Part shown: positions 1-56,602 of the stretch, one piece after another
Layout of the letters: each line of letters opens with the position of its first letter
Numbering within the stretch: the stretch's first letter is position 1
From: Patescibacteria group bacterium
Lineage (GTDB): Bacteria; Patescibacteriota; Patescibacteriia; 2-01-FULL-39-33
Assembly (NCBI GenBank): GCA_038065695.1
Contig: JBBTQN010000017.1
Coordinates: 1-56,602, forward strand
Length of the DNA stretch: 56,602 nt
Direction: 5' to 3'
The notes under the pieces: generated by a model
The model's input: the letters and a program-made list of their open reading frames with translations, nothing else
Database searches by the model: none
Told to the model about the DNA's origin: nothing
Program-made: the position numbers and the translations under genes

Positions 1-92
1 GAGGCGAAGGAGAAGGAGAAGGAGAAGGAGAAGGAGAAGGAGAAGGCGAAGGCGAAGGAGAAGGAGAAGGAGAAGGAGAAGGCGAAGGAGAA
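1..92 (+). repeat. Coding hexamer repeat (GAAGGA/GAAGGC)n encoding a Gly-Glu linker
   Basis: About 15 GE units read directly in frame 3. Confidence 0.95.
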
Positions 93-1529
93 CTGATAGG
101 GTGCCACGAGCAAGACAATGCGAGCGTTCGGTTCGTCATCAACGAAACCGAGCAAAGCGTCTACTTCGGCCCCCATGGAACCTGCTTCACCGAACTCTTC
201 ATCGCCATGCCGAATGAAAACGTTTGCGGCATTACCCCGGTTGTCTGGGCAGTGCGCGCGGATGGCGGTGCTGATCTGGTGAATCTAGTAGGCACGCAAC
301 CGGTTATCCGCAATCCCGCCGGTCATGAGTTTGAAGGTGAAGCGCTTCCAATCGTCTTCAACCTGGAAAACTTCATTCCGGCTGGAACGGTTGGACTCCA
401 CATAACCTTTGCGGCGTTTAGCTGCGACACGCCCAATGCGGATTACTCCGACGGACGCTACTGGCTCTATGTGCCAGCTGTTCGCATGGGTCTGAACGAT
501 ACGTTCATGGACCCGGGAACGGCGTTGCTGAACGGTTCGCCTCTGCCACAAGCCATTGATTCGCAAGGACCGCTTGGCTATTGGGAAGTTCCGCTGGCAC
601 AGCCAATCCAACAGTTTACCTTGACCATTTCAGTGGTCGGGGAAGGCATAGTTAACGATGTTGCCGGCGTCTATGATGCTGGCACTGAAGTGACCGTAAC
701 CGCTGATCCTGATGATGGCTGGCAATTCGACCACTGGGAAGGCGACACCTCCAGCACCGCCAACCCGGTGACAATTACCATGAATGCCAATCGCTTCGTG
801 CGGGCGGTGTTTGTGGAAATACCATCGGGAACAGCACCCACTATTACTTCCCAACCGCAGTCGATTACGAGAAATGTCGGCCAATCGGCGACATTCTCGG
901 TATCGGCTTCAGGATCGTCGCCTCTGTCATACCAATGGCAGAAGCGAATCTTGAGCGACTGGGTAAGTGTGTTCGACGGCGCGTCTCCAATCTACACTAT
1001 CAGTTCGGTGACAACAGGCGACGCCGCAGGCGACGCCGGCGACTACCGCGTCAAAGTCACCAATCCTTTCGGAGAAGTGATTTCAAACGTGGCGACGCTA
1101 ACCGTGAACCCGGCCAATTTCGGCGAGCCCAGAGCCGAGTTTGTCCATTCTTCCGGGTCATCGACAATGACCTTTGATATCTGGACAGACAATCGGCCGC
1201 TTGCCGACCTTATCGCTCCGGCTTCCAATCTTCCGAGCTGGGCAGATTACGATGACGTTGCCGCGGTCGGCGTGGCTTTCTGGGTCGGTCCGCCGGTCTA
1301 TGAGGACCATCCGGCGACAATAAGCCGAGAGAATTTCTCCACCACCATTACCCTTACCGGCAGCGGTGGCGGCGGAAGCATCAACTTCGCCAACACGGAC
1401 GCGCGTTGCGTCCCCTATGTAGTTATTGGCGGTAACAGGTACTTTATAAACACAAGCGTGGTCGTTGGCACCTTAAACGGCGTCGTTATGACAAAAGACG
1501 ACGGCGACAACTACGACTACACACATTAA
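3..1529 (+). CDS. 5'-truncated surface protein: (GE)n linker, InlB B-repeat-like domain, Ig (I-set-like) domain, C-terminal unknown domain
   Basis: The frame of ORF 207..1529 stays open to the window edge (GEGEGE...ELIGCHEQDNASVRF...), so the true start is upstream. Contains FTLTISVVGEG...GWQFDHWEGD...NPVTITMNANRFVRAVF (B-repeat-like) and PTITSQPQS...PLSYQWQK...DAGDYRVKVTN (Ig). Confidence 0.85.
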   Translation, partial: GEGEGEGEGEGEGEGEGEGEGEGEGEGEGELIGCHEQDNASVRFVINETEQSVYFGPHGTCFTELFIAMPNENVCGITPVVWAVRADGGADLVNLVGTQPVIRNPAGHEFEGEALPIVFNLENFIPAGTVGLHITFAAFSCDTPNADYSDGRYWLYVPAVRMGLNDTFMDPGTALLNGSPLPQAIDSQGPLGYWEVPLAQPIQQFTLTISVVGEGIVNDVAGVYDAGTEVTVTADPDDGWQFDHWEGDTSSTANPVTITMNANRFVRAVFVEIPSGTAPTITSQPQSITRNVGQSATFSVSASGSSPLSYQWQKRILSDWVSVFDGASPIYTISSVTTGDAAGDAGDYRVKVTNPFGEVISNVATLTVNPANFGEPRAEFVHSSGSSTMTFDIWTDNRPLADLIAPASNLPSWADYDDVAAVGVAFWVGPPVYEDHPATISRENFSTTITLTGSGGGGSINFANTDARCVPYVVIGGNRYFINTSVVVGTLNGVVMTKDDGDNYDYTH

Positions 1530-1570
1530 GCGCGGAGTTCGAGACGCGAGGGTGCTCTCTTCTCCACTTC

Positions 1571-1608
1571 GGGCAGTGTGAATCAGATTCACACTGCCCT
1601 CTTTTTTT
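1571..1608 (+). terminator. Intrinsic terminator
   Basis: GGGCAGTGTGAATC-A-GATTCACACTGCCC followed by a T-tract. Confidence 0.85.
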
Positions 1609-1619
1609 GTTAAAAATTC

Positions 1620-1682
1620 ACCCCGTTAAGTAAAAAATCCTTTCAGGATTTTTTGGCGGCGAAGCCGCCTACTTAACGGGGT
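1620..1682. repeat. REP-like palindromic element, ACCCCGTTA...TAACGGGGT family, copy 1
   Basis: 13-bp terminal IR enclosing two hairpins; one mismatch relative to the copy at 5390-5452. Confidence 0.9.
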
Positions 1683-1712
1683 AAAGAATATAAAAACATA
1701 AAAACAAAATTA

Positions 1713-1742
1713 TTGACAAAAATAATTATCTGCTGTTAAATA
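1713..1742 (+). promoter_or_regulatory. Putative sigma70 promoter for the ncRNA candidate
   Basis: TTGACA at 1713-1718; TG-n-TAAATA / TTAAAT -10-like region at 1734-1742. Confidence 0.6.
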
Positions 1743-1748
1743 ATGTCA

Positions 1749-1989
1749 GTTTCAATCGGATTATTGCCGAACGCCGGGAATCGGTGACGGCGTAGGAACT
1801 GAGGCGTCCTGGGGTGGGTTTAAGGTTAAGCGCTTAATCTTTAAACCTTCAATGGAAAAAAGTGACCATACCGAAACACGAACCTCAACGTACGACGTGA
1901 TTAGGTGGTTTATTAAGAGGGGGCAGACCCCTCAATTGGAAAAAGTCCCCAAGCATGGTCGGAAACATGCCAATAATCCGGTTTGAAAT
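1749..1989 (+). ncRNA. Candidate standalone structured ncRNA (~240 nt), family unassigned
   Basis: Long closing stem (1750-1766 with 1971-1988), at least five internal helices, own promoter upstream and terminator downstream. Confidence 0.65.
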
Positions 1990-1990
1990 C

Positions 1991-2019
1991 AAGCCAGCCA
2001 AAGAATTGGCTGGCTTTTT
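1991..2019 (+). terminator. Intrinsic terminator
   Basis: AAGCCAGCCAA-AGAA-TTGGCTGGCTT followed by T residues. Confidence 0.85.
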
Positions 2020-2025
2020 CTAAAC

Positions 2026-2054
2026 TTGACAAAAATCATAATATCCTATACAAT
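2026..2054 (+). promoter_or_regulatory. sigma70 promoter
   Basis: TTGACA-17 bp-TACAAT. Confidence 0.75.
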
Positions 2055-2123
2055 AACCCGTTAAACAAAAAATGGGTTTTTGTTTAAGAAACTTAACAAT
2101 TAGAGGAAAAAGGAGGAAAGACA

Positions 2124-3386
2124 ATGAAAAAGGCAGTTTTGTTGGCGTTAGTCTTGGCGATATATTCCGGCGCCGCTTGGTCGGCCAGAATTGACTACTG
2201 GGTGATTGACGACGGCTCCGCGAGCTTGAAGATTTTACAGCAACTTGACGCCGAAGGCGTTTCGCTGGAATCGCTTTTGGCGGTTCCACCGACGCCAGCG
2301 CTGACTTGGAATGATGTCCAAAAAATCGGCACGCTCTTTATGTTTGAAACGGCGCCGTGGGGCTGTTTTGACGACGCGGCGCCAAACAATTGGCAGGTTA
2401 TTCTCGACGGCCAAGGAAAAAATTGGAGCGGGGCCAATGTCAGCTTCACCGTCAACAATTCCTTAACCGCCAGAACCGTGCCTCACGCGGTAATCGGCGG
2501 CCAGAATTATTTCTTCAACACCGACCCAGATGGCCCGGCTAAGCTGGTCGCTTATCTGCACGGCAACCCCATCAATCTAAACGACTTTGGCGAATACGAA
2601 TTCAGTTTGTCAGGCATCACCCCGATCGTGAAGCCGACCATTACGACTCATCCGGTTTCGCAAATAGTCGCTCAAGGAGCAAGCGTAACATTTTCCGTTG
2701 TCGCGACCGGCACATTACCTCTCGTCTACCAATGGAAAAAAGACGGGGCCAATGTCGGCGCGAATTCACCCGATCTTGTCATCGCTTCGGTGGCTAATGC
2801 CGATGCCGGAAGCTACACTTGTATTGTCAGCAATTTGGCGGGCAGCGCGACTTCAAACGCCGCCATTTTGACGGTCACCGAACCGCCGGGCCGAGGCGAA
2901 ATCAATATCACGCACGGCGAGGATACCAATCTGCTCATCGCCATAAACATCACGGGCGATATCGAAGATGTAATCCCGGGCATTTCCGATGTCTCGCAAA
3001 TCAAACGTCTCGGCGCCAGTTATGTGGTCTGGGACGACGCGTCATTAAGTGAAAGGCAAGTCCATTCTTCACAGGAAGTGGTTATCACTGGCTGGCCAAT
3101 GACCATTCAGATCCCGAGCTTCGGCCGACCGGCGATGCAAATGAAATTATTTGCCATTGACCAAAACCGAGAAGTGCATTATTTCTCGATGGCAAACTGC
3201 CGCGGCGTCTTGGAGGCCTTACCGCCATTTTTTGAGGGCGGCGAACTCCAACTCGTCAATGGTTTCTGGCAGCTTCAATTGCCGGCCCAGCCATTGCCGT
3301 GGGGCAATGTTTGGTGGCTAACCATCGCGATAATCGCGGCCGCTTTGTTCGCGATAAGGCGGACGAGAAAACTAAGTACCAATTGA
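2124..3386 (+). CDS. Secreted Ig-domain surface protein with C-terminal TM and basic tail
   Basis: AGGAGG SD; signal peptide (AAWSA); PTITTHPVSQ...YQWKKDG...DAGSYTCIVSN Ig domain; C-terminus PLPWGNVWWLTIAIIAAALFAIRRTRK. Confidence 0.85.
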   Translation: MKKAVLLALVLAIYSGAAWSARIDYWVIDDGSASLKILQQLDAEGVSLESLLAVPPTPALTWNDVQKIGTLFMFETAPWGCFDDAAPNNWQVILDGQGKNWSGANVSFTVNNSLTARTVPHAVIGGQNYFFNTDPDGPAKLVAYLHGNPINLNDFGEYEFSLSGITPIVKPTITTHPVSQIVAQGASVTFSVVATGTLPLVYQWKKDGANVGANSPDLVIASVANADAGSYTCIVSNLAGSATSNAAILTVTEPPGRGEINITHGEDTNLLIAINITGDIEDVIPGISDVSQIKRLGASYVVWDDASLSERQVHSSQEVVITGWPMTIQIPSFGRPAMQMKLFAIDQNREVHYFSMANCRGVLEALPPFFEGGELQLVNGFWQLQLPAQPLPWGNVWWLTIAIIAAALFAIRRTRKLSTN

Positions 3387-3394
3387 ACAAATAT

Positions 3395-3447
3395 GGGCAG
3401 AGCGAGAACGCTTGAAAGCAAGCTTCTCCTCTGCCCTATTTTTATTT
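3395..3447 (+). terminator. Intrinsic terminator
   Basis: GGGCAGAG...CTCTGCCC stem followed by TATTTTTATTT. Confidence 0.7.
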
Positions 3448-3559
3448 AAAAATATAAAAATACAAGAATATAAAAATATAACAACAAAAAATTTGCCTAT
3501 ATTTTATAATTCAAAATTCTATTATTCAACATTAGATATTTAAAATCAAAAAATCGCCA

Positions 3560-3588
3560 TTGACAAAATTTTTTAAAAATGCTAAGAT
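3560..3588 (+). promoter_or_regulatory. sigma70 promoter
   Basis: TTGACA-17 bp-TAAGAT with extended TG. Confidence 0.7.
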
Positions 3589-3628
3589 AAAACATTAAAA
3601 AAACAACCCAAAAATGGGCTAAAAAACT

Positions 3629-4807
3629 ATGAAAATCGCGTTTATTGGACAAAAAGGCATTCCCGCCCACCAAGGCGGAATCGAAAAACACGTTGAAGAG
3701 CTTAGCCTCCGATTGGCTAAAGCCGGCTTTGATATCACCGTTTATTCGCGGCCTGCCTACACTAAAAATCACCAAACTAAATATCAAGGCGTTAAAATTG
3801 TCAATTTGCCCTCCATTAAAACCAAGCATCTTGACGCGATTACTCACACCTTTATTTCTTCCCTTCATTCATTATTCCAAGATTATGACGTTATTCATTA
3901 TCACGGCGTTGGTCCGGCTTTGCTCTCGTTCATTCCGCGCGTTTTCAAACCGCGCGCCAAAGTGATTGTCACCTTTCACTGCATTGACCGCCAGCACCAA
4001 AAATGGGGCGCTTTCGCCCGGCTGATGCTTGGGCTTGGCGAATGGGCGGCTTGCCGTTTTCCTCACGAAACCATTGTCGTCTCCCAGACGCTTAAAAAAT
4101 ACTGCCGCTATCGTTTTGATAAGGAGACCAGCTACATTCCCAACGGTGTGGATATTAAAAATATAAAAATACAAGAATATAAAAATATAAAAAATCAAAC
4201 CTTAAAAAAATATAATTTAACCAAAAATAATTATTTTTTGGTTGTCTCCCGCCTAATCCAACATAAAGGTATTCATACTTTGATTAAGGCGTACCAAAAA
4301 ATCTCCGCCAGAGGCGGATCCGCCTGTGGCGGAAAAAAACTGGTCATTGTCGGCGACGGCGCCAACACTAATAATTATGTCAGCCGGCTTAAAGAACTTG
4401 CCGCCGGCAATCCCGACATTATTTTCACCGGCCAAAAATCCGGCCTTGATTTGGAAACTTTGTTTAAAAATGCTTACCTCTTCATCCAACCATCTGAAGC
4501 GGAAGGTTTGTCAATCGCGCTTTTGGAAGCGATGTCTTTCGGCGCACCGGTTTTAATCAGCAATATTGAAGAAAATCAGGAAGCCACCGACGGTTTGGCT
4601 TTGGAATTCAAAAATAAAAACGTGAACGACTTGGCTCGCCAGCTTAATTTCGCCGTCAAGCACCCGAATCAGCTCAAGAAACAAGCGGCTTTGGCCAAGC
4701 GCCACACCGGCAAAAACCACAATTGGGACGACATTGTCAAACAGACTGTCGAAATTTATCGACAGGAATTGATTGGAAAAAAAGAGTTGAAATATAGCGA
4801 AGTTTAA
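3629..4807 (+). CDS. Glycosyltransferase family 4 (GT-B)
   Basis: MKIAFIGQKGIPAHQGGIEKHVEEL; YIPNGVD; PSEAEGLSIALLEAMSFG (EX7E motif). Confidence 0.95.
   Translation: MKIAFIGQKGIPAHQGGIEKHVEELSLRLAKAGFDITVYSRPAYTKNHQTKYQGVKIVNLPSIKTKHLDAITHTFISSLHSLFQDYDVIHYHGVGPALLSFIPRVFKPRAKVIVTFHCIDRQHQKWGAFARLMLGLGEWAACRFPHETIVVSQTLKKYCRYRFDKETSYIPNGVDIKNIKIQEYKNIKNQTLKKYNLTKNNYFLVVSRLIQHKGIHTLIKAYQKISARGGSACGGKKLVIVGDGANTNNYVSRLKELAAGNPDIIFTGQKSGLDLETLFKNAYLFIQPSEAEGLSIALLEAMSFGAPVLISNIEENQEATDGLALEFKNKNVNDLARQLNFAVKHPNQLKKQAALAKRHTGKNHNWDDIVKQTVEIYRQELIGKKELKYSEV
4304..4333. repeat. Tandem TCCGCC-nnn-GGCGGA palindromes inserted in frame (SARGGSACGG)
   Basis: Two 15-bp units; the same unit occurs at 29717, 49528 and 49867. 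Confidence 0.85.
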
Positions 4808-4813
4808 AAGTTC

Positions 4814-4872
4814 ACCCCGTTAAATACCTTCGCTAAAGGCGAAAGTGCGCCGAAGACGTTATTTAACGGGGT
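4814..4872. repeat. REP-like ACCCCGTTA...TAACGGGGT element, divergent copy
   Basis: ACCCCGTTAAATA / TATTTAACGGGGT terminal IR with a different interior. Confidence 0.85.
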
Positions 4873-4875
4873 AAA

Positions 4876-4948
4876 TAAAGTTATAAAGTTTATAAAGTAA
4901 GGCAACGAGTCATCTCCGACTTTTAACTTTACAAACTTTATAACTTTA
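4876..4948. repeat. Inverted short-tandem-array element (TAAAGTT-type units)
   Basis: 23-bp arms (4876-4898 and 4926-4948) with one mismatch. Confidence 0.8.
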
Positions 4949-4989
4949 TACTGAATAGGACATTGACAACCAAAAAGGAGGGATGAGAA

Positions 4990-5154
4990 GTGTATGTATT
5001 TATGATGTTTTTTGTGTTTATGTCTGTCGTGTTCTATCTTGCTTTCCGAGTCCTCGTCTTTGAAGTCAGAACTCTCGCCGAAGCCGTCCGAGAACTCAAC
5101 AGAACAATCAAATCGTTCGTGGAAAAAGACAAGAAACTGAAAAAGGAGGAATAA
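4990..5154 (+). CDS. Small single-TM protein (54 aa, GTG start)
   Basis: AGGAGG SD; MYVFMMFFVFMSVVFYLAFRVLVFEVRTLAEAVRELNRTIKSFVEKDKKLKKEE; below the ORF-track cutoff. Confidence 0.65.
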   Translation: MYVFMMFFVFMSVVFYLAFRVLVFEVRTLAEAVRELNRTIKSFVEKDKKLKKEE

Positions 5155-5157
5155 ACG

Positions 5158-5343
5158 ATGATGGAGATTATTTCAATCACATTTATAGTAATCGCCGCAG
5201 TTTTGCTCTTGATGTGTAATATCTTGATTAAGGTCGGTAAGTCAATACTCCTTCTCGCTGAAAGCGCCTTATCGCTTTCGAAACAATAGACAACCACCCA
5301 AGAAGCGATAGGAAAAATTCTTGAGTACTTAGCCAAGAAATAA
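5158..5343 (+). pseudogene. Small single-TM protein with in-frame TAG at 5287
   Basis: AGGAGG SD; 43 codons, TAG, then 17 more sense codons to TAA just before the terminator. Confidence 0.5.
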
Positions 5344-5353
5344 TAACACCCCA

Positions 5354-5389
5354 CCCGGCGGACAAAGCTGTCCGCCGGGCGTTTTTTTT
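5354..5389 (+). terminator. Intrinsic terminator
   Basis: CCCGGCGGACA-AAGC-TGTCCGCCGGG followed by a T-tract. Confidence 0.85.
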
Positions 5390-5452
5390 ACCCCGTTAAG
5401 TAAAAAATCCTTCCAGGATTTTTTGGCGGCGAAGCCGCCTACTTAACGGGGT
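5390..5452. repeat. REP-like ACCCCGTTA...TAACGGGGT element, copy 2
   Basis: Near-identical to 1620-1682. Confidence 0.9.
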
Positions 5453-5534
5453 GAATTTTTATTTACCACTTTTGTATTTTTCTCTCTTTTTATGTTATAA
5501 TAAACATTAGAAATCTTATTTTGAAGGCGACAAA

Positions 5535-7259
5535 ATGATCAATCAAAAAGATTTAGAAGAAATCCTCGTCCAAAACAAAATTTTGGACGAAAAACAAATC
5601 AAGGATTTCACCGATCAAGCCAGAAAGCAGAAAAACTCGCTGGAAGATTTTTTAGTGGAAAAAAAGGTAATTTCGCCTGATTTGCTTTATGAAACCGCCG
5701 CCAAATACTACAAACTACCCTTCATTGACTTGAAAAATCGAAACATCAGAAAAGACATCCTTAATCTCATTCCGGAAATCACGGCCCAAGCCCATCACAC
5801 CGTCGCTTTTGACCGAAACGAAAAAGAGCTGATGGTCGCCACTTTGGACATATCAAACATAGAGCTTTTTGATTTCTTAGCCAAAAAAACCCAGCTGGAA
5901 ATCCAGCTCCACTTGACCGGCCCGGACAGCATCCGCGAGGCCTTGAAGCTTTATCGCAAAGGCCTTTCGGCGGAATTCCAAGAAATAGAAAAAGCCGAGG
6001 ACGCGGACGGCGAAAAGCCGGAAAAATTGAAAAATCTCGCCCAAGACCTGCCGATTGTCCGCATCGTGGACACGCTCCTGGAATACGCGATTTTGGAGAA
6101 GGCCTCGGATATCCATATTGAGCCGGCGGAAAAAGAAGTCAACATCCGCTATCGCGTGGACGGCATTTTGCGCAATGTGATGACTCTGCCGAAAAACACC
6201 CACGCCGGCGTCATCGCGAGAATCAAAATCCTTTCCAATCTGAAACTGGACGAACATCGCCTGCCCCAAGACGGCCGCTTCAAAATCAAAACCAACGAAT
6301 ACCAAGTATCTTTTCGCGTTTCTATCATTCCCACTTTTGACGGCGAAAAAATCGTCCTGCGCTTACTCCCCGAGCAGACCCAACAGCTCACTTTGGACCA
6401 GTTGGGGTTCCAGCCGAAAGTTTTGGAAATCGTCAAAAGAAGCATCGCCAAGCCCCACGGCATTATCCTCGTCACCGGCCCGACCGGCTCCGGCAAGACG
6501 ACCACGCTTTATTCCATTTTGGGCGTCTTAAACAAGCCGGAAGTCAACATCTCCACCATTGAAGACCCGATTGAATACCGAATGCCCGGCATCAACCAAA
6601 GCCAAGTCCAGCCGAAAATCGGCTTCAACTTCGCCACCGGGCTGCGTTCGTTTTTGCGCCAAGACCCGAACATTATCATGGTCGGCGAAATCCGCGACAT
6701 GGAAACCGCCGACATTGCCATTAACGCCGCGATGACCGGTCACTTGGTCTTGTCCACCCTCCACACCAATGACGCGGTCACCGCCATCCCCCGCCTCACC
6801 GACATGAAAGTCCCGACTTTTCTCATCGCTTCCACCGTCACCCTGGTGCTCGCCCAGCGCTTAGTCAGAAAAATTTGTAAAAATTGCATTGAAAGCTACA
6901 ACCTAGATAAAAAAACCATTGAAGAACTGGCCAAGCAGTTTAATTTGGATAAACTGGAAAAAAATTTAATCAAACAGGGACAGATGGAGGCCAAACAAAA
7001 TATCAGCTCCATTCTTTTTTATCGCGGCAAGGGCTGCCAGCAATGCAACAATACGGGATACAAGGGCCGCTTGGGCATCTACGAAGCTTTGGAAACCGAC
7101 GAGCAAATCGCCGATATGATCATTAAAAAAGCGACCCGCGACGAGCTCCAAAAAATCGCCATTGAAAAAGGGATGATTACTCTCCTTCAAGACGGTTTCA
7201 TTAAAGCCAAAAACGGCATCACGACGATTGAAGAAGTACTGCGGGTGACGCAGGAATAA
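5535..7259 (+). CDS. pilB: Type IV pilus assembly ATPase (PilB/GspE)
   Basis: ASDIHIEP, PQDGRF, GPTGSGKTTTLY, TIEDPIEY, LRQDPNIIMVGEIRD, GHLVLSTLHTN, CxxC pairs. Confidence 0.96.
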   Translation: MINQKDLEEILVQNKILDEKQIKDFTDQARKQKNSLEDFLVEKKVISPDLLYETAAKYYKLPFIDLKNRNIRKDILNLIPEITAQAHHTVAFDRNEKELMVATLDISNIELFDFLAKKTQLEIQLHLTGPDSIREALKLYRKGLSAEFQEIEKAEDADGEKPEKLKNLAQDLPIVRIVDTLLEYAILEKASDIHIEPAEKEVNIRYRVDGILRNVMTLPKNTHAGVIARIKILSNLKLDEHRLPQDGRFKIKTNEYQVSFRVSIIPTFDGEKIVLRLLPEQTQQLTLDQLGFQPKVLEIVKRSIAKPHGIILVTGPTGSGKTTTLYSILGVLNKPEVNISTIEDPIEYRMPGINQSQVQPKIGFNFATGLRSFLRQDPNIIMVGEIRDMETADIAINAAMTGHLVLSTLHTNDAVTAIPRLTDMKVPTFLIASTVTLVLAQRLVRKICKNCIESYNLDKKTIEELAKQFNLDKLEKNLIKQGQMEAKQNISSILFYRGKGCQQCNNTGYKGRLGIYEALETDEQIADMIIKKATRDELQKIAIEKGMITLLQDGFIKAKNGITTIEEVLRVTQE

Positions 7260-7274
7260 ACAAATAAATTTACC

Positions 7275-8345
7275 ATGAAAAAATCAAATTCGTTTTTTAT
7301 CAATTTACAGCGCGTTTCCGCCACCGCGAAGATTTTTTTATTGCAGAATCTTTCCATTATGGTTAAGACCGGCGTGCCTCTCGCCGAATCCATTAAAACT
7401 CTGGCGGAACAGACCAAAAATAAAAAATTAAAGATGATTTTGCGCGACTTATATGAAAAAATCAAGCAAGGAAAGACTTTAAGTGAAGGACTGTCTCCTT
7501 ATGAAAAAGATTTCGGCGAATTATTTATCAATATGATCAAAGCGGGCGAAGCGTCCGGCAACTTGGAGGGGGTCTTAAATAAGCTTTACCAAGAGATCAA
7601 AAAAGACCACAGTTTGACGCTTAAAGTGAGAAACGCGTTGACTTATCCGGTGATCATCATTATTGCGATGATCGGCATCAGTGCTTTTATGCTGATCTTT
7701 GTCCTGCCTAACATCACTAATTTATTTAAAGATTTTGACATTGAATTGCCTCTCACGACCAGAATTATGATCGGCGTGAGCGACTTCATCCAGCAAAATG
7801 GCCTCCTCGTCGCCACCGTTTTAATCATCCTTTTCGCCGTCCTCTTCAAAACGATCAGGACTAAAAAAGGCAAACGCGCCCTTGACGCCATCATTCTTAA
7901 ACTGCCGATAATTTCCCCGATTATTAAAAAAATAAATCTGGCTAGAATCTCCCGAAGCTTGAGCTCACTCATCAAAACCGACATCGCCATCGCCGAAAGC
8001 ATGACCATTACCGCCCACATCGTCGGCAATTCCCTCTACCGCGAAGCGATGCTTCAAGCGGTGGACCAAGTCAAAAAGGGCGTCAAAATCGAAACCGTTT
8101 TCCGGAATTATCCGCGGATTTTCCCACCGGTCATCATCCAGATGATCGCCGTCGGCGAAGAAACCGGCGCTTTGGACGAAGTGCTTGATAACCTCGCCGA
8201 TTTTTACGAAGAAGAAGTTTTCCAAACAATGGATTCACTGCCATCCATCATTGAGCCGATTTTAATGATCCTCATCGGCGTTGCTGTCGCCGTCATCGCT
8301 CTGGCGATTATGATGCCAATCTACTCTTTGACGGAGGCGTTTTAA
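7275..8345 (+). CDS. pilC: Type IV pilus platform protein (PilC/GspF)
   Basis: AGEASGNL, ALTYP, VGEETGALDEVL, IIEPILMI. Confidence 0.95.
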   Translation: MKKSNSFFINLQRVSATAKIFLLQNLSIMVKTGVPLAESIKTLAEQTKNKKLKMILRDLYEKIKQGKTLSEGLSPYEKDFGELFINMIKAGEASGNLEGVLNKLYQEIKKDHSLTLKVRNALTYPVIIIIAMIGISAFMLIFVLPNITNLFKDFDIELPLTTRIMIGVSDFIQQNGLLVATVLIILFAVLFKTIRTKKGKRALDAIILKLPIISPIIKKINLARISRSLSSLIKTDIAIAESMTITAHIVGNSLYREAMLQAVDQVKKGVKIETVFRNYPRIFPPVIIQMIAVGEETGALDEVLDNLADFYEEEVFQTMDSLPSIIEPILMILIGVAVAVIALAIMMPIYSLTEAF

Positions 8346-8382
8346 AATTAATCAATTACATCTTTTTGTTAAACAATCTGTA

Positions 8383-8522
8383 AATTTCTAATTTTTAATT
8401 TTGTAATTTTATAAATAATGCTCTAATTTTTAATTTTTAAAACCGCCAATTCTGTTTTTTAGTTATTAAAAATTAAATCATTAAAAATTATTTAAAAATT
8501 AAAAATTGGAAATTAAAAATTT
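8383..8522. repeat. AT-rich inverted short-tandem-array element (TAATTTT / AAAATTA)
   Basis: T-rich heptamer array facing an A-rich complementary array between pilC and the first pilin. Confidence 0.6.
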
Positions 8523-8541
8523 ATGCCTCTCTTTGATTATT

Positions 8542-8988
8542 ATGAAATTTAAACTAAATAAAAACGGCTTCACCCTCCTTGAAATCGTCATTGTCCTCGC
8601 CATTATCGCCATCCTCGCCCTCATCGGCTTTTCCGCCTTTAAAACCGTTCAGCCGAATCTAAATTTGAAAGGCGCCTCTCGGGACTTGGCTTCCGATTTG
8701 CGTTACGCCCAACAGTTGTCGGTCACCGAGCAGGTAAATTACTCCGTGAATTTTAATAAAAGCCAGAATAGCTATGCCATCGTTAAATCCACTACTGGCC
8801 AAATCATCAAAAACGCCTCGCTTGATGGCCAAATCTCCATTGACAATATTTCCAATCTAACCAACGACACGGCAAGTTTCAACGCGACGGGAGCCGCCCT
8901 GCAAGCCGGCTCAATCACTTTAATTAATTTAAACGGCGCCACTTCCACGATTGAAATCAAACCATCCGGCTATGTTAAAATTCAATGA
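8542..8988 (+). CDS. Type IV pilin-like protein (FimT/GspH-like)
   Basis: KNG|FTLLEIVIV prepilin motif; ATG at 8542 preferred as start. Confidence 0.9.
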   Translation: MKFKLNKNGFTLLEIVIVLAIIAILALIGFSAFKTVQPNLNLKGASRDLASDLRYAQQLSVTEQVNYSVNFNKSQNSYAIVKSTTGQIIKNASLDGQISIDNISNLTNDTASFNATGAALQAGSITLINLNGATSTIEIKPSGYVKIQ

Positions 8989-9400
8989 TAAATTTTTCGG
9001 CTTCAGCTTGATTGAAGCGCTGGTTGCCGTTGCGGTTTTGCTTATCGGCATTTTGGCGGTTTCCGTCGCCTTTCCTCTTTCACTTAAAGTCAGCCAATCA
9101 GCCGAGCAAGCCACCATCGCCGCCAACCTCGCCCAAGCAAAAATAGAAGAAATTTTCCAATCGGGCTATGACAATTTAAATATCGGCGACATTGAAGCCA
9201 AACATCGATTAGCCGAGACCTCGGCTGACCCGTTTTATTATTATCAAAGAGAAACCGAGGTTGAATATATTGATAGTAATTTAAACCACTCGGAAACCGA
9301 AACCGGAATGAAAAAAATCACCGTCACGGTTTATTGGTACAGTTCGGCTTTAAACGCGGAAAAAAACATGAGCTTGACGATTATCATGAGCCGGAAATGA
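8972..9400 (+). CDS. Minor pilin (PilV-like)
   Basis: G|FSLIEALVAVAVL; ATG at 8972. Confidence 0.88.
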   Translation: MLKFNDKFFGFSLIEALVAVAVLLIGILAVSVAFPLSLKVSQSAEQATIAANLAQAKIEEIFQSGYDNLNIGDIEAKHRLAETSADPFYYYQRETEVEYIDSNLNHSETETGMKKITVTVYWYSSALNAEKNMSLTIIMSRK

Positions 9401-9425
9401 AATTTATACCCCCTCTTTAATTATT

Positions 9426-9995
9426 ATGAAGTTTAAATCAAATAAAAACGGCTTCACCCTCCTTGAAGTCCTCATCGCCTTAGCCGTCACGATGCTGGTT
9501 TTTCTTTTGATTTTCAGTATTTATCATTTGAGCCAAGGCGCCTATCAGCGCACGGACGTCAAAGCCGAGCTCACTCAAAACGGCCGGGTGATTTTGGACC
9601 GGTTAGTCCGCGAACTCCGCCAAACTCCGGATGTCGTCACGGTACTGCCTCTTGATGATACTGACCCCGATGCTCTGCCAAACGGCATCTTGTTTGAAGA
9701 CGGACACAATGTGTCTGAAATCAAATATCTAAAATATCTGCTAAACGGAACGGAAATGCAAAAGCAAGTCGTAGTCTATCATTTTGCCGATGCTCCCGAT
9801 GATTATGTCCATCACGACGACACTGATCAATACGGAAATCCGCCGACCGATGAAGTTTTGGAAACTAAAGTTATCGGCGAATATGTTTCTGATATTGAGT
9901 TTTGGGGCAGCGGCGCGATAAACATCAAGCTCTATCTGACTAAAAACGGACAGACGGAGATAATGAATACGATAGTGTATGGGAGAAATTTATGA
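9426..9995 (+). CDS. Minor pilin (PilW-like)
   Basis: KNG|FTLLEVLIA; ILDRLVRELRQ. Confidence 0.88.
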   Translation: MKFKSNKNGFTLLEVLIALAVTMLVFLLIFSIYHLSQGAYQRTDVKAELTQNGRVILDRLVRELRQTPDVVTVLPLDDTDPDALPNGILFEDGHNVSEIKYLKYLLNGTEMQKQVVVYHFADAPDDYVHHDDTDQYGNPPTDEVLETKVIGEYVSDIEFWGSGAINIKLYLTKNGQTEIMNTIVYGRNL

Positions 9996-11200
9996 CCATT
10001 TGTAAATTTAAAAAACAAAAAGGGTTTATTCTCCTTACCGCCATCCTTATTATGGCTATTTTGCTTTTAATCGCCACCTATGTCACCAGTTTCACCATGA
10101 CCGAGTTTAAAATCGCTTCCAGCCAATCAACGGCTACTAAAACTTATTATCTGGCCGAAGCCGGAATTAATGAAATGCTTTGGAAAATCCAAAACGACCC
10201 CGCCACCGGCTTGGCCTTTACGAGCGGTATCTTGAGTTCCATAAACGACATCGACCGAAATAATATTTTTAATGATGAAAATGCCAGCTACCAAGTCGCG
10301 GCGATAAACACCGTGCCGGCCGAGGCTTGGATTATCGCCACCTCAACCTATCAAATTGGCGGCAGTGTTTCCCAGCGGGTGGTAAAATCATACGTCAGCC
10401 GGGCGACCTACAGCGGCCAAGATTGGGACTTTGGCGTTTTCGCCGGCGGACGCGGTTCCCAGCAAAACGGCAACTTCGTCTTCACCGGCGCGGGGATTGT
10501 TTTAGTTGCCAACGGCGGCCGGCTCCACGCCAACCAAGTTTTTAAAGTCCAAGGCGCGGAAGTGGTGGTAAATGACGGCTCGGTCACCGCCAGTAACGTC
10601 ATTAATGTGGTAGCGGGTGGAAAACTAACCCTCAACAACAGCACGCGAGAATCACCGACCACGACAATAGATATGCTCCAAATTGATTTTAATTCAGCCG
10701 ACCCGAACTCTTGGAAAAATCGGGCGACCGTCACTTATACGAAAACCCAGTTTAAAAATTTACCCGATAACACCACTCTTAACGGGATTATTTATGTGAC
10801 CGGCGAGGCGGAAATTACCGACAAAAATTTAACCATCAATGGCGTTTTAGTGGCCGAAGAAGACATTAAAATTACCTTAGCCGGTAAAACTTTAACGGTT
10901 AATGCCGGCCCCGCTTACGGCGGCGGCTTGCTGGCCAAAGAAGATATTGAAATTACCACTTCCGGCGGAGTCGTCGTTATTGATGGTTTAGTTTACGCCG
11001 CGGCTGATTTGGAAATCACCAGTTCAGGCACGAATTTCACCATTAACGGCAGTTTGACGGGATTTGACGCCAAAGTCACGGCGAGTGGCGGCGCCATCAT
11101 CCTGAACTATGAACCGGAAAATTTCCGGCCGGTAATCGACCCTGAATATAATCCTTCCTCGCCGATCATCCAGATCGACCATTGGGAGGAACAATACTGA
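9992..11200 (+). CDS. PilX-like minor pilin with C-terminal beta-rich repeats
   Basis: KG|FILLTA lacking E5; YYLAEAGI; repeated GIIYV/GVLVA/GLVYA motifs; ends WEEQY. Confidence 0.85.
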   Translation: MTICKFKKQKGFILLTAILIMAILLLIATYVTSFTMTEFKIASSQSTATKTYYLAEAGINEMLWKIQNDPATGLAFTSGILSSINDIDRNNIFNDENASYQVAAINTVPAEAWIIATSTYQIGGSVSQRVVKSYVSRATYSGQDWDFGVFAGGRGSQQNGNFVFTGAGIVLVANGGRLHANQVFKVQGAEVVVNDGSVTASNVINVVAGGKLTLNNSTRESPTTTIDMLQIDFNSADPNSWKNRATVTYTKTQFKNLPDNTTLNGIIYVTGEAEITDKNLTINGVLVAEEDIKITLAGKTLTVNAGPAYGGGLLAKEDIEITTSGGVVVIDGLVYAAADLEITSSGTNFTINGSLTGFDAKVTASGGAIILNYEPENFRPVIDPEYNPSSPIIQIDHWEEQY

Positions 11201-11202
11201 CG

Positions 11203-11299
11203 AAAGTTCAAAGTTAAAAGTCTAAAGTTAAAAGTCTGTTTATTAAATTTATAAAATAAAATCCAATGACTTTAGACTTTCGACTTTAGACTTTCAACT
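11203..11299. repeat. Inverted heptamer-array element (AAAGTY / RACTTT)
   Basis: About five AAAGTC/AAAGTT units facing about five GACTTT units. Confidence 0.8.
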
Positions 11300-11378
11300 A
11301 AATCATATTTTATAGAAATTTTCATATTTATAAATATTTATCGTATAATTAAATAAAGTGGATTAATTAATTTACAAG

Positions 11379-12446
11379 ATGTCTTTCTTCACCACAACTG
11401 AAACCGCTTTTGGCTTGGATATTTCCGACCGCAACTTGCGTTTGGCCCAGATGACGAAAAAATACAAATCAGTTGAGCTGGGATTGTATAATGAAATCAG
11501 ATTGCCGCCGGGTTGCATCGAATGCGGTGAAATCAAGCAATTGAAAATTTTCCTTGATTCGCTTTTGAAACTAATGAAAACCAAGCGCGGCTTCGGGCGG
11601 CTTAGCGATGAGGTGGTAGCGGTCCTGCCCGAAGAGCAGTCCTACCTTAAAGTGATGGACATCCCTTTGGTGGAAAAAGAGCAAATTCCGGAAGAAATTA
11701 AAAAAATTCTCCCCCAGCACGTGCCAGTCAGTCTAGACAGTATTTATTTTGACTTCCAGATTGTTAAAACGAATGAAAATGAAAGCGTACAAACCGTCTT
11801 AGTCGGTGCCGCGCTTAAAAAAACGGTTGATACTTATGTCGATATCTTGTCGCAAGCGGGCCTGATCCCGACGGTTTTGGAAATTGAAGCCGCCGCCATT
11901 TCCCGAGTGCTAGCCAGCCAAAAAACCGACCCGACGCCGCAAATAATCATTGACATTGGCGCAAATCGAACCGGCCTTTTCCTCTTTGACGAAAATGTCG
12001 TCAAGTTTACCGTTAGCTTGCCGATTTCCGGCGCTAAAATTACCGAACTTATTATGCAGGCGCTCTCGCTTGATTTTGAAAAGGCCGAGCAGGCCAAAAT
12101 CGTCTGCGGACTTGACCGGGAGAAATGCCACGGCGCGCTTTTGGAAATTTTTTCGGGCACCGTGGAAGAGCTGGCTAGCCACATCAATGAAGCGATTAAA
12201 TTTTACCAGAACGGCGCGAATGAGCCGAAAAAAATCGCTAAAATCGTTTTAGGCGGCGGTGGCGCCAATTTCATCAATATCACCGAGATTATCCAGGGCA
12301 AATTGGGCATCCCGACTGAAGTGAGCAACCCTTGGCGTTACATAAAAAATCCGAATCAAAATTATTTCGACCGGGAAAAATCACAATCATTTATCACCGC
12401 TCTCGGCCTGGGCCTAAGAGGCATCAATCCCGATACTTTCCTATGA
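11379..12446 (+). CDS. pilM: Type IV pilus assembly protein PilM
   Basis: FGLDISD, IIDIGA, VLGGGGA actin-like motifs; TALGLGLR. Confidence 0.93.
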   Translation: MSFFTTTETAFGLDISDRNLRLAQMTKKYKSVELGLYNEIRLPPGCIECGEIKQLKIFLDSLLKLMKTKRGFGRLSDEVVAVLPEEQSYLKVMDIPLVEKEQIPEEIKKILPQHVPVSLDSIYFDFQIVKTNENESVQTVLVGAALKKTVDTYVDILSQAGLIPTVLEIEAAAISRVLASQKTDPTPQIIIDIGANRTGLFLFDENVVKFTVSLPISGAKITELIMQALSLDFEKAEQAKIVCGLDREKCHGALLEIFSGTVEELASHINEAIKFYQNGANEPKKIAKIVLGGGGANFINITEIIQGKLGIPTEVSNPWRYIKNPNQNYFDREKSQSFITALGLGLRGINPDTFL

Positions 12447-12979
12447 TCAATATCAACCTGCTCTCTCCGGAACAAAAAAAGAGCCTGAAAACCAAACGCG
12501 TTTATATCGCCACCAAGGAAATGGTAATGTTGGTTTTGCTTTTTACCACCATTATCGCGATTATGCTTTTAGTTTCCCGTTATGTCTTAGAGACGCAACT
12601 AGCCAATTTAGTCATCAGGAACGCCAACGCGATCAAAATCAGCCAGGAAACCAACAAAAAAATAATCAATCTTAACAAAGTCATTAGCGAAGTTGAAACA
12701 ATCCAAAGAAATTTCAAACTTTGGTCGGGATTTTTAATCCGATTGACGCGGACCGTGCCGGAAAACATTTCTTTTTCCACCTTGAAGATTTATCGCGACT
12801 CGGCGACTTTAGAGATTAAGGGGAAAGCCAAAGCCCGGCCAGATTTGATTAAATTCCAAAAAAATTTGGAAGACAGCAAGCTGTTTAAGAATGTCAATTT
12901 GCCGCTCGCCGACCTTCTCGTCAAGGAAAATAATAATTTTACGATCCAAGCGGTAATTGACTTGGAAAAAATTCCCTAA
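12443..12979 (+). CDS. pilN: PilN-like protein
   Basis: MININLLSP start overlapping the pilM stop (ATGA); TM, coiled coil, VPENI. Confidence 0.88.
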   Translation: MININLLSPEQKKSLKTKRVYIATKEMVMLVLLFTTIIAIMLLVSRYVLETQLANLVIRNANAIKISQETNKKIINLNKVISEVETIQRNFKLWSGFLIRLTRTVPENISFSTLKIYRDSATLEIKGKAKARPDLIKFQKNLEDSKLFKNVNLPLADLLVKENNNFTIQAVIDLEKIP

Positions 12980-12989
12980 AAATTTCTTC

Positions 12990-13520
12990 ATGTTCTACCA
13001 AAAAAATAAATTTTTAATCAACCTGGGAATGATCATGATTATCGTCATCGCGATGATTATTTTTATTATTATTCCCGCCTTCAAAGAAATTATTGCCGTC
13101 AATCGCGAAATCAACAAAGAAAGAGTCGCTTTGGAACAAAAGTTGGAACAAGGATTGAATCTGAAAAAAATCCAAATCGAACTGTCGGAAATCCAAGACA
13201 AGCTGGGCGGACTTGACCGCCTTTTTGTCGCTAAAGGCCAAGAATTGGCTTTTGTCACCGAAATGGAAAATATCGCCTCGGCCGACGGCATTTCCTTAAA
13301 AATTGTTTCTGATTTTTCTGAAGAACCGCTGAAAGGAGAGGAAAAAATAAAGAAAACCGCCCTGCAAATGGAAATTTCCGGCAACTACCAGAATATCATT
13401 AAATTTCTAAACGACTTGGAAAAAATGCCTTATTATTTTAATGTTGAGATGGCAATCTTTTCGCTAAAAACCAACGCGCTCTCGGCGCAAATTCTCGGCC
13501 AAATTTATGTCAAAAATTAA
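12990..13520 (+). CDS. pilO: PilO-like protein
   Basis: N-terminal TM, coiled coil, ISGNYQNIIKFLNDLEKMP. Confidence 0.88.
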   Translation: MFYQKNKFLINLGMIMIIVIAMIIFIIIPAFKEIIAVNREINKERVALEQKLEQGLNLKKIQIELSEIQDKLGGLDRLFVAKGQELAFVTEMENIASADGISLKIVSDFSEEPLKGEEKIKKTALQMEISGNYQNIIKFLNDLEKMPYYFNVEMAIFSLKTNALSAQILGQIYVKN

Positions 13521-13845
13521 TTTCAAGCTAAACTTTGATTTGAAAAAGATAAAAATCAATCCGCTGGCTTTCGCCCGCCGGCTGACGCCGATTTCCATTT
13601 GCTTGATTGTGATTATTTTAATTTTATTTATGGGTTTTTTATATCGGAACGTTTATCAGACCTTGGCTCAGGCGGAAACCGTCACCAACCTGAAAAAAGA
13701 AGTGACCGAAGAAAGCTTGAACAAGGAAAAATTTTATCAGGTCTTGGAAAAAATCAACAAAAAAACCGCCTCTACTCAAATTGATTTCAGCGGTCTTAAA
13801 AATCCCTTCGCGCCACTGGCGGTAGTGGAAGAAAAGAAGAAATAA
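13507..13845 (+). CDS. Single-TM hypothetical protein in the PilP position
   Basis: Overlaps pilO; TM; C-terminal KNPF motif. Confidence 0.7.
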   Translation: MSKINFKLNFDLKKIKINPLAFARRLTPISICLIVIILILFMGFLYRNVYQTLAQAETVTNLKKEVTEESLNKEKFYQVLEKINKKTASTQIDFSGLKNPFAPLAVVEEKKK

Positions 13846-13873
13846 AAAACTCCCGACTAAAATCGGGAGTTTT
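13846..13873. terminator. Bidirectional terminator
   Basis: AAAACTCCCGA-CTAAAA-TCGGGAGTTTT between convergent operons. Confidence 0.8.
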
Positions 13874-13915
13874 CTTAATCAATTCAATTACCAATTACCA
13901 GTTACCAGTTACCAA

Positions 13916-15118
13916 TTACTTCAGCGGCGACATCTTCCTCAACTTCTCAATAATCGGCGGGAGTTCACGCAAAAGAATATTAATATCTTTCTTAGTGGTA
14001 AACCGGCCGAGGGTGACCCGTAGACTGCCGTGCGCCAATTCCGGCTTGATACCGATCGCCAAAAGCACGTGCGACGGCTCAAGCGAACCAGACGAACAAG
14101 CCGAACCGGTGGAAGTGGCAATTCCTTTCTGCGACAGCATCAAGACAATACTCTCTCCCTCCGCGCCCTTGAAAATAAAACTGGCGTTGTTAGGTAGCCG
14201 TCTCCGTAAATCTCCATTTACCAAAACTCCCGTTATTTTTCTTTTTACTTCTTTAACGAGATAATCCCTCAACTCTTGTGTTTTTGTGTTTTTGTGTTTT
14301 TGTGTTTTTGTGCCGGCAAGTTCCACCGCCTTGCCTAACCCGACAATCCCCGGCACATTGTAAGTGCCGACCCTAATGTCATTCTGTTGATGTCCGCCGA
14401 AAAAAAGCGGTTCAAACGGCGTCCCTTTTTTTAAATAGAGCGCGCCCACGCCTTTTGGTCCGTAGATCTTATGTCCGGACAAAGAGAGCAAATCCACGCC
14501 CAATTTTTTAACATCGCAATTTAAATATCCGGCCGCCTGCACCGCGTCAGTGTGAAAATAAATCCGCGAAAACCGCCCCCCCTTACTCTTTTTATTTATT
14601 TCTTTTATCAATTCGCCGATTTCCGCGATCGGCTGGATCGCGCCGATTTCATTATTGGCATACATAATGGAAACCAAAATCGTATTCGGCCTGATTGCTT
14701 TTTTAAGCCGGTTGACTTCCACCAGTCCTCGGCTGTTTACCGGAAGATAGGTGGTTTCCACACCTTCCTCTGCCAATCTTTTGAATGTCTCCAAAATAGC
14801 GTCATGCTCAATTTGGGAAGCGATAATATGCCACTTTTTACCCGGAAATTGCCTTTGGAATGCCCCTACCAGGCCCAAAACGGCCATATTGTCGCTTTCG
14901 GTAGCGCCACTGGTAAAATACACTTCCTCCGGCGAACAGCCCAAAAAATCAGCAATTTCAGCCCTTGAAGCATCCACCGCGGCCATTGCCTCCGTCCCCA
15001 TCTGATGAAGAGAAGAGGCATTCCCATATTCCTCGCAGAAATAAGGCATCATCGCTTTAAGGACTTGCGGATCGACGGGTGTGGTGGCGGCATTATCGAG
15101 GTAGATGTTATTATTCAT
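13916..15118 (-). CDS. iscS: Cysteine desulfurase (IscS/NifS)
   Basis: IYLDNAATT, FHTDAVQ, SGHKIYGPKG, STGSACSS. Confidence 0.96.
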   Translation of the reverse strand: MNNNIYLDNAATTPVDPQVLKAMMPYFCEEYGNASSLHQMGTEAMAAVDASRAEIADFLGCSPEEVYFTSGATESDNMAVLGLVGAFQRQFPGKKWHIIASQIEHDAILETFKRLAEEGVETTYLPVNSRGLVEVNRLKKAIRPNTILVSIMYANNEIGAIQPIAEIGELIKEINKKSKGGRFSRIYFHTDAVQAAGYLNCDVKKLGVDLLSLSGHKIYGPKGVGALYLKKGTPFEPLFFGGHQQNDIRVGTYNVPGIVGLGKAVELAGTKTQKHKNTKTQELRDYLVKEVKRKITGVLVNGDLRRRLPNNASFIFKGAEGESIVLMLSQKGIATSTGSACSSGSLEPSHVLLAIGIKPELAHGSLRVTLGRFTTKKDINILLRELPPIIEKLRKMSPLK

Positions 15119-15171
15119 AAAAATTAAACTTATAAATTATTGACTTTCAACTTTTGACTTTAGACTTTAGA

Positions 15172-15396
15172 CTAAATTGCTTCCACTTCTTTCACTTCCG
15201 GAATTTTTTCTTTGATTGTTCGTCCTATCCCGTCTTGAAGCGTCACCGTTGCCATCGGACAGCCATGACAAGCGCCTTGGAGTTTCACCTTTAGAACACC
15301 GGTTTTTTCATCAAACGACACAAATTCCACATCGCCGCCATCCATTTGGAGATGAGGCCTGATTTTTTCTAATTCCAATCTAATTTTATTTTCCAT
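15172..15396 (-). CDS. NifU C-terminal/NfuA-type Fe-S carrier
   Basis: IRPHLQMDGGDVE, LQGACHGCP. Confidence 0.93.
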   Translation of the reverse strand: MENKIRLELEKIRPHLQMDGGDVEFVSFDEKTGVLKVKLQGACHGCPMATVTLQDGIGRTIKEKIPEVKEVEAI

Positions 15397-15411
15397 CTTA
15401 AATTTATTTGG

Positions 15412-15717
15412 TTATTTAAAAAGAATGAGCAGGAAGGCGGTATTTTTTTTCGCTTCTAAAGAATGGACGGCGTTAGCCGGCATTTCAATTAACACCGCCG
15501 GCCCCATTGGAATCGCTTCGCCGGCTAAATTGAAAATTCCCTCTCCTTCAATCACATAAACAAAACCGTCGCCGGTCGCCGTATGATCCGAGATGGCTGT
15601 TTTCTCTGCCAGACAGAATAAAGTAACACTCATCTTATCGGTTTTGATTAGTTCCCGGCTCAAAACACCGCCTGATGAATATTCAATTAATTGATTTAAG
15701 TCTTGCCACGGTCTCAT
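15412..15717 (-). CDS. Cupin-domain protein
   Basis: HTATGD..VYVIEGEG; MPANAVHSLEA. Confidence 0.88.
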   Translation of the reverse strand: MRPWQDLNQLIEYSSGGVLSRELIKTDKMSVTLFCLAEKTAISDHTATGDGFVYVIEGEGIFNLAGEAIPMGPAVLIEMPANAVHSLEAKKNTAFLLILFK

Positions 15718-16247
15718 TTTCTTGATTCAAATTCGTTAATTAGAGCTAAATATTTCCCTTTAATTTCCGGGGTGAATTTTTCATTTTCCACCGCCAAAAA
15801 TTTTTCCGCCATCGTTCGTTGAACTTCTGAAGATAAAGCTTGGTCGGCGATCGGATATAAAACATTATCTTCTTTAAAAATGTGTTCTGCCAACAAAGAG
15901 GCATAACCGCGGGCGTTGGCTAAAATTTTTTCCTGATTATCTTCCGTTAACCCGGTTTCTAAATTCTTGACAAAATCGCGACCCAAATTATGCTCGTAAA
16001 GCATCTGTTCAACTGGATTGCAGTGCAAATTAACCTCGTCTTGGCACATTTCCTTGAATAAAATGTCTTCTTCTTTGGCGTGATGAAATTTATCCGCGTA
16101 ATTTCTGATAAAGCCAACGGCTTGATAAAAAAAATCTTTATCCACTTTTTTCCCCGCTTCAATTTCGGCGCATTCATTTTCTAAGGACTTGATGACCCGC
16201 AAAATATTCTGATGTTCGTCAGAAAGAATTTGTGTTGCTTCACTCAT
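15714..16247 (-). CDS. Hemerythrin (HHE) domain protein
   Basis: LSDEH, HHAKEEDILF, MLYEH, HIFKEDNVLYP. Confidence 0.92.
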   Translation of the reverse strand: MSEATQILSDEHQNILRVIKSLENECAEIEAGKKVDKDFFYQAVGFIRNYADKFHHAKEEDILFKEMCQDEVNLHCNPVEQMLYEHNLGRDFVKNLETGLTEDNQEKILANARGYASLLAEHIFKEDNVLYPIADQALSSEVQRTMAEKFLAVENEKFTPEIKGKYLALINEFESRK

Positions 16248-16258
16248 AAAATAAAAGT

Positions 16259-16666
16259 TTATTTATTTTTTTTATTTAGCGCTTTATTTTTTCGCTTTTT
16301 ATAATCCTGCGCCGCCGCCGCCAACCCCTCATGCGCCAAGATCGAGCAATGAAGCTTGATTGGGGGCAAACCGCCAAGCTCTTTAGCAATATCCAGTTTA
16401 CCGATTTTTAAGGCATCATCAATTGTTTTACCCTTGGCCATTTCCGTCAACATGGACGAAGTCGCGATCGCCGCGCCGCAGCCGAGCGTTTCAAATTTAA
16501 TGTCTTTAATCATCTCCTCGCCTCCTTTATTTTTACCGACTTTAATATAAATCTTCATGATATCCCCGCACACCGGGTTGCCGACTTGGCCGATGCCGTC
16601 CGCGTCTTTAATCACTCCCTGATTACGGGGGTTTTGAAAATGATTTAATACCTTCTGATTATACAT
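16259..16666 (-). CDS. iscU: Fe-S scaffold IscU/NifU-N
   Basis: HFQNPRN, GNPVCGD, GCGAAIA, KLHCS. Confidence 0.95.
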   Translation of the reverse strand: MYNQKVLNHFQNPRNQGVIKDADGIGQVGNPVCGDIMKIYIKVGKNKGGEEMIKDIKFETLGCGAAIATSSMLTEMAKGKTIDDALKIGKLDIAKELGGLPPIKLHCSILAHEGLAAAAQDYKKRKNKALNKKNK

Positions 16667-16679
16667 AAATAGTTGATTT

Positions 16680-16797
16680 ATATGATACCAATATACAAAT
16701 TTTTACCAATGATACGAATGAATGCGAATAATTTTCTTTCCGGCTCCATTTGTATCCATTAGTATGATTGGTATTCATTCGTATATTGGTATCATAT
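16680..16797. repeat. Inverted-repeat element with TACGAAT/TACAAAT-type units
   Basis: Perfect 17-bp terminal IR ATATGATACCAATATAC / GTATATTGGTATCATAT inside the Fe-S operon. Confidence 0.85.
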
Positions 16798-16798
16798 C

Positions 16799-17200
16799 TT
16801 ATATCAAATCCGCTAATGTAAATTTGCGTAGCGTATGAATGATATTTTTCTGAAGCTCGTGCCAAACTTTTTTAGTCAAACACTCTCGGTGAGAACAAGT
16901 AACTTTAGTGTTTTCATCCAACAGGCAATAAAATACCGCGAGCGGCCCTTCAAGCGCTTCCACGATTTCAAAAATGCTGATTTTTTTCGGCTTTCGGGCT
17001 AGCAGATAGCCGCCAGAAACGCCCTTGGCGCTTTTAACCAAATCATCGGCTTTAAGCCGCGCGAAAAGCCGCTCCAAATACGGTTGGGAGATATGCTCTT
17101 TTTTGGCGATTTGCGCCAGAGAAATCGGACCCTCGCCTTTCACTCTCGCCAAGACCGCCATCGCCCGAAGGCCGTATTCGGTTTTAGTGGTGAACATCAT
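16799..17200 (-). CDS. iscR: Rrf2-family regulator (IscR-like)
   Basis: TKTEYGLRAM, YLERLF..L, KGVSGGY.L; three C-terminal Cys; heads the isc operon. Confidence 0.85.
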   Translation of the reverse strand: MMFTTKTEYGLRAMAVLARVKGEGPISLAQIAKKEHISQPYLERLFARLKADDLVKSAKGVSGGYLLARKPKKISIFEIVEALEGPLAVFYCLLDENTKVTCSHRECLTKKVWHELQKNIIHTLRKFTLADLI

Positions 17201-17213
17201 AACTTTATTGGTA

Positions 17214-17270
17214 AATACCTACCAAATTAGTCGGTATTATCAATTTATCAAATAAAAAAACCCTTGTCAA
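17214..17270 (-). promoter_or_regulatory. Promoter and putative Rrf2/IscR operator
   Basis: Minus strand TTGACA-17-TAAATT with extended TG; imperfect palindrome AATACCGACTAATTTGGTAGGTATT at 17214-17238. Confidence 0.65.
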
Positions 17271-17283
17271 GGGGATAACGGGG

Positions 17284-17381
17284 AATTTCTAATATCTAAT
17301 TTCTAATGTCTAAATAACGTTAAAATTAGACATTGGACATTTAGCATTTCATTAGAAATTAATAATTAGAAATTAGAAATT
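17284..17381. repeat. Inverted heptamer-array element (TTTCTAA / TTAGAAA)
   Basis: Facing complementary heptamer arrays; the right arm overlaps the stop of the neighbouring gene. Confidence 0.75.
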
Positions 17382-18194
17382 TACGACGATCATCACCCTT
17401 TCCCCTTGTCTCATCTCCTCCTCACTCATCCCGTCTTGACCGAGGAGATGATCCCAATTATGGACGGCGGAAATTAAAATATTATAAGGATAGCGAAAGC
17501 CATTCCCCTTTCTCGTGCCTGGGTCGTTGGTAATAAATTCACTGTTGTTATAACCCTTAATGACCAAAGCGTGATAAATCGGACCGGGCTGTTTGAAATT
17601 TGGGTTATGAAGGTCGCGGCCGGCGGCCGGCGCGATAACCAAATTACCTCGTGAAATTTCATATTTTATCCGGTCAACCGTCACCTCTTTGTTTACGGAA
17701 GCCGACAAGCCGAAATAATTTTTTAAAATATCAGCCATCTCTTCAGCAGTCAAATCTATTTCGTAGCCATTTTCCTCCTCCCACTTCACCAGTTTTTGGA
17801 TTTCTTCTTCCATGATCGTCTCATTAAGCGGCTGTTTTTTAAAATATTTAGCCGCCATAATCATCGCCGCTTCCTCGCACGCTTCTTCATGAAGCGCGTC
17901 CCAATTGGCGAACGGGGCCTGCGAGGCAAACGAAACCGAGAGCTCAAACTTTGACGGCACCTCAATGGCTTCTCTCCCTGCCCCGTTCCCCTCCCCCTTA
18001 CTAAGGGGGAGGTTGGGAGGGGGTTGGGTATTGGGCGTCAAACTCGCCTCTTGAGAACTATTATTTATGTTGACGCTCACAAAATCCGGCCGTCTCGCGC
18101 AGCCGGCTAAAAATAAAAATATAAAAATACACCCCAGTAGCACAGCAAAGCTGGCTACGGGGCGAGGAAAATATAAAAATATAATTTTTTTCAT
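17373..18194 (-). CDS. Peptidase C39-like lipoprotein
   Basis: FLAGC lipobox; SQAPFANW...ACEEA...YHALVIKGY...NDPG papain-like motifs; start position uncertain. Confidence 0.85.
   Translation of the reverse strand: MKKIIFLYFPRPVASFAVLLGCIFIFLFLAGCARRPDFVSVNINNSSQEASLTPNTQPPPNLPLSKGEGNGAGREAIEVPSKFELSVSFASQAPFANWDALHEEACEEAAMIMAAKYFKKQPLNETIMEEEIQKLVKWEEENGYEIDLTAEEMADILKNYFGLSASVNKEVTVDRIKYEISRGNLVIAPAAGRDLHNPNFKQPGPIYHALVIKGYNNSEFITNDPGTRKGNGFRYPYNILISAVHNWDHLLGQDGMSEEEMRQGERVMIVVNF
17990..18025. repeat. CCTCCCCCTTA-C-TAAGGGGGAGG palindromic element within the CDS
   Basis: Hairpin plus TTGGGAGGGGG tail; encodes PPPNLPLSKGEG in the linker. Confidence 0.7.
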
Positions 18195-18235
18195 AAATTT
18201 TAACATTATTTTTATATTTTTATATTCTTGTGTTT

Positions 18236-18394
18236 TTATGATTTGCCAATCCGCGGCTGGGATTTCTTCTCGGCCTCAAAGCGAGATTTAATCTGTTGGC
18301 TTTTAATGATGGTTTTCCCTCTCATTGCCGACGACGACCGATAGCCCGGATTGCCTCGTTTATTGCCTACTTTGGCTCTGGCGCTGGCTCGCAT
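18236..18394 (-). CDS. Small basic protein (52 aa)
   Basis: MRASARAKVGNKRGNPGYRSSSAMRGKTIIKSQQIKSRFEAEKKSQPRIGKS; GC-richer than its flanks; TATAAT upstream. Confidence 0.55.
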   Translation of the reverse strand: MRASARAKVGNKRGNPGYRSSSAMRGKTIIKSQQIKSRFEAEKKSQPRIGKS

Positions 18395-18482
18395 AATATT
18401 TGAAGTTATTATTCTATTCTACTTATTATAATACAATTAAAAACTTTAAAAAAGGACTAAAAAAATAACTAAAATAGTATCC

Positions 18483-18511
18483 TTGACTATCTCCCCCATT
18501 TCTGCTAAACT
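18483..18511 (+). promoter_or_regulatory. rpmA promoter
   Basis: TTGACT-17-TAAACT with extended TG. Confidence 0.7.
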
Positions 18512-18525
18512 ACCTAAGTAAAATT

Positions 18526-18565
18526 AATTTCTTAATTTCTTAATTTCTTAATTTCTTAATTTCTT
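18526..18565. repeat. (AATTTCTT)5 tandem repeat in the rpmA 5' UTR
   Basis: Five exact octamers. Confidence 0.95.
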
Positions 18566-18570
18566 AAACT

Positions 18571-18843
18571 ATGGCCCATAAGAAAGCGGGCGGCAGTACT
18601 CGGCTGGGCCGAGATTCCAACGCCCAACGGCTCGGCATCAAGCTCTACGGCGGCGAAATCGCCAAACCGGGAGCGATCATCGTCCGGCAACGAGGCACCA
18701 GATATCGCCCGGGAAAAAACACCAAACTCGGCAAAGACGACACGATTTTCGCCACTAAAACCGGCGCGGTTAAGTATAACCGAAGAAAAGTAAGAAAATT
18801 CACCGGCAAACTGGAATACGCCCAAATTGTGAATGTGGAATAA
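18571..18843 (+). CDS. rpmA: 50S ribosomal protein L27
   Basis: [24 protein letters not shown]...IIVRQRGT. Confidence 0.98.
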
Positions 18844-18852
18844 ATCTTCTCA

Positions 18853-18884
18853 AAAAAACAGCCTAAATTAAAAGGCTGTTTTTT
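18853..18884 (+). terminator. Terminator (bidirectional-like)
   Basis: AAAAAACAGCCT...AGGCTGTTTTTT. Confidence 0.8.
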
Positions 18885-19053
18885 GATACAAAAAAAGAGA
18901 AGAAACTAAAATTACAAATTCAAAATCTCAAATTCCAAACAAAATTTGTTATTTGTAATTTGCTGGCTTAGCCAGCATCCCGCTTAAGCGGGATGATTAC
19001 CGAGTAATCAATTTGGTGCTTTAACTATTTTTTAATTTTAAATCCTGTCAATT

Positions 19054-20691
19054 TTATTTTTTCACTGATATCCCTGCTTCAACTAATCCAAGGAAAAGCG
19101 GGTGCGGATTAAGCGGGCGAGATTTGAATTCGGGATGGAATTGAACGCCGACAAAAAACGGATGGCTGTCCGGCGGAAGCTCCACTATCTCCACCAGCTT
19201 GTTGTCCGGCGAAGTGCCAGAGATGACCAAACCATTTTTTTCCAATAAACTACGATAGGTATTATTGAATTCATAGCGATGACGATGACGTTCATTGATC
19301 TTATTCTTACCATAAAGCTTTTGCGCCAATGTCCCCCGTTTTAAAACACAGGGCCAAGCACCCAAACGCATCGTATTGCCGTATTGTTTCTTGGCCAGCT
19401 TCTCGGCTTGTTCGGGCATAATGTGGATGACCGGATTTTTGGTCTTGGGATTGATTTCCGTGGTATTGGCGTCTTTTAAACCGCAAACCGAGCGAGCGAA
19501 TTCAACGACCATCAGTTGCATGCCGTAGCAAAGCCCGAGATAAGGGAGGTGATTTCTTCTCGCGTAGCCGATGGCGGCGATTTTTCCTTCCACGCCGCGG
19601 CTGCCGAATCCGCCCGGCACCACCAGACAATTAAAATTTTTAAGTTCTTTCAAAGCCGCCGGATCTTTTTCGTAAAGGTCGCTGTTTAACCATTCAATTT
19701 GCGCTTTTCTTTTGTATTTCCAACAAGCGTATTTAATGCTCTCAATCACCGAGATATAGGCGTCGGACAAAATAAATTCTCCGGACGCGAAATATTTGCC
19801 AATAATCCCGACTCTCACTTTATCTTTGCCATTACCAGCGATCGCCACCATCCGGCGCCAAGCGTTTAAATTTTTTTGCTTGGGTTTCAGGCCGAACCGT
19901 TTCAATATCTTTTCCGACAATTTGTCTTTTTCAAAATTTATCGGCACTTGATAAACAATATCAATGTCGGGCGCGGAAATAATCGCGTCTTTTTGGACAT
20001 TGCAGAAAAGAGCGATTTTTTCTTTCCGAGGATTATCAATCGGCTGCTCGGCGCGGCACAGAATGAAGTCCGGCTGAATGCCCGCCGAGTTGAGCGATTT
20101 GACGGCCATCTGCGTCGGCTTGGTTTTCATTTCGCCAATTTTGGACGGAACCGGGAGATAAGTGACGAAAATAAACAAGACGTCTTCCGGATTTTTAAGA
20201 TGCATCATTCTGGCCGCTTCCAAAAATAAAATATTCTGGTATTCGCCGGCCGTCCCGCCAATCTCCACCATCGTAATTTCGGCCCGAGATTTTGTCGCTG
20301 CTTTTTTTATCCGGTCAATCACCTCATAAGGAATGTGCGGCACCACTTCCACGCACTTGCCGCCGTATTCCAAGTTGCGCTCGCGACTAATAACCGACTG
20401 ATACACCCGGCCGGTCGTCATATAATTGTCGCGCAAAATATTGGCGTCCAAAAAGCGCTCATAATTACCGATATCCTGGTCGGTCTCGTCGCCGTCATCG
20501 GTCACAAACACTTCACCGTGCTCCACCGGGTTCATCGTTCCCGCGTCCACATTAATATACGGGTCAATTTTGACCGCCGTCACCCGAAAGCCGCGACTTT
20601 TCAAAATCAAACCAATGGAAGCCGAGGCGATGCCTTTGCCCACGCCGGACATCACGCCGCCGATGACGAAGATATATTTTTTATGAGACAT
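19054..20691 (-). CDS. pyrG: CTP synthase
   Basis: GGVMSGVGKGI, KTKPTQ, GLCYGMQ, ERHRHRYE, QFHPEF. Confidence 0.98.
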   Translation of the reverse strand: MSHKKYIFVIGGVMSGVGKGIASASIGLILKSRGFRVTAVKIDPYINVDAGTMNPVEHGEVFVTDDGDETDQDIGNYERFLDANILRDNYMTTGRVYQSVISRERNLEYGGKCVEVVPHIPYEVIDRIKKAATKSRAEITMVEIGGTAGEYQNILFLEAARMMHLKNPEDVLFIFVTYLPVPSKIGEMKTKPTQMAVKSLNSAGIQPDFILCRAEQPIDNPRKEKIALFCNVQKDAIISAPDIDIVYQVPINFEKDKLSEKILKRFGLKPKQKNLNAWRRMVAIAGNGKDKVRVGIIGKYFASGEFILSDAYISVIESIKYACWKYKRKAQIEWLNSDLYEKDPAALKELKNFNCLVVPGGFGSRGVEGKIAAIGYARRNHLPYLGLCYGMQLMVVEFARSVCGLKDANTTEINPKTKNPVIHIMPEQAEKLAKKQYGNTMRLGAWPCVLKRGTLAQKLYGKNKINERHRHRYEFNNTYRSLLEKNGLVISGTSPDNKLVEIVELPPDSHPFFVGVQFHPEFKSRPLNPHPLFLGLVEAGISVKK

Positions 20692-20701
20692 AAAATATTT
20701 T

Positions 20702-20798
20702 AGTCAAAAGTCAAAAATTAAAAATTAAAAGTCAAATTTATAAAATTATAAGATAAAAATCCAAAATTTTAGACTTTTGACTTTAGATTTTAGACTTT
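20702..20798. repeat. Inverted heptamer-array element (AAAAGTC / GACTTTT)
   Basis: Same unit type as 11203-11299. Confidence 0.75.
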
Positions 20799-20866
20799 TA
20801 TAAACTCATCTCATAAAAAAATAGAGGGTGATATTCCTCTATTTTTACTTTTTAAGAACGAGGAAA

Positions 20867-21307
20867 TTATTCCGTCACAATCACGGTAATCTCCGCTTCC
20901 AAGCCGTGGTCCAAAGTGACCGTCACCGGATACTCCCCGGCTTCTTTAATCGGCTCGGGCAAAACCACTTGACCTTTCTTGACTTCAAAACCGATTTCTT
21001 TGAGATTTTTAATAATCATCGGCGCGGTAATGGCGGCATAAAGCCGGCCTTCTTCGTTCACTCTGCCTTTTATTTCAATCGCCGTGCCGTTGAGACGCTC
21101 GGCGATTTTTTCCATTACCACCAAATCTTCTTCGGCCAGCTTGGCTTTCATTTCCTTTTCTAATTCAAGTTTTTTTACATTCTCTTCCGTCGCCGGCTCC
21201 ACCAAATTTTTCGCCAACAAAAAATTACGGGCATAACCGTCGGAAACCTCTCTGATTTCGCCCGCCTCGCCGAGCTTGGGAATATTTTTAAGGAGAATGA
21301 CTTTCAT
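20867..21307 (-). CDS. rplI: 50S ribosomal protein L9
   Basis: MKVILLKNIPKLG...VSDGYARNFLL. Confidence 0.97.
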   Translation of the reverse strand: MKVILLKNIPKLGEAGEIREVSDGYARNFLLAKNLVEPATEENVKKLELEKEMKAKLAEEDLVVMEKIAERLNGTAIEIKGRVNEEGRLYAAITAPMIIKNLKEIGFEVKKGQVVLPEPIKEAGEYPVTVTLDHGLEAEITVIVTE

Positions 21308-21321
21308 AAATAATTTTCACC

Positions 21322-21475
21322 GTCATCCCGAGCGAAGTCCCGCCCCGCAGTTTGGGGGGGGGGCGGGACGAAGCATGGGGATCCCATGGGGTTAAAGAGG
21401 AACACTTTTAAAAAACATGGGATTGCTTCAGTCCCCCCGCTTTCGCGGGGGCTAAAGGCGCTCCCTCGCAATGAC
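21322..21475. repeat. GTCAT...ATGAC REP/MITE-like element
   Basis: Ends GTCATCCCGAG / CTCGCAATGAC; reverse-complement homolog of 31562-31694. Confidence 0.85.
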
Positions 21476-21558
21476 AATATAAATTGAAAATTTTAAAATT
21501 TCGCTTTTATTATATCAAAACAGAAAGATATTTATAAGACCGCTGCGTCAAGCCATCT

Positions 21559-22848
21559 CTATTTCAACAGTTCCATCGCTTTATCCAGCTGCGGGTCTCT
21601 GTCCTTGTTATAATCCTCATCGGTCAGCTCAATTTCTATATCCGGCTCAATGCCCGCCTCATCAATGGAACGGCCTTTGGGCGTGAACCACTTGGCAATC
21701 GTTAATTTGACCGAGGAGCCGTCTTCAAGCTGGGTCAAATCCTGCACCGAGCCCTTGCCAAATGTCTTTTCCCCGACAATTTTGGCAAAGCTCAAATCCT
21801 GCAAAGCGCCCGCCACAATTTCTGAAGCCGAAGCGCTGCCGCCATTAACCAAAACCACGGTCGGGTATTTGTCCAGCCGCGCTTTGCGCTCGCTTCGGTG
21901 CTTGATTTCTTCGCCGCTTCTTAGTTTTTCCGAGACCACCGTTTCGCTGTCTATCCACTCGCCAGCGATGTCAATCGCCGATTGCAAATATCCGCCCGGA
22001 TTATTCCTTAAATCCAAAATTATGCCTTTGATCCCGCTGTTTTTGGCAATCTCGGCGATAATGCCTTCAAAAAGCGGCAGGGTATCGTCATTGAACTGGC
22101 GCATTTTGATGTGGGCGACATTGCCTTTCTGCTCCCAGGTTACGCTTTTGACCACGATAGCGTCCCTCACTATTATAAATTCCTTGGGACTGGAGAATCC
22201 CTCGCGATAAATTAATAAATTTACCTTAGTGCCTTTCTTGCCCCGAATCTGACTGATAGCTTGATCCAAACTCATCGCCGAAGCGTCTTTGCCGTTGATT
22301 TCCACAATAATGTCTTTGGGGCGCAAACCCGCTTTAATCGCCGGCGAGTCCGGCAAAGGCGAAATAATGGTCAAATTATTGTCCTTCATTCCGATTTCCG
22401 CGCCGATGCCCTCAAAACTGCCTTTGATTTCATTTTCAAATTCCGTGGTATCGGTTGGCGTCAAAAAAACCGAATAAGGATCGTCCAAAGACGCCACGAT
22501 GCCGGCGAGCGAGCCGTAAAAAAGTTTGGTGTCAGGAACATCTTTCTGATAATATTTACTCCTGACCAAATCCCAAACTTCCCAAAAAAGATTAAAATCA
22601 ACGTCTTTGGTGAGATAAGTAGGCAAGCCGCCGCCCAAATTTTCAACTGTTCCCGGCTGGGGGGTGGTCTGAATCCAATCCCTTGACTGAATTCTTCCGT
22701 CCAGCCAAAAAGTGTTGCCTCCCAAGGCGACGCCGCCGACAAAAACCGCGATAATAAGAATAACCGCTATTTTAAAAGATATTCTTCGGCCTGATTGAGC
22801 GGATTTAAACCACATTTCCGAACCGCTGCTCCTCTTTCTAAAAAACAT
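21559..22848 (-). CDS. C-terminal processing peptidase (S41, CtpA-like) with PDZ domain
   Basis: LDDPYS, FEGIGA, LDLRNNPGG, SASASEIVAGAL, TFGKGSVQ. Confidence 0.96.
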   Translation of the reverse strand: MFFRKRSSGSEMWFKSAQSGRRISFKIAVILIIAVFVGGVALGGNTFWLDGRIQSRDWIQTTPQPGTVENLGGGLPTYLTKDVDFNLFWEVWDLVRSKYYQKDVPDTKLFYGSLAGIVASLDDPYSVFLTPTDTTEFENEIKGSFEGIGAEIGMKDNNLTIISPLPDSPAIKAGLRPKDIIVEINGKDASAMSLDQAISQIRGKKGTKVNLLIYREGFSSPKEFIIVRDAIVVKSVTWEQKGNVAHIKMRQFNDDTLPLFEGIIAEIAKNSGIKGIILDLRNNPGGYLQSAIDIAGEWIDSETVVSEKLRSGEEIKHRSERKARLDKYPTVVLVNGGSASASEIVAGALQDLSFAKIVGEKTFGKGSVQDLTQLEDGSSVKLTIAKWFTPKGRSIDEAGIEPDIEIELTDEDYNKDRDPQLDKAMELLK

Positions 22849-22895
22849 GGGATTGGGTTGAAAAATTATTTAGTTTCCCGCCGCTTCTCTCTTTC

Positions 22896-22981
22896 CGTCA
22901 TTCCCGCGAAAGCGGGAATCCAGAATAAAAGCACGGATTTAATTTAAATTAGCCTGGATCCCGGCTTTCGCCGGGATGACG
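22896..22981. repeat. GTCATTCCCGCGAAAGCGGGAATCCAG...CTGGATCCCGG...GGGATGAC element (dRS3-like core)
   Basis: Contains ATTCCC-N8-GGGAAT; terminal CGTCAT/ATGACG. Confidence 0.85.
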
Positions 22982-23212
22982 ATTTAGTGAGTTTTGAATT
23001 CAAAAAAATTGTTTAATTCTCCCGCCAATAGCGGTTTTAATTACCATTGTATTTTACCAGAAATAAAAAAGCAAAGCAAAAAGAAAAGGCCCAGACCCGT
23101 TAAGGTGGTCTGGACCTGTAGATTCAGGAGCTTCCTATCTCTCTACGGGGGCTTAGGAATGAACATTCGACGCTACTCTTCAGAAGCGCCATTGGAGGTT
23201 GGCGCCGCGCGG

Positions 23213-23815
23213 TTAAATAAACACCGCCATGCCGATAAGCGCATAGAAAACCAATGATAACACTAAATACGCTTTTGGGGTATCGTTAGTGGCGGCCGCG
23301 GCGAAGGCGGCGACCGCGGCGGCCGCGGCGAAGGCGACGACGGCGGCGGCGGCGACGAGGGCGGCGAAGGCGGCGAAGACGACGGCGAAGACGGCGAGGG
23401 CCATACTGTTTCCCCTTGTCATTGCCAATAGGTTTGACCACAACATTAATCCAACCGCTATCAGGCAAAATACCACATATGAGGCGATTTTGGGCTTGCC
23501 TTCGATGGCGCCGGCTTTGGTAATCGCTTGGATGCGGCCGTCTTTAAAGACCACTGTCTTTTCGTATTTCTGAAGCGGCGCCACATGCCAAAAATCAACT
23601 CTTTCTAAAACGGCGGGCAGGCAGATCGGAACTTCTTGTCCCGGATTATTTACCGCTTCTATCTCTGCCTCGGTAAGAGGGCGCCATTCTTCAGGAACTT
23701 CCGCTGATACGACTTCGCCACTTTTGTTTATCTTCAGCATAGATTCGGCCTTGGCGATTCCCGAAACCGTCAACATTAGAACCGCCAGAAGCGACAGACG
23801 AGCCATCATTCTCAT
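23213..23815 (-). CDS. Hypothetical membrane protein with Ala/Val/Phe low-complexity TM region
   Basis: Signal peptide, AAGGAG SD, own TTGACA-17-TATACT promoter; terminator near 23084-23115. Confidence 0.8.
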   Translation of the reverse strand: MRMMARLSLLAVLMLTVSGIAKAESMLKINKSGEVVSAEVPEEWRPLTEAEIEAVNNPGQEVPICLPAVLERVDFWHVAPLQKYEKTVVFKDGRIQAITKAGAIEGKPKIASYVVFCLIAVGLMLWSNLLAMTRGNSMALAVFAVVFAAFAALVAAAAVVAFAAAAAVAAFAAAATNDTPKAYLVLSLVFYALIGMAVFI

Positions 23816-23970
23816 ATATAGTCTCCTTGTTTGGGGCTAATCGCCCCGATTTCCCTTGGTTTTGACGTACATCAGGAAGTTTATCCTGAATAAACCAGTA
23901 TAGCATATCCGCATAATTTTGTCAAGATGAAAAAAATATCAAAATATGACATAATAAATAACAGAAAAAT

Positions 23971-25227
23971 ATGCAGAAATATCTAATCCAAGGAGGACAT
24001 AAACTGTCCGGCGAGATAAAAGTCGCTGGCGCCAAAAATGCCGCTTTAAAAATTATGGCGGCTGGAATTTTGTCTGACGAATCTCTGATTGTCAAAAACG
24101 CGCCGGACATAGAAGACATCAGCCGGATGAAAGAAATCTTGGAAAATTTAGGCGCGAAAATTTCGCGGGACGGCGCGATTTTAACCATTGATCCGAAAGA
24201 GATAAAACAATCAAACCCCGACCCGGAGCTGGTCAGAAAATTGCGCTCATCAGTGATGCTTGCCGGTCCGCTTCTGGCTCGATTCGGCGAAGTGACGCTT
24301 GCCCATCCCGGCGGCTGCATCATCGGCAAACGGCCGATTGATTTATTCCTTGCCGGCTTCAAGGCGATGGGCGCCAAAATTTTTGACCATCAAGGAGACG
24401 GCTTTTACTCGCTCAAAGCCAAGCGGCTTCACGGAGCGAAAATCATTCTGCCCTGGGTCGCCGTCACCGCCACGGAAAGCTTGATGATGACCGCTTGCCT
24501 GGCGGAAGGAACGACGACGATAACAAACGCCGCGATGGAGCCGGAAATTCCCGCGCTCGCCGCTTATTTGAATTCCGGCGGCGCCAAAATTTCCGGCGCC
24601 GGCACGCCCGTCATTAGGATTGAGGGCGTGGAAAAATTATCCGGCGGCGAATATGAGCTTATCCCCGATCGCATTGAAGCCGGCTCATTCGCCATTATGG
24701 GGCTCGCGACCGAAAGTGAAATAAAAATTACCAACTGCCGGCCCGAACATTTGGAAACCGAGCTGTTTATGCTGCAAAAAGCCGGCGGCAATTTGGAAAT
24801 CGGTCCGGATTATATTATTACCAAACCGAGTAAACTTCACGGCGTTGAGCTCCGCACCCATGAATATCCCGGCTTTGCCACCGACCTCCAAGCGCCCTTC
24901 ACCGTGCTGATGACCCAAGCCGCGGGCCAAAGTTTGATTCACGAAACGATTTACGATGGCCGGCTTTTCTATACCGACAAATTGGCGCAAATGGGCGCGA
25001 ATATTATTTTGTGCGACCCGCACCGCGTCGTCGTGGGCGGTTCGAGCCGGCTCGTCGGCAAAAAATTGGAAAGTCCTGATTTACGCGCCGGGATGGCGCT
25101 TCTCATCGCCGGTCTTGTCGCCCGGGGCGAGACGACGATTGAAAATATTTACCAGATTGAACGGGGATACGAAAAGCTAGTGGAAAGATTACAAGGTCTG
25201 GGAGCGAAAATAGAAAAAGTTGAATAA
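23971..25227 (+). CDS. murA: UDP-N-acetylglucosamine 1-carboxyvinyltransferase
   Basis: GAKNAAL, PGGCIIGKRP, PDRIEAG, PGFATDLQ, DLRAG, IERGYE. Confidence 0.98.
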   Translation: MQKYLIQGGHKLSGEIKVAGAKNAALKIMAAGILSDESLIVKNAPDIEDISRMKEILENLGAKISRDGAILTIDPKEIKQSNPDPELVRKLRSSVMLAGPLLARFGEVTLAHPGGCIIGKRPIDLFLAGFKAMGAKIFDHQGDGFYSLKAKRLHGAKIILPWVAVTATESLMMTACLAEGTTTITNAAMEPEIPALAAYLNSGGAKISGAGTPVIRIEGVEKLSGGEYELIPDRIEAGSFAIMGLATESEIKITNCRPEHLETELFMLQKAGGNLEIGPDYIITKPSKLHGVELRTHEYPGFATDLQAPFTVLMTQAAGQSLIHETIYDGRLFYTDKLAQMGANIILCDPHRVVVGGSSRLVGKKLESPDLRAGMALLIAGLVARGETTIENIYQIERGYEKLVERLQGLGAKIEKVE

Positions 25228-25239
25228 AGTTTTTATATT

Positions 25240-26529
25240 ATGAATTCTTTAATTTCTCGTCGAATCACCTACATCGTTTTCATTGTCATCTTTCTTGTCG
25301 CCGCTCCCCTAATTGTCCTCTACACCCAAGGATTCCGCTATAATTTCCAAAAAGGCCGCGTTCAGAAAACCGGCATCTTAGTGGTGAGCTCGATTCCCAA
25401 AAAAGCCCAAATTTATCTCAATAACGAAAAAATTAAAAATCAAGAAACGCCGACTAGAATCGAAAAGCTCCTGCCGGGAGATTATGAAATCAAGCTGACT
25501 AAAGACGGTTATCACGATTGGCAGAAAAAACTGCCGATTTTTGAAAACGGCACCACCTTCGCCGAAAAAATAATTTTGTGGAAAAACAGTCTGCCGATCC
25601 CGATCAGTAATCAAAAAATAACCGACTGGCGATTGTCGCCGGACCAAAAAAAAATTGTCGGCATTGACGGCGACAATAAAATCGTTTTGCTTGATTTGGA
25701 AAAAGGAGAAATCTCTACCCTCATTCAACTAAAAAATATTAAAAAAATAAACTTTTACGACTGGTCCAATACGAGTAAAAAAATAATTATTAAAACCGAA
25801 GTTAATTTTTTGGTGATTAATATTGAAGAAAGACCAAAAATCAATCCCCAAATCGTTAGTGGCGATTACCAAACCATAAAATGGGATGCGGAAAATGATA
25901 ATCTTATCTACGGTCTTAATCAAAAAGGCATTTGGCAAATTGATTTATTCAGCCAAAAGGTCAAATCGCTGACCAATGAGCCGGTTGATGATTTTATCGC
26001 CGAAAACAGCGCGCTCTACCAATGGCAAAATGGCACGATTAAAAAACCAAACGCCGAAATGGTTGCGGCTAATTGCGACGGATGCCGAATTATTGCCAAA
26101 AAAAATAATAAAATTATTTTACTTAATGATAATAATGGCGATTTTTCTATCGTTGATTTAGAAAATAAAACCAAGGAAATAAAAAACCAAGCCAAAGCAA
26201 TTGATTGGCTTGATAATAAAACGTTTTTATTTTATAACGATTGGGAAATCTGGATTTATAATTTTGACAAAGCCGAACCGGAACTTGTCACTCGTTTGGG
26301 AACGCCGATCACCCAAGCTCTATGGCATCCGGCCGGCCGGCATATTGTCTTCGTCTCGAGTGGTAGAATCCAAGTGATTGAATTGGACAATCGCGAACTT
26401 AGAAATATCATTGAACTCGCCAAACTTGATAAAATCAACAACCTGGCACTTAACTCAAGCGGTAAAAACCTTTACTTTGACGGCAAACTCTTAAACGAAG
26501 AGGGGGTATTTGAATTGGAAATACAGTAA
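25240..26529 (+). CDS. Membrane-anchored PEGA-domain / beta-propeller protein
   Basis: N-terminal TM; TGILVVSSIPKKAQIYLN...LLPGDYEIKLTKDGY (PEGA); WD-like repeats. Confidence 0.85.
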   Translation: MNSLISRRITYIVFIVIFLVAAPLIVLYTQGFRYNFQKGRVQKTGILVVSSIPKKAQIYLNNEKIKNQETPTRIEKLLPGDYEIKLTKDGYHDWQKKLPIFENGTTFAEKIILWKNSLPIPISNQKITDWRLSPDQKKIVGIDGDNKIVLLDLEKGEISTLIQLKNIKKINFYDWSNTSKKIIIKTEVNFLVINIEERPKINPQIVSGDYQTIKWDAENDNLIYGLNQKGIWQIDLFSQKVKSLTNEPVDDFIAENSALYQWQNGTIKKPNAEMVAANCDGCRIIAKKNNKIILLNDNNGDFSIVDLENKTKEIKNQAKAIDWLDNKTFLFYNDWEIWIYNFDKAEPELVTRLGTPITQALWHPAGRHIVFVSSGRIQVIELDNRELRNIIELAKLDKINNLALNSSGKNLYFDGKLLNEEGVFELEIQ

Positions 26530-26531
26530 AC

Positions 26532-26628
26532 CCCACGAATCTACGAATCCTTTACAAATCTACAAATATTTACGCAATTCACTCCGAGAGAATTTGTAGA
26601 TTTGTAGCAAGATTTGTAGATTCGTGGG
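26532..26628. repeat. Inverted octamer-array element (TACAAATC / GATTTGTA)
   Basis: Terminal IR CCCACGAATCTAC / GTAGATTCGTGGG with about four units per arm. Confidence 0.85.
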
Positions 26629-26640
26629 AACTTAAAAATT

Positions 26641-27045
26641 CTATAAACTATTTTTTATCTTTTCCGCCACCTTTTCGGCTTCCCCTTCCCCATACGCTTT
26701 CCCAAGCCACAAATCATAGCCGTCACCCTCAAATCGCGGGACGATATGCCAGTGGACATGATTCACCACTTGTCCCGCGAGCGACCCGCTATTCAAATTC
26801 AAATTAAAATCTTCCGTCCCCACTCCTTTCAAAATCGCGGGGATGATTTTTTTTATCGCCAAGGCGACTTTGCAAAGCAAATCCTCCGGCAGCTCCAATA
26901 AGTTGGCGTAATGCTTTTTGGGAATGACTAAAGTATGCCCTGGATTTATCGGCGCGACATCCAAAAAAGCGAGAATATCCTCGTCTTCATAAACCTTGTA
27001 GCTGGGAATTTCACCCGCCACGATTTTACAGAAAATACAGTCCAT
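26641..27045 (-). CDS. HIT family hydrolase
   Basis: DCIFCKI, GHTLVIPK, HVHWHIVPR. Confidence 0.96.
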   Translation of the reverse strand: MDCIFCKIVAGEIPSYKVYEDEDILAFLDVAPINPGHTLVIPKKHYANLLELPEDLLCKVALAIKKIIPAILKGVGTEDFNLNLNSGSLAGQVVNHVHWHIVPRFEGDGYDLWLGKAYGEGEAEKVAEKIKNSL

Positions 27046-27061
27046 AAATTAAGAAATTAAA

Positions 27062-27187
27062 TGTCATTGCGAGGAGCACGCCGAGCTCAAGCGAGGCGAG
27101 CGGACGAAGCAATCCCATTTGTTTCAAACAGGAGATTGCTTCGGTCGTCCAGCCACAGGCCTGCGGCTGGACTCCCTCGCAATGACA
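27062..27187. repeat. TGTCATTGCGAGG...CCTCGCAATGACA REP/MITE-like element
   Basis: 13-bp terminal IR; internal GAAGCAATC/GATTGCTTC IR. Confidence 0.9.
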
Positions 27188-27201
27188 ATAATTAGTTATT
27201 T

Positions 27202-28794
27202 TTATTTTAAAATACGATACAAACTCTCCTTCTCGTTTATTTTTTTTACTAATTCATATTTTAAATTGGAATTATTTTTAATATACTCCACTTCCCTGCC
27301 GTTATCAATATCATAAAAATAAACCGGCGCGACGGCGGCGATTTTTCCAATATCGGCCAAAAATCTCGGCTCTTGCCAATAAAAAATCACTTTTCTTCTC
27401 GGGAAAAACATTTTGTCGCTGTAGCTGGAAATAATAACCGAATCGGTTTCCGTGACCGAGCTGACTTCCTTATTTATTAATTGATAATTTTTGACGGTTT
27501 TAATTATAGAAGATAAGCTCTCTTCGCCGGCAAAAAAAACAGAATTAATAGATAGTCCGATAAAAGCAATCAGCGCGACTGAACCGATGGCAAGCCGCGC
27601 CTTTTTAATTTTTATTCTTGACAAGATAAAATCGGCAAAATAAACCAACAGCGGCAAGGACATGATGTAAATCGGCAAAAGATACCTCGCTTGCGAAGAG
27701 CCAATGAGCGGCTTCATCATCAAATTATTGTAAAAAAACCAGCTGCCATAATAAAGACAAATCAAAAAAGAAACCGCGAAAAAAGAAATAAAATAAATTT
27801 TAATTTTTTTCTCAAAATTCTTCCGCCAAAAGATAATGACGGTGAGAGCGCCAAAAAATGCCGGCCAAAAAAGCCACCAAAACATCTGAACGAAATAGTG
27901 ATAGATATTGAAGGCGACATTTTCCAAATTAAAGCCGAAAGGAGCGATAAACTGCTTAAACCAAAAGACCATCGGACTGGCCCCGGCGGATTTCTCCAAA
28001 ATCTTCGGCGCGTAGCCGACGGCAAACGGGCTGCCAAAAAGCTGATTTTGAAAAAATAAAATCGGAATAAAAGGCAAAAAAACAAAAACTGCGAAAATAA
28101 TAATCGGCCAAAATTGTTTTTTATTTCGGCCGGAAAAAAAGCAGACGAGCGATAAAACACCGACCCATAAAGCGTCACTGGTCCTCATTGTCAAAGCCAA
28201 GCCGATTATTAATCCGCCAAAAATCAAAAACAAAATCTTTTGCCGGCTTTGGCTTCGGCGTAAAAAATACCAGCCGATAATTAGAAAATCAACGAATAAA
28301 ACATTATTAAAGAGCGAACGGCTGTTGTAATACCAAAAAGCCGGCAAAAAAAGGAGTAAGAGAGCCGACCAGAAAGCGATTTTATCGCCAAAAATTTCCT
28401 TAATTAGGAAATAGAAGCAGAGGACGGTAAAAATAGAAAAGAAAGGGATAACAGCAAAAGCGAAGGCGGGAGTGATGATTTTTGAAACTGCGCCCTCAAA
28501 AAGAATAAAACCCAAGAAAGTGCCGGGAGCGATACTTTCTCCTATCACGGTCGTCCCGCGCGGATGGACTAATTTAAAATCGCTTAAATTATTTAAAGGT
28601 TCGTCTTGAGTTAGATTCCCTGACTGCGAAAACTGGTCAATAAAGAAATAATTGGCGGTTTCGTCCGGCGTATTAAAAATCCACATCTCGCTCCCTTGCG
28701 CCTCCGGGCGAAGGAAAAAATAGGGGTAAGAGTAAATGAAGAAAAAAACAACAGCTAAAACTATAAGTATAACATTTTTTTTACCTTTACCCAT
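27202..28794 (-). CDS. GT-C (family 39 / ArnT-PMT-like) polytopic glycosyltransferase
   Basis: TPDETAN loop, many TMs, RYLLP; ATG at 28794 preferred as start. Confidence 0.8.
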   Translation of the reverse strand: MGKGKKNVILIVLAVVFFFIYSYPYFFLRPEAQGSEMWIFNTPDETANYFFIDQFSQSGNLTQDEPLNNLSDFKLVHPRGTTVIGESIAPGTFLGFILFEGAVSKIITPAFAFAVIPFFSIFTVLCFYFLIKEIFGDKIAFWSALLLLFLPAFWYYNSRSLFNNVLFVDFLIIGWYFLRRSQSRQKILFLIFGGLIIGLALTMRTSDALWVGVLSLVCFFSGRNKKQFWPIIIFAVFVFLPFIPILFFQNQLFGSPFAVGYAPKILEKSAGASPMVFWFKQFIAPFGFNLENVAFNIYHYFVQMFWWLFWPAFFGALTVIIFWRKNFEKKIKIYFISFFAVSFLICLYYGSWFFYNNLMMKPLIGSSQARYLLPIYIMSLPLLVYFADFILSRIKIKKARLAIGSVALIAFIGLSINSVFFAGEESLSSIIKTVKNYQLINKEVSSVTETDSVIISSYSDKMFFPRRKVIFYWQEPRFLADIGKIAAVAPVYFYDIDNGREVEYIKNNSNLKYELVKKINEKESLYRILK

Positions 28795-28817
28795 ATGTAA
28801 TAATTGACTCAAAAAAA

Positions 28818-29306
28818 TTAAAAAATCAAAGTTAAAAATTGCGTCAGCCAAACAAGCGCGTGAGCCACTTTTGAACCATTAAGCGGGCCTACCAGCCAAG
28901 AAAAATTGCCGCCAAATTTAGCCACGGCGAAAATCGCCACGCCGAGAATCAACACGCCGCCGACCAGACCGAGGACCAGACCGGCCAGGCGGTTGATTGA
29001 TTTAAGAAAGGGAATGATTGAAACCAAATTAAAAAATTTCTCCACCAGCCAGAAGATCAGGCCGACCAGGCGGTCAACTAAAATAAAAACGACGACAAAA
29101 GCGGTAATTTTTGCCGCCCAGAGATTGCCCAGAAAAATCGGCAAGATCCAATCCGCCGCCGCGCCGGAAAAATTACTCGCCGCCCAAAAGCCGGCGATAA
29201 TTCCCAAGACCGCTCCCAGAGTACGGATAAAACCCAAAGCAAAGCCGAACGCGGCGAAAAAAACCAAAATCGCGACGAGAATCAAGTCAACGAGGGTAAA
29301 AAGCAT
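28818..29306 (-). CDS. cvpA: CvpA family membrane protein
   Basis: VDLIL...GFALGFIR; INRLAGLVLG. Confidence 0.85.
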   Translation of the reverse strand: MLFTLVDLILVAILVFFAAFGFALGFIRTLGAVLGIIAGFWAASNFSGAAADWILPIFLGNLWAAKITAFVVVFILVDRLVGLIFWLVEKFFNLVSIIPFLKSINRLAGLVLGLVGGVLILGVAIFAVAKFGGNFSWLVGPLNGSKVAHALVWLTQFLTLIF

Positions 29307-29314
29307 ATTTTTAT

Positions 29315-30826
29315 TTAAATTCTTGGAAAAAGATTGGCTCCTTTTTCCACCTTAGTCCCCGGTTCCAATCCGCCCCAATCTTTGAGCTCGGCCAATTTTC
29401 TGTTTTTCCAATCACTCTGGCCGAGAAAAGACAAAATACGCTCCGCGGTCTCGGGCATAATCGGATAAAGCATTATCGCCAAATGACGCGCGATTTCCAA
29501 AAGATTGTAAATCACTTTTTTGAGCTCTTCCGGATCAGTCTTTGCCAACTCCCACGGCTTCTGCCGTTCCACATAGCCGTCGCCGAAACCGTTGAGTTTT
29601 TTAATCATCTCAATTGCCGCGTCAATTTGGAATCTGTCCATCGCCTCTTTATATTGCCGCCAGATGCCCGCGACCTCATCGGAGAAAGTATAATCTTTTT
29701 CCGGCACCACGCCACCTCCGCCAGAGGCGGACAAGTATTTTTCCGCCATAGAAAGGACGCGGGAAGTGAAATTGCCGACGCCATTGGCTAAATCGGCATT
29801 GTACTGAATGGAAAAATTGCCCGCCTTGATGTCGCCGTCTTGGCCGAATGGGAATTGCGACAATAATAAATAACGAATTGCTTCCGCGCCGAATGAATCA
29901 ATTAAAGCGTCCGGATCAATAGTGTTGCCGAGCGACTTGGACATCTTCTGGCCGTCCACGGTAAAAAATCCGTGAGCAAAAACCACTTTAGGCGCGGGAA
30001 GCCCAGCGGCAATCAGCATCGCCGGCCAATAAAGCGCGTGAAATTTGATAATATCTTTGGCCATCAGATGGATGTCGGCCGGCCAAAACTTTTTAAATTT
30101 TTCGCCGTCTTCGTCGTAGCCAAGCGCGGAAATATAATTGATGAGCGCGTCCACCCAAACATACGCCACCTGTTTTCTGTCAAAGGGCAGTTCAATTCCC
30201 CATTTGACGCTCTCGCGCGAGACGGAAAAATCATCCAGACCTTGTTTAATCAGTCCCAAGACTTCGCTCCTTCGCGACTCGGGCATAATTTTTATTTTGC
30301 CTTCATCAATCAACTTGGCGACTTTGGACAAATATTCTTTTAGTTTGAAAAAATAATTTTTTTCTTTGATGAGTTGCGGCGCCGTCAGGTGGTCAGGGCA
30401 TTTGCCGTTGACCAATTCTTTCTCGGTTAAGAATCTTTCACAGCCCTGGCAATAAAGTCCTTCATATTCGCCGTCGTAAATCGCGCCCGCTTCTTTGAGC
30501 CGACCCAAAAACTTTTCCACGCCTTTAATGTGAAGTTCGTCGGTCGTGCGAATGAATTGATTGTGAGAAATATCCAATCGATCCCAAAGCATTTGAAATT
30601 TGGCGGCGTTTTCATCGCAAAATTCCTTGGGCGATTTACCCGCGGCTTGCGCCGCTTCGGCAATCTTACTGCCGTGCTCATCCGTGCCCGTCAAAAAATA
30701 CACTTCGTCCCCCGCCAAGCGATGATAGCGCGCCAAAACATCAGCCGCGATGGTCGTATAAGCGTGGCCAATGTGGGGCTTATCGTTGACGTAATATATT
30801 GGTGTGGTGATATAGAATTTCGGCAT
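29315..30826 (-). CDS. metG: Methionine--tRNA ligase
   Basis: YITTPIYYVN..PHIGHAY, GTDEHG, YVWVDAL, KMSKS. Confidence 0.98.
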   Translation of the reverse strand: MPKFYITTPIYYVNDKPHIGHAYTTIAADVLARYHRLAGDEVYFLTGTDEHGSKIAEAAQAAGKSPKEFCDENAAKFQMLWDRLDISHNQFIRTTDELHIKGVEKFLGRLKEAGAIYDGEYEGLYCQGCERFLTEKELVNGKCPDHLTAPQLIKEKNYFFKLKEYLSKVAKLIDEGKIKIMPESRRSEVLGLIKQGLDDFSVSRESVKWGIELPFDRKQVAYVWVDALINYISALGYDEDGEKFKKFWPADIHLMAKDIIKFHALYWPAMLIAAGLPAPKVVFAHGFFTVDGQKMSKSLGNTIDPDALIDSFGAEAIRYLLLSQFPFGQDGDIKAGNFSIQYNADLANGVGNFTSRVLSMAEKYLSASGGGGVVPEKDYTFSDEVAGIWRQYKEAMDRFQIDAAIEMIKKLNGFGDGYVERQKPWELAKTDPEELKKVIYNLLEIARHLAIMLYPIMPETAERILSFLGQSDWKNRKLAELKDWGGLEPGTKVEKGANLFPRI

Positions 30827-30837
30827 AATTTTAAAAT

Positions 30838-31518
30838 TTATCTCCCTCTAATAATAACCACAAATTCTCCTTTCTCCGAACTTTTTTTCAGCGCGTCTAA
30901 AATCTCTCTTGCCGTGCCTCGGTATATTGTCTCAAATTTTTTCGTGAGTTCCCGACAAATAACCATTTTCCGCTCGGGCATTAACTTAATTAATCGTTCA
31001 AGCGTCTTTTCTATCCGATGAGTGGATTCATAAAACACGATTGTTTCATTGCTTTCTAAGATTCTTTTAAAAATTGTTTCTCGGCCTTTTTTGTGCGGCA
31101 GAAATCCTAAAAATAAAAATTTATCCGTCGGCAACCCTGAAACCGACAAAGCCGCGGCAACCGCCGATGCTCCAGGAATGGAGATAATCTCATACCGGTC
31201 CCCTAATTTTTCCACCACCTCGGCGATTAATTTATTCCCCGGATCGGAAATTCCGGGAGTCCCCGCGTCCGTAATTAAAGCGATTTTTTTGCCCTCTTTC
31301 AAAATATCAATTAAAAAGCCGATCTTGCCCGCCCCGCTGTGCTGATGATAAGAAATCATCTTGGTGGCGATGCCATAGTGATCTAAAAGTTTCTTGGAAA
31401 TTCGCGTGTCTTCACAGGCGATAAAATCAACGGATTTCAAAACTGCCAAAGCTCTTAAAGTAATGTCGCCCAAATTGCCAATCGGCGTCGCGACGACATA
31501 TAATTTTCCTTTGTCCAT
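30838..31518 (-). CDS. rsmI: 16S rRNA C1402 2'-O-methyltransferase
   Basis: LYVVATPIGNLGDIT, ACEDTR, DAGTPGISDPG, RELTKKFE. Confidence 0.97.
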   Translation of the reverse strand: MDKGKLYVVATPIGNLGDITLRALAVLKSVDFIACEDTRISKKLLDHYGIATKMISYHQHSGAGKIGFLIDILKEGKKIALITDAGTPGISDPGNKLIAEVVEKLGDRYEIISIPGASAVAAALSVSGLPTDKFLFLGFLPHKKGRETIFKRILESNETIVFYESTHRIEKTLERLIKLMPERKMVICRELTKKFETIYRGTAREILDALKKSSEKGEFVVIIRGR

Positions 31519-31561
31519 ACTTTAAACATTAGCAATTTTAAGCGAAAAAATCAAGAACACA

Positions 31562-31694
31562 TGTCATTGCGAGCCCCTCGGCTACGCTCGGGATAAACTC
31601 CGCGAAGCAATCTCATATTCCCTAAAAATTTTCCTCTTTATTCCTTGGGATCCCCACGGTCGCCCCGCATTTGCGGGGCTCCCTCGGGATGACA
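31562..31694. repeat. GTCAT...ATGAC REP/MITE-like element
   Basis: Homologous to 21322-21475 including the core TTCCTCTTTA..CC.TGGGATCCCCA. Confidence 0.85.
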
Positions 31695-31708
31695 TCAATA
31701 GATAAATC

Positions 31709-31741
31709 AAAAAACCAGCCGGCGGAAATCGCCGGCTGGCT
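31709..31741 (-). terminator. Intrinsic terminator
   Basis: CCAGCCGGCG...CGCCGGCTGG with an A-tract on the left. Confidence 0.8.
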
Positions 31742-31752
31742 GTTAAAATTCA

Positions 31753-32637
31753 CTATTGGGCTGGCGTCACGCTGGTGTTCGTGTTAGTAGTAGGAATAGT
31801 GACCGTCACCACCTTCTTCTTAGTCAAGTCATAGTAAGTCCCCATCTCATCCATCTTGGTAAAAATATAAGTGCCATCATCGGCAATCTTGCCGACCTGC
31901 GGCCAAATCTGAACTAAATTGCTGTACTCGGATATTTCGCCGGTAAGAATCAATGTCGGCACCGCTGTAATGGCGTACTTCGCCACCAGCGCTTTGCCTT
32001 CATCGCTGGAAACATCAATCGTTTTTGAATCAGTCAGAGTGACGCCCAAATTGGTCAGAGCTTGATTATGCAGGGCGACATCGTAGCACTCCTTGCAGGC
32101 AGTATCGCTAAGAAAAATCCCCGAAACTTTTCCTTTCAACTCGCCGGTCGCCACATCAATGTAAGGCGGAATCACTTGGCGCAAAACGAAAACTTTATCC
32201 ACGATCTCGCCCAAGGCCGACCAGGCTTGTTTCAAGGTGTCATTTTTTTCCAAATCGCCGGAGACCAAAACCGTCGGGATTTTGGTGATTTTATATTGGT
32301 CAATTATTTTTTTAGTTGCGGCATCGTCAATATAGAGAGTAGAGCGGCCGACTTCTTTGACCTTATTGCCTTTAATCGCGTCAAAAAACAAATTTATGTC
32401 CCAGCAACCGGCGCAATCCTTTTTGGTAATGATGGTGTAACGCAGTTTGACTTCATCACCAGCGGACGAAAGGCCCTCGCTTTGGCCACTAAACTCGCCT
32501 TGGCCCCTAAAAAAGATAAAAAAGACCGCCAAACCGGCGACGACTAAAACCGCGGCGGCGCCTCCACCCCAAATTAAGCCCTTGGTTAGAGCGCTTTTCG
32601 TCCCCTCCCCCTCCTTCTTTTTGAAAATTTTAAACAT
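31753..32637 (-). CDS. Membrane-anchored protein with two thioredoxin-like CxxC repeats
   Basis: TM; CAGCWD...YKITKIPT and CKECYD...YAITAVPT. Confidence 0.75.
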   Translation of the reverse strand: MFKIFKKKEGEGTKSALTKGLIWGGGAAAVLVVAGLAVFFIFFRGQGEFSGQSEGLSSAGDEVKLRYTIITKKDCAGCWDINLFFDAIKGNKVKEVGRSTLYIDDAATKKIIDQYKITKIPTVLVSGDLEKNDTLKQAWSALGEIVDKVFVLRQVIPPYIDVATGELKGKVSGIFLSDTACKECYDVALHNQALTNLGVTLTDSKTIDVSSDEGKALVAKYAITAVPTLILTGEISEYSNLVQIWPQVGKIADDGTYIFTKMDEMGTYYDLTKKKVVTVTIPTTNTNTSVTPAQ

Positions 32638-32698
32638 AAAAATTGGATTATTAATTAGACAGTTTAATTATAACAATAAGGTCTCAAAATAGCAAAAC

Positions 32699-33445
32699 TT
32701 ATTCGCCAACGATTTTAACCGCGAGCATAAAGCCCAAAGCCAGAATAAAAATTAAAAAGGAAACGGCGGAACTCAATGGCTTTTTTTCCTGATGGAGCTC
32801 GGGAATGAGGTCGGAGGCGGCGATATAAATAAAACCGCCGGCGGCGACCGGCAAAAGGAATTTTTCAAAACCGGCGTTCAAATCGGAAAAGAAAAAGGCC
32901 AGAAAAACGCCGGCGAAACTTATAAAAGCCGAAATAAAATTAAAAAAAAGGGCTTTCGTCCGGCTGAATCCCGAATAAATCAAAACGCCGAAATCAGACA
33001 GCTCCTGCGGAATCTCGTGGGAAATAATAGACAAAGTGACGGGCACGCCCAACTGCGGTCCGATCAAAAAAGCGCCGAAAATAATCATCCCGTCAATCAA
33101 ATTGTGGATGCCGTCCCCAATCAGATTCATCCAGCCCAAGTGCCGATGCTTCTCACAGCTCTCGTCGTGGCAATGGCGCCAACGCAAAACTTTTTCAATC
33201 ACGAAGAAAAAAGAAAAGCCGACGAGCAAGGCGCCGAAAAAAGAAAGCGGATTGGCAAATAATTCCAGCCCCTCGGGCATCAAATGAAAAAAAGCTCCGC
33301 CCATCATCGCGCCGGCGGAAAAAGAAACAAAAAAAAGCAAAACTTTTTTCATCGTCTCGCCCCGGATGAAAAAAGCGACGACGCCGACCAGGGAAAGCAA
33401 GCTGACCAAAAAGACGGCGGCCAGAGACCAGACAAGATTGGACAT
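32699..33445 (-). CDS. ZIP family metal transporter
   Basis: FHLMPE, HCH, GDGIHNLIDG, HEIPQELSDF, FIYIAASDLIPELH. Confidence 0.95.
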   Translation of the reverse strand: MSNLVWSLAAVFLVSLLSLVGVVAFFIRGETMKKVLLFFVSFSAGAMMGGAFFHLMPEGLELFANPLSFFGALLVGFSFFFVIEKVLRWRHCHDESCEKHRHLGWMNLIGDGIHNLIDGMIIFGAFLIGPQLGVPVTLSIISHEIPQELSDFGVLIYSGFSRTKALFFNFISAFISFAGVFLAFFFSDLNAGFEKFLLPVAAGGFIYIAASDLIPELHQEKKPLSSAVSFLIFILALGFMLAVKIVGE

Positions 33446-33551
33446 AGATGGATTTACCTTTACGGAATAATTTTAACAGAATAAAAAAAATTAGGCAAAA
33501 ATAAAAAGCCCGTGGCGATTCAAAGAATCCACGGGCGATTAAAAACTGCGG

Positions 33552-33941
33552 CTAAACTGCGGCTTGGCTGGTTTCAACCAGAGATTCCAGCGGCAGTTGG
33601 CAATTGGGAAACGGTTCACTTGGGTGTCTTTGGGCTCCCATTTTCCTAAACATTAATGTCCACCTTAAATCTCCATGACGCTGACATCCCGGCTCTGGAT
33701 TCATCACGATAAAGATGCAGCACTCTTCGCCTTTTCCGCCTCCACACCGTGACATATCCGCTTTTGCCTCTTCTGGCCCTAAAACTTCTAAATCACCTTC
33801 CTCATCTTCCAAACAACAAGTGGTGCCATCATATACAACAAGCACTCCGTCAGGACTGTCATTAATCGTGGGGTTTGACGGACAAACCACTCCTTCTTGA
33901 CCGGTTTTTCTGTTGCGTACTCTTGTCTGGCAAGCAATCAA
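33552..33941 (-). CDS. Cys-rich hypothetical protein
   Basis: AAGGAGGT SD before TTG at 33941; own TTGACA promoter near 34010; terminator near 33504-33537. Confidence 0.7.
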   Translation of the reverse strand: MIACQTRVRNRKTGQEGVVCPSNPTINDSPDGVLVVYDGTTCCLEDEEGDLEVLGPEEAKADMSRCGGGKGEECCIFIVMNPEPGCQRHGDLRWTLMFRKMGAQRHPSEPFPNCQLPLESLVETSQAAV

Positions 33942-34038
33942 TGTAAACACCTCCTTTCCTATTTCTGAAATGTGCTGAAAAGATGGTAGCAAAAAAATAA
34001 TTTTTTGTCAAACACTAACAGATCAACACTAACAGATC

Positions 34039-34067
34039 AAAAAACTCCGGCCTCGGCCGGAGTTTTT
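34039..34067 (-). terminator. Terminator
   Basis: AAAAACTCCGGCC-TC-GGCCGGAGTTTTT. Confidence 0.8.
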
Positions 34068-34076
34068 AAATTAGTT

Positions 34077-34853
34077 TTACATTGCTTTCGGCCCTTTGAC
34101 CGCGTCCGACTGAATCGTCTTGATGGCGTCGGCAACCGTGCTCATGAATTGCGCCGGAAAAATAATCGTGGAATTTTTCTCCACGCTGATTTCCGCCATG
34201 GTTTGAAGCGTTCTTAATTGCAAGGCGACCGGATGCGCGGAAATAATATCGGCCGCTTCGCCGAGTTTCTCGGCGGCTTGGAGCTCGCCTTGAGCCGCCA
34301 CGATTTTCGCCCGTCTTTCTCTCTCGGCCTCGGCTTCCTTAGCCATCGCGCGCTGCATATTGTCCGGCAGGACAATGTCCTTGATTTCCACCGCCGTCAC
34401 TTGCGCGCCCCACGGCTCGGTATGCGCGTCAATCACATTTTTGATTTGCTCGTTGATGTCCGAGGTCTGCGACAAAAGCTGGTCCAAGCTGAACCGGCCG
34501 ACCACATTTCTTACCGTCGTCTGGCTGATTTGATTGACCGCTTGATAAACATTTTCCACGGCGATGACGGATTTCTCCGGATCCACGATGTGATAATAAG
34601 CCACGGCCGCGATGTCAATGGACACATTGTCTTTGGTAATGATTTTTTGCGACGGGATGTCCATCGTAATGGTTCGAAGCATCACCCGAGTCATCCGTTC
34701 AAAAACCGGAATTAAAATAATCAAGCCGGGACCCCGAACGCCGGTAAATCTTCCCAAGAAAAAAATCACGCCGCGCTCGTATTGCTTGACGACTTTAAGC
34801 GAGAGAGCAAGAAGAAAGATAACCACTACCGCTATTACCCATAGATAGCCCAT
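34077..34853 (-). CDS. SPFH/stomatin (slipin) family protein
   Basis: VVKQYERGV, ITKDNVSI, QTTVRNVVG, AMAKEAEAERERRA, LQLRTLQT. Confidence 0.96.
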   Translation of the reverse strand: MGYLWVIAVVVIFLLALSLKVVKQYERGVIFFLGRFTGVRGPGLIILIPVFERMTRVMLRTITMDIPSQKIITKDNVSIDIAAVAYYHIVDPEKSVIAVENVYQAVNQISQTTVRNVVGRFSLDQLLSQTSDINEQIKNVIDAHTEPWGAQVTAVEIKDIVLPDNMQRAMAKEAEAERERRAKIVAAQGELQAAEKLGEAADIISAHPVALQLRTLQTMAEISVEKNSTIIFPAQFMSTVADAIKTIQSDAVKGPKAM

Positions 34854-35063
34854 ATTTTTGGTTTTTAAAATAATAAATGTATATAAAACGCTGATTTTCG
34901 GCCGACTTCAATTAAAAACAGAATACCACTCCGTCCCTATTCCGTCAAAGGCTTTTTAAAAATTGTTACGCAACAAGCTACATGGCAATTAACAGTTGAC
35001 AAAATCATTCTTTTGATATATGATGGATTATTGAATAATCAACCAAATAAGGAGGGTGGATTG

Positions 35064-35360
35064 ATGTTGCCATCGCCGCAAAAAAGACGGGAAAGACGGA
35101 TGATCGTAAGGGTGTTTATTGTTACCGTGATCATCTCCCTTTTAATGGCGTGGATATTAGAACAAAAAGTATATCCCTATTGGAAGGAGGAGAGGGCAAA
35201 GGCGCTGGAGATGTTCCAGAAAGAGGAGCCCCTCTCCGAAGAGCAGAAAGAACTCTGGTATAAGCATCAGGGCGGCACGCTCAGCCCGGACAGTCTATAC
35301 TTGCTGTCTGGGGACATTAAGGCGAAAGAGCGGCGAGAAAAAGAAAAACAAAAAAATTAG
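35064..35360 (+). CDS. Single-TM hypothetical protein
   Basis: TTGACA-17-TATGAT promoter, AAGGAGG SD, terminator at 35393-35420. Confidence 0.7.
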   Translation: MLPSPQKRRERRMIVRVFIVTVIISLLMAWILEQKVYPYWKEERAKALEMFQKEEPLSEEQKELWYKHQGGTLSPDSLYLLSGDIKAKERREKEKQKN

Positions 35361-35526
35361 TTGAGGCCTTCTAAAGACCCCAACCCAACACCAGCTCCGA
35401 CAAACGGCCGGAGCTCTTTTATTTTGGATAAAAAATCCGCCTTATTCCGGACACGGCGCGAACTCGCAATTCGGACCGACTCGGCCGACCGGCCGAGCCA
35501 TCCGGAAACAGCTTCGCCTCCATTTC

Positions 35527-35682
35527 TTACTTCCAATCCTTAATAACAATACTCCGCCCTTTGAGGGTGACGACGAGTTTTTGCTTCTCTCTGATTTTAA
35601 GCTCGTCCACGATTTCCGCGGGGATATTGACGGACAAGCTCCTTCTGCCCGCGCGCGTCGCTTTGCGAATGTATTTTTCCAT
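35527..35682 (-). CDS. AbrB/MazE/SpoVT-like DNA-binding protein, copy 1 (51 aa)
   Basis: MEKYIRKATRAGRRSLSVNIPAEIVDELKIREKQKLVVTLKGRSIVIKDWK; paralog of 43306-43464; not in the ORF track. Confidence 0.85.
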   Translation of the reverse strand: MEKYIRKATRAGRRSLSVNIPAEIVDELKIREKQKLVVTLKGRSIVIKDWK

Positions 35683-35689
35683 AAATTTG

Positions 35690-35717
35690 TTTGCTACGCA
35701 GCATGCTGCGTAGCAAA
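35690..35717. repeat. Perfect 28-bp palindrome TTTGCTACGCAGCATGCTGCGTAGCAAA
   Basis: Further copies at 41099-41124 and 43472-43497. Confidence 0.95.
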
Positions 35718-35944
35718 ATAAGGAGTTAGTTTAGCATACCTTGATTATAACAAATTATGTTAAATTAAATCAAAAATCGCCCAAGAGGACGATTTTATTC
35801 AAGCACTCCCCCGTCGTCATTGACAAAACCGACCCTGAATATTAAGCTGTAATCAGAATATTGTGTCTTTAATGGAGGGCAATATTTTTTGTCCCTTACA
35901 ATTTAGAAAACTAGAAAAACAACCGCAAAAACGAGGAGGTAAAT

Positions 35945-38900
35945 ATGGTTATCAGGGCTTACCGTCAAGATCAAACCGAATTTGAACGCTGTTTTAACAT
36001 TGAAGCCGCCAAACCTTTGACGGCTGAAGAACTGAAAAAATTATACTGGGTTTTGGCTGAAACATTTGAGCCGGAAAAATTCGCTTGTGAACCGTTTTTA
36101 GACGGCAAGAACCTAGTGGAAATCGGTCCGCGGCTCAATTTCGCCACCGCCGTTTCCACTAATGCCGTGTCTATTTGTCACGCCGTCGGCCTGACTAAAA
36201 TCACGCGCGTTGAAATCTCGCGGCGGATAATCTTGGCTCCGGGCTTTAATCGGGAAAAATACATCGTCCAAAATCACGACCGCATGACCGAATACGAATA
36301 CCTTAAGCCGCTCTCCACTTTTGAAACCGGCATAAAGACTAAACCGGTCATAATCATCCCGGTGCTTGAGCAAGGCGAAGCGGCGATAGCTGCCATTAAT
36401 GAAGAAATGGGCTTAGGCATGGACGCCTGGGACATCAGCTATTATACCAAGCTATTTAAAGACGACCTCAAACGCAATCCAACCGACGTGGAATGTTTCC
36501 AACTTGGCACCGCCAACAGCGAACATTCACGCCATGGATTTTTCAAAGGCAAACAAATTATTGATGGCCAAGAGATGCCTCGCACGCTCATGGAAGTCAT
36601 CCAAGAGCCGCTCAAACGGCATCTCGGAAACAGCATCATCGCTTTCCATGACAATTCCAGTGCGATTCGCGGATTTAAAATCCGAACGATTATGCCGGAA
36701 GAGCCGGGCCGATGCTCTCGATTTGTTAAAGGGCGGGTAATCTATCACCTACTTTTTACGGCCGAGACGCACAACTTTCCTACCGGTGTCGCTCCCATTC
36801 CGGGAGCGGAAACTGGCACGGGCGGACGCATTCGCGATACCCATGCGACCGGACGCGGGTCTTTGAAAATTGCCGGTACGGCCGGATTCTGCGTAGGCAA
36901 TCTCAATATCCCGGGCTATCACATCCCGGGTGAAGATGACGGTACCTGGCCGCATCCCGGCAACCTTTGTTCGCCCCTGGAAATCTTACTGGGGGAAAGT
37001 AAAGGCGCTTGGGATTATGGCAATAAAATCGGCGAACCGGTTATTCAAGGGTTCACTCGGACTTTCGGCCTGATATTGCCGGACGGCGAACGCTGCGAAT
37101 TCCTAAAACCCATTATGTTCACGGGCGGTATCGGTCAAATAGACGACCGCCATATACAAAAAGACCAACCCCAAAAAGGCATGTTAATTGTTCAAATTGG
37201 CGGTCCGGCTTATCGCATCGGCCTGGGCGGCGGTTCCGCCTCCAGCATGATGCAAGGCGAAAACAAGGCCGATCTGGATTTTAATGCCGTTCAACGAGGC
37301 GACGCGGAAATGGAAAATAAAGTTGACCGCGTCATTCGCGCTTGCGTGGAAATGGGCGACAAAAATCCCATCCGCGTCATCCACGACCAGGGCGCGGGCG
37401 GCCCTTGCAACGTCCTAACCGAACTGGTTGATCCGGCTGGCGGAAAAATCAAAATTCGCCTCATCAATGTCGGCGACCCCACTATGTCCGTATTGGAAAT
37501 TTGGGGCGCGGAATTCCAAGAACGCGATGGCTTCCTGATTTGGGAAGATCGCTTTCAAGAATTTCTGAATATTTGCATTCGTGAACGCGTCAATTGCGAG
37601 CTCCTTGGTGAAATTACCGGCGACGGCCAAATTGTGGTCTATGATGAGAATGACGGTTCCATACCGGTTGACCTGCCTCTGGAAAAAATCCTAGGCAAGA
37701 TGCCGCAAAAAACCTTCGAGTCCGAAACGATTGAAAAAAAATTAAGGCCATTTGAATTGCCCGAGTCATTGACCCTCTATGAGGCGATCAAGATGGTCTT
37801 CGCTTTGCCGTCGGTCGGCTCCAAAGAAGGACTCTTAAACCGCGTTGACCGAAGTGTCACCGGGCTTATCGCCCGACAGCAATACTGCGGGCCGGTGCAA
37901 TTGCCGGTTTCCGATGTGGCGGTAGTGGCGCAAAGCCACTTCGGCCTCACCGGCGCGGCCATTGCCGTCGGCGAACAGCCGATTAAAATGTTGGTTGACG
38001 AAGAAGCGGGCGCCCGTCTGGCGGTCGGCGAAATGCTGACCAATATGGCCGGCTCTCTCATCAGTGGACTTTCCGACATCAAGTGTTCCGTCAATTGGAT
38101 GTGGCCGGCCAAGCTTCCGGGCGGAGGCGCGGCGCTCCATCGAGCGGCTGTTGCAGCCACCGATTTTATCATTAAGCTTCAAGGCGCCGAACCGGATGGC
38201 GGCAAGGACAGCTTGTCCATGGCCGCCAAAGTCGGCGAACAAATAGTTAAGTCGCCCGGCCAAATGGTGGTTTCGGGCTATGTCACTATGCCGGACATTA
38301 CTCGCGCCCTTACTCCGGACATCAAACATCCAGGCAAAAGCCGTTTGATGTTCATCAACCTCAACAAAGACATGGCACAATTAGGCGGTTCGGCCTTGGC
38401 GCAAGCTCACGGCCAAATCGGCGACAAAGTGCCGGATATTGACGCCAAAAATCTTCGGTCCGGATTTCAAGCCATACAAAAGCTTCATCGCCTCGGGCTG
38501 ATCTCGGCCATCCACGATATTTCCGACGGCGGATTCATCACCACGATTTTGGAGATGGCCTTTGCCGGAAATTGCGGCCTGGATTTGAAGTTTAATCAGT
38601 ATTGGGGTTATGACTGGGCCAGCGCTTTGTTTTTTGAAAATCTGGGCTGGGTCATTGAATACGATCCCAAAGACAAACAAAAAATTCAACAGGTCTTGAA
38701 ACAAGCAGGGTTCAAAGGTTACTGCCACACCATCGGCCGGACGACAAAAGACAAAAAAGTAACCGTCCGATTTCATGGCGAAGTCCTGCTTGCCGAAGAA
38801 ATGCAAAAATTGCGCGCTCTCTGGCGGGAAACTTCTTTCCGGTTGGCGGCGCAAGTCGCCAATCCTGTTTGCGTGGATGAAGAACGCGAGGTGGTCTACG

Positions 38901-39754
38901 ACCGGACCGAATTTCAATACGAGGCCAACTTTGACTATCATTGGACCAAGTTTGACCGGCAAATGCTGGAACGGCGCGAAAAACCGAAGGTGGCCATCCT
39001 CCGAGAGGAAGGCACCAATGGCGACCGTGAGATGACTTCCGCTTTCTGGCTAGCCGGTTTTGACACCTTCGATGTGTCCATGACCGACTTAATTGGGGGC
39101 AAGGTCAGCTTGAAAGAATTTCGCGGTTTGATCTTCCCCGGCGGCTTCTCTTTTGCCGATGTTCTTGATTCGGCCAAGGGCTGGGCCGCAGTCATTAAAT
39201 TCAACCAGCGCGTGGCGGATGAATTTTCCGCCTTTCTCGCGCGTCAAGACACCTTCGTTTTCGGCGTCTGTAATGGCTGCCAACTTATGGCGCTCTTGGA
39301 CATGGTTCCATGGCCGGACATCGCCTTGAAAAAACAGCCAAGATTCATCAAAAACACTTCCGGTGTTTTTGAATCGCGCTGGACGAATCTTGTTATTGAA
39401 CAAGACGACTCCATATTCCTGAAAGGCATGAAGGGATCATTCTTGGGTTGCTGGGTGGCACACGGCGAAGGCAGATTTTATTGCCCGGACCAGACCATTG
39501 TTTCTGAAATTTTAAGAAACAGGTTGTCGCCGATAATTTATCAAGGAACCAGCTACCCGGGTAATCCTAACGGTTCGCTCCTTGGGATCGCCGGGCTAAT
39601 TTCCCGAAACAACCGCTATTTGGCCATGATGCCTCATCCGGAACGGGTGTTCCTGCCGTGGCAATGGCCTCACTGGTCAAATTTGAAAAAAGGCAAAGTC
39701 AGCCCCTGGTTCCAGCTTTTTAGGAATGCGCGGAATTGGTGCGACCAAAGCTGA
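35945..39754 (+). CDS. purL: Phosphoribosylformylglycinamidine synthase, large fused form
   Basis: NSEHSRH, ETHNFPT, HDQGAGG, GGKDSLSM, HDISDGG, GGFSFADVL, GVCNGCQ, MMPHPER. Confidence 0.97.
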   Translation: MVIRAYRQDQTEFERCFNIEAAKPLTAEELKKLYWVLAETFEPEKFACEPFLDGKNLVEIGPRLNFATAVSTNAVSICHAVGLTKITRVEISRRIILAPGFNREKYIVQNHDRMTEYEYLKPLSTFETGIKTKPVIIIPVLEQGEAAIAAINEEMGLGMDAWDISYYTKLFKDDLKRNPTDVECFQLGTANSEHSRHGFFKGKQIIDGQEMPRTLMEVIQEPLKRHLGNSIIAFHDNSSAIRGFKIRTIMPEEPGRCSRFVKGRVIYHLLFTAETHNFPTGVAPIPGAETGTGGRIRDTHATGRGSLKIAGTAGFCVGNLNIPGYHIPGEDDGTWPHPGNLCSPLEILLGESKGAWDYGNKIGEPVIQGFTRTFGLILPDGERCEFLKPIMFTGGIGQIDDRHIQKDQPQKGMLIVQIGGPAYRIGLGGGSASSMMQGENKADLDFNAVQRGDAEMENKVDRVIRACVEMGDKNPIRVIHDQGAGGPCNVLTELVDPAGGKIKIRLINVGDPTMSVLEIWGAEFQERDGFLIWEDRFQEFLNICIRERVNCELLGEITGDGQIVVYDENDGSIPVDLPLEKILGKMPQKTFESETIEKKLRPFELPESLTLYEAIKMVFALPSVGSKEGLLNRVDRSVTGLIARQQYCGPVQLPVSDVAVVAQSHFGLTGAAIAVGEQPIKMLVDEEAGARLAVGEMLTNMAGSLISGLSDIKCSVNWMWPAKLPGGGAALHRAAVAATDFIIKLQGAEPDGGKDSLSMAAKVGEQIVKSPGQMVVSGYVTMPDITRALTPDIKHPGKSRLMFINLNKDMAQLGGSALAQAHGQIGDKVPDIDAKNLRSGFQAIQKLHRLGLISAIHDISDGGFITTILEMAFAGNCGLDLKFNQYWGYDWASALFFENLGWVIEYDPKDKQKIQQVLKQAGFKGYCHTIGRTTKDKKVTVRFHGEVLLAEEMQKLRALWRETSFRLAAQVANPVCVDEEREVVYDRTEFQYEANFDYHWTKFDRQMLERREKPKVAILREEGTNGDREMTSAFWLAGFDTFDVSMTDLIGGKVSLKEFRGLIFPGGFSFADVLDSAKGWAAVIKFNQRVADEFSAFLARQDTFVFGVCNGCQLMALLDMVPWPDIALKKQPRFIKNTSGVFESRWTNLVIEQDDSIFLKGMKGSFLGCWVAHGEGRFYCPDQTIVSEILRNRLSPIIYQGTSYPGNPNGSLLGIAGLISRNNRYLAMMPHPERVFLPWQWPHWSNLKKGKVSPWFQLFRNARNWCDQS

Positions 39755-39770
39755 AAGCTCATTAATTTCA

Positions 39771-39810
39771 AGCCGCGAACTCTTTGAAAAAGGAATTCGC
39801 GGCGTTTTTT
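39771..39810 (+). terminator. Intrinsic terminator
   Basis: GCCGCGAA...TTCGCGGC followed by a T-tract. Confidence 0.8.
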
Positions 39811-39915
39811 ATGACTTCTTGATTTTTTTAGCTATTTGATATAAGTTTACTTTGAAAAGATTGGGTTGTTCCCGGTCTTTATTCGCACATTTGACATCAA
39901 AAAGGAGAAAGACCA

Positions 39916-41031
39916 ATGGAACAAGAAACAATGACTTACGCCGGAACCGGCGTAGATTATGACGCCATGGACCCGTTCAAACGAAAGGCGCAACAAGCCG
40001 GAATCGAAACTGTCGGAAACATCTTTCGCCTTGGCCTTGACGAACTTGAGGTGAGTCGAGGCGAGAGCGTCTATCTCGTTGAAACGCCGGATAGCTTTCT
40101 GGCCCATGTTGAGGAAGGGCTCGGAACCAAAAACTTGGTAGCCGACGCCATGTATCGGCTGACCGGAAGGACCTACTACGACCATATCGCCCAGTGCGCC
40201 GTGGCTATGATTGTGAACGATATGATCACTTTGGGCGCCTTGCCCGTATCGGTAGCCATGCATCTCGCCGTCGGTGAATCTGAATGGTTCAATAATAAAC
40301 ACCGCTATTGGGATCTTGTTGAGGGTTGGAAAAATGCCTGCAACTTGGCGGATTGCGTCTGGGGCGGCGGCGAGACGCCAACCCTAAAAGGCATCGTTAT
40401 GCCTGGCACCGCGGTGCTTAGCGGTTCTGCCATGGGCATCGTCAAACCCAAAAAACGGCTGATCCATCCCGCCAACATCGGGCATGACGACGTGATTATT
40501 ATCTTGCCCAGTTCCGGCATTCACGCCAACGGCTTGACGCTGGCGCGAAAAATCGCCGACAAACTGCCAGAAGGATATCTCACCAAATTGTCCGACGGAC
40601 GAACTTATGGCGCGACGCTCCTTGAACCGACGTTTATTTATGTGAGAGCCATAGAAAAATGTCTGGACCATGGCGTAAATATCCACTACGCCGTCAACAT
40701 CACCGGCCATGGCTGGCGCAAGCTCATGCGGGCAACCCAGCCGTTCGCTTATGTGATTGAGGATTTGCCGCCGCCTCTGCCGATCTTTGATTTTATCCAA
40801 AAACACGGACCGGTAGACGACGTTGAAGCATTTGGCAATCTCAATATGGGCGCGGGCTTCGCCGTTTTCGTGCCAATGAGCGATTTGGAAGAAGCTCTCC
40901 TGTCAATCAGATTATCCGGCTCCAATTACGTTTATGTCGCCGGCCATATCGAAAAAAGCGACGAGAAAAAAGTGGTTATCAAACCCAAAAATCTCACCTT
41001 TCTTGGGTCTACATTAGCAATAAGGCGATAA
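39916..41031 (+). CDS. purM: AIR synthase (phosphoribosylformylglycinamidine cyclo-ligase)
   Basis: TYAGTGVDY, EGLGTK, VAMIVND, GGETP, SSGIHANGLTLAR, NITGHG, NMGAGF. Confidence 0.93.
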   Translation: MEQETMTYAGTGVDYDAMDPFKRKAQQAGIETVGNIFRLGLDELEVSRGESVYLVETPDSFLAHVEEGLGTKNLVADAMYRLTGRTYYDHIAQCAVAMIVNDMITLGALPVSVAMHLAVGESEWFNNKHRYWDLVEGWKNACNLADCVWGGGETPTLKGIVMPGTAVLSGSAMGIVKPKKRLIHPANIGHDDVIIILPSSGIHANGLTLARKIADKLPEGYLTKLSDGRTYGATLLEPTFIYVRAIEKCLDHGVNIHYAVNITGHGWRKLMRATQPFAYVIEDLPPPLPIFDFIQKHGPVDDVEAFGNLNMGAGFAVFVPMSDLEEALLSIRLSGSNYVYVAGHIEKSDEKKVVIKPKNLTFLGSTLAIRR

Positions 41032-41047
41032 ACAAAAATTTCTTTCA

Positions 41048-41080
41048 GCGACTTTGTAAAATAAACAAAGTCGCTTTTTT
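41048..41080 (+). terminator. Intrinsic terminator
   Basis: GCGACTTTGT...ACAAAGTCGC followed by a T-tract. Confidence 0.8.
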
Positions 41081-41098
41081 ATTTTTTAAAAAAATAAT

Positions 41099-41124
41099 TT
41101 GCTACGCAGCATGCTGCGTAGCAA
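41099..41124. repeat. 26-bp palindrome, copy 2
   Basis: TTGCTACGCAGCATGCTGCGTAGCAA. Confidence 0.95.
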
Positions 41125-41205
41125 GATTAGTTAATACACTTTGATTGTATCTTAATGAAGAAGGGCGGGCAAAATTCGCGCGTATCCCCGCCACCCGTCT
41201 CCATT

Positions 41206-42852
41206 TTAATAAATCAACCTCGCGATACGGATCTCTTCATAAGAAAATTTCTCGCCCAAAAATTCTTTGACCGGCGCCAGGCGGAATACGCCGCCCTCGC
41301 CAAAGCCCCGCGGCAAGGCCTTGATGATTTTTTCTAACTGCGCCGTCGGAATTCCGTTTGCCAAAAAAGAAAAATCAAAACGCGGATCGCGGCTCTTTAT
41401 TTTTTCCAAATGGGATATAATCGTGCCCGTCTTTAGCCCTCTCGCTTTGGCAATTTCTTCAATTGACCGGCCAGCCAAAAGGAACTTCTTGGTTTCTTTT
41501 TCGGTATCCACTTTTTCTTTTTTTATTTTCGGCTGGCCGGCGCCGATTTTTTCCAAAAAATTTTTTTGGGCCGCTGAAATTTCAGCCAAAGACAAACTGC
41601 CCAACTCTTCACCGTGATTTAAAGAATCAGCGCGGAATTTCTTATCATATTCCATCACCTCCTCATTAACCTTCAAGGCCATATCATTTAGACCCAAGAG
41701 AGACAGCCCGGCCAAGCTCCGGACGCGAGAGAGCGCCACATAGCCCATCCCCCTTTCAAACGACTGCGACAAATCTATCTGCGCCGCGTCCAAACTCATG
41801 CCTTGGCTTTTATGGACGGTAATCGCCCAAGCCAAACGCAATGGGTATTGGGTGATCCGGGCGATGGCCTCGCCACAGTCTTCAATCATCCAATTGGCCT
41901 TTTCCACCTCAATCACCTTGCCCGAGACCGTTTTCACCCTGATGCCAAAATCATCACAATCAACCACCGCGCCCAAAGTGCCGTTGGCGTAACCGGCCTC
42001 AAAATTATTTTTAACAAACATCACCCGCGCGCCAACTTTGAGCCGCAAAATATCCGGCGCCAAGCAGGTTTTCTTCAAAATTTCCGTCAAATTGCCGCGG
42101 CCGCGGCCGGACATTTTATATTCAAAAATCTCGCCGGTAATCTTGGCGAGTTCCCGCTCGTTTTCCGCGTCAACATTGACATTGTGCGAATAAATCTTGG
42201 TCGGCTCAATGCCGATCTCCGTCTTTTTGCCGAAACACGATTTCAAACGGCCAAAGATGCTATCGGAAATTTTATCGTCTCTGATGCCGTTTAAAACTTC
42301 AATAAATTCAATGTCGCTCTGGCGATGCTGTTCGTCCAAATAACAAATTTTGAGATTCAGATTTTCCCACGCCGGCGAATGATAAGCAAAACGAGCCGGA
42401 TCTTCGCCCCCGCGACTCACCGGCGGCAATTGAAAAAAATCGCCGCATAAAATCACCTGCAAACCGCCGAAAGGCGCGTCAACTCGCTTGAACGCGCGAA
42501 TTATTTTATCTATCAAGTCAAGACGAAAATGATGAAGCATGGAAATTTCGTCAATCACTAGAACCTTGGCCTGGTCAAGCCGTTGGCGCAGATACGATTT
42601 TTTAACCAAATTGTCTAAATCATGTTTGGATAATTTATCGCGGATGCCCAAGCCGGACCAAGCGTGGATAGTCATGCCGTTCATATGGGTGGCGGCAACA
42701 CCGGTGGAGGCGGTGACGCCCATAAGGACGCCGCGCGCCTTGAGATATTTGACATATTCATTCAAAAGATGGGTCTTGCCGCTTCCCGCCGCGCCAGTAA
42801 TAAAAGCATTATGCCCCATTTTGAGTATTTCCAACGCTTGTTTTTGGGTCAT
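41206..42852 (-). CDS. Pif1-family helicase with C-terminal helix-turn-helix
   Basis: ITGAAGSGKT, TASTGVAA, IDEISM, GDFFQLPPV, QYPLRLAWAITVHKSQGMSLD, YVALSR. Confidence 0.95.
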   Translation of the reverse strand: MTQKQALEILKMGHNAFITGAAGSGKTHLLNEYVKYLKARGVLMGVTASTGVAATHMNGMTIHAWSGLGIRDKLSKHDLDNLVKKSYLRQRLDQAKVLVIDEISMLHHFRLDLIDKIIRAFKRVDAPFGGLQVILCGDFFQLPPVSRGGEDPARFAYHSPAWENLNLKICYLDEQHRQSDIEFIEVLNGIRDDKISDSIFGRLKSCFGKKTEIGIEPTKIYSHNVNVDAENERELAKITGEIFEYKMSGRGRGNLTEILKKTCLAPDILRLKVGARVMFVKNNFEAGYANGTLGAVVDCDDFGIRVKTVSGKVIEVEKANWMIEDCGEAIARITQYPLRLAWAITVHKSQGMSLDAAQIDLSQSFERGMGYVALSRVRSLAGLSLLGLNDMALKVNEEVMEYDKKFRADSLNHGEELGSLSLAEISAAQKNFLEKIGAGQPKIKKEKVDTEKETKKFLLAGRSIEEIAKARGLKTGTIISHLEKIKSRDPRFDFSFLANGIPTAQLEKIIKALPRGFGEGGVFRLAPVKEFLGEKFSYEEIRIARLIY

Positions 42853-42882
42853 GATATAATCTTGTAAAAATTTTAATTTTAT

Positions 42883-43250
42883 TTATGTTTTTACCAACGG
42901 TTCTTCCCAGCCAAAACAAGTGGACTGGCCGCGAAATTTTCCAAATGCCTTGGCGCAAGTTGAGTCAAGTTTGACGTATTCTTGAAGCACAATAACCACT
43001 TCCTCAATAAATCCGCCAACCGTGCCGTCGGAATCATCAACGCCGCCCGCGCTTAATTTCTTATCAAGCCGCAAAAGCAAATCGACCAACAATTTTGCCG
43101 TCTGTTCGCTTATTGGTAATTCTGACACTAATTTTGACAAACGGGCGCATCCTTCAGAAAGCGAATTTTGATAGGCAAACCAAACGCCTTCTCAAAAGTC
43201 GGCCCGTCTGTGGCGAATTTAATTTTGTCCAAGTTATAAACCGGCCGCAT
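42883..43250 (-). pseudogene. Internally deleted/frameshifted conserved hypothetical gene
   Basis: ATG at 43250 gives MRPVYNLDKIKFATDGPTFEKA..., which stops early; a second frame carries WFAYQNSLSEGCARLSKLVSELP...GGVDDSDGTVGGF...CFGWEEPLV. Confidence 0.6.
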
Positions 43251-43305
43251 ATTTTATTCTCTTCTCTAAAATTAAATGTCTGTTTTTATACTGATTAAGC
43301 GGGAA

Positions 43306-43464
43306 CTACTGTTTCCAATCCTTGATAATAATGCTCTGCCCTTTGGTGGTGATGACAAGTTTTTGTTTTTCTCTGATTTTAAGCTCGTCCGCGATTTCCG
43401 CGGGGATGTTGATGGACAAACTCCTCCTGCCCGCGCGCGTAACTTTGCGAATGTATTTTTCCAT
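43306..43464 (-). CDS. AbrB/MazE/SpoVT-like DNA-binding protein, copy 2 (52 aa)
   Basis: MEKYIRKVTRAGRRSLSINIPAEIADELKIREKQKLVITTKGQSIIIKDWKQ. Confidence 0.85.
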   Translation of the reverse strand: MEKYIRKVTRAGRRSLSINIPAEIADELKIREKQKLVITTKGQSIIIKDWKQ

Positions 43465-43471
43465 AGGTTTG

Positions 43472-43497
43472 TTGTTACGTAGCATGCTACGTAGCAA
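43472..43497. repeat. 26-bp palindrome, copy 3 (variant)
   Basis: TTGTTACGTAGCATGCTACGTAGCAA. Confidence 0.9.
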
Positions 43498-43636
43498 AAT
43501 TTATTTAATAATATTTAATTATAAAAAATTAATTTTGATATTTTTCAACCAATCTTTGAATTTGCCCACTAGTCTCTCTGTGATTCATATAAATTAAGCT
43601 AAATTTAGACAAATTTGTAAATTATCCACAGCCTCA

Positions 43637-43665
43637 TTGATTTTTAATTTTTTTTATGGTATCAT
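43637..43665 (+). promoter_or_regulatory. sigma70 promoter for the small RNA; DnaA box TTATCCACA just upstream (43622-43630)
   Basis: TTGATT-17-TATCAT with extended TG. Confidence 0.7.
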
Positions 43666-43671
43666 GTATAT

Positions 43672-43737
43672 AAGAAGTAAATCCTCTCGTGTTGGAATAC
43701 CGTAAGGCGTTCCGTTAAAACGAGGGGTTTTCTTTTT
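43672..43737 (+). ncRNA. Candidate DUF3800-associated small structured RNA
   Basis: Outer stem CCTCTCGT/ACGAGGGG, inner GGAAT.CC-GTAA-GG.GTTCC hairpin with GNRA loop, U-tract, dedicated promoter. Confidence 0.6.
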
Positions 43738-44365
43738 ATGGAAACAGTGGACTTTCACCAATAATCTTGTCTTTTATTATTTTATAATACTCATAATCAT
43801 TAAGTTCATATTTTCTAAATATTGCCCAAGAAATGAAGTCAACCGCCTGCAAACACTTCTCCGTATGCGATGGCTTTATTCTTATTTTAAATCCATCATT
43901 ACCCCTTTTCGATAAACCGGTAGTCAGATAATCCTCAAAATTTTTCTTTAAAAATTTATTAGTTTCTCTCTGGTCAATGCAAATCAACACTTGATCATTA
44001 TTTTTAAAATTCTTTTTATTGTATAAACGGTCGAGTAATATATTGGCGGTATAATTATATAAATAACTTTTCTGATTTCTTAAATCGACATAAACTTTAC
44101 TTTTATTTAATATGAGACAATAAATTTGTAAATCACTGACTTCTGATAATTTTCTTAGAACTCTTTTTCTTGTGGTTGGGTTAGAATCATAAGCATGCAG
44201 CTCTCCCACTTTTTTATATTTCTTTTTCAATCCTCGATGGACTTTTTTTACACATTTCTCCACTATGCGATGATTATTGGTTAAAACAATGGTTATAATG
44301 AACCAACGGCTTGATCGTTCACTGAATCCCAAATCCCCACTCTCATCTAAAAAAATATAAAACAT
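43736..44365 (-). CDS. DUF3800 family protein
   Basis: N-terminal IFLDESGDLG and C-terminal LQAVDFISWA (DE...QxxD pattern). Confidence 0.88.
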   Translation of the reverse strand: MFYIFLDESGDLGFSERSSRWFIITIVLTNNHRIVEKCVKKVHRGLKKKYKKVGELHAYDSNPTTRKRVLRKLSEVSDLQIYCLILNKSKVYVDLRNQKSYLYNYTANILLDRLYNKKNFKNNDQVLICIDQRETNKFLKKNFEDYLTTGLSKRGNDGFKIRIKPSHTEKCLQAVDFISWAIFRKYELNDYEYYKIIKDKIIGESPLFP

Positions 44366-44460
44366 ATCACATGAGTTTACATTTTTGTCTACAGACTATA
44401 AGTGACATTTTATGATATAATTTTCCCATTTTCCCTTTAAAAAGTCAATTTAAAAAATTA

Positions 44461-44492
44461 AAAAAAACGGGTCAGACCTAAGTCTAACCCGT
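44461..44492 (-). terminator. Intrinsic terminator
   Basis: ACGGGTCAGAC-CTAA-GTCTAACCCGT with an A-tract on the left. Confidence 0.75.
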
Positions 44493-44514
44493 CGTGTCTA
44501 ACAATACAAATCAC

Positions 44515-47500
44515 CTAATGTGCGTAATATTCTCTGATCACCTCTTCCGCCGGCTTGCCGACGGGAGTGTAATCTTCGTCGCTTGTCCCGCCTTGGTCCA
44601 AGGTCGGCTGCCAGTACCACCAGAAGATACCGCCCAGCCAATTTTGACCCCACAAGGTCTCGAGCGCCGCTCGGTAGCAATCGGCTTGCTCTTCCAAGTC
44701 CAGCACCTTATACCAAGGATGCTGATTAGTGCCATCGCTGCTCCGGTAGCCGATCTCGGTGAAGATGATCGGCCGGCCGTAAATATACCGAAGCGGACGA
44801 AGCTCATCCGCCCGAGACAGCCAAGCGGTCTTCAACTCTTCCAAGGTGGGATTGCTGATGTTGGTGAGTGGATAGTAAGCGTCCACGCCGACATAATCAA
44901 GTTCAACCCACCAATCAATGGCCGCCACTTCGCCGTCCCAATTCGCCGCGTAGGTAGTGAGCCCCGAGAAATGCTGGCTGACATACCAAAAGGTATTGAG
45001 CCAATCATTGTAGCGAGAAACCGTACCGCCAAGCTCGGTGCCAACGCAAAGCATTTCCACATTCAACTGTTCAGCCAAATCAGCGTAATGAAGAATCATC
45101 GCTTGATAGGCGCTAAACCAGGCCTGCCAATCGGTTTCTGTCGTGAAATTAATTTGGCCGCGCCAGTGTCCGGGGTCATTGCTCAAATCAAGATGCGGCT
45201 TGAGCATCACCTTTTGGCCGAGTTGATGCGCCGTGTTGACCGCTTGACGGATATCGTCATCGCTGACCGTTTTCTCTGAAGCGATATCAATCGCGGTTGA
45301 ACTGATCGTTTCTTGATAAGCCGTCACGACGACTGATACCCAATTCGCGCCTAACGCCGCCAGTTGTCCGAGGGCAGCATCACTTTCTGGCGTTTGGTAT
45401 TCACCGCGCCACCAAGAAGAGTAATTCATCCCTTTCATGAAACCAGCGGGCGCCGGCGGAATGGTTGGCTCAAGCGGCCAGGCGCCTGATTCCATCACGA
45501 CATAAGCGCCGTTTGGACTGCCATAAGCCACGATTGCTTTGCCGTTGGGAGCCAAAGCCATAGAAACTGAATTATAAGCTTGACCTGAACCGACGAGCAT
45601 TTTGGTGTTCCACCCCTGACCGTCATATTCAGCTAAATAAAGGTTGCAAAAGTAAACTCTTCCTCCTTCAATCAACTCGCTATGTTCTATGTCAACATAA
45701 GCAACGCGAGGTAAATCAGTGCCAGAATGAATGGCGATGGAAGTGTCCAAAATCGACTGCCCCGAAAGAGTGGCAATTTCATTTTGCCAACTTTGGCCAT
45801 CCCAATGGCTGTACCTCAAACTGTAGCCCGATGCCGACGACTGACCACCATGACTGATTCTTGGATAGCCGGTAATGGTTGAATAGGCCAAAGATTGACC
45901 GACACCCACGGAGTCTCCATCTTCCTCTACTATTCCCCCGCCTACCGACCCATAAAATCCTAAGCCAGACGGATTTCCAGTCCAGCCAAAGGTCTGATAA
46001 CTGCAACCAACCGTACCGGTGATTGGGTCAAACTTGGCTGACTCCAAAGAGGCATCAGCCCAAGACACAACCCCGCCTATCCATCCTGACGCGTCCGTAT
46101 AGTCGGCTCGGTAGAGATTCCAGTCGACCCCCACAGTATTGAAAAAAATGGATATTTTGGGAATAGTGTCGGTGTAATTGGGGTTGAAGACAACCGAGCA
46201 GTTGAATTCATTGGAATAAACAAACTCTTTCTGCCAGCCAGAGTCAGTCAGGCGAGCGCAATACAAATTGGTAGTTATTTCGCCTCCGTCCCAATAAGCG
46301 ATAATCGGTTGACCTCGATCGTCGAAGGTAAGCGAACACTGACGATTGGTGTAGATATTAAAGCCGGTATCAATCTCCTGCACTTCCCAGCCAGCACCCG
46401 CCAATTCGGCATACATTAGCTTGAATTCCGTCTCACTAATCCGGTCTATGTAAGCGACGGCGAGTTTCGGCAAGTACGGATCCAGAGCCAGACTGACTTG
46501 CGGCGAATTGGTGCCGCCGATTTTTACCGGTGATCCGAAGTCACCCAGTCTGACAATGACCGTTCTAATTGCCGGTGTCGCCGCATTGCCACTGGAATCG
46601 CTGACATTATAAGTGACAGTGTAGGTACCAGCCGTAGCAGTGTCCACGGTGCTGGTCACGATGATGTCGGCCGTGAGGTCGCCATCGTAGTTGTCATTGG
46701 CCGTGGCGCCGGCATCCACATATTCCACTCCGAGCGGAGTCGTCACCGGATTATCACTAATAATGGTAATCACCGGCTTGACTCTGTCCACGACATAGAC
46801 CGTTCTGGTCGCCGTCGCCGTGTTGCCCGACGAATCGGTGACCGTGTAGACGACATAGTAAGTGCCGACCACCGAAGTATTGACATTGCTTTGGACGGTA
46901 ACCGTCAAAGCGCCGTCATGATTGTCAATCGCGGTTGCTCCCGCGTCGACATAAACGCTGCCGACTTCGACTGTCACCGGGTTGCCATTACCCATTTGGA
47001 TATTGGGAGTGCGGTCTTCGCCTTCTCCCTCGCCTTCGCCTTCGCCACTCACCCTTTCGAGTGGCACAGTCACGCTCCCCAAAAACCCTTCACTAAGAAT
47101 AATGCTTTGGCCGTCTTGGCTGTATCGCATATCGTGATAATAATCTGGGTGTTCTCCTCTCGCATACAATTCATTACTGCCGATTTGATATTCCGTAACT
47201 ACGGAAATCGGTCCAGAATAATGATACATAAACGCGATTCTTTGCGAATCGGGCGAAAACGCCATGCCTTTCAAAAGCGAGCCAAAACCGGCATAGCGAA
47301 AAACTTCTTCGCCGTCCGTAAGAATAACCACATCACTTTGCTGTTTTTGGGCTTGATAGTAATTGTCGGGTGTTCGGATTCTCGCGCCGTCGGTCACATC
47401 GCCGTTGGGCGAGCCGACATTAATCGGAATCGAAGGCGGACACCCGTAAAGCATCAACACCGCCAAACACAAGGCCACTGCCGCGATTATCTTTATTGTC

Positions 47501-47532
47501 GTTTTCAACGTCGTTCTTTCTATCTTTTCCAT
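44515..47532 (-). CDS. Lipoprotein: GE linker, two DUF5011-like Ig domains, propeller-like region, C-terminal GH113-like TIM barrel
   Basis: AAGGAGGT SD before ATG 47532; LYGC lipobox; GNPVTVEVGSVYVDAGATA.DN.DG repeats; KVMLKPH, CVGTEL, TYAANWD, GVDAYYPL, FTEIGY. Confidence 0.88.
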   Translation of the reverse strand: MEKIERTTLKTTIKIIAAVALCLAVLMLYGCPPSIPINVGSPNGDVTDGARIRTPDNYYQAQKQQSDVVILTDGEEVFRYAGFGSLLKGMAFSPDSQRIAFMYHYSGPISVVTEYQIGSNELYARGEHPDYYHDMRYSQDGQSIILSEGFLGSVTVPLERVSGEGEGEGEGEDRTPNIQMGNGNPVTVEVGSVYVDAGATAIDNHDGALTVTVQSNVNTSVVGTYYVVYTVTDSSGNTATATRTVYVVDRVKPVITIISDNPVTTPLGVEYVDAGATANDNYDGDLTADIIVTSTVDTATAGTYTVTYNVSDSSGNAATPAIRTVIVRLGDFGSPVKIGGTNSPQVSLALDPYLPKLAVAYIDRISETEFKLMYAELAGAGWEVQEIDTGFNIYTNRQCSLTFDDRGQPIIAYWDGGEITTNLYCARLTDSGWQKEFVYSNEFNCSVVFNPNYTDTIPKISIFFNTVGVDWNLYRADYTDASGWIGGVVSWADASLESAKFDPITGTVGCSYQTFGWTGNPSGLGFYGSVGGGIVEEDGDSVGVGQSLAYSTITGYPRISHGGQSSASGYSLRYSHWDGQSWQNEIATLSGQSILDTSIAIHSGTDLPRVAYVDIEHSELIEGGRVYFCNLYLAEYDGQGWNTKMLVGSGQAYNSVSMALAPNGKAIVAYGSPNGAYVVMESGAWPLEPTIPPAPAGFMKGMNYSSWWRGEYQTPESDAALGQLAALGANWVSVVVTAYQETISSTAIDIASEKTVSDDDIRQAVNTAHQLGQKVMLKPHLDLSNDPGHWRGQINFTTETDWQAWFSAYQAMILHYADLAEQLNVEMLCVGTELGGTVSRYNDWLNTFWYVSQHFSGLTTYAANWDGEVAAIDWWVELDYVGVDAYYPLTNISNPTLEELKTAWLSRADELRPLRYIYGRPIIFTEIGYRSSDGTNQHPWYKVLDLEEQADCYRAALETLWGQNWLGGIFWWYWQPTLDQGGTSDEDYTPVGKPAEEVIREYYAH

Positions 47533-47572
47533 GACTCTACCTCCTTGCCTCGCCATAGGCGGGCTTTTTTTG

Positions 47573-47619
47573 TTAATAACCACTAATTGTCAAAGACCGA
47601 TTCCGGAGACCATCTCCAG
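47573..47619 (-). promoter_or_regulatory. Shared 47-bp leader, copy 1, with boxA-like GGTCTTTGACAA
   Basis: Identical to 49562-49608. Confidence 0.85.
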
Positions 47620-47993
47620 ACACCTTCGGTTTACTCCTATTTGAATAGTTTGTCAAAATTCCGTTCATTATCTCAAATGCCACTCCTACTTTCTCTACCT
47701 TGCTATTGTACACACTGCGCCAGTTTTTTTAGATGGTTTAATTTGGATAAAAAAGAGTCCAACGGGGTTTTAGCCATTGGACTGGCAGATCTGAAACTTT
47801 TTGTTTAATTAGTAGGAAACTTACCGAAATAAGCGAGGAAAAGAACTAAGCCGAAGATGATTATAAATGATTTATCAAGACAATCCCTTCACCTATATCA
47901 CCTTGACTTCTCTTAAAATCTAATCTAAGCTTTCACTAGAAGTCTAGATTTGGTGTCTAGATATGGCAAGTTCCTTAACAAGGAGGACCAAAA

Positions 47994-48782
47994 ATGAAAA
48001 CAACGATTTGCCGGATGCTGATGGGTTTAACGCTGATTCTATTGTTCAGTTACCCATATTCTTGGGCCCAAGAAACCCACAAGTTATTTATTGATTCACT
48101 TCCCCGGGGGGCAAAGGTTTGGGTAGCTGACAAGACCAAGCTCCCAGAAAAAATTGATTGCCCTCAAAGTGAAGAATTCTACAAAGGCATCACGCCGCTG
48201 GTCGTAGAGGTGAAGCCGGCAATATACGCCGTCCATATTCAGGTGCCTCTTACGGCCTTCGCGCTTTCCAAGCCGGCCAACACTATTGTTGAAAAGTTTG
48301 CCGAAGAATTCATGAAGCAGCAAGAAAGGGGCCCCTATTATCTCGGCGGAGGAGTCGAAAGCCCATTCCTTTGGTGCGGCAGCAGCACGACCACTTATAA
48401 CTATGAAGAAACGTCGGCTAAACCCGTTGCCTTGGGACACCTCTTTTACGCTAACTGCGAGAAAGGTGATGCGCGAATGGTCGGTATTTGGTGGCCGAAA
48501 GGCTTGTCCTTTGAGGATATGGAACCTCTAATGCCTCCGGAGAAAGAATCGTTCACAGTCGAGCCAGGCCCGATTGGTACGCTTACCAACAAATACAAGC
48601 TTAGCGGTGACAACCTGAAGAAGGTGGTTAATTCGCTAAAACGATCCGGAATGGCGATTCTTTCATTCGATGATCCCTTTGGCGAACCATGGAAAGTGAA
48701 CCTGGTTTTTTACCTTGGTCCGCCATCTGAACACAGCTTTTCGGTCGTCGTCGGCAAAGAGCCCAAAGTGAAAGAAAAATAG
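47994..48782 (+). CDS. Secreted hypothetical protein with PEGA-like N-terminus
   Basis: TTGACT-17-TAAGCT promoter; AAGGAGG SD; signal peptide; LFIDSLPRGAKVWV...KGITPL; terminator at 48823-48858. Confidence 0.8.
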   Translation: MKTTICRMLMGLTLILLFSYPYSWAQETHKLFIDSLPRGAKVWVADKTKLPEKIDCPQSEEFYKGITPLVVEVKPAIYAVHIQVPLTAFALSKPANTIVEKFAEEFMKQQERGPYYLGGGVESPFLWCGSSTTTYNYEETSAKPVALGHLFYANCEKGDARMVGIWWPKGLSFEDMEPLMPPEKESFTVEPGPIGTLTNKYKLSGDNLKKVVNSLKRSGMAILSFDDPFGEPWKVNLVFYLGPPSEHSFSVVVGKEPKVKEK

Positions 48783-48981
48783 TCCCAAATAATAAGAAGG
48801 AAAAACGGACTAAAACCTCAATGTCCTGTCCAATCACACGGTTGGCAGGACTTTTTTCTTTTCCTTAATTCCATCACTATTTCAAACCTTACCCTACTTC
48901 CTCTATGCAGTATTTGAACACCACCAAGTTTATTTATTGCATTGCCAAACAGTTAACCCCTCCCATGGGGAGGATAAAAGC

Positions 48982-49497
48982 TTAAAAAAAGCTTTTATAC
49001 CACCCCCTGGCGGCGGTTAAAAGATCGGGGGGCAAGGCCTGACTGCGCCGGTAGGCGTGAAAGCCATATTTTTTTGTTAATGACGGCCGCGGGCGTGGAA
49101 GCCAGGCCTTTGTTTTATAAAAAAAGCCCGTTGAGGGGCTTTGGTTGTTGGGATAAAACATAATAACTACCTTTGACCAACGCTGACTCCGACAAATTTC
49201 TGACCCTTGGCGATGAACATCGCCAAAAAAAATGGTTTGCCAGAAAAAAGCAGTCCTAGAGCCATCATGGCCATAAAGAATCATTAGATATCCTTTTGAC
49301 CATAAATCTTGATCAGTTTTGCTTTCCGGTTTTTGTTGATTCAAAATCTGAACGATATAATAATTGGTGTTTCGCAGGTTTTCATTGAGCTGATCGAACT
49401 TTAATATCAAAAGGTAATTCTGCCAACCGATAGCAATGGTCAAAAAGATGATTAAAAGGAATGCCACGGCCACATAACCATTTTTTATCTTTTGCAA
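48982..49497 (-). CDS. Single-TM hypothetical protein; 3' end doubtful
   Basis: GGAGGTG SD then TTG at 49497; TM followed by a coiled coil; the ORF runs through a terminator-like hairpin near 49119-49142. Confidence 0.5.
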   Translation of the reverse strand: MQKIKNGYVAVAFLLIIFLTIAIGWQNYLLILKFDQLNENLRNTNYYIVQILNQQKPESKTDQDLWSKGYLMILYGHDGSRTAFFWQTIFFGDVHRQGSEICRSQRWSKVVIMFYPNNQSPSTGFFYKTKAWLPRPRPSLTKKYGFHAYRRSQALPPDLLTAARGWYKSFF

Positions 49498-49561
49498 TAT
49501 AGCTTTCACCTCCCTTGCCTCGCCGTATCCGCCAGCTGGCGGAGAAGGCGGACTTTTTTGA

Positions 49562-49608
49562 TTAATAACCACTAATTGTCAAAGACCGATTCCGGAGACC
49601 ATCTCCAG
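49562..49608 (-). promoter_or_regulatory. Shared 47-bp leader, copy 2
   Basis: Identical to 47573-47619; TTGACA promoter upstream. Confidence 0.85.
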
Positions 49609-49857
49609 TCACTTTAGGCATAATCCTTTTTTGGACAAATGTCAACAAAAAAAACAGAGCTTTCGCTCTGCCTTCTAAATCAAGCCGATTATTTACCGTC
49701 AAAACATTTCTTGCAATACTGCAATTTATTTTTTGTCTTGCCGTCTTGAACCAGTTCAAATAAAACATAGGACTCTTTCCCGCATTTCTGGCAATACCTT
49801 GATTCGCCGGTAACAAACTTCCTTACTCCGGTTAGTTTGGTTTTAGTTTTTTCCATA

Positions 49858-50460
49858 TTATTTTTTTCCGCCGGAGGCGGATTTTTTAGTTTTTATTTTT
49901 TTCGGGACAATTTTAACTGAAGCTTTCCCGGCTTTATCTTTTTTTGCCGTCGCCGTCTCTTCTTCTCTGTCCGCTGGCAAAGAAACGGTCGGATTTAACG
50001 CTCGCAAAATCTTATCCAGTTTTGAGTTTAAAATTTCAAATTGTTCTTTGAATTGGTCGGGGGTCTTGGCCGAAAATTTACTCCCTTTATCAAAACACTG
50101 GCTGCAGTAGACCGGCTTGTCGCCAGTCGGTCGAAAAGGAACCTCGCATTTATTACCGCACTTGCTGCAAACCGCTTCAAACATCCGCTTGTTGTCAGAA
50201 TCTGACCTTTGGTAATTCTTGGCGCCCGGCCCGGCCGAATTCGTTTTGCCGTGTTTGCCAAAGCAGGTACGGCAAAAAACCGGACGATCGCCGGTCGGCC
50301 TAAACGGTATCTCGCATTCCTGGCCGCATTCGCTGCAGACGGCTTGGTGCATTTGGGGCCTTGGGCCTCGGCGGTCGCCAAAATCTCGCCTTTCAGGCCA
50401 TTTATCCCCTCTTGACCCGCCCGATCTATTGCTTCTATTATCTCTATTAAAATTTTTCAT
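49858..50460 (-). CDS. CxxC-x17-CxxC domain protein (two repeats)
   Basis: MHQAVCSECGQECEIPFRPTGDRPVFCRTCF and a second copy. Confidence 0.92.
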   Translation of the reverse strand: MKNFNRDNRSNRSGGSRGDKWPERRDFGDRRGPRPQMHQAVCSECGQECEIPFRPTGDRPVFCRTCFGKHGKTNSAGPGAKNYQRSDSDNKRMFEAVCSKCGNKCEVPFRPTGDKPVYCSQCFDKGSKFSAKTPDQFKEQFEILNSKLDKILRALNPTVSLPADREEETATAKKDKAGKASVKIVPKKIKTKKSASGGKK

Positions 50461-50552
50461 GATTTATTTCAGTTGGTTTAATTCGCTTGCTAAATTTTAC
50501 CTCTTTTTGGCTAAAAAGTCAACTGATTTGTCAAGAATGAAAATTTTTCATC

Positions 50553-50581
50553 TTGACGCTGACCGATAATTTTGCTATCAT
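50553..50581 (+). promoter_or_regulatory. tRNA promoter
   Basis: TTGACG-17-TATCAT with extended TG. Confidence 0.75.
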
Positions 50582-50613
50582 ATTTATTAGTTGATTAAAA
50601 TATTCCGCGATAG

Positions 50614-50665
50614 TCCCGGACGCTTGCAGTCGGGATCCCGATTTTGTCTTCGGCAAACATCGGGA
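50614..50665. repeat. TCCCG...CGGGA double-hairpin element in the tRNA leader
   Basis: Two adjacent TCCCG/CGGGA hairpins. Confidence 0.7.
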
Positions 50666-50692
50666 CTTGGTGACATCTTTAACAACCTATAT

Positions 50693-50767
50693 TCCGCGAT
50701 AGCTCAATGGTAGAGCAACCGACTGTTAATCGGTAGGTTACTGGTTCGAATCCAGTTCGCGGAGCCA
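50693..50767 (+). tRNA. tRNA-Asn (GTT)
   Basis: Acceptor stem TCCGCGA/TCGCGGA, anticodon loop CTGTTAA, GGTTCGAATCC T-arm, encoded CCA. Confidence 0.98.
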
Positions 50768-50804
50768 AACAAAAACAACGCCCTTGCGGCGTTGTTTTTG
50801 TTTT
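50768..50804. terminator. Bidirectional terminator
   Basis: AAACAAAAACAACGCC-CTTGC-GGCGTTGTTTTTGTTT. Confidence 0.85.
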
Positions 50805-50848
50805 ATATTTTACCAATTACGAGTTACCAATTACCAGTTGCTCGTCGT

Positions 50849-52147
50849 TTAAAAATCTTTCAATTTTTCCACTCCTTTAATCTTTTCAATTTTCTCAAGC
50901 GCCTTCGCTTCAATCTGCCGGATGCGCTCGCGGGTGACGTCAAATTCCTGCCCCACTTCTTCCAGCGTGTGCGCCACGCCGTCTTTGAGGCCGAAACGCA
51001 TTTCCAAAACTTTCTGCTCTCTCGGCGTGAGCTCGGAAATCACCTGCTTCACGTAATCGCGAAGAATCTGGAGCGCCGCGGCGCGGTCGGGACTGACCGT
51101 CTTCCGATCTTCAATAAAATCTTCCAAAACGCTGTCTTCGCTGTCATCGCCCACCGGCGTGCCCAAAGATATCGTCTCTTGCGATATTTTTATAATATGA
51201 TTAATTTTAGTAATCTCCTCTCCCATCTCCGCCGCGATTTCCTCGGGCATCGGCTCGCGACCCAAATCCTGCACCAAGCGCCTTTCCACCTGCTGAAACT
51301 TATTGATGTTTTCCACCATATGGACGGGAATCCGAATCGTGCGCGACTGGTCAGCCAAAGAGCGCGTAATCGCCTGCCTAATCCACCAAGTCGCGTAAGT
51401 GGAAAATTTATATCCTTTGCGGTAATCAAATTTGTCCACCGCGCGGAACAAACCAATATTGCCCTCTTGGATGAGATCTAAAAGCGACAAGCTCTTGCCG
51501 GTGAATTTTTTAGCGATAGAAACCACTAAGCGTAAATTGGATTTGATGAGCTTGTGCTTCGCCTCGATGTCTCCCTGCTCAATCCGCTTCGCCAAAGCGA
51601 TTTCTTCTTCACCCGATAAAAGCGGCACGCGGCCGATTTCCCGAAGATACATCTGGATGGAGTCGGCGGAGATATCGCCCAAGCCAACATCAAGACTAGC
51701 CAAAAATTTACTTTCTTTGGCCTTCTTCGCCTTGGTCTTCGGCTTTTCTTCAATTGTTTCTTTAGTTTTCGGTTGGATCAAAAAACCGCCGCTTTCCTTG
51801 ACGCTGACACTGGCCGCGTCAAGATCCGCCAGAAGCTCCTCATAACGGATAAGATACTCCTCGGGCTCGGGCATCGCCATCAAAATTTCCTGCTCGGTGA
51901 CAAAGCCGCGCAGCCGACCCTTTTTGAGCAAAAAGGTAATCGCTGCCTCATCGGGTTGAGGAGCGATTCTGACTATCCTTCCGGCTTTAAATTTTTTATT
52001 TTTGCGGGCGCTTTTTTTGTGCCGCCCGGAGATTGGCTTTTTCTTCGGCCTTTTTTTGCCGAGAGTTTTAGGTTTAGCCCGATGGGCCAAGTGTTTCGTT
52101 CCTTTGCGGGAGCGTGATTTTTTGATCCTGTCCTTGGTGTGGGACAT
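50849..52147 (-). CDS. rpoD: Primary sigma factor RpoD with a long basic N-terminal extension
   Basis: [54 protein letters not shown]. Confidence 0.96.
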
Positions 52148-52174
52148 TTAAAATAAATTTTATATTCTTAAAAA

Positions 52175-53977
52175 TTACAACGCGCTTCTTTGTCTAATGA
52201 GTTCGCAGAGTTCAGCGTAAACTTTATCCACCGCTTCTCTCGCGCCTCGCCTTTCCGCCTCTTCCAAATCCAATTGGAGCTGGTCAATCTTTTTTTTGAA
52301 AAAATTATTCGCCGCGATTTTTACCAGCATCGCCCATTCCGCTTTGGCGTCATTTTCTTCCAAGACGGCGAATTCGTCCCGCGCCATCAAATAAGATTCA
52401 TTGAGCAAATTATTGGACTCTTCGGAAGCGTTAATCTCTTCAAAATAATGAAGAAGCTGGTCAAACAAATCAAAATCCTCCTTATCGTCGAAAGAGCCGC
52501 TGTTTTTAGTATAAAACATAACTAAATCTTTGTAAATATTCCCCAGCCGGCTTTCTTGCCAGAATTCCGCCGCCGGCCCTTCGGAAAGTTCGCCGAAAAA
52601 TTTCGGGAAAGCCAAAATGATGGCGAGCGTCCTCTTGAATAACACGGCGTCGGCGTCGCTAACGATCACTGACCGTTTGGCCGATTCTTTGGGCGCGCGG
52701 CGTCGAATTTTATTTTTCAAAATCAATTCCCTTAAAATCCCTTCAGAAACGGATAATTTCTGCGCCAATTTCCTGACCCAATAATCTCTCTCCACCGGAT
52801 TGCCCAAACCGCTGATTTTTTGCAATAAAAATTTCGCCGCTTTTTTCTTACCCTCGGGACTGGCCGGGTTAAAATTCTGCCAAGCGAAAGCAAAATAATA
52901 TTCCATCGCCGGCCGAGCGGACAGGATCGCCTGCCGCCAATCATCGGGGTTGTTCTGGACGCATTCGCCCGGGTCTTTGCCAAAAGGCAGGGTGATGACT
53001 TTGACATCCATCTCTTCCTCAAGCGCCAAATCAATGCTGCGCTCGGCCGCTTTGAGCCCGGCTTCATCCATATCCAGAGCGAGCGCGAGATTATTGGCGT
53101 ATCTTTTCAAAATCCTGATTTGGTCGATCGTGAGCACGGTGCCGGAAATGGAAACCACATTTTTGACGCCTATTTGATGAGAGGGCAAGACATCCATGTA
53201 GCCCTCCACTAAAACGCAAAGATCATTTTGCTTAACCGCTTCTTTGGCTTGATAGAAGCCGTAGAGAATCGCGCTCTTGTTGTAGACGGCCGTCTGCGAA
53301 GTGTTGATGTATTTCGCCGGTTCGTCGCTTTTGAGCGTCCGGCCGCCGAAGCCGACTGCTTGGCCGTGAAGATTCAAAATGGGAAACATAATTCGGGCGC
53401 GGAAGCGGTCGTAAAAACCGGCGCCTTGATTTTTTGGCACCGCGAGTCCGGCTTCGCTGATTTCCCTTTCCGAGAATCCTTTTTTCGCCAGGAATTTTAT
53501 CAAATCGTCCCACGATTCCACGGCGTAGCCCAGACGATAATCAGAAATCGTCTCGTCGCTTATCCCCCTTTGTTTCAAATATTCGCGTGCCTCGCCGGCC
53601 AAGGGTGATTCCAATAAAACTTTGTGCCAATATTTGGCGGCGAGCTCGCACAAATCAATCAGGCGATTTTTATTACTTTCTTCAATCGGCGACTGGCGAC
53701 GCAAAACGACGCCGGCGCGTTGGGCTAAAATTTTCAACGCTTCAGGAAATTCCAAATTTTCAATTTTCATCAAAAAAGTAAAAATGTCGCCACCCTCACT
53801 GCAACCAAAACAGCGCCAAATCTGCTTTTGGCGATTGACCATGAAAGACGGGGTCTTCTCATTATGAAAAGGGCAGCGCGCCTTGAGGTTGGCGCCCGCC
53901 GGAATAAGCTTGACGTATTCGGAAATAAAATCAACCAAATCAAGCTTTGATTTGATTTCGTCGGTTTCTTGGCTCAT
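52175..53977 (-). CDS. dnaG: DNA primase
   Basis: CPFHNEKTPSF..CFGC, FRARIMFPI, KYINT, VEGYMD, DMDEAG, KDP. Confidence 0.98.
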   Translation of the reverse strand: MSQETDEIKSKLDLVDFISEYVKLIPAGANLKARCPFHNEKTPSFMVNRQKQIWRCFGCSEGGDIFTFLMKIENLEFPEALKILAQRAGVVLRRQSPIEESNKNRLIDLCELAAKYWHKVLLESPLAGEAREYLKQRGISDETISDYRLGYAVESWDDLIKFLAKKGFSEREISEAGLAVPKNQGAGFYDRFRARIMFPILNLHGQAVGFGGRTLKSDEPAKYINTSQTAVYNKSAILYGFYQAKEAVKQNDLCVLVEGYMDVLPSHQIGVKNVVSISGTVLTIDQIRILKRYANNLALALDMDEAGLKAAERSIDLALEEEMDVKVITLPFGKDPGECVQNNPDDWRQAILSARPAMEYYFAFAWQNFNPASPEGKKKAAKFLLQKISGLGNPVERDYWVRKLAQKLSVSEGILRELILKNKIRRRAPKESAKRSVIVSDADAVLFKRTLAIILAFPKFFGELSEGPAAEFWQESRLGNIYKDLVMFYTKNSGSFDDKEDFDLFDQLLHYFEEINASEESNNLLNESYLMARDEFAVLEENDAKAEWAMLVKIAANNFFKKKIDQLQLDLEEAERRGAREAVDKVYAELCELIRQRSAL

Positions 53978-54009
53978 GGTTGGTAATCGGTAACTGGTAA
54001 CTGGTAATT
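53978..54009. repeat. (TGGTAAY) heptamer array upstream of dnaG
   Basis: The same unit occurs reversed at 13885-13917 and 50810-50839. Confidence 0.75.
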
Positions 54010-54017
54010 AATAATTT

Positions 54018-54269
54018 TTATCCCCTCTTCTCTTCTTTTAATAATTTCACTTTTCTTTTCGCGCCCCGATTATAGCCGACGGCTTTTCCATCCGAGCGGA
54101 CGACGCGGTGGCAAGGGATTTTCGGGTCGTAATTTTTGTTCAAGATGTTGCCGACAGCGCGATAGGCCTTTGGCCGGCCGGCGCGCTTCGCCACCTCTTT
54201 GTAGGTCATCGTCTCCCCTCGCGGAATCTTGGCCACAACCGAGAGGACTTTTTGAAAAAAATTATTCAT
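54018..54269 (-). CDS. MGMT/Ogt-family DNA-binding domain protein
   Basis: IPRGETMTYKEVA, RAVG, IPCHRVV. Confidence 0.93.
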   Translation of the reverse strand: MNNFFQKVLSVVAKIPRGETMTYKEVAKRAGRPKAYRAVGNILNKNYDPKIPCHRVVRSDGKAVGYNRGAKRKVKLLKEEKRG

Positions 54270-54453
54270 TTCGGTGTGCGTTCGAAAAAATTCGAACAGA
54301 TTTCGCCCAAAATTTGTAGGGCGGGCGGAATTCCCCCCAAACCCCCCTTCCGCCCGCCCGCAGAAGCGACCCTTTCGAATTGGACGATTTCAAGTTTTTC
54401 GTTCCGCTTTTAGCGGAACTCCAAGCTTTGCTCGGTTTGGCGGCAAATTCTTT

Positions 54454-56232
54454 TTATCCTTTTGTTAGTATATCAGGTTCTTTCTGTCTGAGAAAATCTT
54501 GGAACAATCCTTTTTGGTTCGCCAGCTCATCATATTTTCCCTGTTGCACAATTTTTCCTTTTTCAAAAACCAAAATTCTATCGCTATTTTTGAGCGTTGT
54601 CAGTCGGTGAGCAATTGTAATGGTCGTCTTATCTTTGAACAATTGCTCAATGTTTCTTTGGATTTTGGTTTCGTTTGTGTTATCAAGGGCAGAAGTCGCC
54701 TCGTCAAGTATCAACAACTCTGGCGATTTGAGTATCAATCGTGCAATAGCGAGTCGCTGTTTCTGTCCACCGCTCAAATTATTTCCATTCTCGGCGACTC
54801 TGCCCGGTAGTCCTCCAAGCGAATTTTTTATCTCCTCATATAAATTCGCTAGTTTTGCCGCTCTAACAACTTCTTCATCGCCTATATTTTCTCGCTCGCA
54901 ACCATAGACGATGTTGTCTCGTATCGAACCCGAAAATATATGCGTCTTTTGTGGCACATAGGCGATACAGTCCGCAATTTCCTCTCTACTTACCGTGTCC
55001 AAATTCTTGCCAAAAATTTCTACCTTTCCGGAATAGCTATGCACCAATCGTAATAGAATTTTTATGAGCGTAGATTTACCGCAACCAGACGCACCAGCTA
55101 TGCCGATTTTCTCTCCGTTCTTGATAACGAAATTGATGTCTTGCAAAACTGGCGAATTTTCATATTTGAAAGATAGCTTACTTATCTCTATTGCATCGAT
55201 GTTGTTTGAGTCAAATCTTTCCTTACCCTGTGCCTGGAAAGAAATATCTCTCGGCTGATTGAGCAAGTCATACAAATCATTTACCCTAATTGAACTTTCG
55301 TGAGCTTCATCAAGTATTCTATGAATTTCACGCAAAGGTCCCGTTATACTCATAAACAAAATGGAGTAAACAAGAATATCACCTTTTGTGATTATTCCCT
55401 GTGCCGCGAGAAAAATTGAAAGAGAAATTACTAGGACATAGAAAAATGCCTCATTGAGGTATTTTCCGGAATCAAACAACGCCATGAAAATATGATGCCG
55501 GATTTCTTTTTTTCGCATTGCTTCGGCGACTTCTTCAACTTTCGCCACTTCTTGATTTTCAGTATTCAACGCTCGTACTGTTTCTATACCGCCAAGCATT
55601 TCAACGACCGCGCCGTCAATTTTTTCCTTTCCACGCAATAGTGCGACTCTTATTCCTTTCTGCGAGGAAACCTGCCACACGATGATAAAAAGCCCCACCG
55701 GAATTACCAAAACCATTACGCTAGCCAGCAATGGTTTTTGAGTTAGTGCGATAGCAATTGCGGCTAGTCCGCTGAAGAAAACCGGAAAAAAATCTAGAAA
55801 TCCGAGTTTGATAATTTTTATCATTCCTTGAATTGATCTAAAAATTCTTCCATGCAAAGAGCCAATTTGTTGTTGATTGATGTTTGCAATATCTGTTTTG
55901 AGTAAATGTTCAATGACATTCACCGTCTGCTTTTTGTCAGTTTGTGTCGCCACATTTTCAACAAAATATTTCCTCACAATAGTTAGAGCTTCGCGTACAA
56001 GAATTATGCCGATTATCAAAGCGATAAACGGGATCGCAATACTCAAATCAAAATTTTCTGCCCCGACAAGCTTATCCACCAAACGTCCCAAAATGACGGC
56101 GGGCAAGTTGGTGAGAACTCCGGTAATGAGCATAAGAATAGACGCAAAAACTAGCGCGGTTTTCTCGGGCTTTTCCATAAGCCGCAAAGTGCGCCTGAAT
56201 CCGTTTAGTATTTCGGAAAATTCTTTGTTCAT
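54454..56232 (-). CDS. ABC exporter, fused permease/ATPase
   Basis: TM domain; GASGCGKST, LSGGQKQR, LILDEATSALD, IAHRL. Confidence 0.95.
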   Translation of the reverse strand: MNKEFSEILNGFRRTLRLMEKPEKTALVFASILMLITGVLTNLPAVILGRLVDKLVGAENFDLSIAIPFIALIIGIILVREALTIVRKYFVENVATQTDKKQTVNVIEHLLKTDIANINQQQIGSLHGRIFRSIQGMIKIIKLGFLDFFPVFFSGLAAIAIALTQKPLLASVMVLVIPVGLFIIVWQVSSQKGIRVALLRGKEKIDGAVVEMLGGIETVRALNTENQEVAKVEEVAEAMRKKEIRHHIFMALFDSGKYLNEAFFYVLVISLSIFLAAQGIITKGDILVYSILFMSITGPLREIHRILDEAHESSIRVNDLYDLLNQPRDISFQAQGKERFDSNNIDAIEISKLSFKYENSPVLQDINFVIKNGEKIGIAGASGCGKSTLIKILLRLVHSYSGKVEIFGKNLDTVSREEIADCIAYVPQKTHIFSGSIRDNIVYGCERENIGDEEVVRAAKLANLYEEIKNSLGGLPGRVAENGNNLSGGQKQRLAIARLILKSPELLILDEATSALDNTNETKIQRNIEQLFKDKTTITIAHRLTTLKNSDRILVFEKGKIVQQGKYDELANQKGLFQDFLRQKEPDILTKG

Positions 56233-56236
56233 AGGC

Positions 56237-56452
56237 TTATTTCATTAAATCATCAAGACTAATTCCTAATCCTTTAGCAATCTTCATAACTGTTTGAATT
56301 GAGGGCTTGGTGATGACATTTGTTTCAATCTTGGTCAGCGTTGTGTAGGGAAGATCGGATTTTCTTGCCAATTCGTCCTGCGTTAATCCCTGCTTATTTC
56401 TAAGTTGTTTTATCTTATCCCCAATAGTTTCGTTATTGTTTTGACTTTTCAT
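56237..56452 (-). CDS. XRE-family HTH regulator
   Basis: IGDKIKQLRNKQGLTQDELA...TLTKIE...PSIQTV.KIAKGL. Confidence 0.93.
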   Translation of the reverse strand: MKSQNNNETIGDKIKQLRNKQGLTQDELARKSDLPYTTLTKIETNVITKPSIQTVMKIAKGLGISLDDLMK

Positions 56453-56602
56453 AGTTTCCTAAGTATGATAGTATTAGTATGGGTGCTTATCTAACCCTTC
56501 ATAAATATGATAGCAAATTTTATAAATTCAATCAAATTAAAAATGAAGAAAGCCCGCTTTTGGCCCAAAATGAAGTTCGAGCCGATATTTTTTCAGGTTC
56601 TT

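Follow-up and report, generated by a model that had tools for sequence, protein, structure and literature searches.

Base-pairing small RNAs are typically shorter and less branched than the ~240-nt RNA described here. The raiA, OLE, ROOL, and GOLLD classes are widespread and are characterized by abundant covariation. A literature search for regulatory or structural small RNAs in the CPR/Patescibacteria turned up no description of any.

The DNA analysed in this investigation, hereafter the window, is a 56,602-nt stretch from a Patescibacteria group bacterium. It corresponds to contig C17 of a genome, referred to as G000, with 31 contigs totalling 811,691 bp, a rated completeness of 98.4%, and a G+C content of 43.7%. 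All 11 of the sequencing runs listed as containing the region are groundwater metagenomes, and none of them is on record as RNA. Genome size, habitat, and the lack of SRP would likewise place the organism in the Candidate Phyla Radiation (CPR). We consider it reasonably likely that a structured non-coding RNA is encoded by positions 1713 to 2019 of the forward strand as a self-contained gene, which is confined to one lineage and lies outside the described RNA families. That the locus is a real non-coding RNA gene is, in our judgement, fairly likely. It is probably a genus-level orphan gene for a structured small RNA, the product of which would be transcribed from its own promoter and would act in trans. 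If this is true, an RNA conserved together with its promoter and terminator, with a shape maintained by compensatory changes, would provide a concrete entry point to the small RNAs of the CPR, and would do so in a genome that lacks SRP, Hfq, CsrA, and Ro. The value of the finding is limited in that it concerns one genus-level, uncultured groundwater lineage, for which transcription and function are predicted at most.

The locus and its transcription signals

The candidate sits between two Ig-domain genes, one of which ends at position 1529 and the other of which starts at position 2124. The upstream gene is followed by a terminator, located by a hairpin scan at 1571-1599 plus a T run, and a dispersed palindromic repeat at 1610-1688 lies directly upstream of the RNA gene. 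The downstream gene (2124-3386) encodes an Ig-domain surface protein and lies on the same strand as the RNA, 135 nt further on. The neighbourhood is one of Ig-domain surface proteins, a GT4 glycosyltransferase, and a type IV pilus operon. The pilus cluster (5535-13520), which is positioned downstream of the surface-protein and glycosyltransferase genes, encodes a PilB-like ATPase, PilC, three prepilin-type proteins, a PilX-N protein, PilM, PilN, and PilO.

The first-pass annotation had proposed an independent transcript with a TTGACA promoter just before it, a terminator after it, and a separate promoter for the next gene. Each of these elements can be found where it was expected. The -35 box, TTGACA, occupies 1713-1718 on the forward strand, and a -10-like box follows 17-18 nt further on. 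When read by eye, the -10 region is either TTAAAT at 1736-1741, with a 17-nt spacer, or TGT plus TAAATA at 1734-1742, an extended -10-like arrangement with an 18-nt spacer. A consensus scan passed over this promoter, the -10 box of which does not satisfy its requirement at position 2 or 6. In G000 there are 12 occurrences of the word TTGACAAAAAT, mostly with a -10-like box after them, and the word thus looks like a local form of promoter. The intrinsic terminator lies at 1992-2019. The scan reports a terminator-like hairpin at 1992-2011 plus a T run, and inspection by eye gives an 8-bp, G+C-rich stem (1992-1999/2008-2015), an 8-nt loop, and T residues to 2019. The promoter of the next gene, TTGACA-17-TACAAT at 2026-2054 on the forward strand, agrees with the consensus at 11 of 12 positions. 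Judged from these signals, the locus looks like a separate non-coding transcription unit. The body of the RNA, the start of which is predicted from the promoter geometry, would comprise 241 nt (1749-1989, forward strand), and the predicted transcript of ~270 nt would consist of this body and the terminator hairpin.

Several other features of the window and of G000 were recorded. A second terminator-like hairpin with a T run (2055-2078) lies just past the promoter of the downstream Ig-domain gene, within its 5' leader, and may be an attenuator. The contig begins with a tandem repeat of a 12-nt unit (AGGAGAAGGAGA-like; 2-104), present in at least six copies. It falls within the upstream Ig-domain gene, which is open at its 5' end, and when read in frame with this gene it would be translated as a Gly-Glu repeat. 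Between the glycosyltransferase gene and pilB, which are 727 nt apart, there is a 24-nt inverted repeat (4875-4949), the arms of which are 96% complementary and separated by 27 nt. It adjoins more copies of the ACCCCGTTAA/TTAACGGGGT arms. The palindromic repeat at 1610-1688 belongs to a dispersed element of ~65 nt that is present in 10 copies in G000. A second copy in the window lies at 5380-5458, and the others are found at C21:27665-27743, C4:4077-4155, C3:10075-10151, C13:9200-9278, C18:3529-3607, C18:57223-57301, C16:110804-110883, and C5:12445-12522. Its outer 14-bp stem, formed by CACCCCGTTAAGTA and its complement, surrounds two hairpins, the second of which displays compensatory changes between copies; in the C16 copy this hairpin is wholly different in sequence, yet paired. 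The element matches no Rfam family, recurs with varied flanks in contigs of two of the related metagenomes described below (X7 and X9), and may be either a REP-like element or a multi-copy structured RNA. Finally, four ORF-free windows of 240 nt in G000 (C10:58346-58585, C18:3530-3769, C7:2857-3096, and C5:301-540) fold at -99 to -111 kcal/mol, an energy far below that expected from their composition. In three of them the two strands fold with similar stability, and these windows may represent long palindromes or clusters of repeats.

Predicted fold and copies in related metagenomes

In the minimum free energy (MFE) fold, the two ends of the RNA, 1749-1766 and 1971-1989, pair to form an 18-bp helix with one bulge, and this helix would close a multi-branched core of five hairpins. 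Hairpin 1 (1771-1793) is built from the 6-bp stem ACGCCG/CGGCGT and an 11-nt loop. Hairpin 2 (1816-1848) has a 14-bp stem with a single bulge and a loop of 4 nt, and hairpin 3 (1864-1910) displays an interrupted stem capped by a 15-nt loop. Hairpin 4 (1917-1933), with the stem GAGGGG/CCCCTC, is variable in length, and hairpin 5 (1953-1970) has the stem GCATG/CATGC and an 8-nt loop containing GGAA. The paired ends and all five of these internal helices had been drawn by eye in the first-pass annotation, and the MFE fold recovers them. The long-range TGGGG/CCCCA helix proposed there is missing from the fold, which instead pairs 1936-1939 with 1949-1952, and the two possible pseudoknots suggested there are likewise no part of it. 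All 60 pairs in the trimmed fold model are standard pairs. Five of them are G-U on the forward strand and would be A.C on the reverse strand, and thus the model fits the forward strand only.

The MFE of the body is -79.2 kcal/mol on the forward strand (z = -3.04), and one of 200 shuffled sequences folded equally well. The reverse strand gives -69.1 kcal/mol and a z-score of -2.23 relative to its own shuffles. As a background, 874 ORF-free windows of 240 nt from 143 segments of G000 were folded, and 241 of them are at least as stable as the candidate when corrected for length and G+C content. The ORF-free background of this genome is itself rich in structured elements, and the folding energy of the candidate is not exceptional within it. 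The earlier description of the RNA as highly structured is consequently based on the comparative data and not solely on energy.

The comparative data are derived from four sequencing runs belonging to four other groundwater metagenome studies. Each of these runs contains 5-18% of the sampled words, and the copies were read at a likeness of at least 80%. They consist of short contigs at a depth of 2-4 together with tables of differences, and there are 11 substitutions and 2 indels beyond those listed. The copies are 85-99% identical to the candidate, and this conservation may in part simply reflect recent common descent. The X9 copy is represented by two pieces, 1711-1845 with 6 substitutions and 1866-2019 with 17. 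The X7 piece covers 1839-2019 with 5 substitutions, the X5 piece covers 1881-2018 with a single substitution (99% identity), and the X11 piece covers 1760-1908 with 12 substitutions.

The limits of these pieces are informative. The X9 copy opens at 1711, two bases 5' of the -35 box, and is preceded on the same contig by ~100 unlike bases. The X5, X7, and X9 pieces all stop at 2018-2019, which is the end of the T run. Past 2018 the X5 contig no longer resembles the window, and in X9 a further TTGACAAAAAT-type word follows. The conserved block thus begins near the -35 box and ends with the T run, so that the conserved (or moving) unit is that of promoter, RNA, and terminator. The -10 region at 1734-1742 is the same in X9, the listed changes nearby being those at 1745 and 1747.

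With respect to the helices, the clearest changes are those in hairpin 5 (1953-1970). In X9, 1955 A>G is accompanied by 1968 T>C, and 1956 T>C is accompanied by 1967 A>G, such that two A-U pairs become G-C pairs. When the 17 substitutions of X9 were placed at random, at least two pairs kept by double-sided changes arose in 0.4% of 200,000 trials (P ~0.004). In the closing helix, no X9 change is listed in the 5' arm, and 1981 G>A in the 3' arm converts the U-G pair 1756/1981 to U-A. Hairpin 4 is shortened on both arms in X7 and X9, by 3 nt on the 5' arm and by 1 nt on the 3' arm. The sole listed change in hairpin 1, 1786 G>A, lies in the loop and is found in both X9 and X11. The same two copies share a loop change in hairpin 2, 1830 G>A, and a change at 1769; all three of these common changes fall at unpaired positions. 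Hairpin 3 is the best conserved part of the RNA, with no differences listed between 1871 and 1910 in X5, X7, X9, or X11, although this listing is incomplete. The X11 copy argues in the opposite direction. The 3' arm of its hairpin 2 is changed at 1841-1845, whereby three pairs are lost as listed and two become U-G, and a change at 1870 breaks one more, so that four modelled pairs in total are disrupted (by the changes at 1841-1843 and 1870). Moreover, 11 of the 24 listed substituted positions are paired in the model and 13 are unpaired, and thus there is no preference for unpaired sites. The compensatory evidence so far amounts to two double changes and one U-G to U-A replacement in X9, set against the four broken pairs in X11. 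Covariation among homologs, which the first-pass annotation had put forward as a test, is present to some extent, but the double changes are confined to one hairpin of one relative. Both copies of the TGGAAAAA(A)GT motif pointed out by eye are present in the candidate, but the second, TGGAAAAAGT, is rewritten in X9.

The copies also bear on coding potential. The only open reading frame of at least 40 codons is an ATG-initiated one of 44 codons at 1852-1986, and its conservation as a protein had been named as a finding that would speak against an RNA gene. Net indels of -4 in X7 and -7 in X9 fall within this frame and break it, which indicates that it is not coding. The same indels also break the reverse-strand open reading frames at 1885-2001 and 1913-2032.

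Distribution and competing explanations

The RNA is present in a single copy in G000. A BLAST search of 61 genomes with positions 1740-2020 gave one match beyond the window, 29 nt in the genome G049, which lies inside an apparent coding stretch and was taken as chance. A covariance model built from the single sequence (R1) matched none of the 33 other genomes of the family, which span 18 other genera, and none of 150 other genomes of the class. When run with the filters off on 13 of the 30 loci near relatives of the downstream gene (43,432 nt), it returned short-hairpin noise of at most 15.3 bits. A 30-nt pattern with three mismatches allowed had no match in 400 other genomes of the class, and scans with exact patterns were likewise negative (two patterns on metagenome contigs, two on genome contigs, and three on viral contigs). 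Similar DNA was not found by blastn in collections of phages and plasmids. In three other genera the downstream gene has likely orthologues, which are preceded by 285, 182, and 135 nt, and the RNA is absent from these upstream regions. The genomes compared include no second species representative of the genus. On this distribution, the gene appears to be restricted to a genus-level lineage and its close uncultured groundwater relatives.

Such a narrow distribution would also be expected of a relic, or of a small MITE-like mobile cassette with the 18-bp arms of the closing helix as terminal inverted repeats, located in a variable surface-protein region and conserved by kinship. This explanation, which we regard as rather unlikely, is consistent with the different flank in X5, with the dispersed palindromic repeat directly upstream, with a folding energy that is ordinary for the ORF-free DNA of G000, and with the damage to hairpin 2 in X11. 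The inverted ends are indeed present, but a MITE or dispersed repeat is not what the copy number suggests: there is one copy in G000, whereas the neighbouring element at 1610-1688 has 10. Furthermore, the limits of the conserved block are the -35 box and the terminator and not the inverted repeats, and the changes include two double compensatory ones and the replacement of a G-U pair by A-U. Similar DNA is also lacking in the phage and plasmid collections.

The position of the RNA, 135 nt upstream of an Ig-domain gene on the same strand, raises the question of a cis-acting leader. In this case transcription would read through 1992-2019 into the gene at 2124-3386, and the RNA would serve as a riboswitch-like sensor or attenuator. 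The size of the RNA and its closing helix recall the large aptamers, and the second terminator-like hairpin in the 5' leader of the gene may speak for attenuation at the locus. We nevertheless consider a leader unlikely. The gene has a strong promoter of its own, located past the terminator, and X9 has a similar promoter word after its terminator. The X5 copy, although 99% identical, is followed by a different sequence, and the orthologous genes of the three other genera lack the RNA in their upstream regions. No riboswitch or leader family in Rfam matches the RNA, and no way for the terminator to pair instead with the closing helix's 3' arm was apparent by eye.

Matches to the known families were sought more broadly. 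Searched with Rfam 15 at gathering scores, the window contains only a tRNA, which lies elsewhere, and nothing credible emerges for the region itself at E<=10; the earlier claim that the RNA belongs to no described family is thus borne out. ARAGORN likewise finds neither tmRNA nor tRNA at this site and reports only the tRNA elsewhere in the window. RNase P RNA, tmRNA, SRP RNA, and 6S RNA had already been rejected by eye, and the genome supports this judgement. The RNase P RNA of G000 is located at C13:36329-36738 (162.9 bits) and its tmRNA at C16:120946-121326 (106.2 bits).

That the candidate is a very divergent housekeeping RNA missed by the models, either 6S or SRP RNA, is very unlikely. Its strong promoter, own terminator, and paired ends would suit such an RNA, and neither 6S nor SRP RNA was detected in G000 or its relatives. 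In the case of SRP RNA, the models RF00169 and RF01854 have no match in G000 at E<=1, and RF00169, the model of the small-type SRP RNA, matched none of 61 class genomes. The Pfam models SRP_SPB (PF02978) and SRP54 (PF00448) find nothing in G000, and hence neither Ffh nor FtsY is detected there. The best tblastn match of E. coli Ffh in G000 has an E-value of 0.47. Of the six E. coli proteins from the same stretch that served as controls, four were found (TrmD, S16, L19, and GrpE), and the other two, RimM and NadK, had no match in G000 at E<=0.001. SRP_SPB, which represents the Ffh M domain, was found in none of 41 class genomes and in none of 81 sampled genomes of the phylum. With Ffh and FtsY absent from G000, the identity of the candidate as SRP RNA is excluded. 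A passage in PMC8080830 describes two SRP subunits as absent in many CPR bacteria. The loss of SRP in the CPR is thus already known, but its uniform absence in the present sample is striking. In the relevant passage of PMC10768705, the SRP genes named carry APY09 tags, and they are taken as those of the host rather than of TM7x.

For 6S RNA the argument is of a different kind. 6S RNAs retain little sequence similarity, and the 6S model (RF00013) matches 5 of 14 control genomes; it has no match in G000 at E<=1 and none in 40 relatives. When the candidate is forced into a rod-like fold, its energy is -54.1 kcal/mol versus -79.2 kcal/mol for the branched fold. The corresponding value for shuffled sequences is -47.7 ± 5.7 kcal/mol, so that the rod is ~1 SD better than the shuffles. 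The rod fold is accordingly unsupported. A housekeeping RNA would, in addition, be expected throughout the family, and no counterpart was found in its 18 other genera.

Finally, a small protein encoded by the 44-codon frame or by another short frame on either strand is scarcely credible: an ATG-started frame does exist, but by eye no Shine-Dalgarno sequence precedes it, there is no Pfam match, the indels of X7 and X9 disrupt it and both reverse-strand frames, and none of these frames is hydrophobic in the manner of a type I toxin. A template repeat of a diversity-generating retroelement (DGR) was also considered and rejected, there being no repeat common to the RNA and the flanking Ig-domain genes.

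Mode of action and comparison with known systems

For the orphan small RNA that we favour, possible targets were sought by comparing six unpaired segments with 1,397 crudely defined translation start regions, a crude scan in itself. The complementarity of five of the six segments to the start regions is no better than that of shuffled sequences. Indeed, the loop at 1879-1897 reaches a value of -19.5, which is worse than the mean shuffle minimum of -23.4. The segment at 1934-1952 is slightly better (-23.1 versus -20.7 for the best shuffle), and it belongs to the variable part of the RNA. A scan with the whole RNA produced meaninglessly long duplexes and was discarded. As for protein partners, CsrA, Ro, and Hfq were sought in G000 and none was detected. 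An Hfq-dependent small RNA was rejected on the basis of the missing Hfq and the lack of a clear signal in the target scan, a Y RNA on the basis that Ro/TROVE (PF05731) has no match, and an RNA of the CsrB/Rsm type on the basis that CsrA (PF02599) has no match and that GGA occurs 6 times versus 5.2 expected.

Our preference, a tentative one, is for a mechanism in which the RNA would bind or sequester a protein, either as a regulatory decoy or as part of a small ribonucleoprotein, rather than pair with mRNAs. This is favoured by the length and compactness of the RNA and by the very stable helix that closes it, by the fact that its best conserved loop lacks excess complementarity to translation start regions, and by a genome without Hfq.

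A more far-reaching proposal, to which we assign only a small chance, is that the RNA represents a hitherto undescribed class of CPR RNAs, compact and multi-branched, of which it would be the first member and which would act as the core of a small ribonucleoprotein or as a ribozyme. Counterparts in other genera would then be too diverged for models built from a single sequence. In this lineage SRP is absent, and Hfq, CsrA, Ro, and 6S RNA are not detectable. The ribozyme or ribonucleoprotein scaffold suggested in the first-pass annotation has gained nothing in its support from the searches. With regard to the hammerhead, the core of which is CUGANGA, the CUGAGG at 1799 does not fit, and no ribozyme family gives a match.

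Returning to the orphan RNA gene, a comparison with the described systems shows both likenesses and differences. With 6S RNA (RF00013) the candidate shares paired ends, a roughly similar size, and its own promoter, and the genome contains no other detectable 6S RNA. Its core, however, is branched and is not a rod with a central bubble, it is not matched by the covariance model, and it is absent from the neighbouring genera searched. Like CsrB/RsmZ and like YrlA, which functions with Ro, the candidate is composed of multiple hairpins, has a long terminal helix, and carries some GGA in its loops (1777 and 1961). In contrast to them, it occurs in a genome lacking a CsrA or Ro/TROVE gene, is not enriched in GGA, and has no Rfam match. 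As with the raiA, OLE, ROOL, and GOLLD classes, the candidate is structured, is longer than most small RNAs, and has no known function; it differs from them in that one lineage only is known to carry it, that the covariation data are minimal, and that no Rfam family matches it. Lastly, although the 18-bp helix that closes its ends, a genome without Hfq, and the lack of detected target complementarity distinguish it from the orphan lineage-specific small RNAs, it resembles them in being a stand-alone intergenic unit that has its own promoter and terminator, is non-coding, and is present as a single copy in a narrow lineage.
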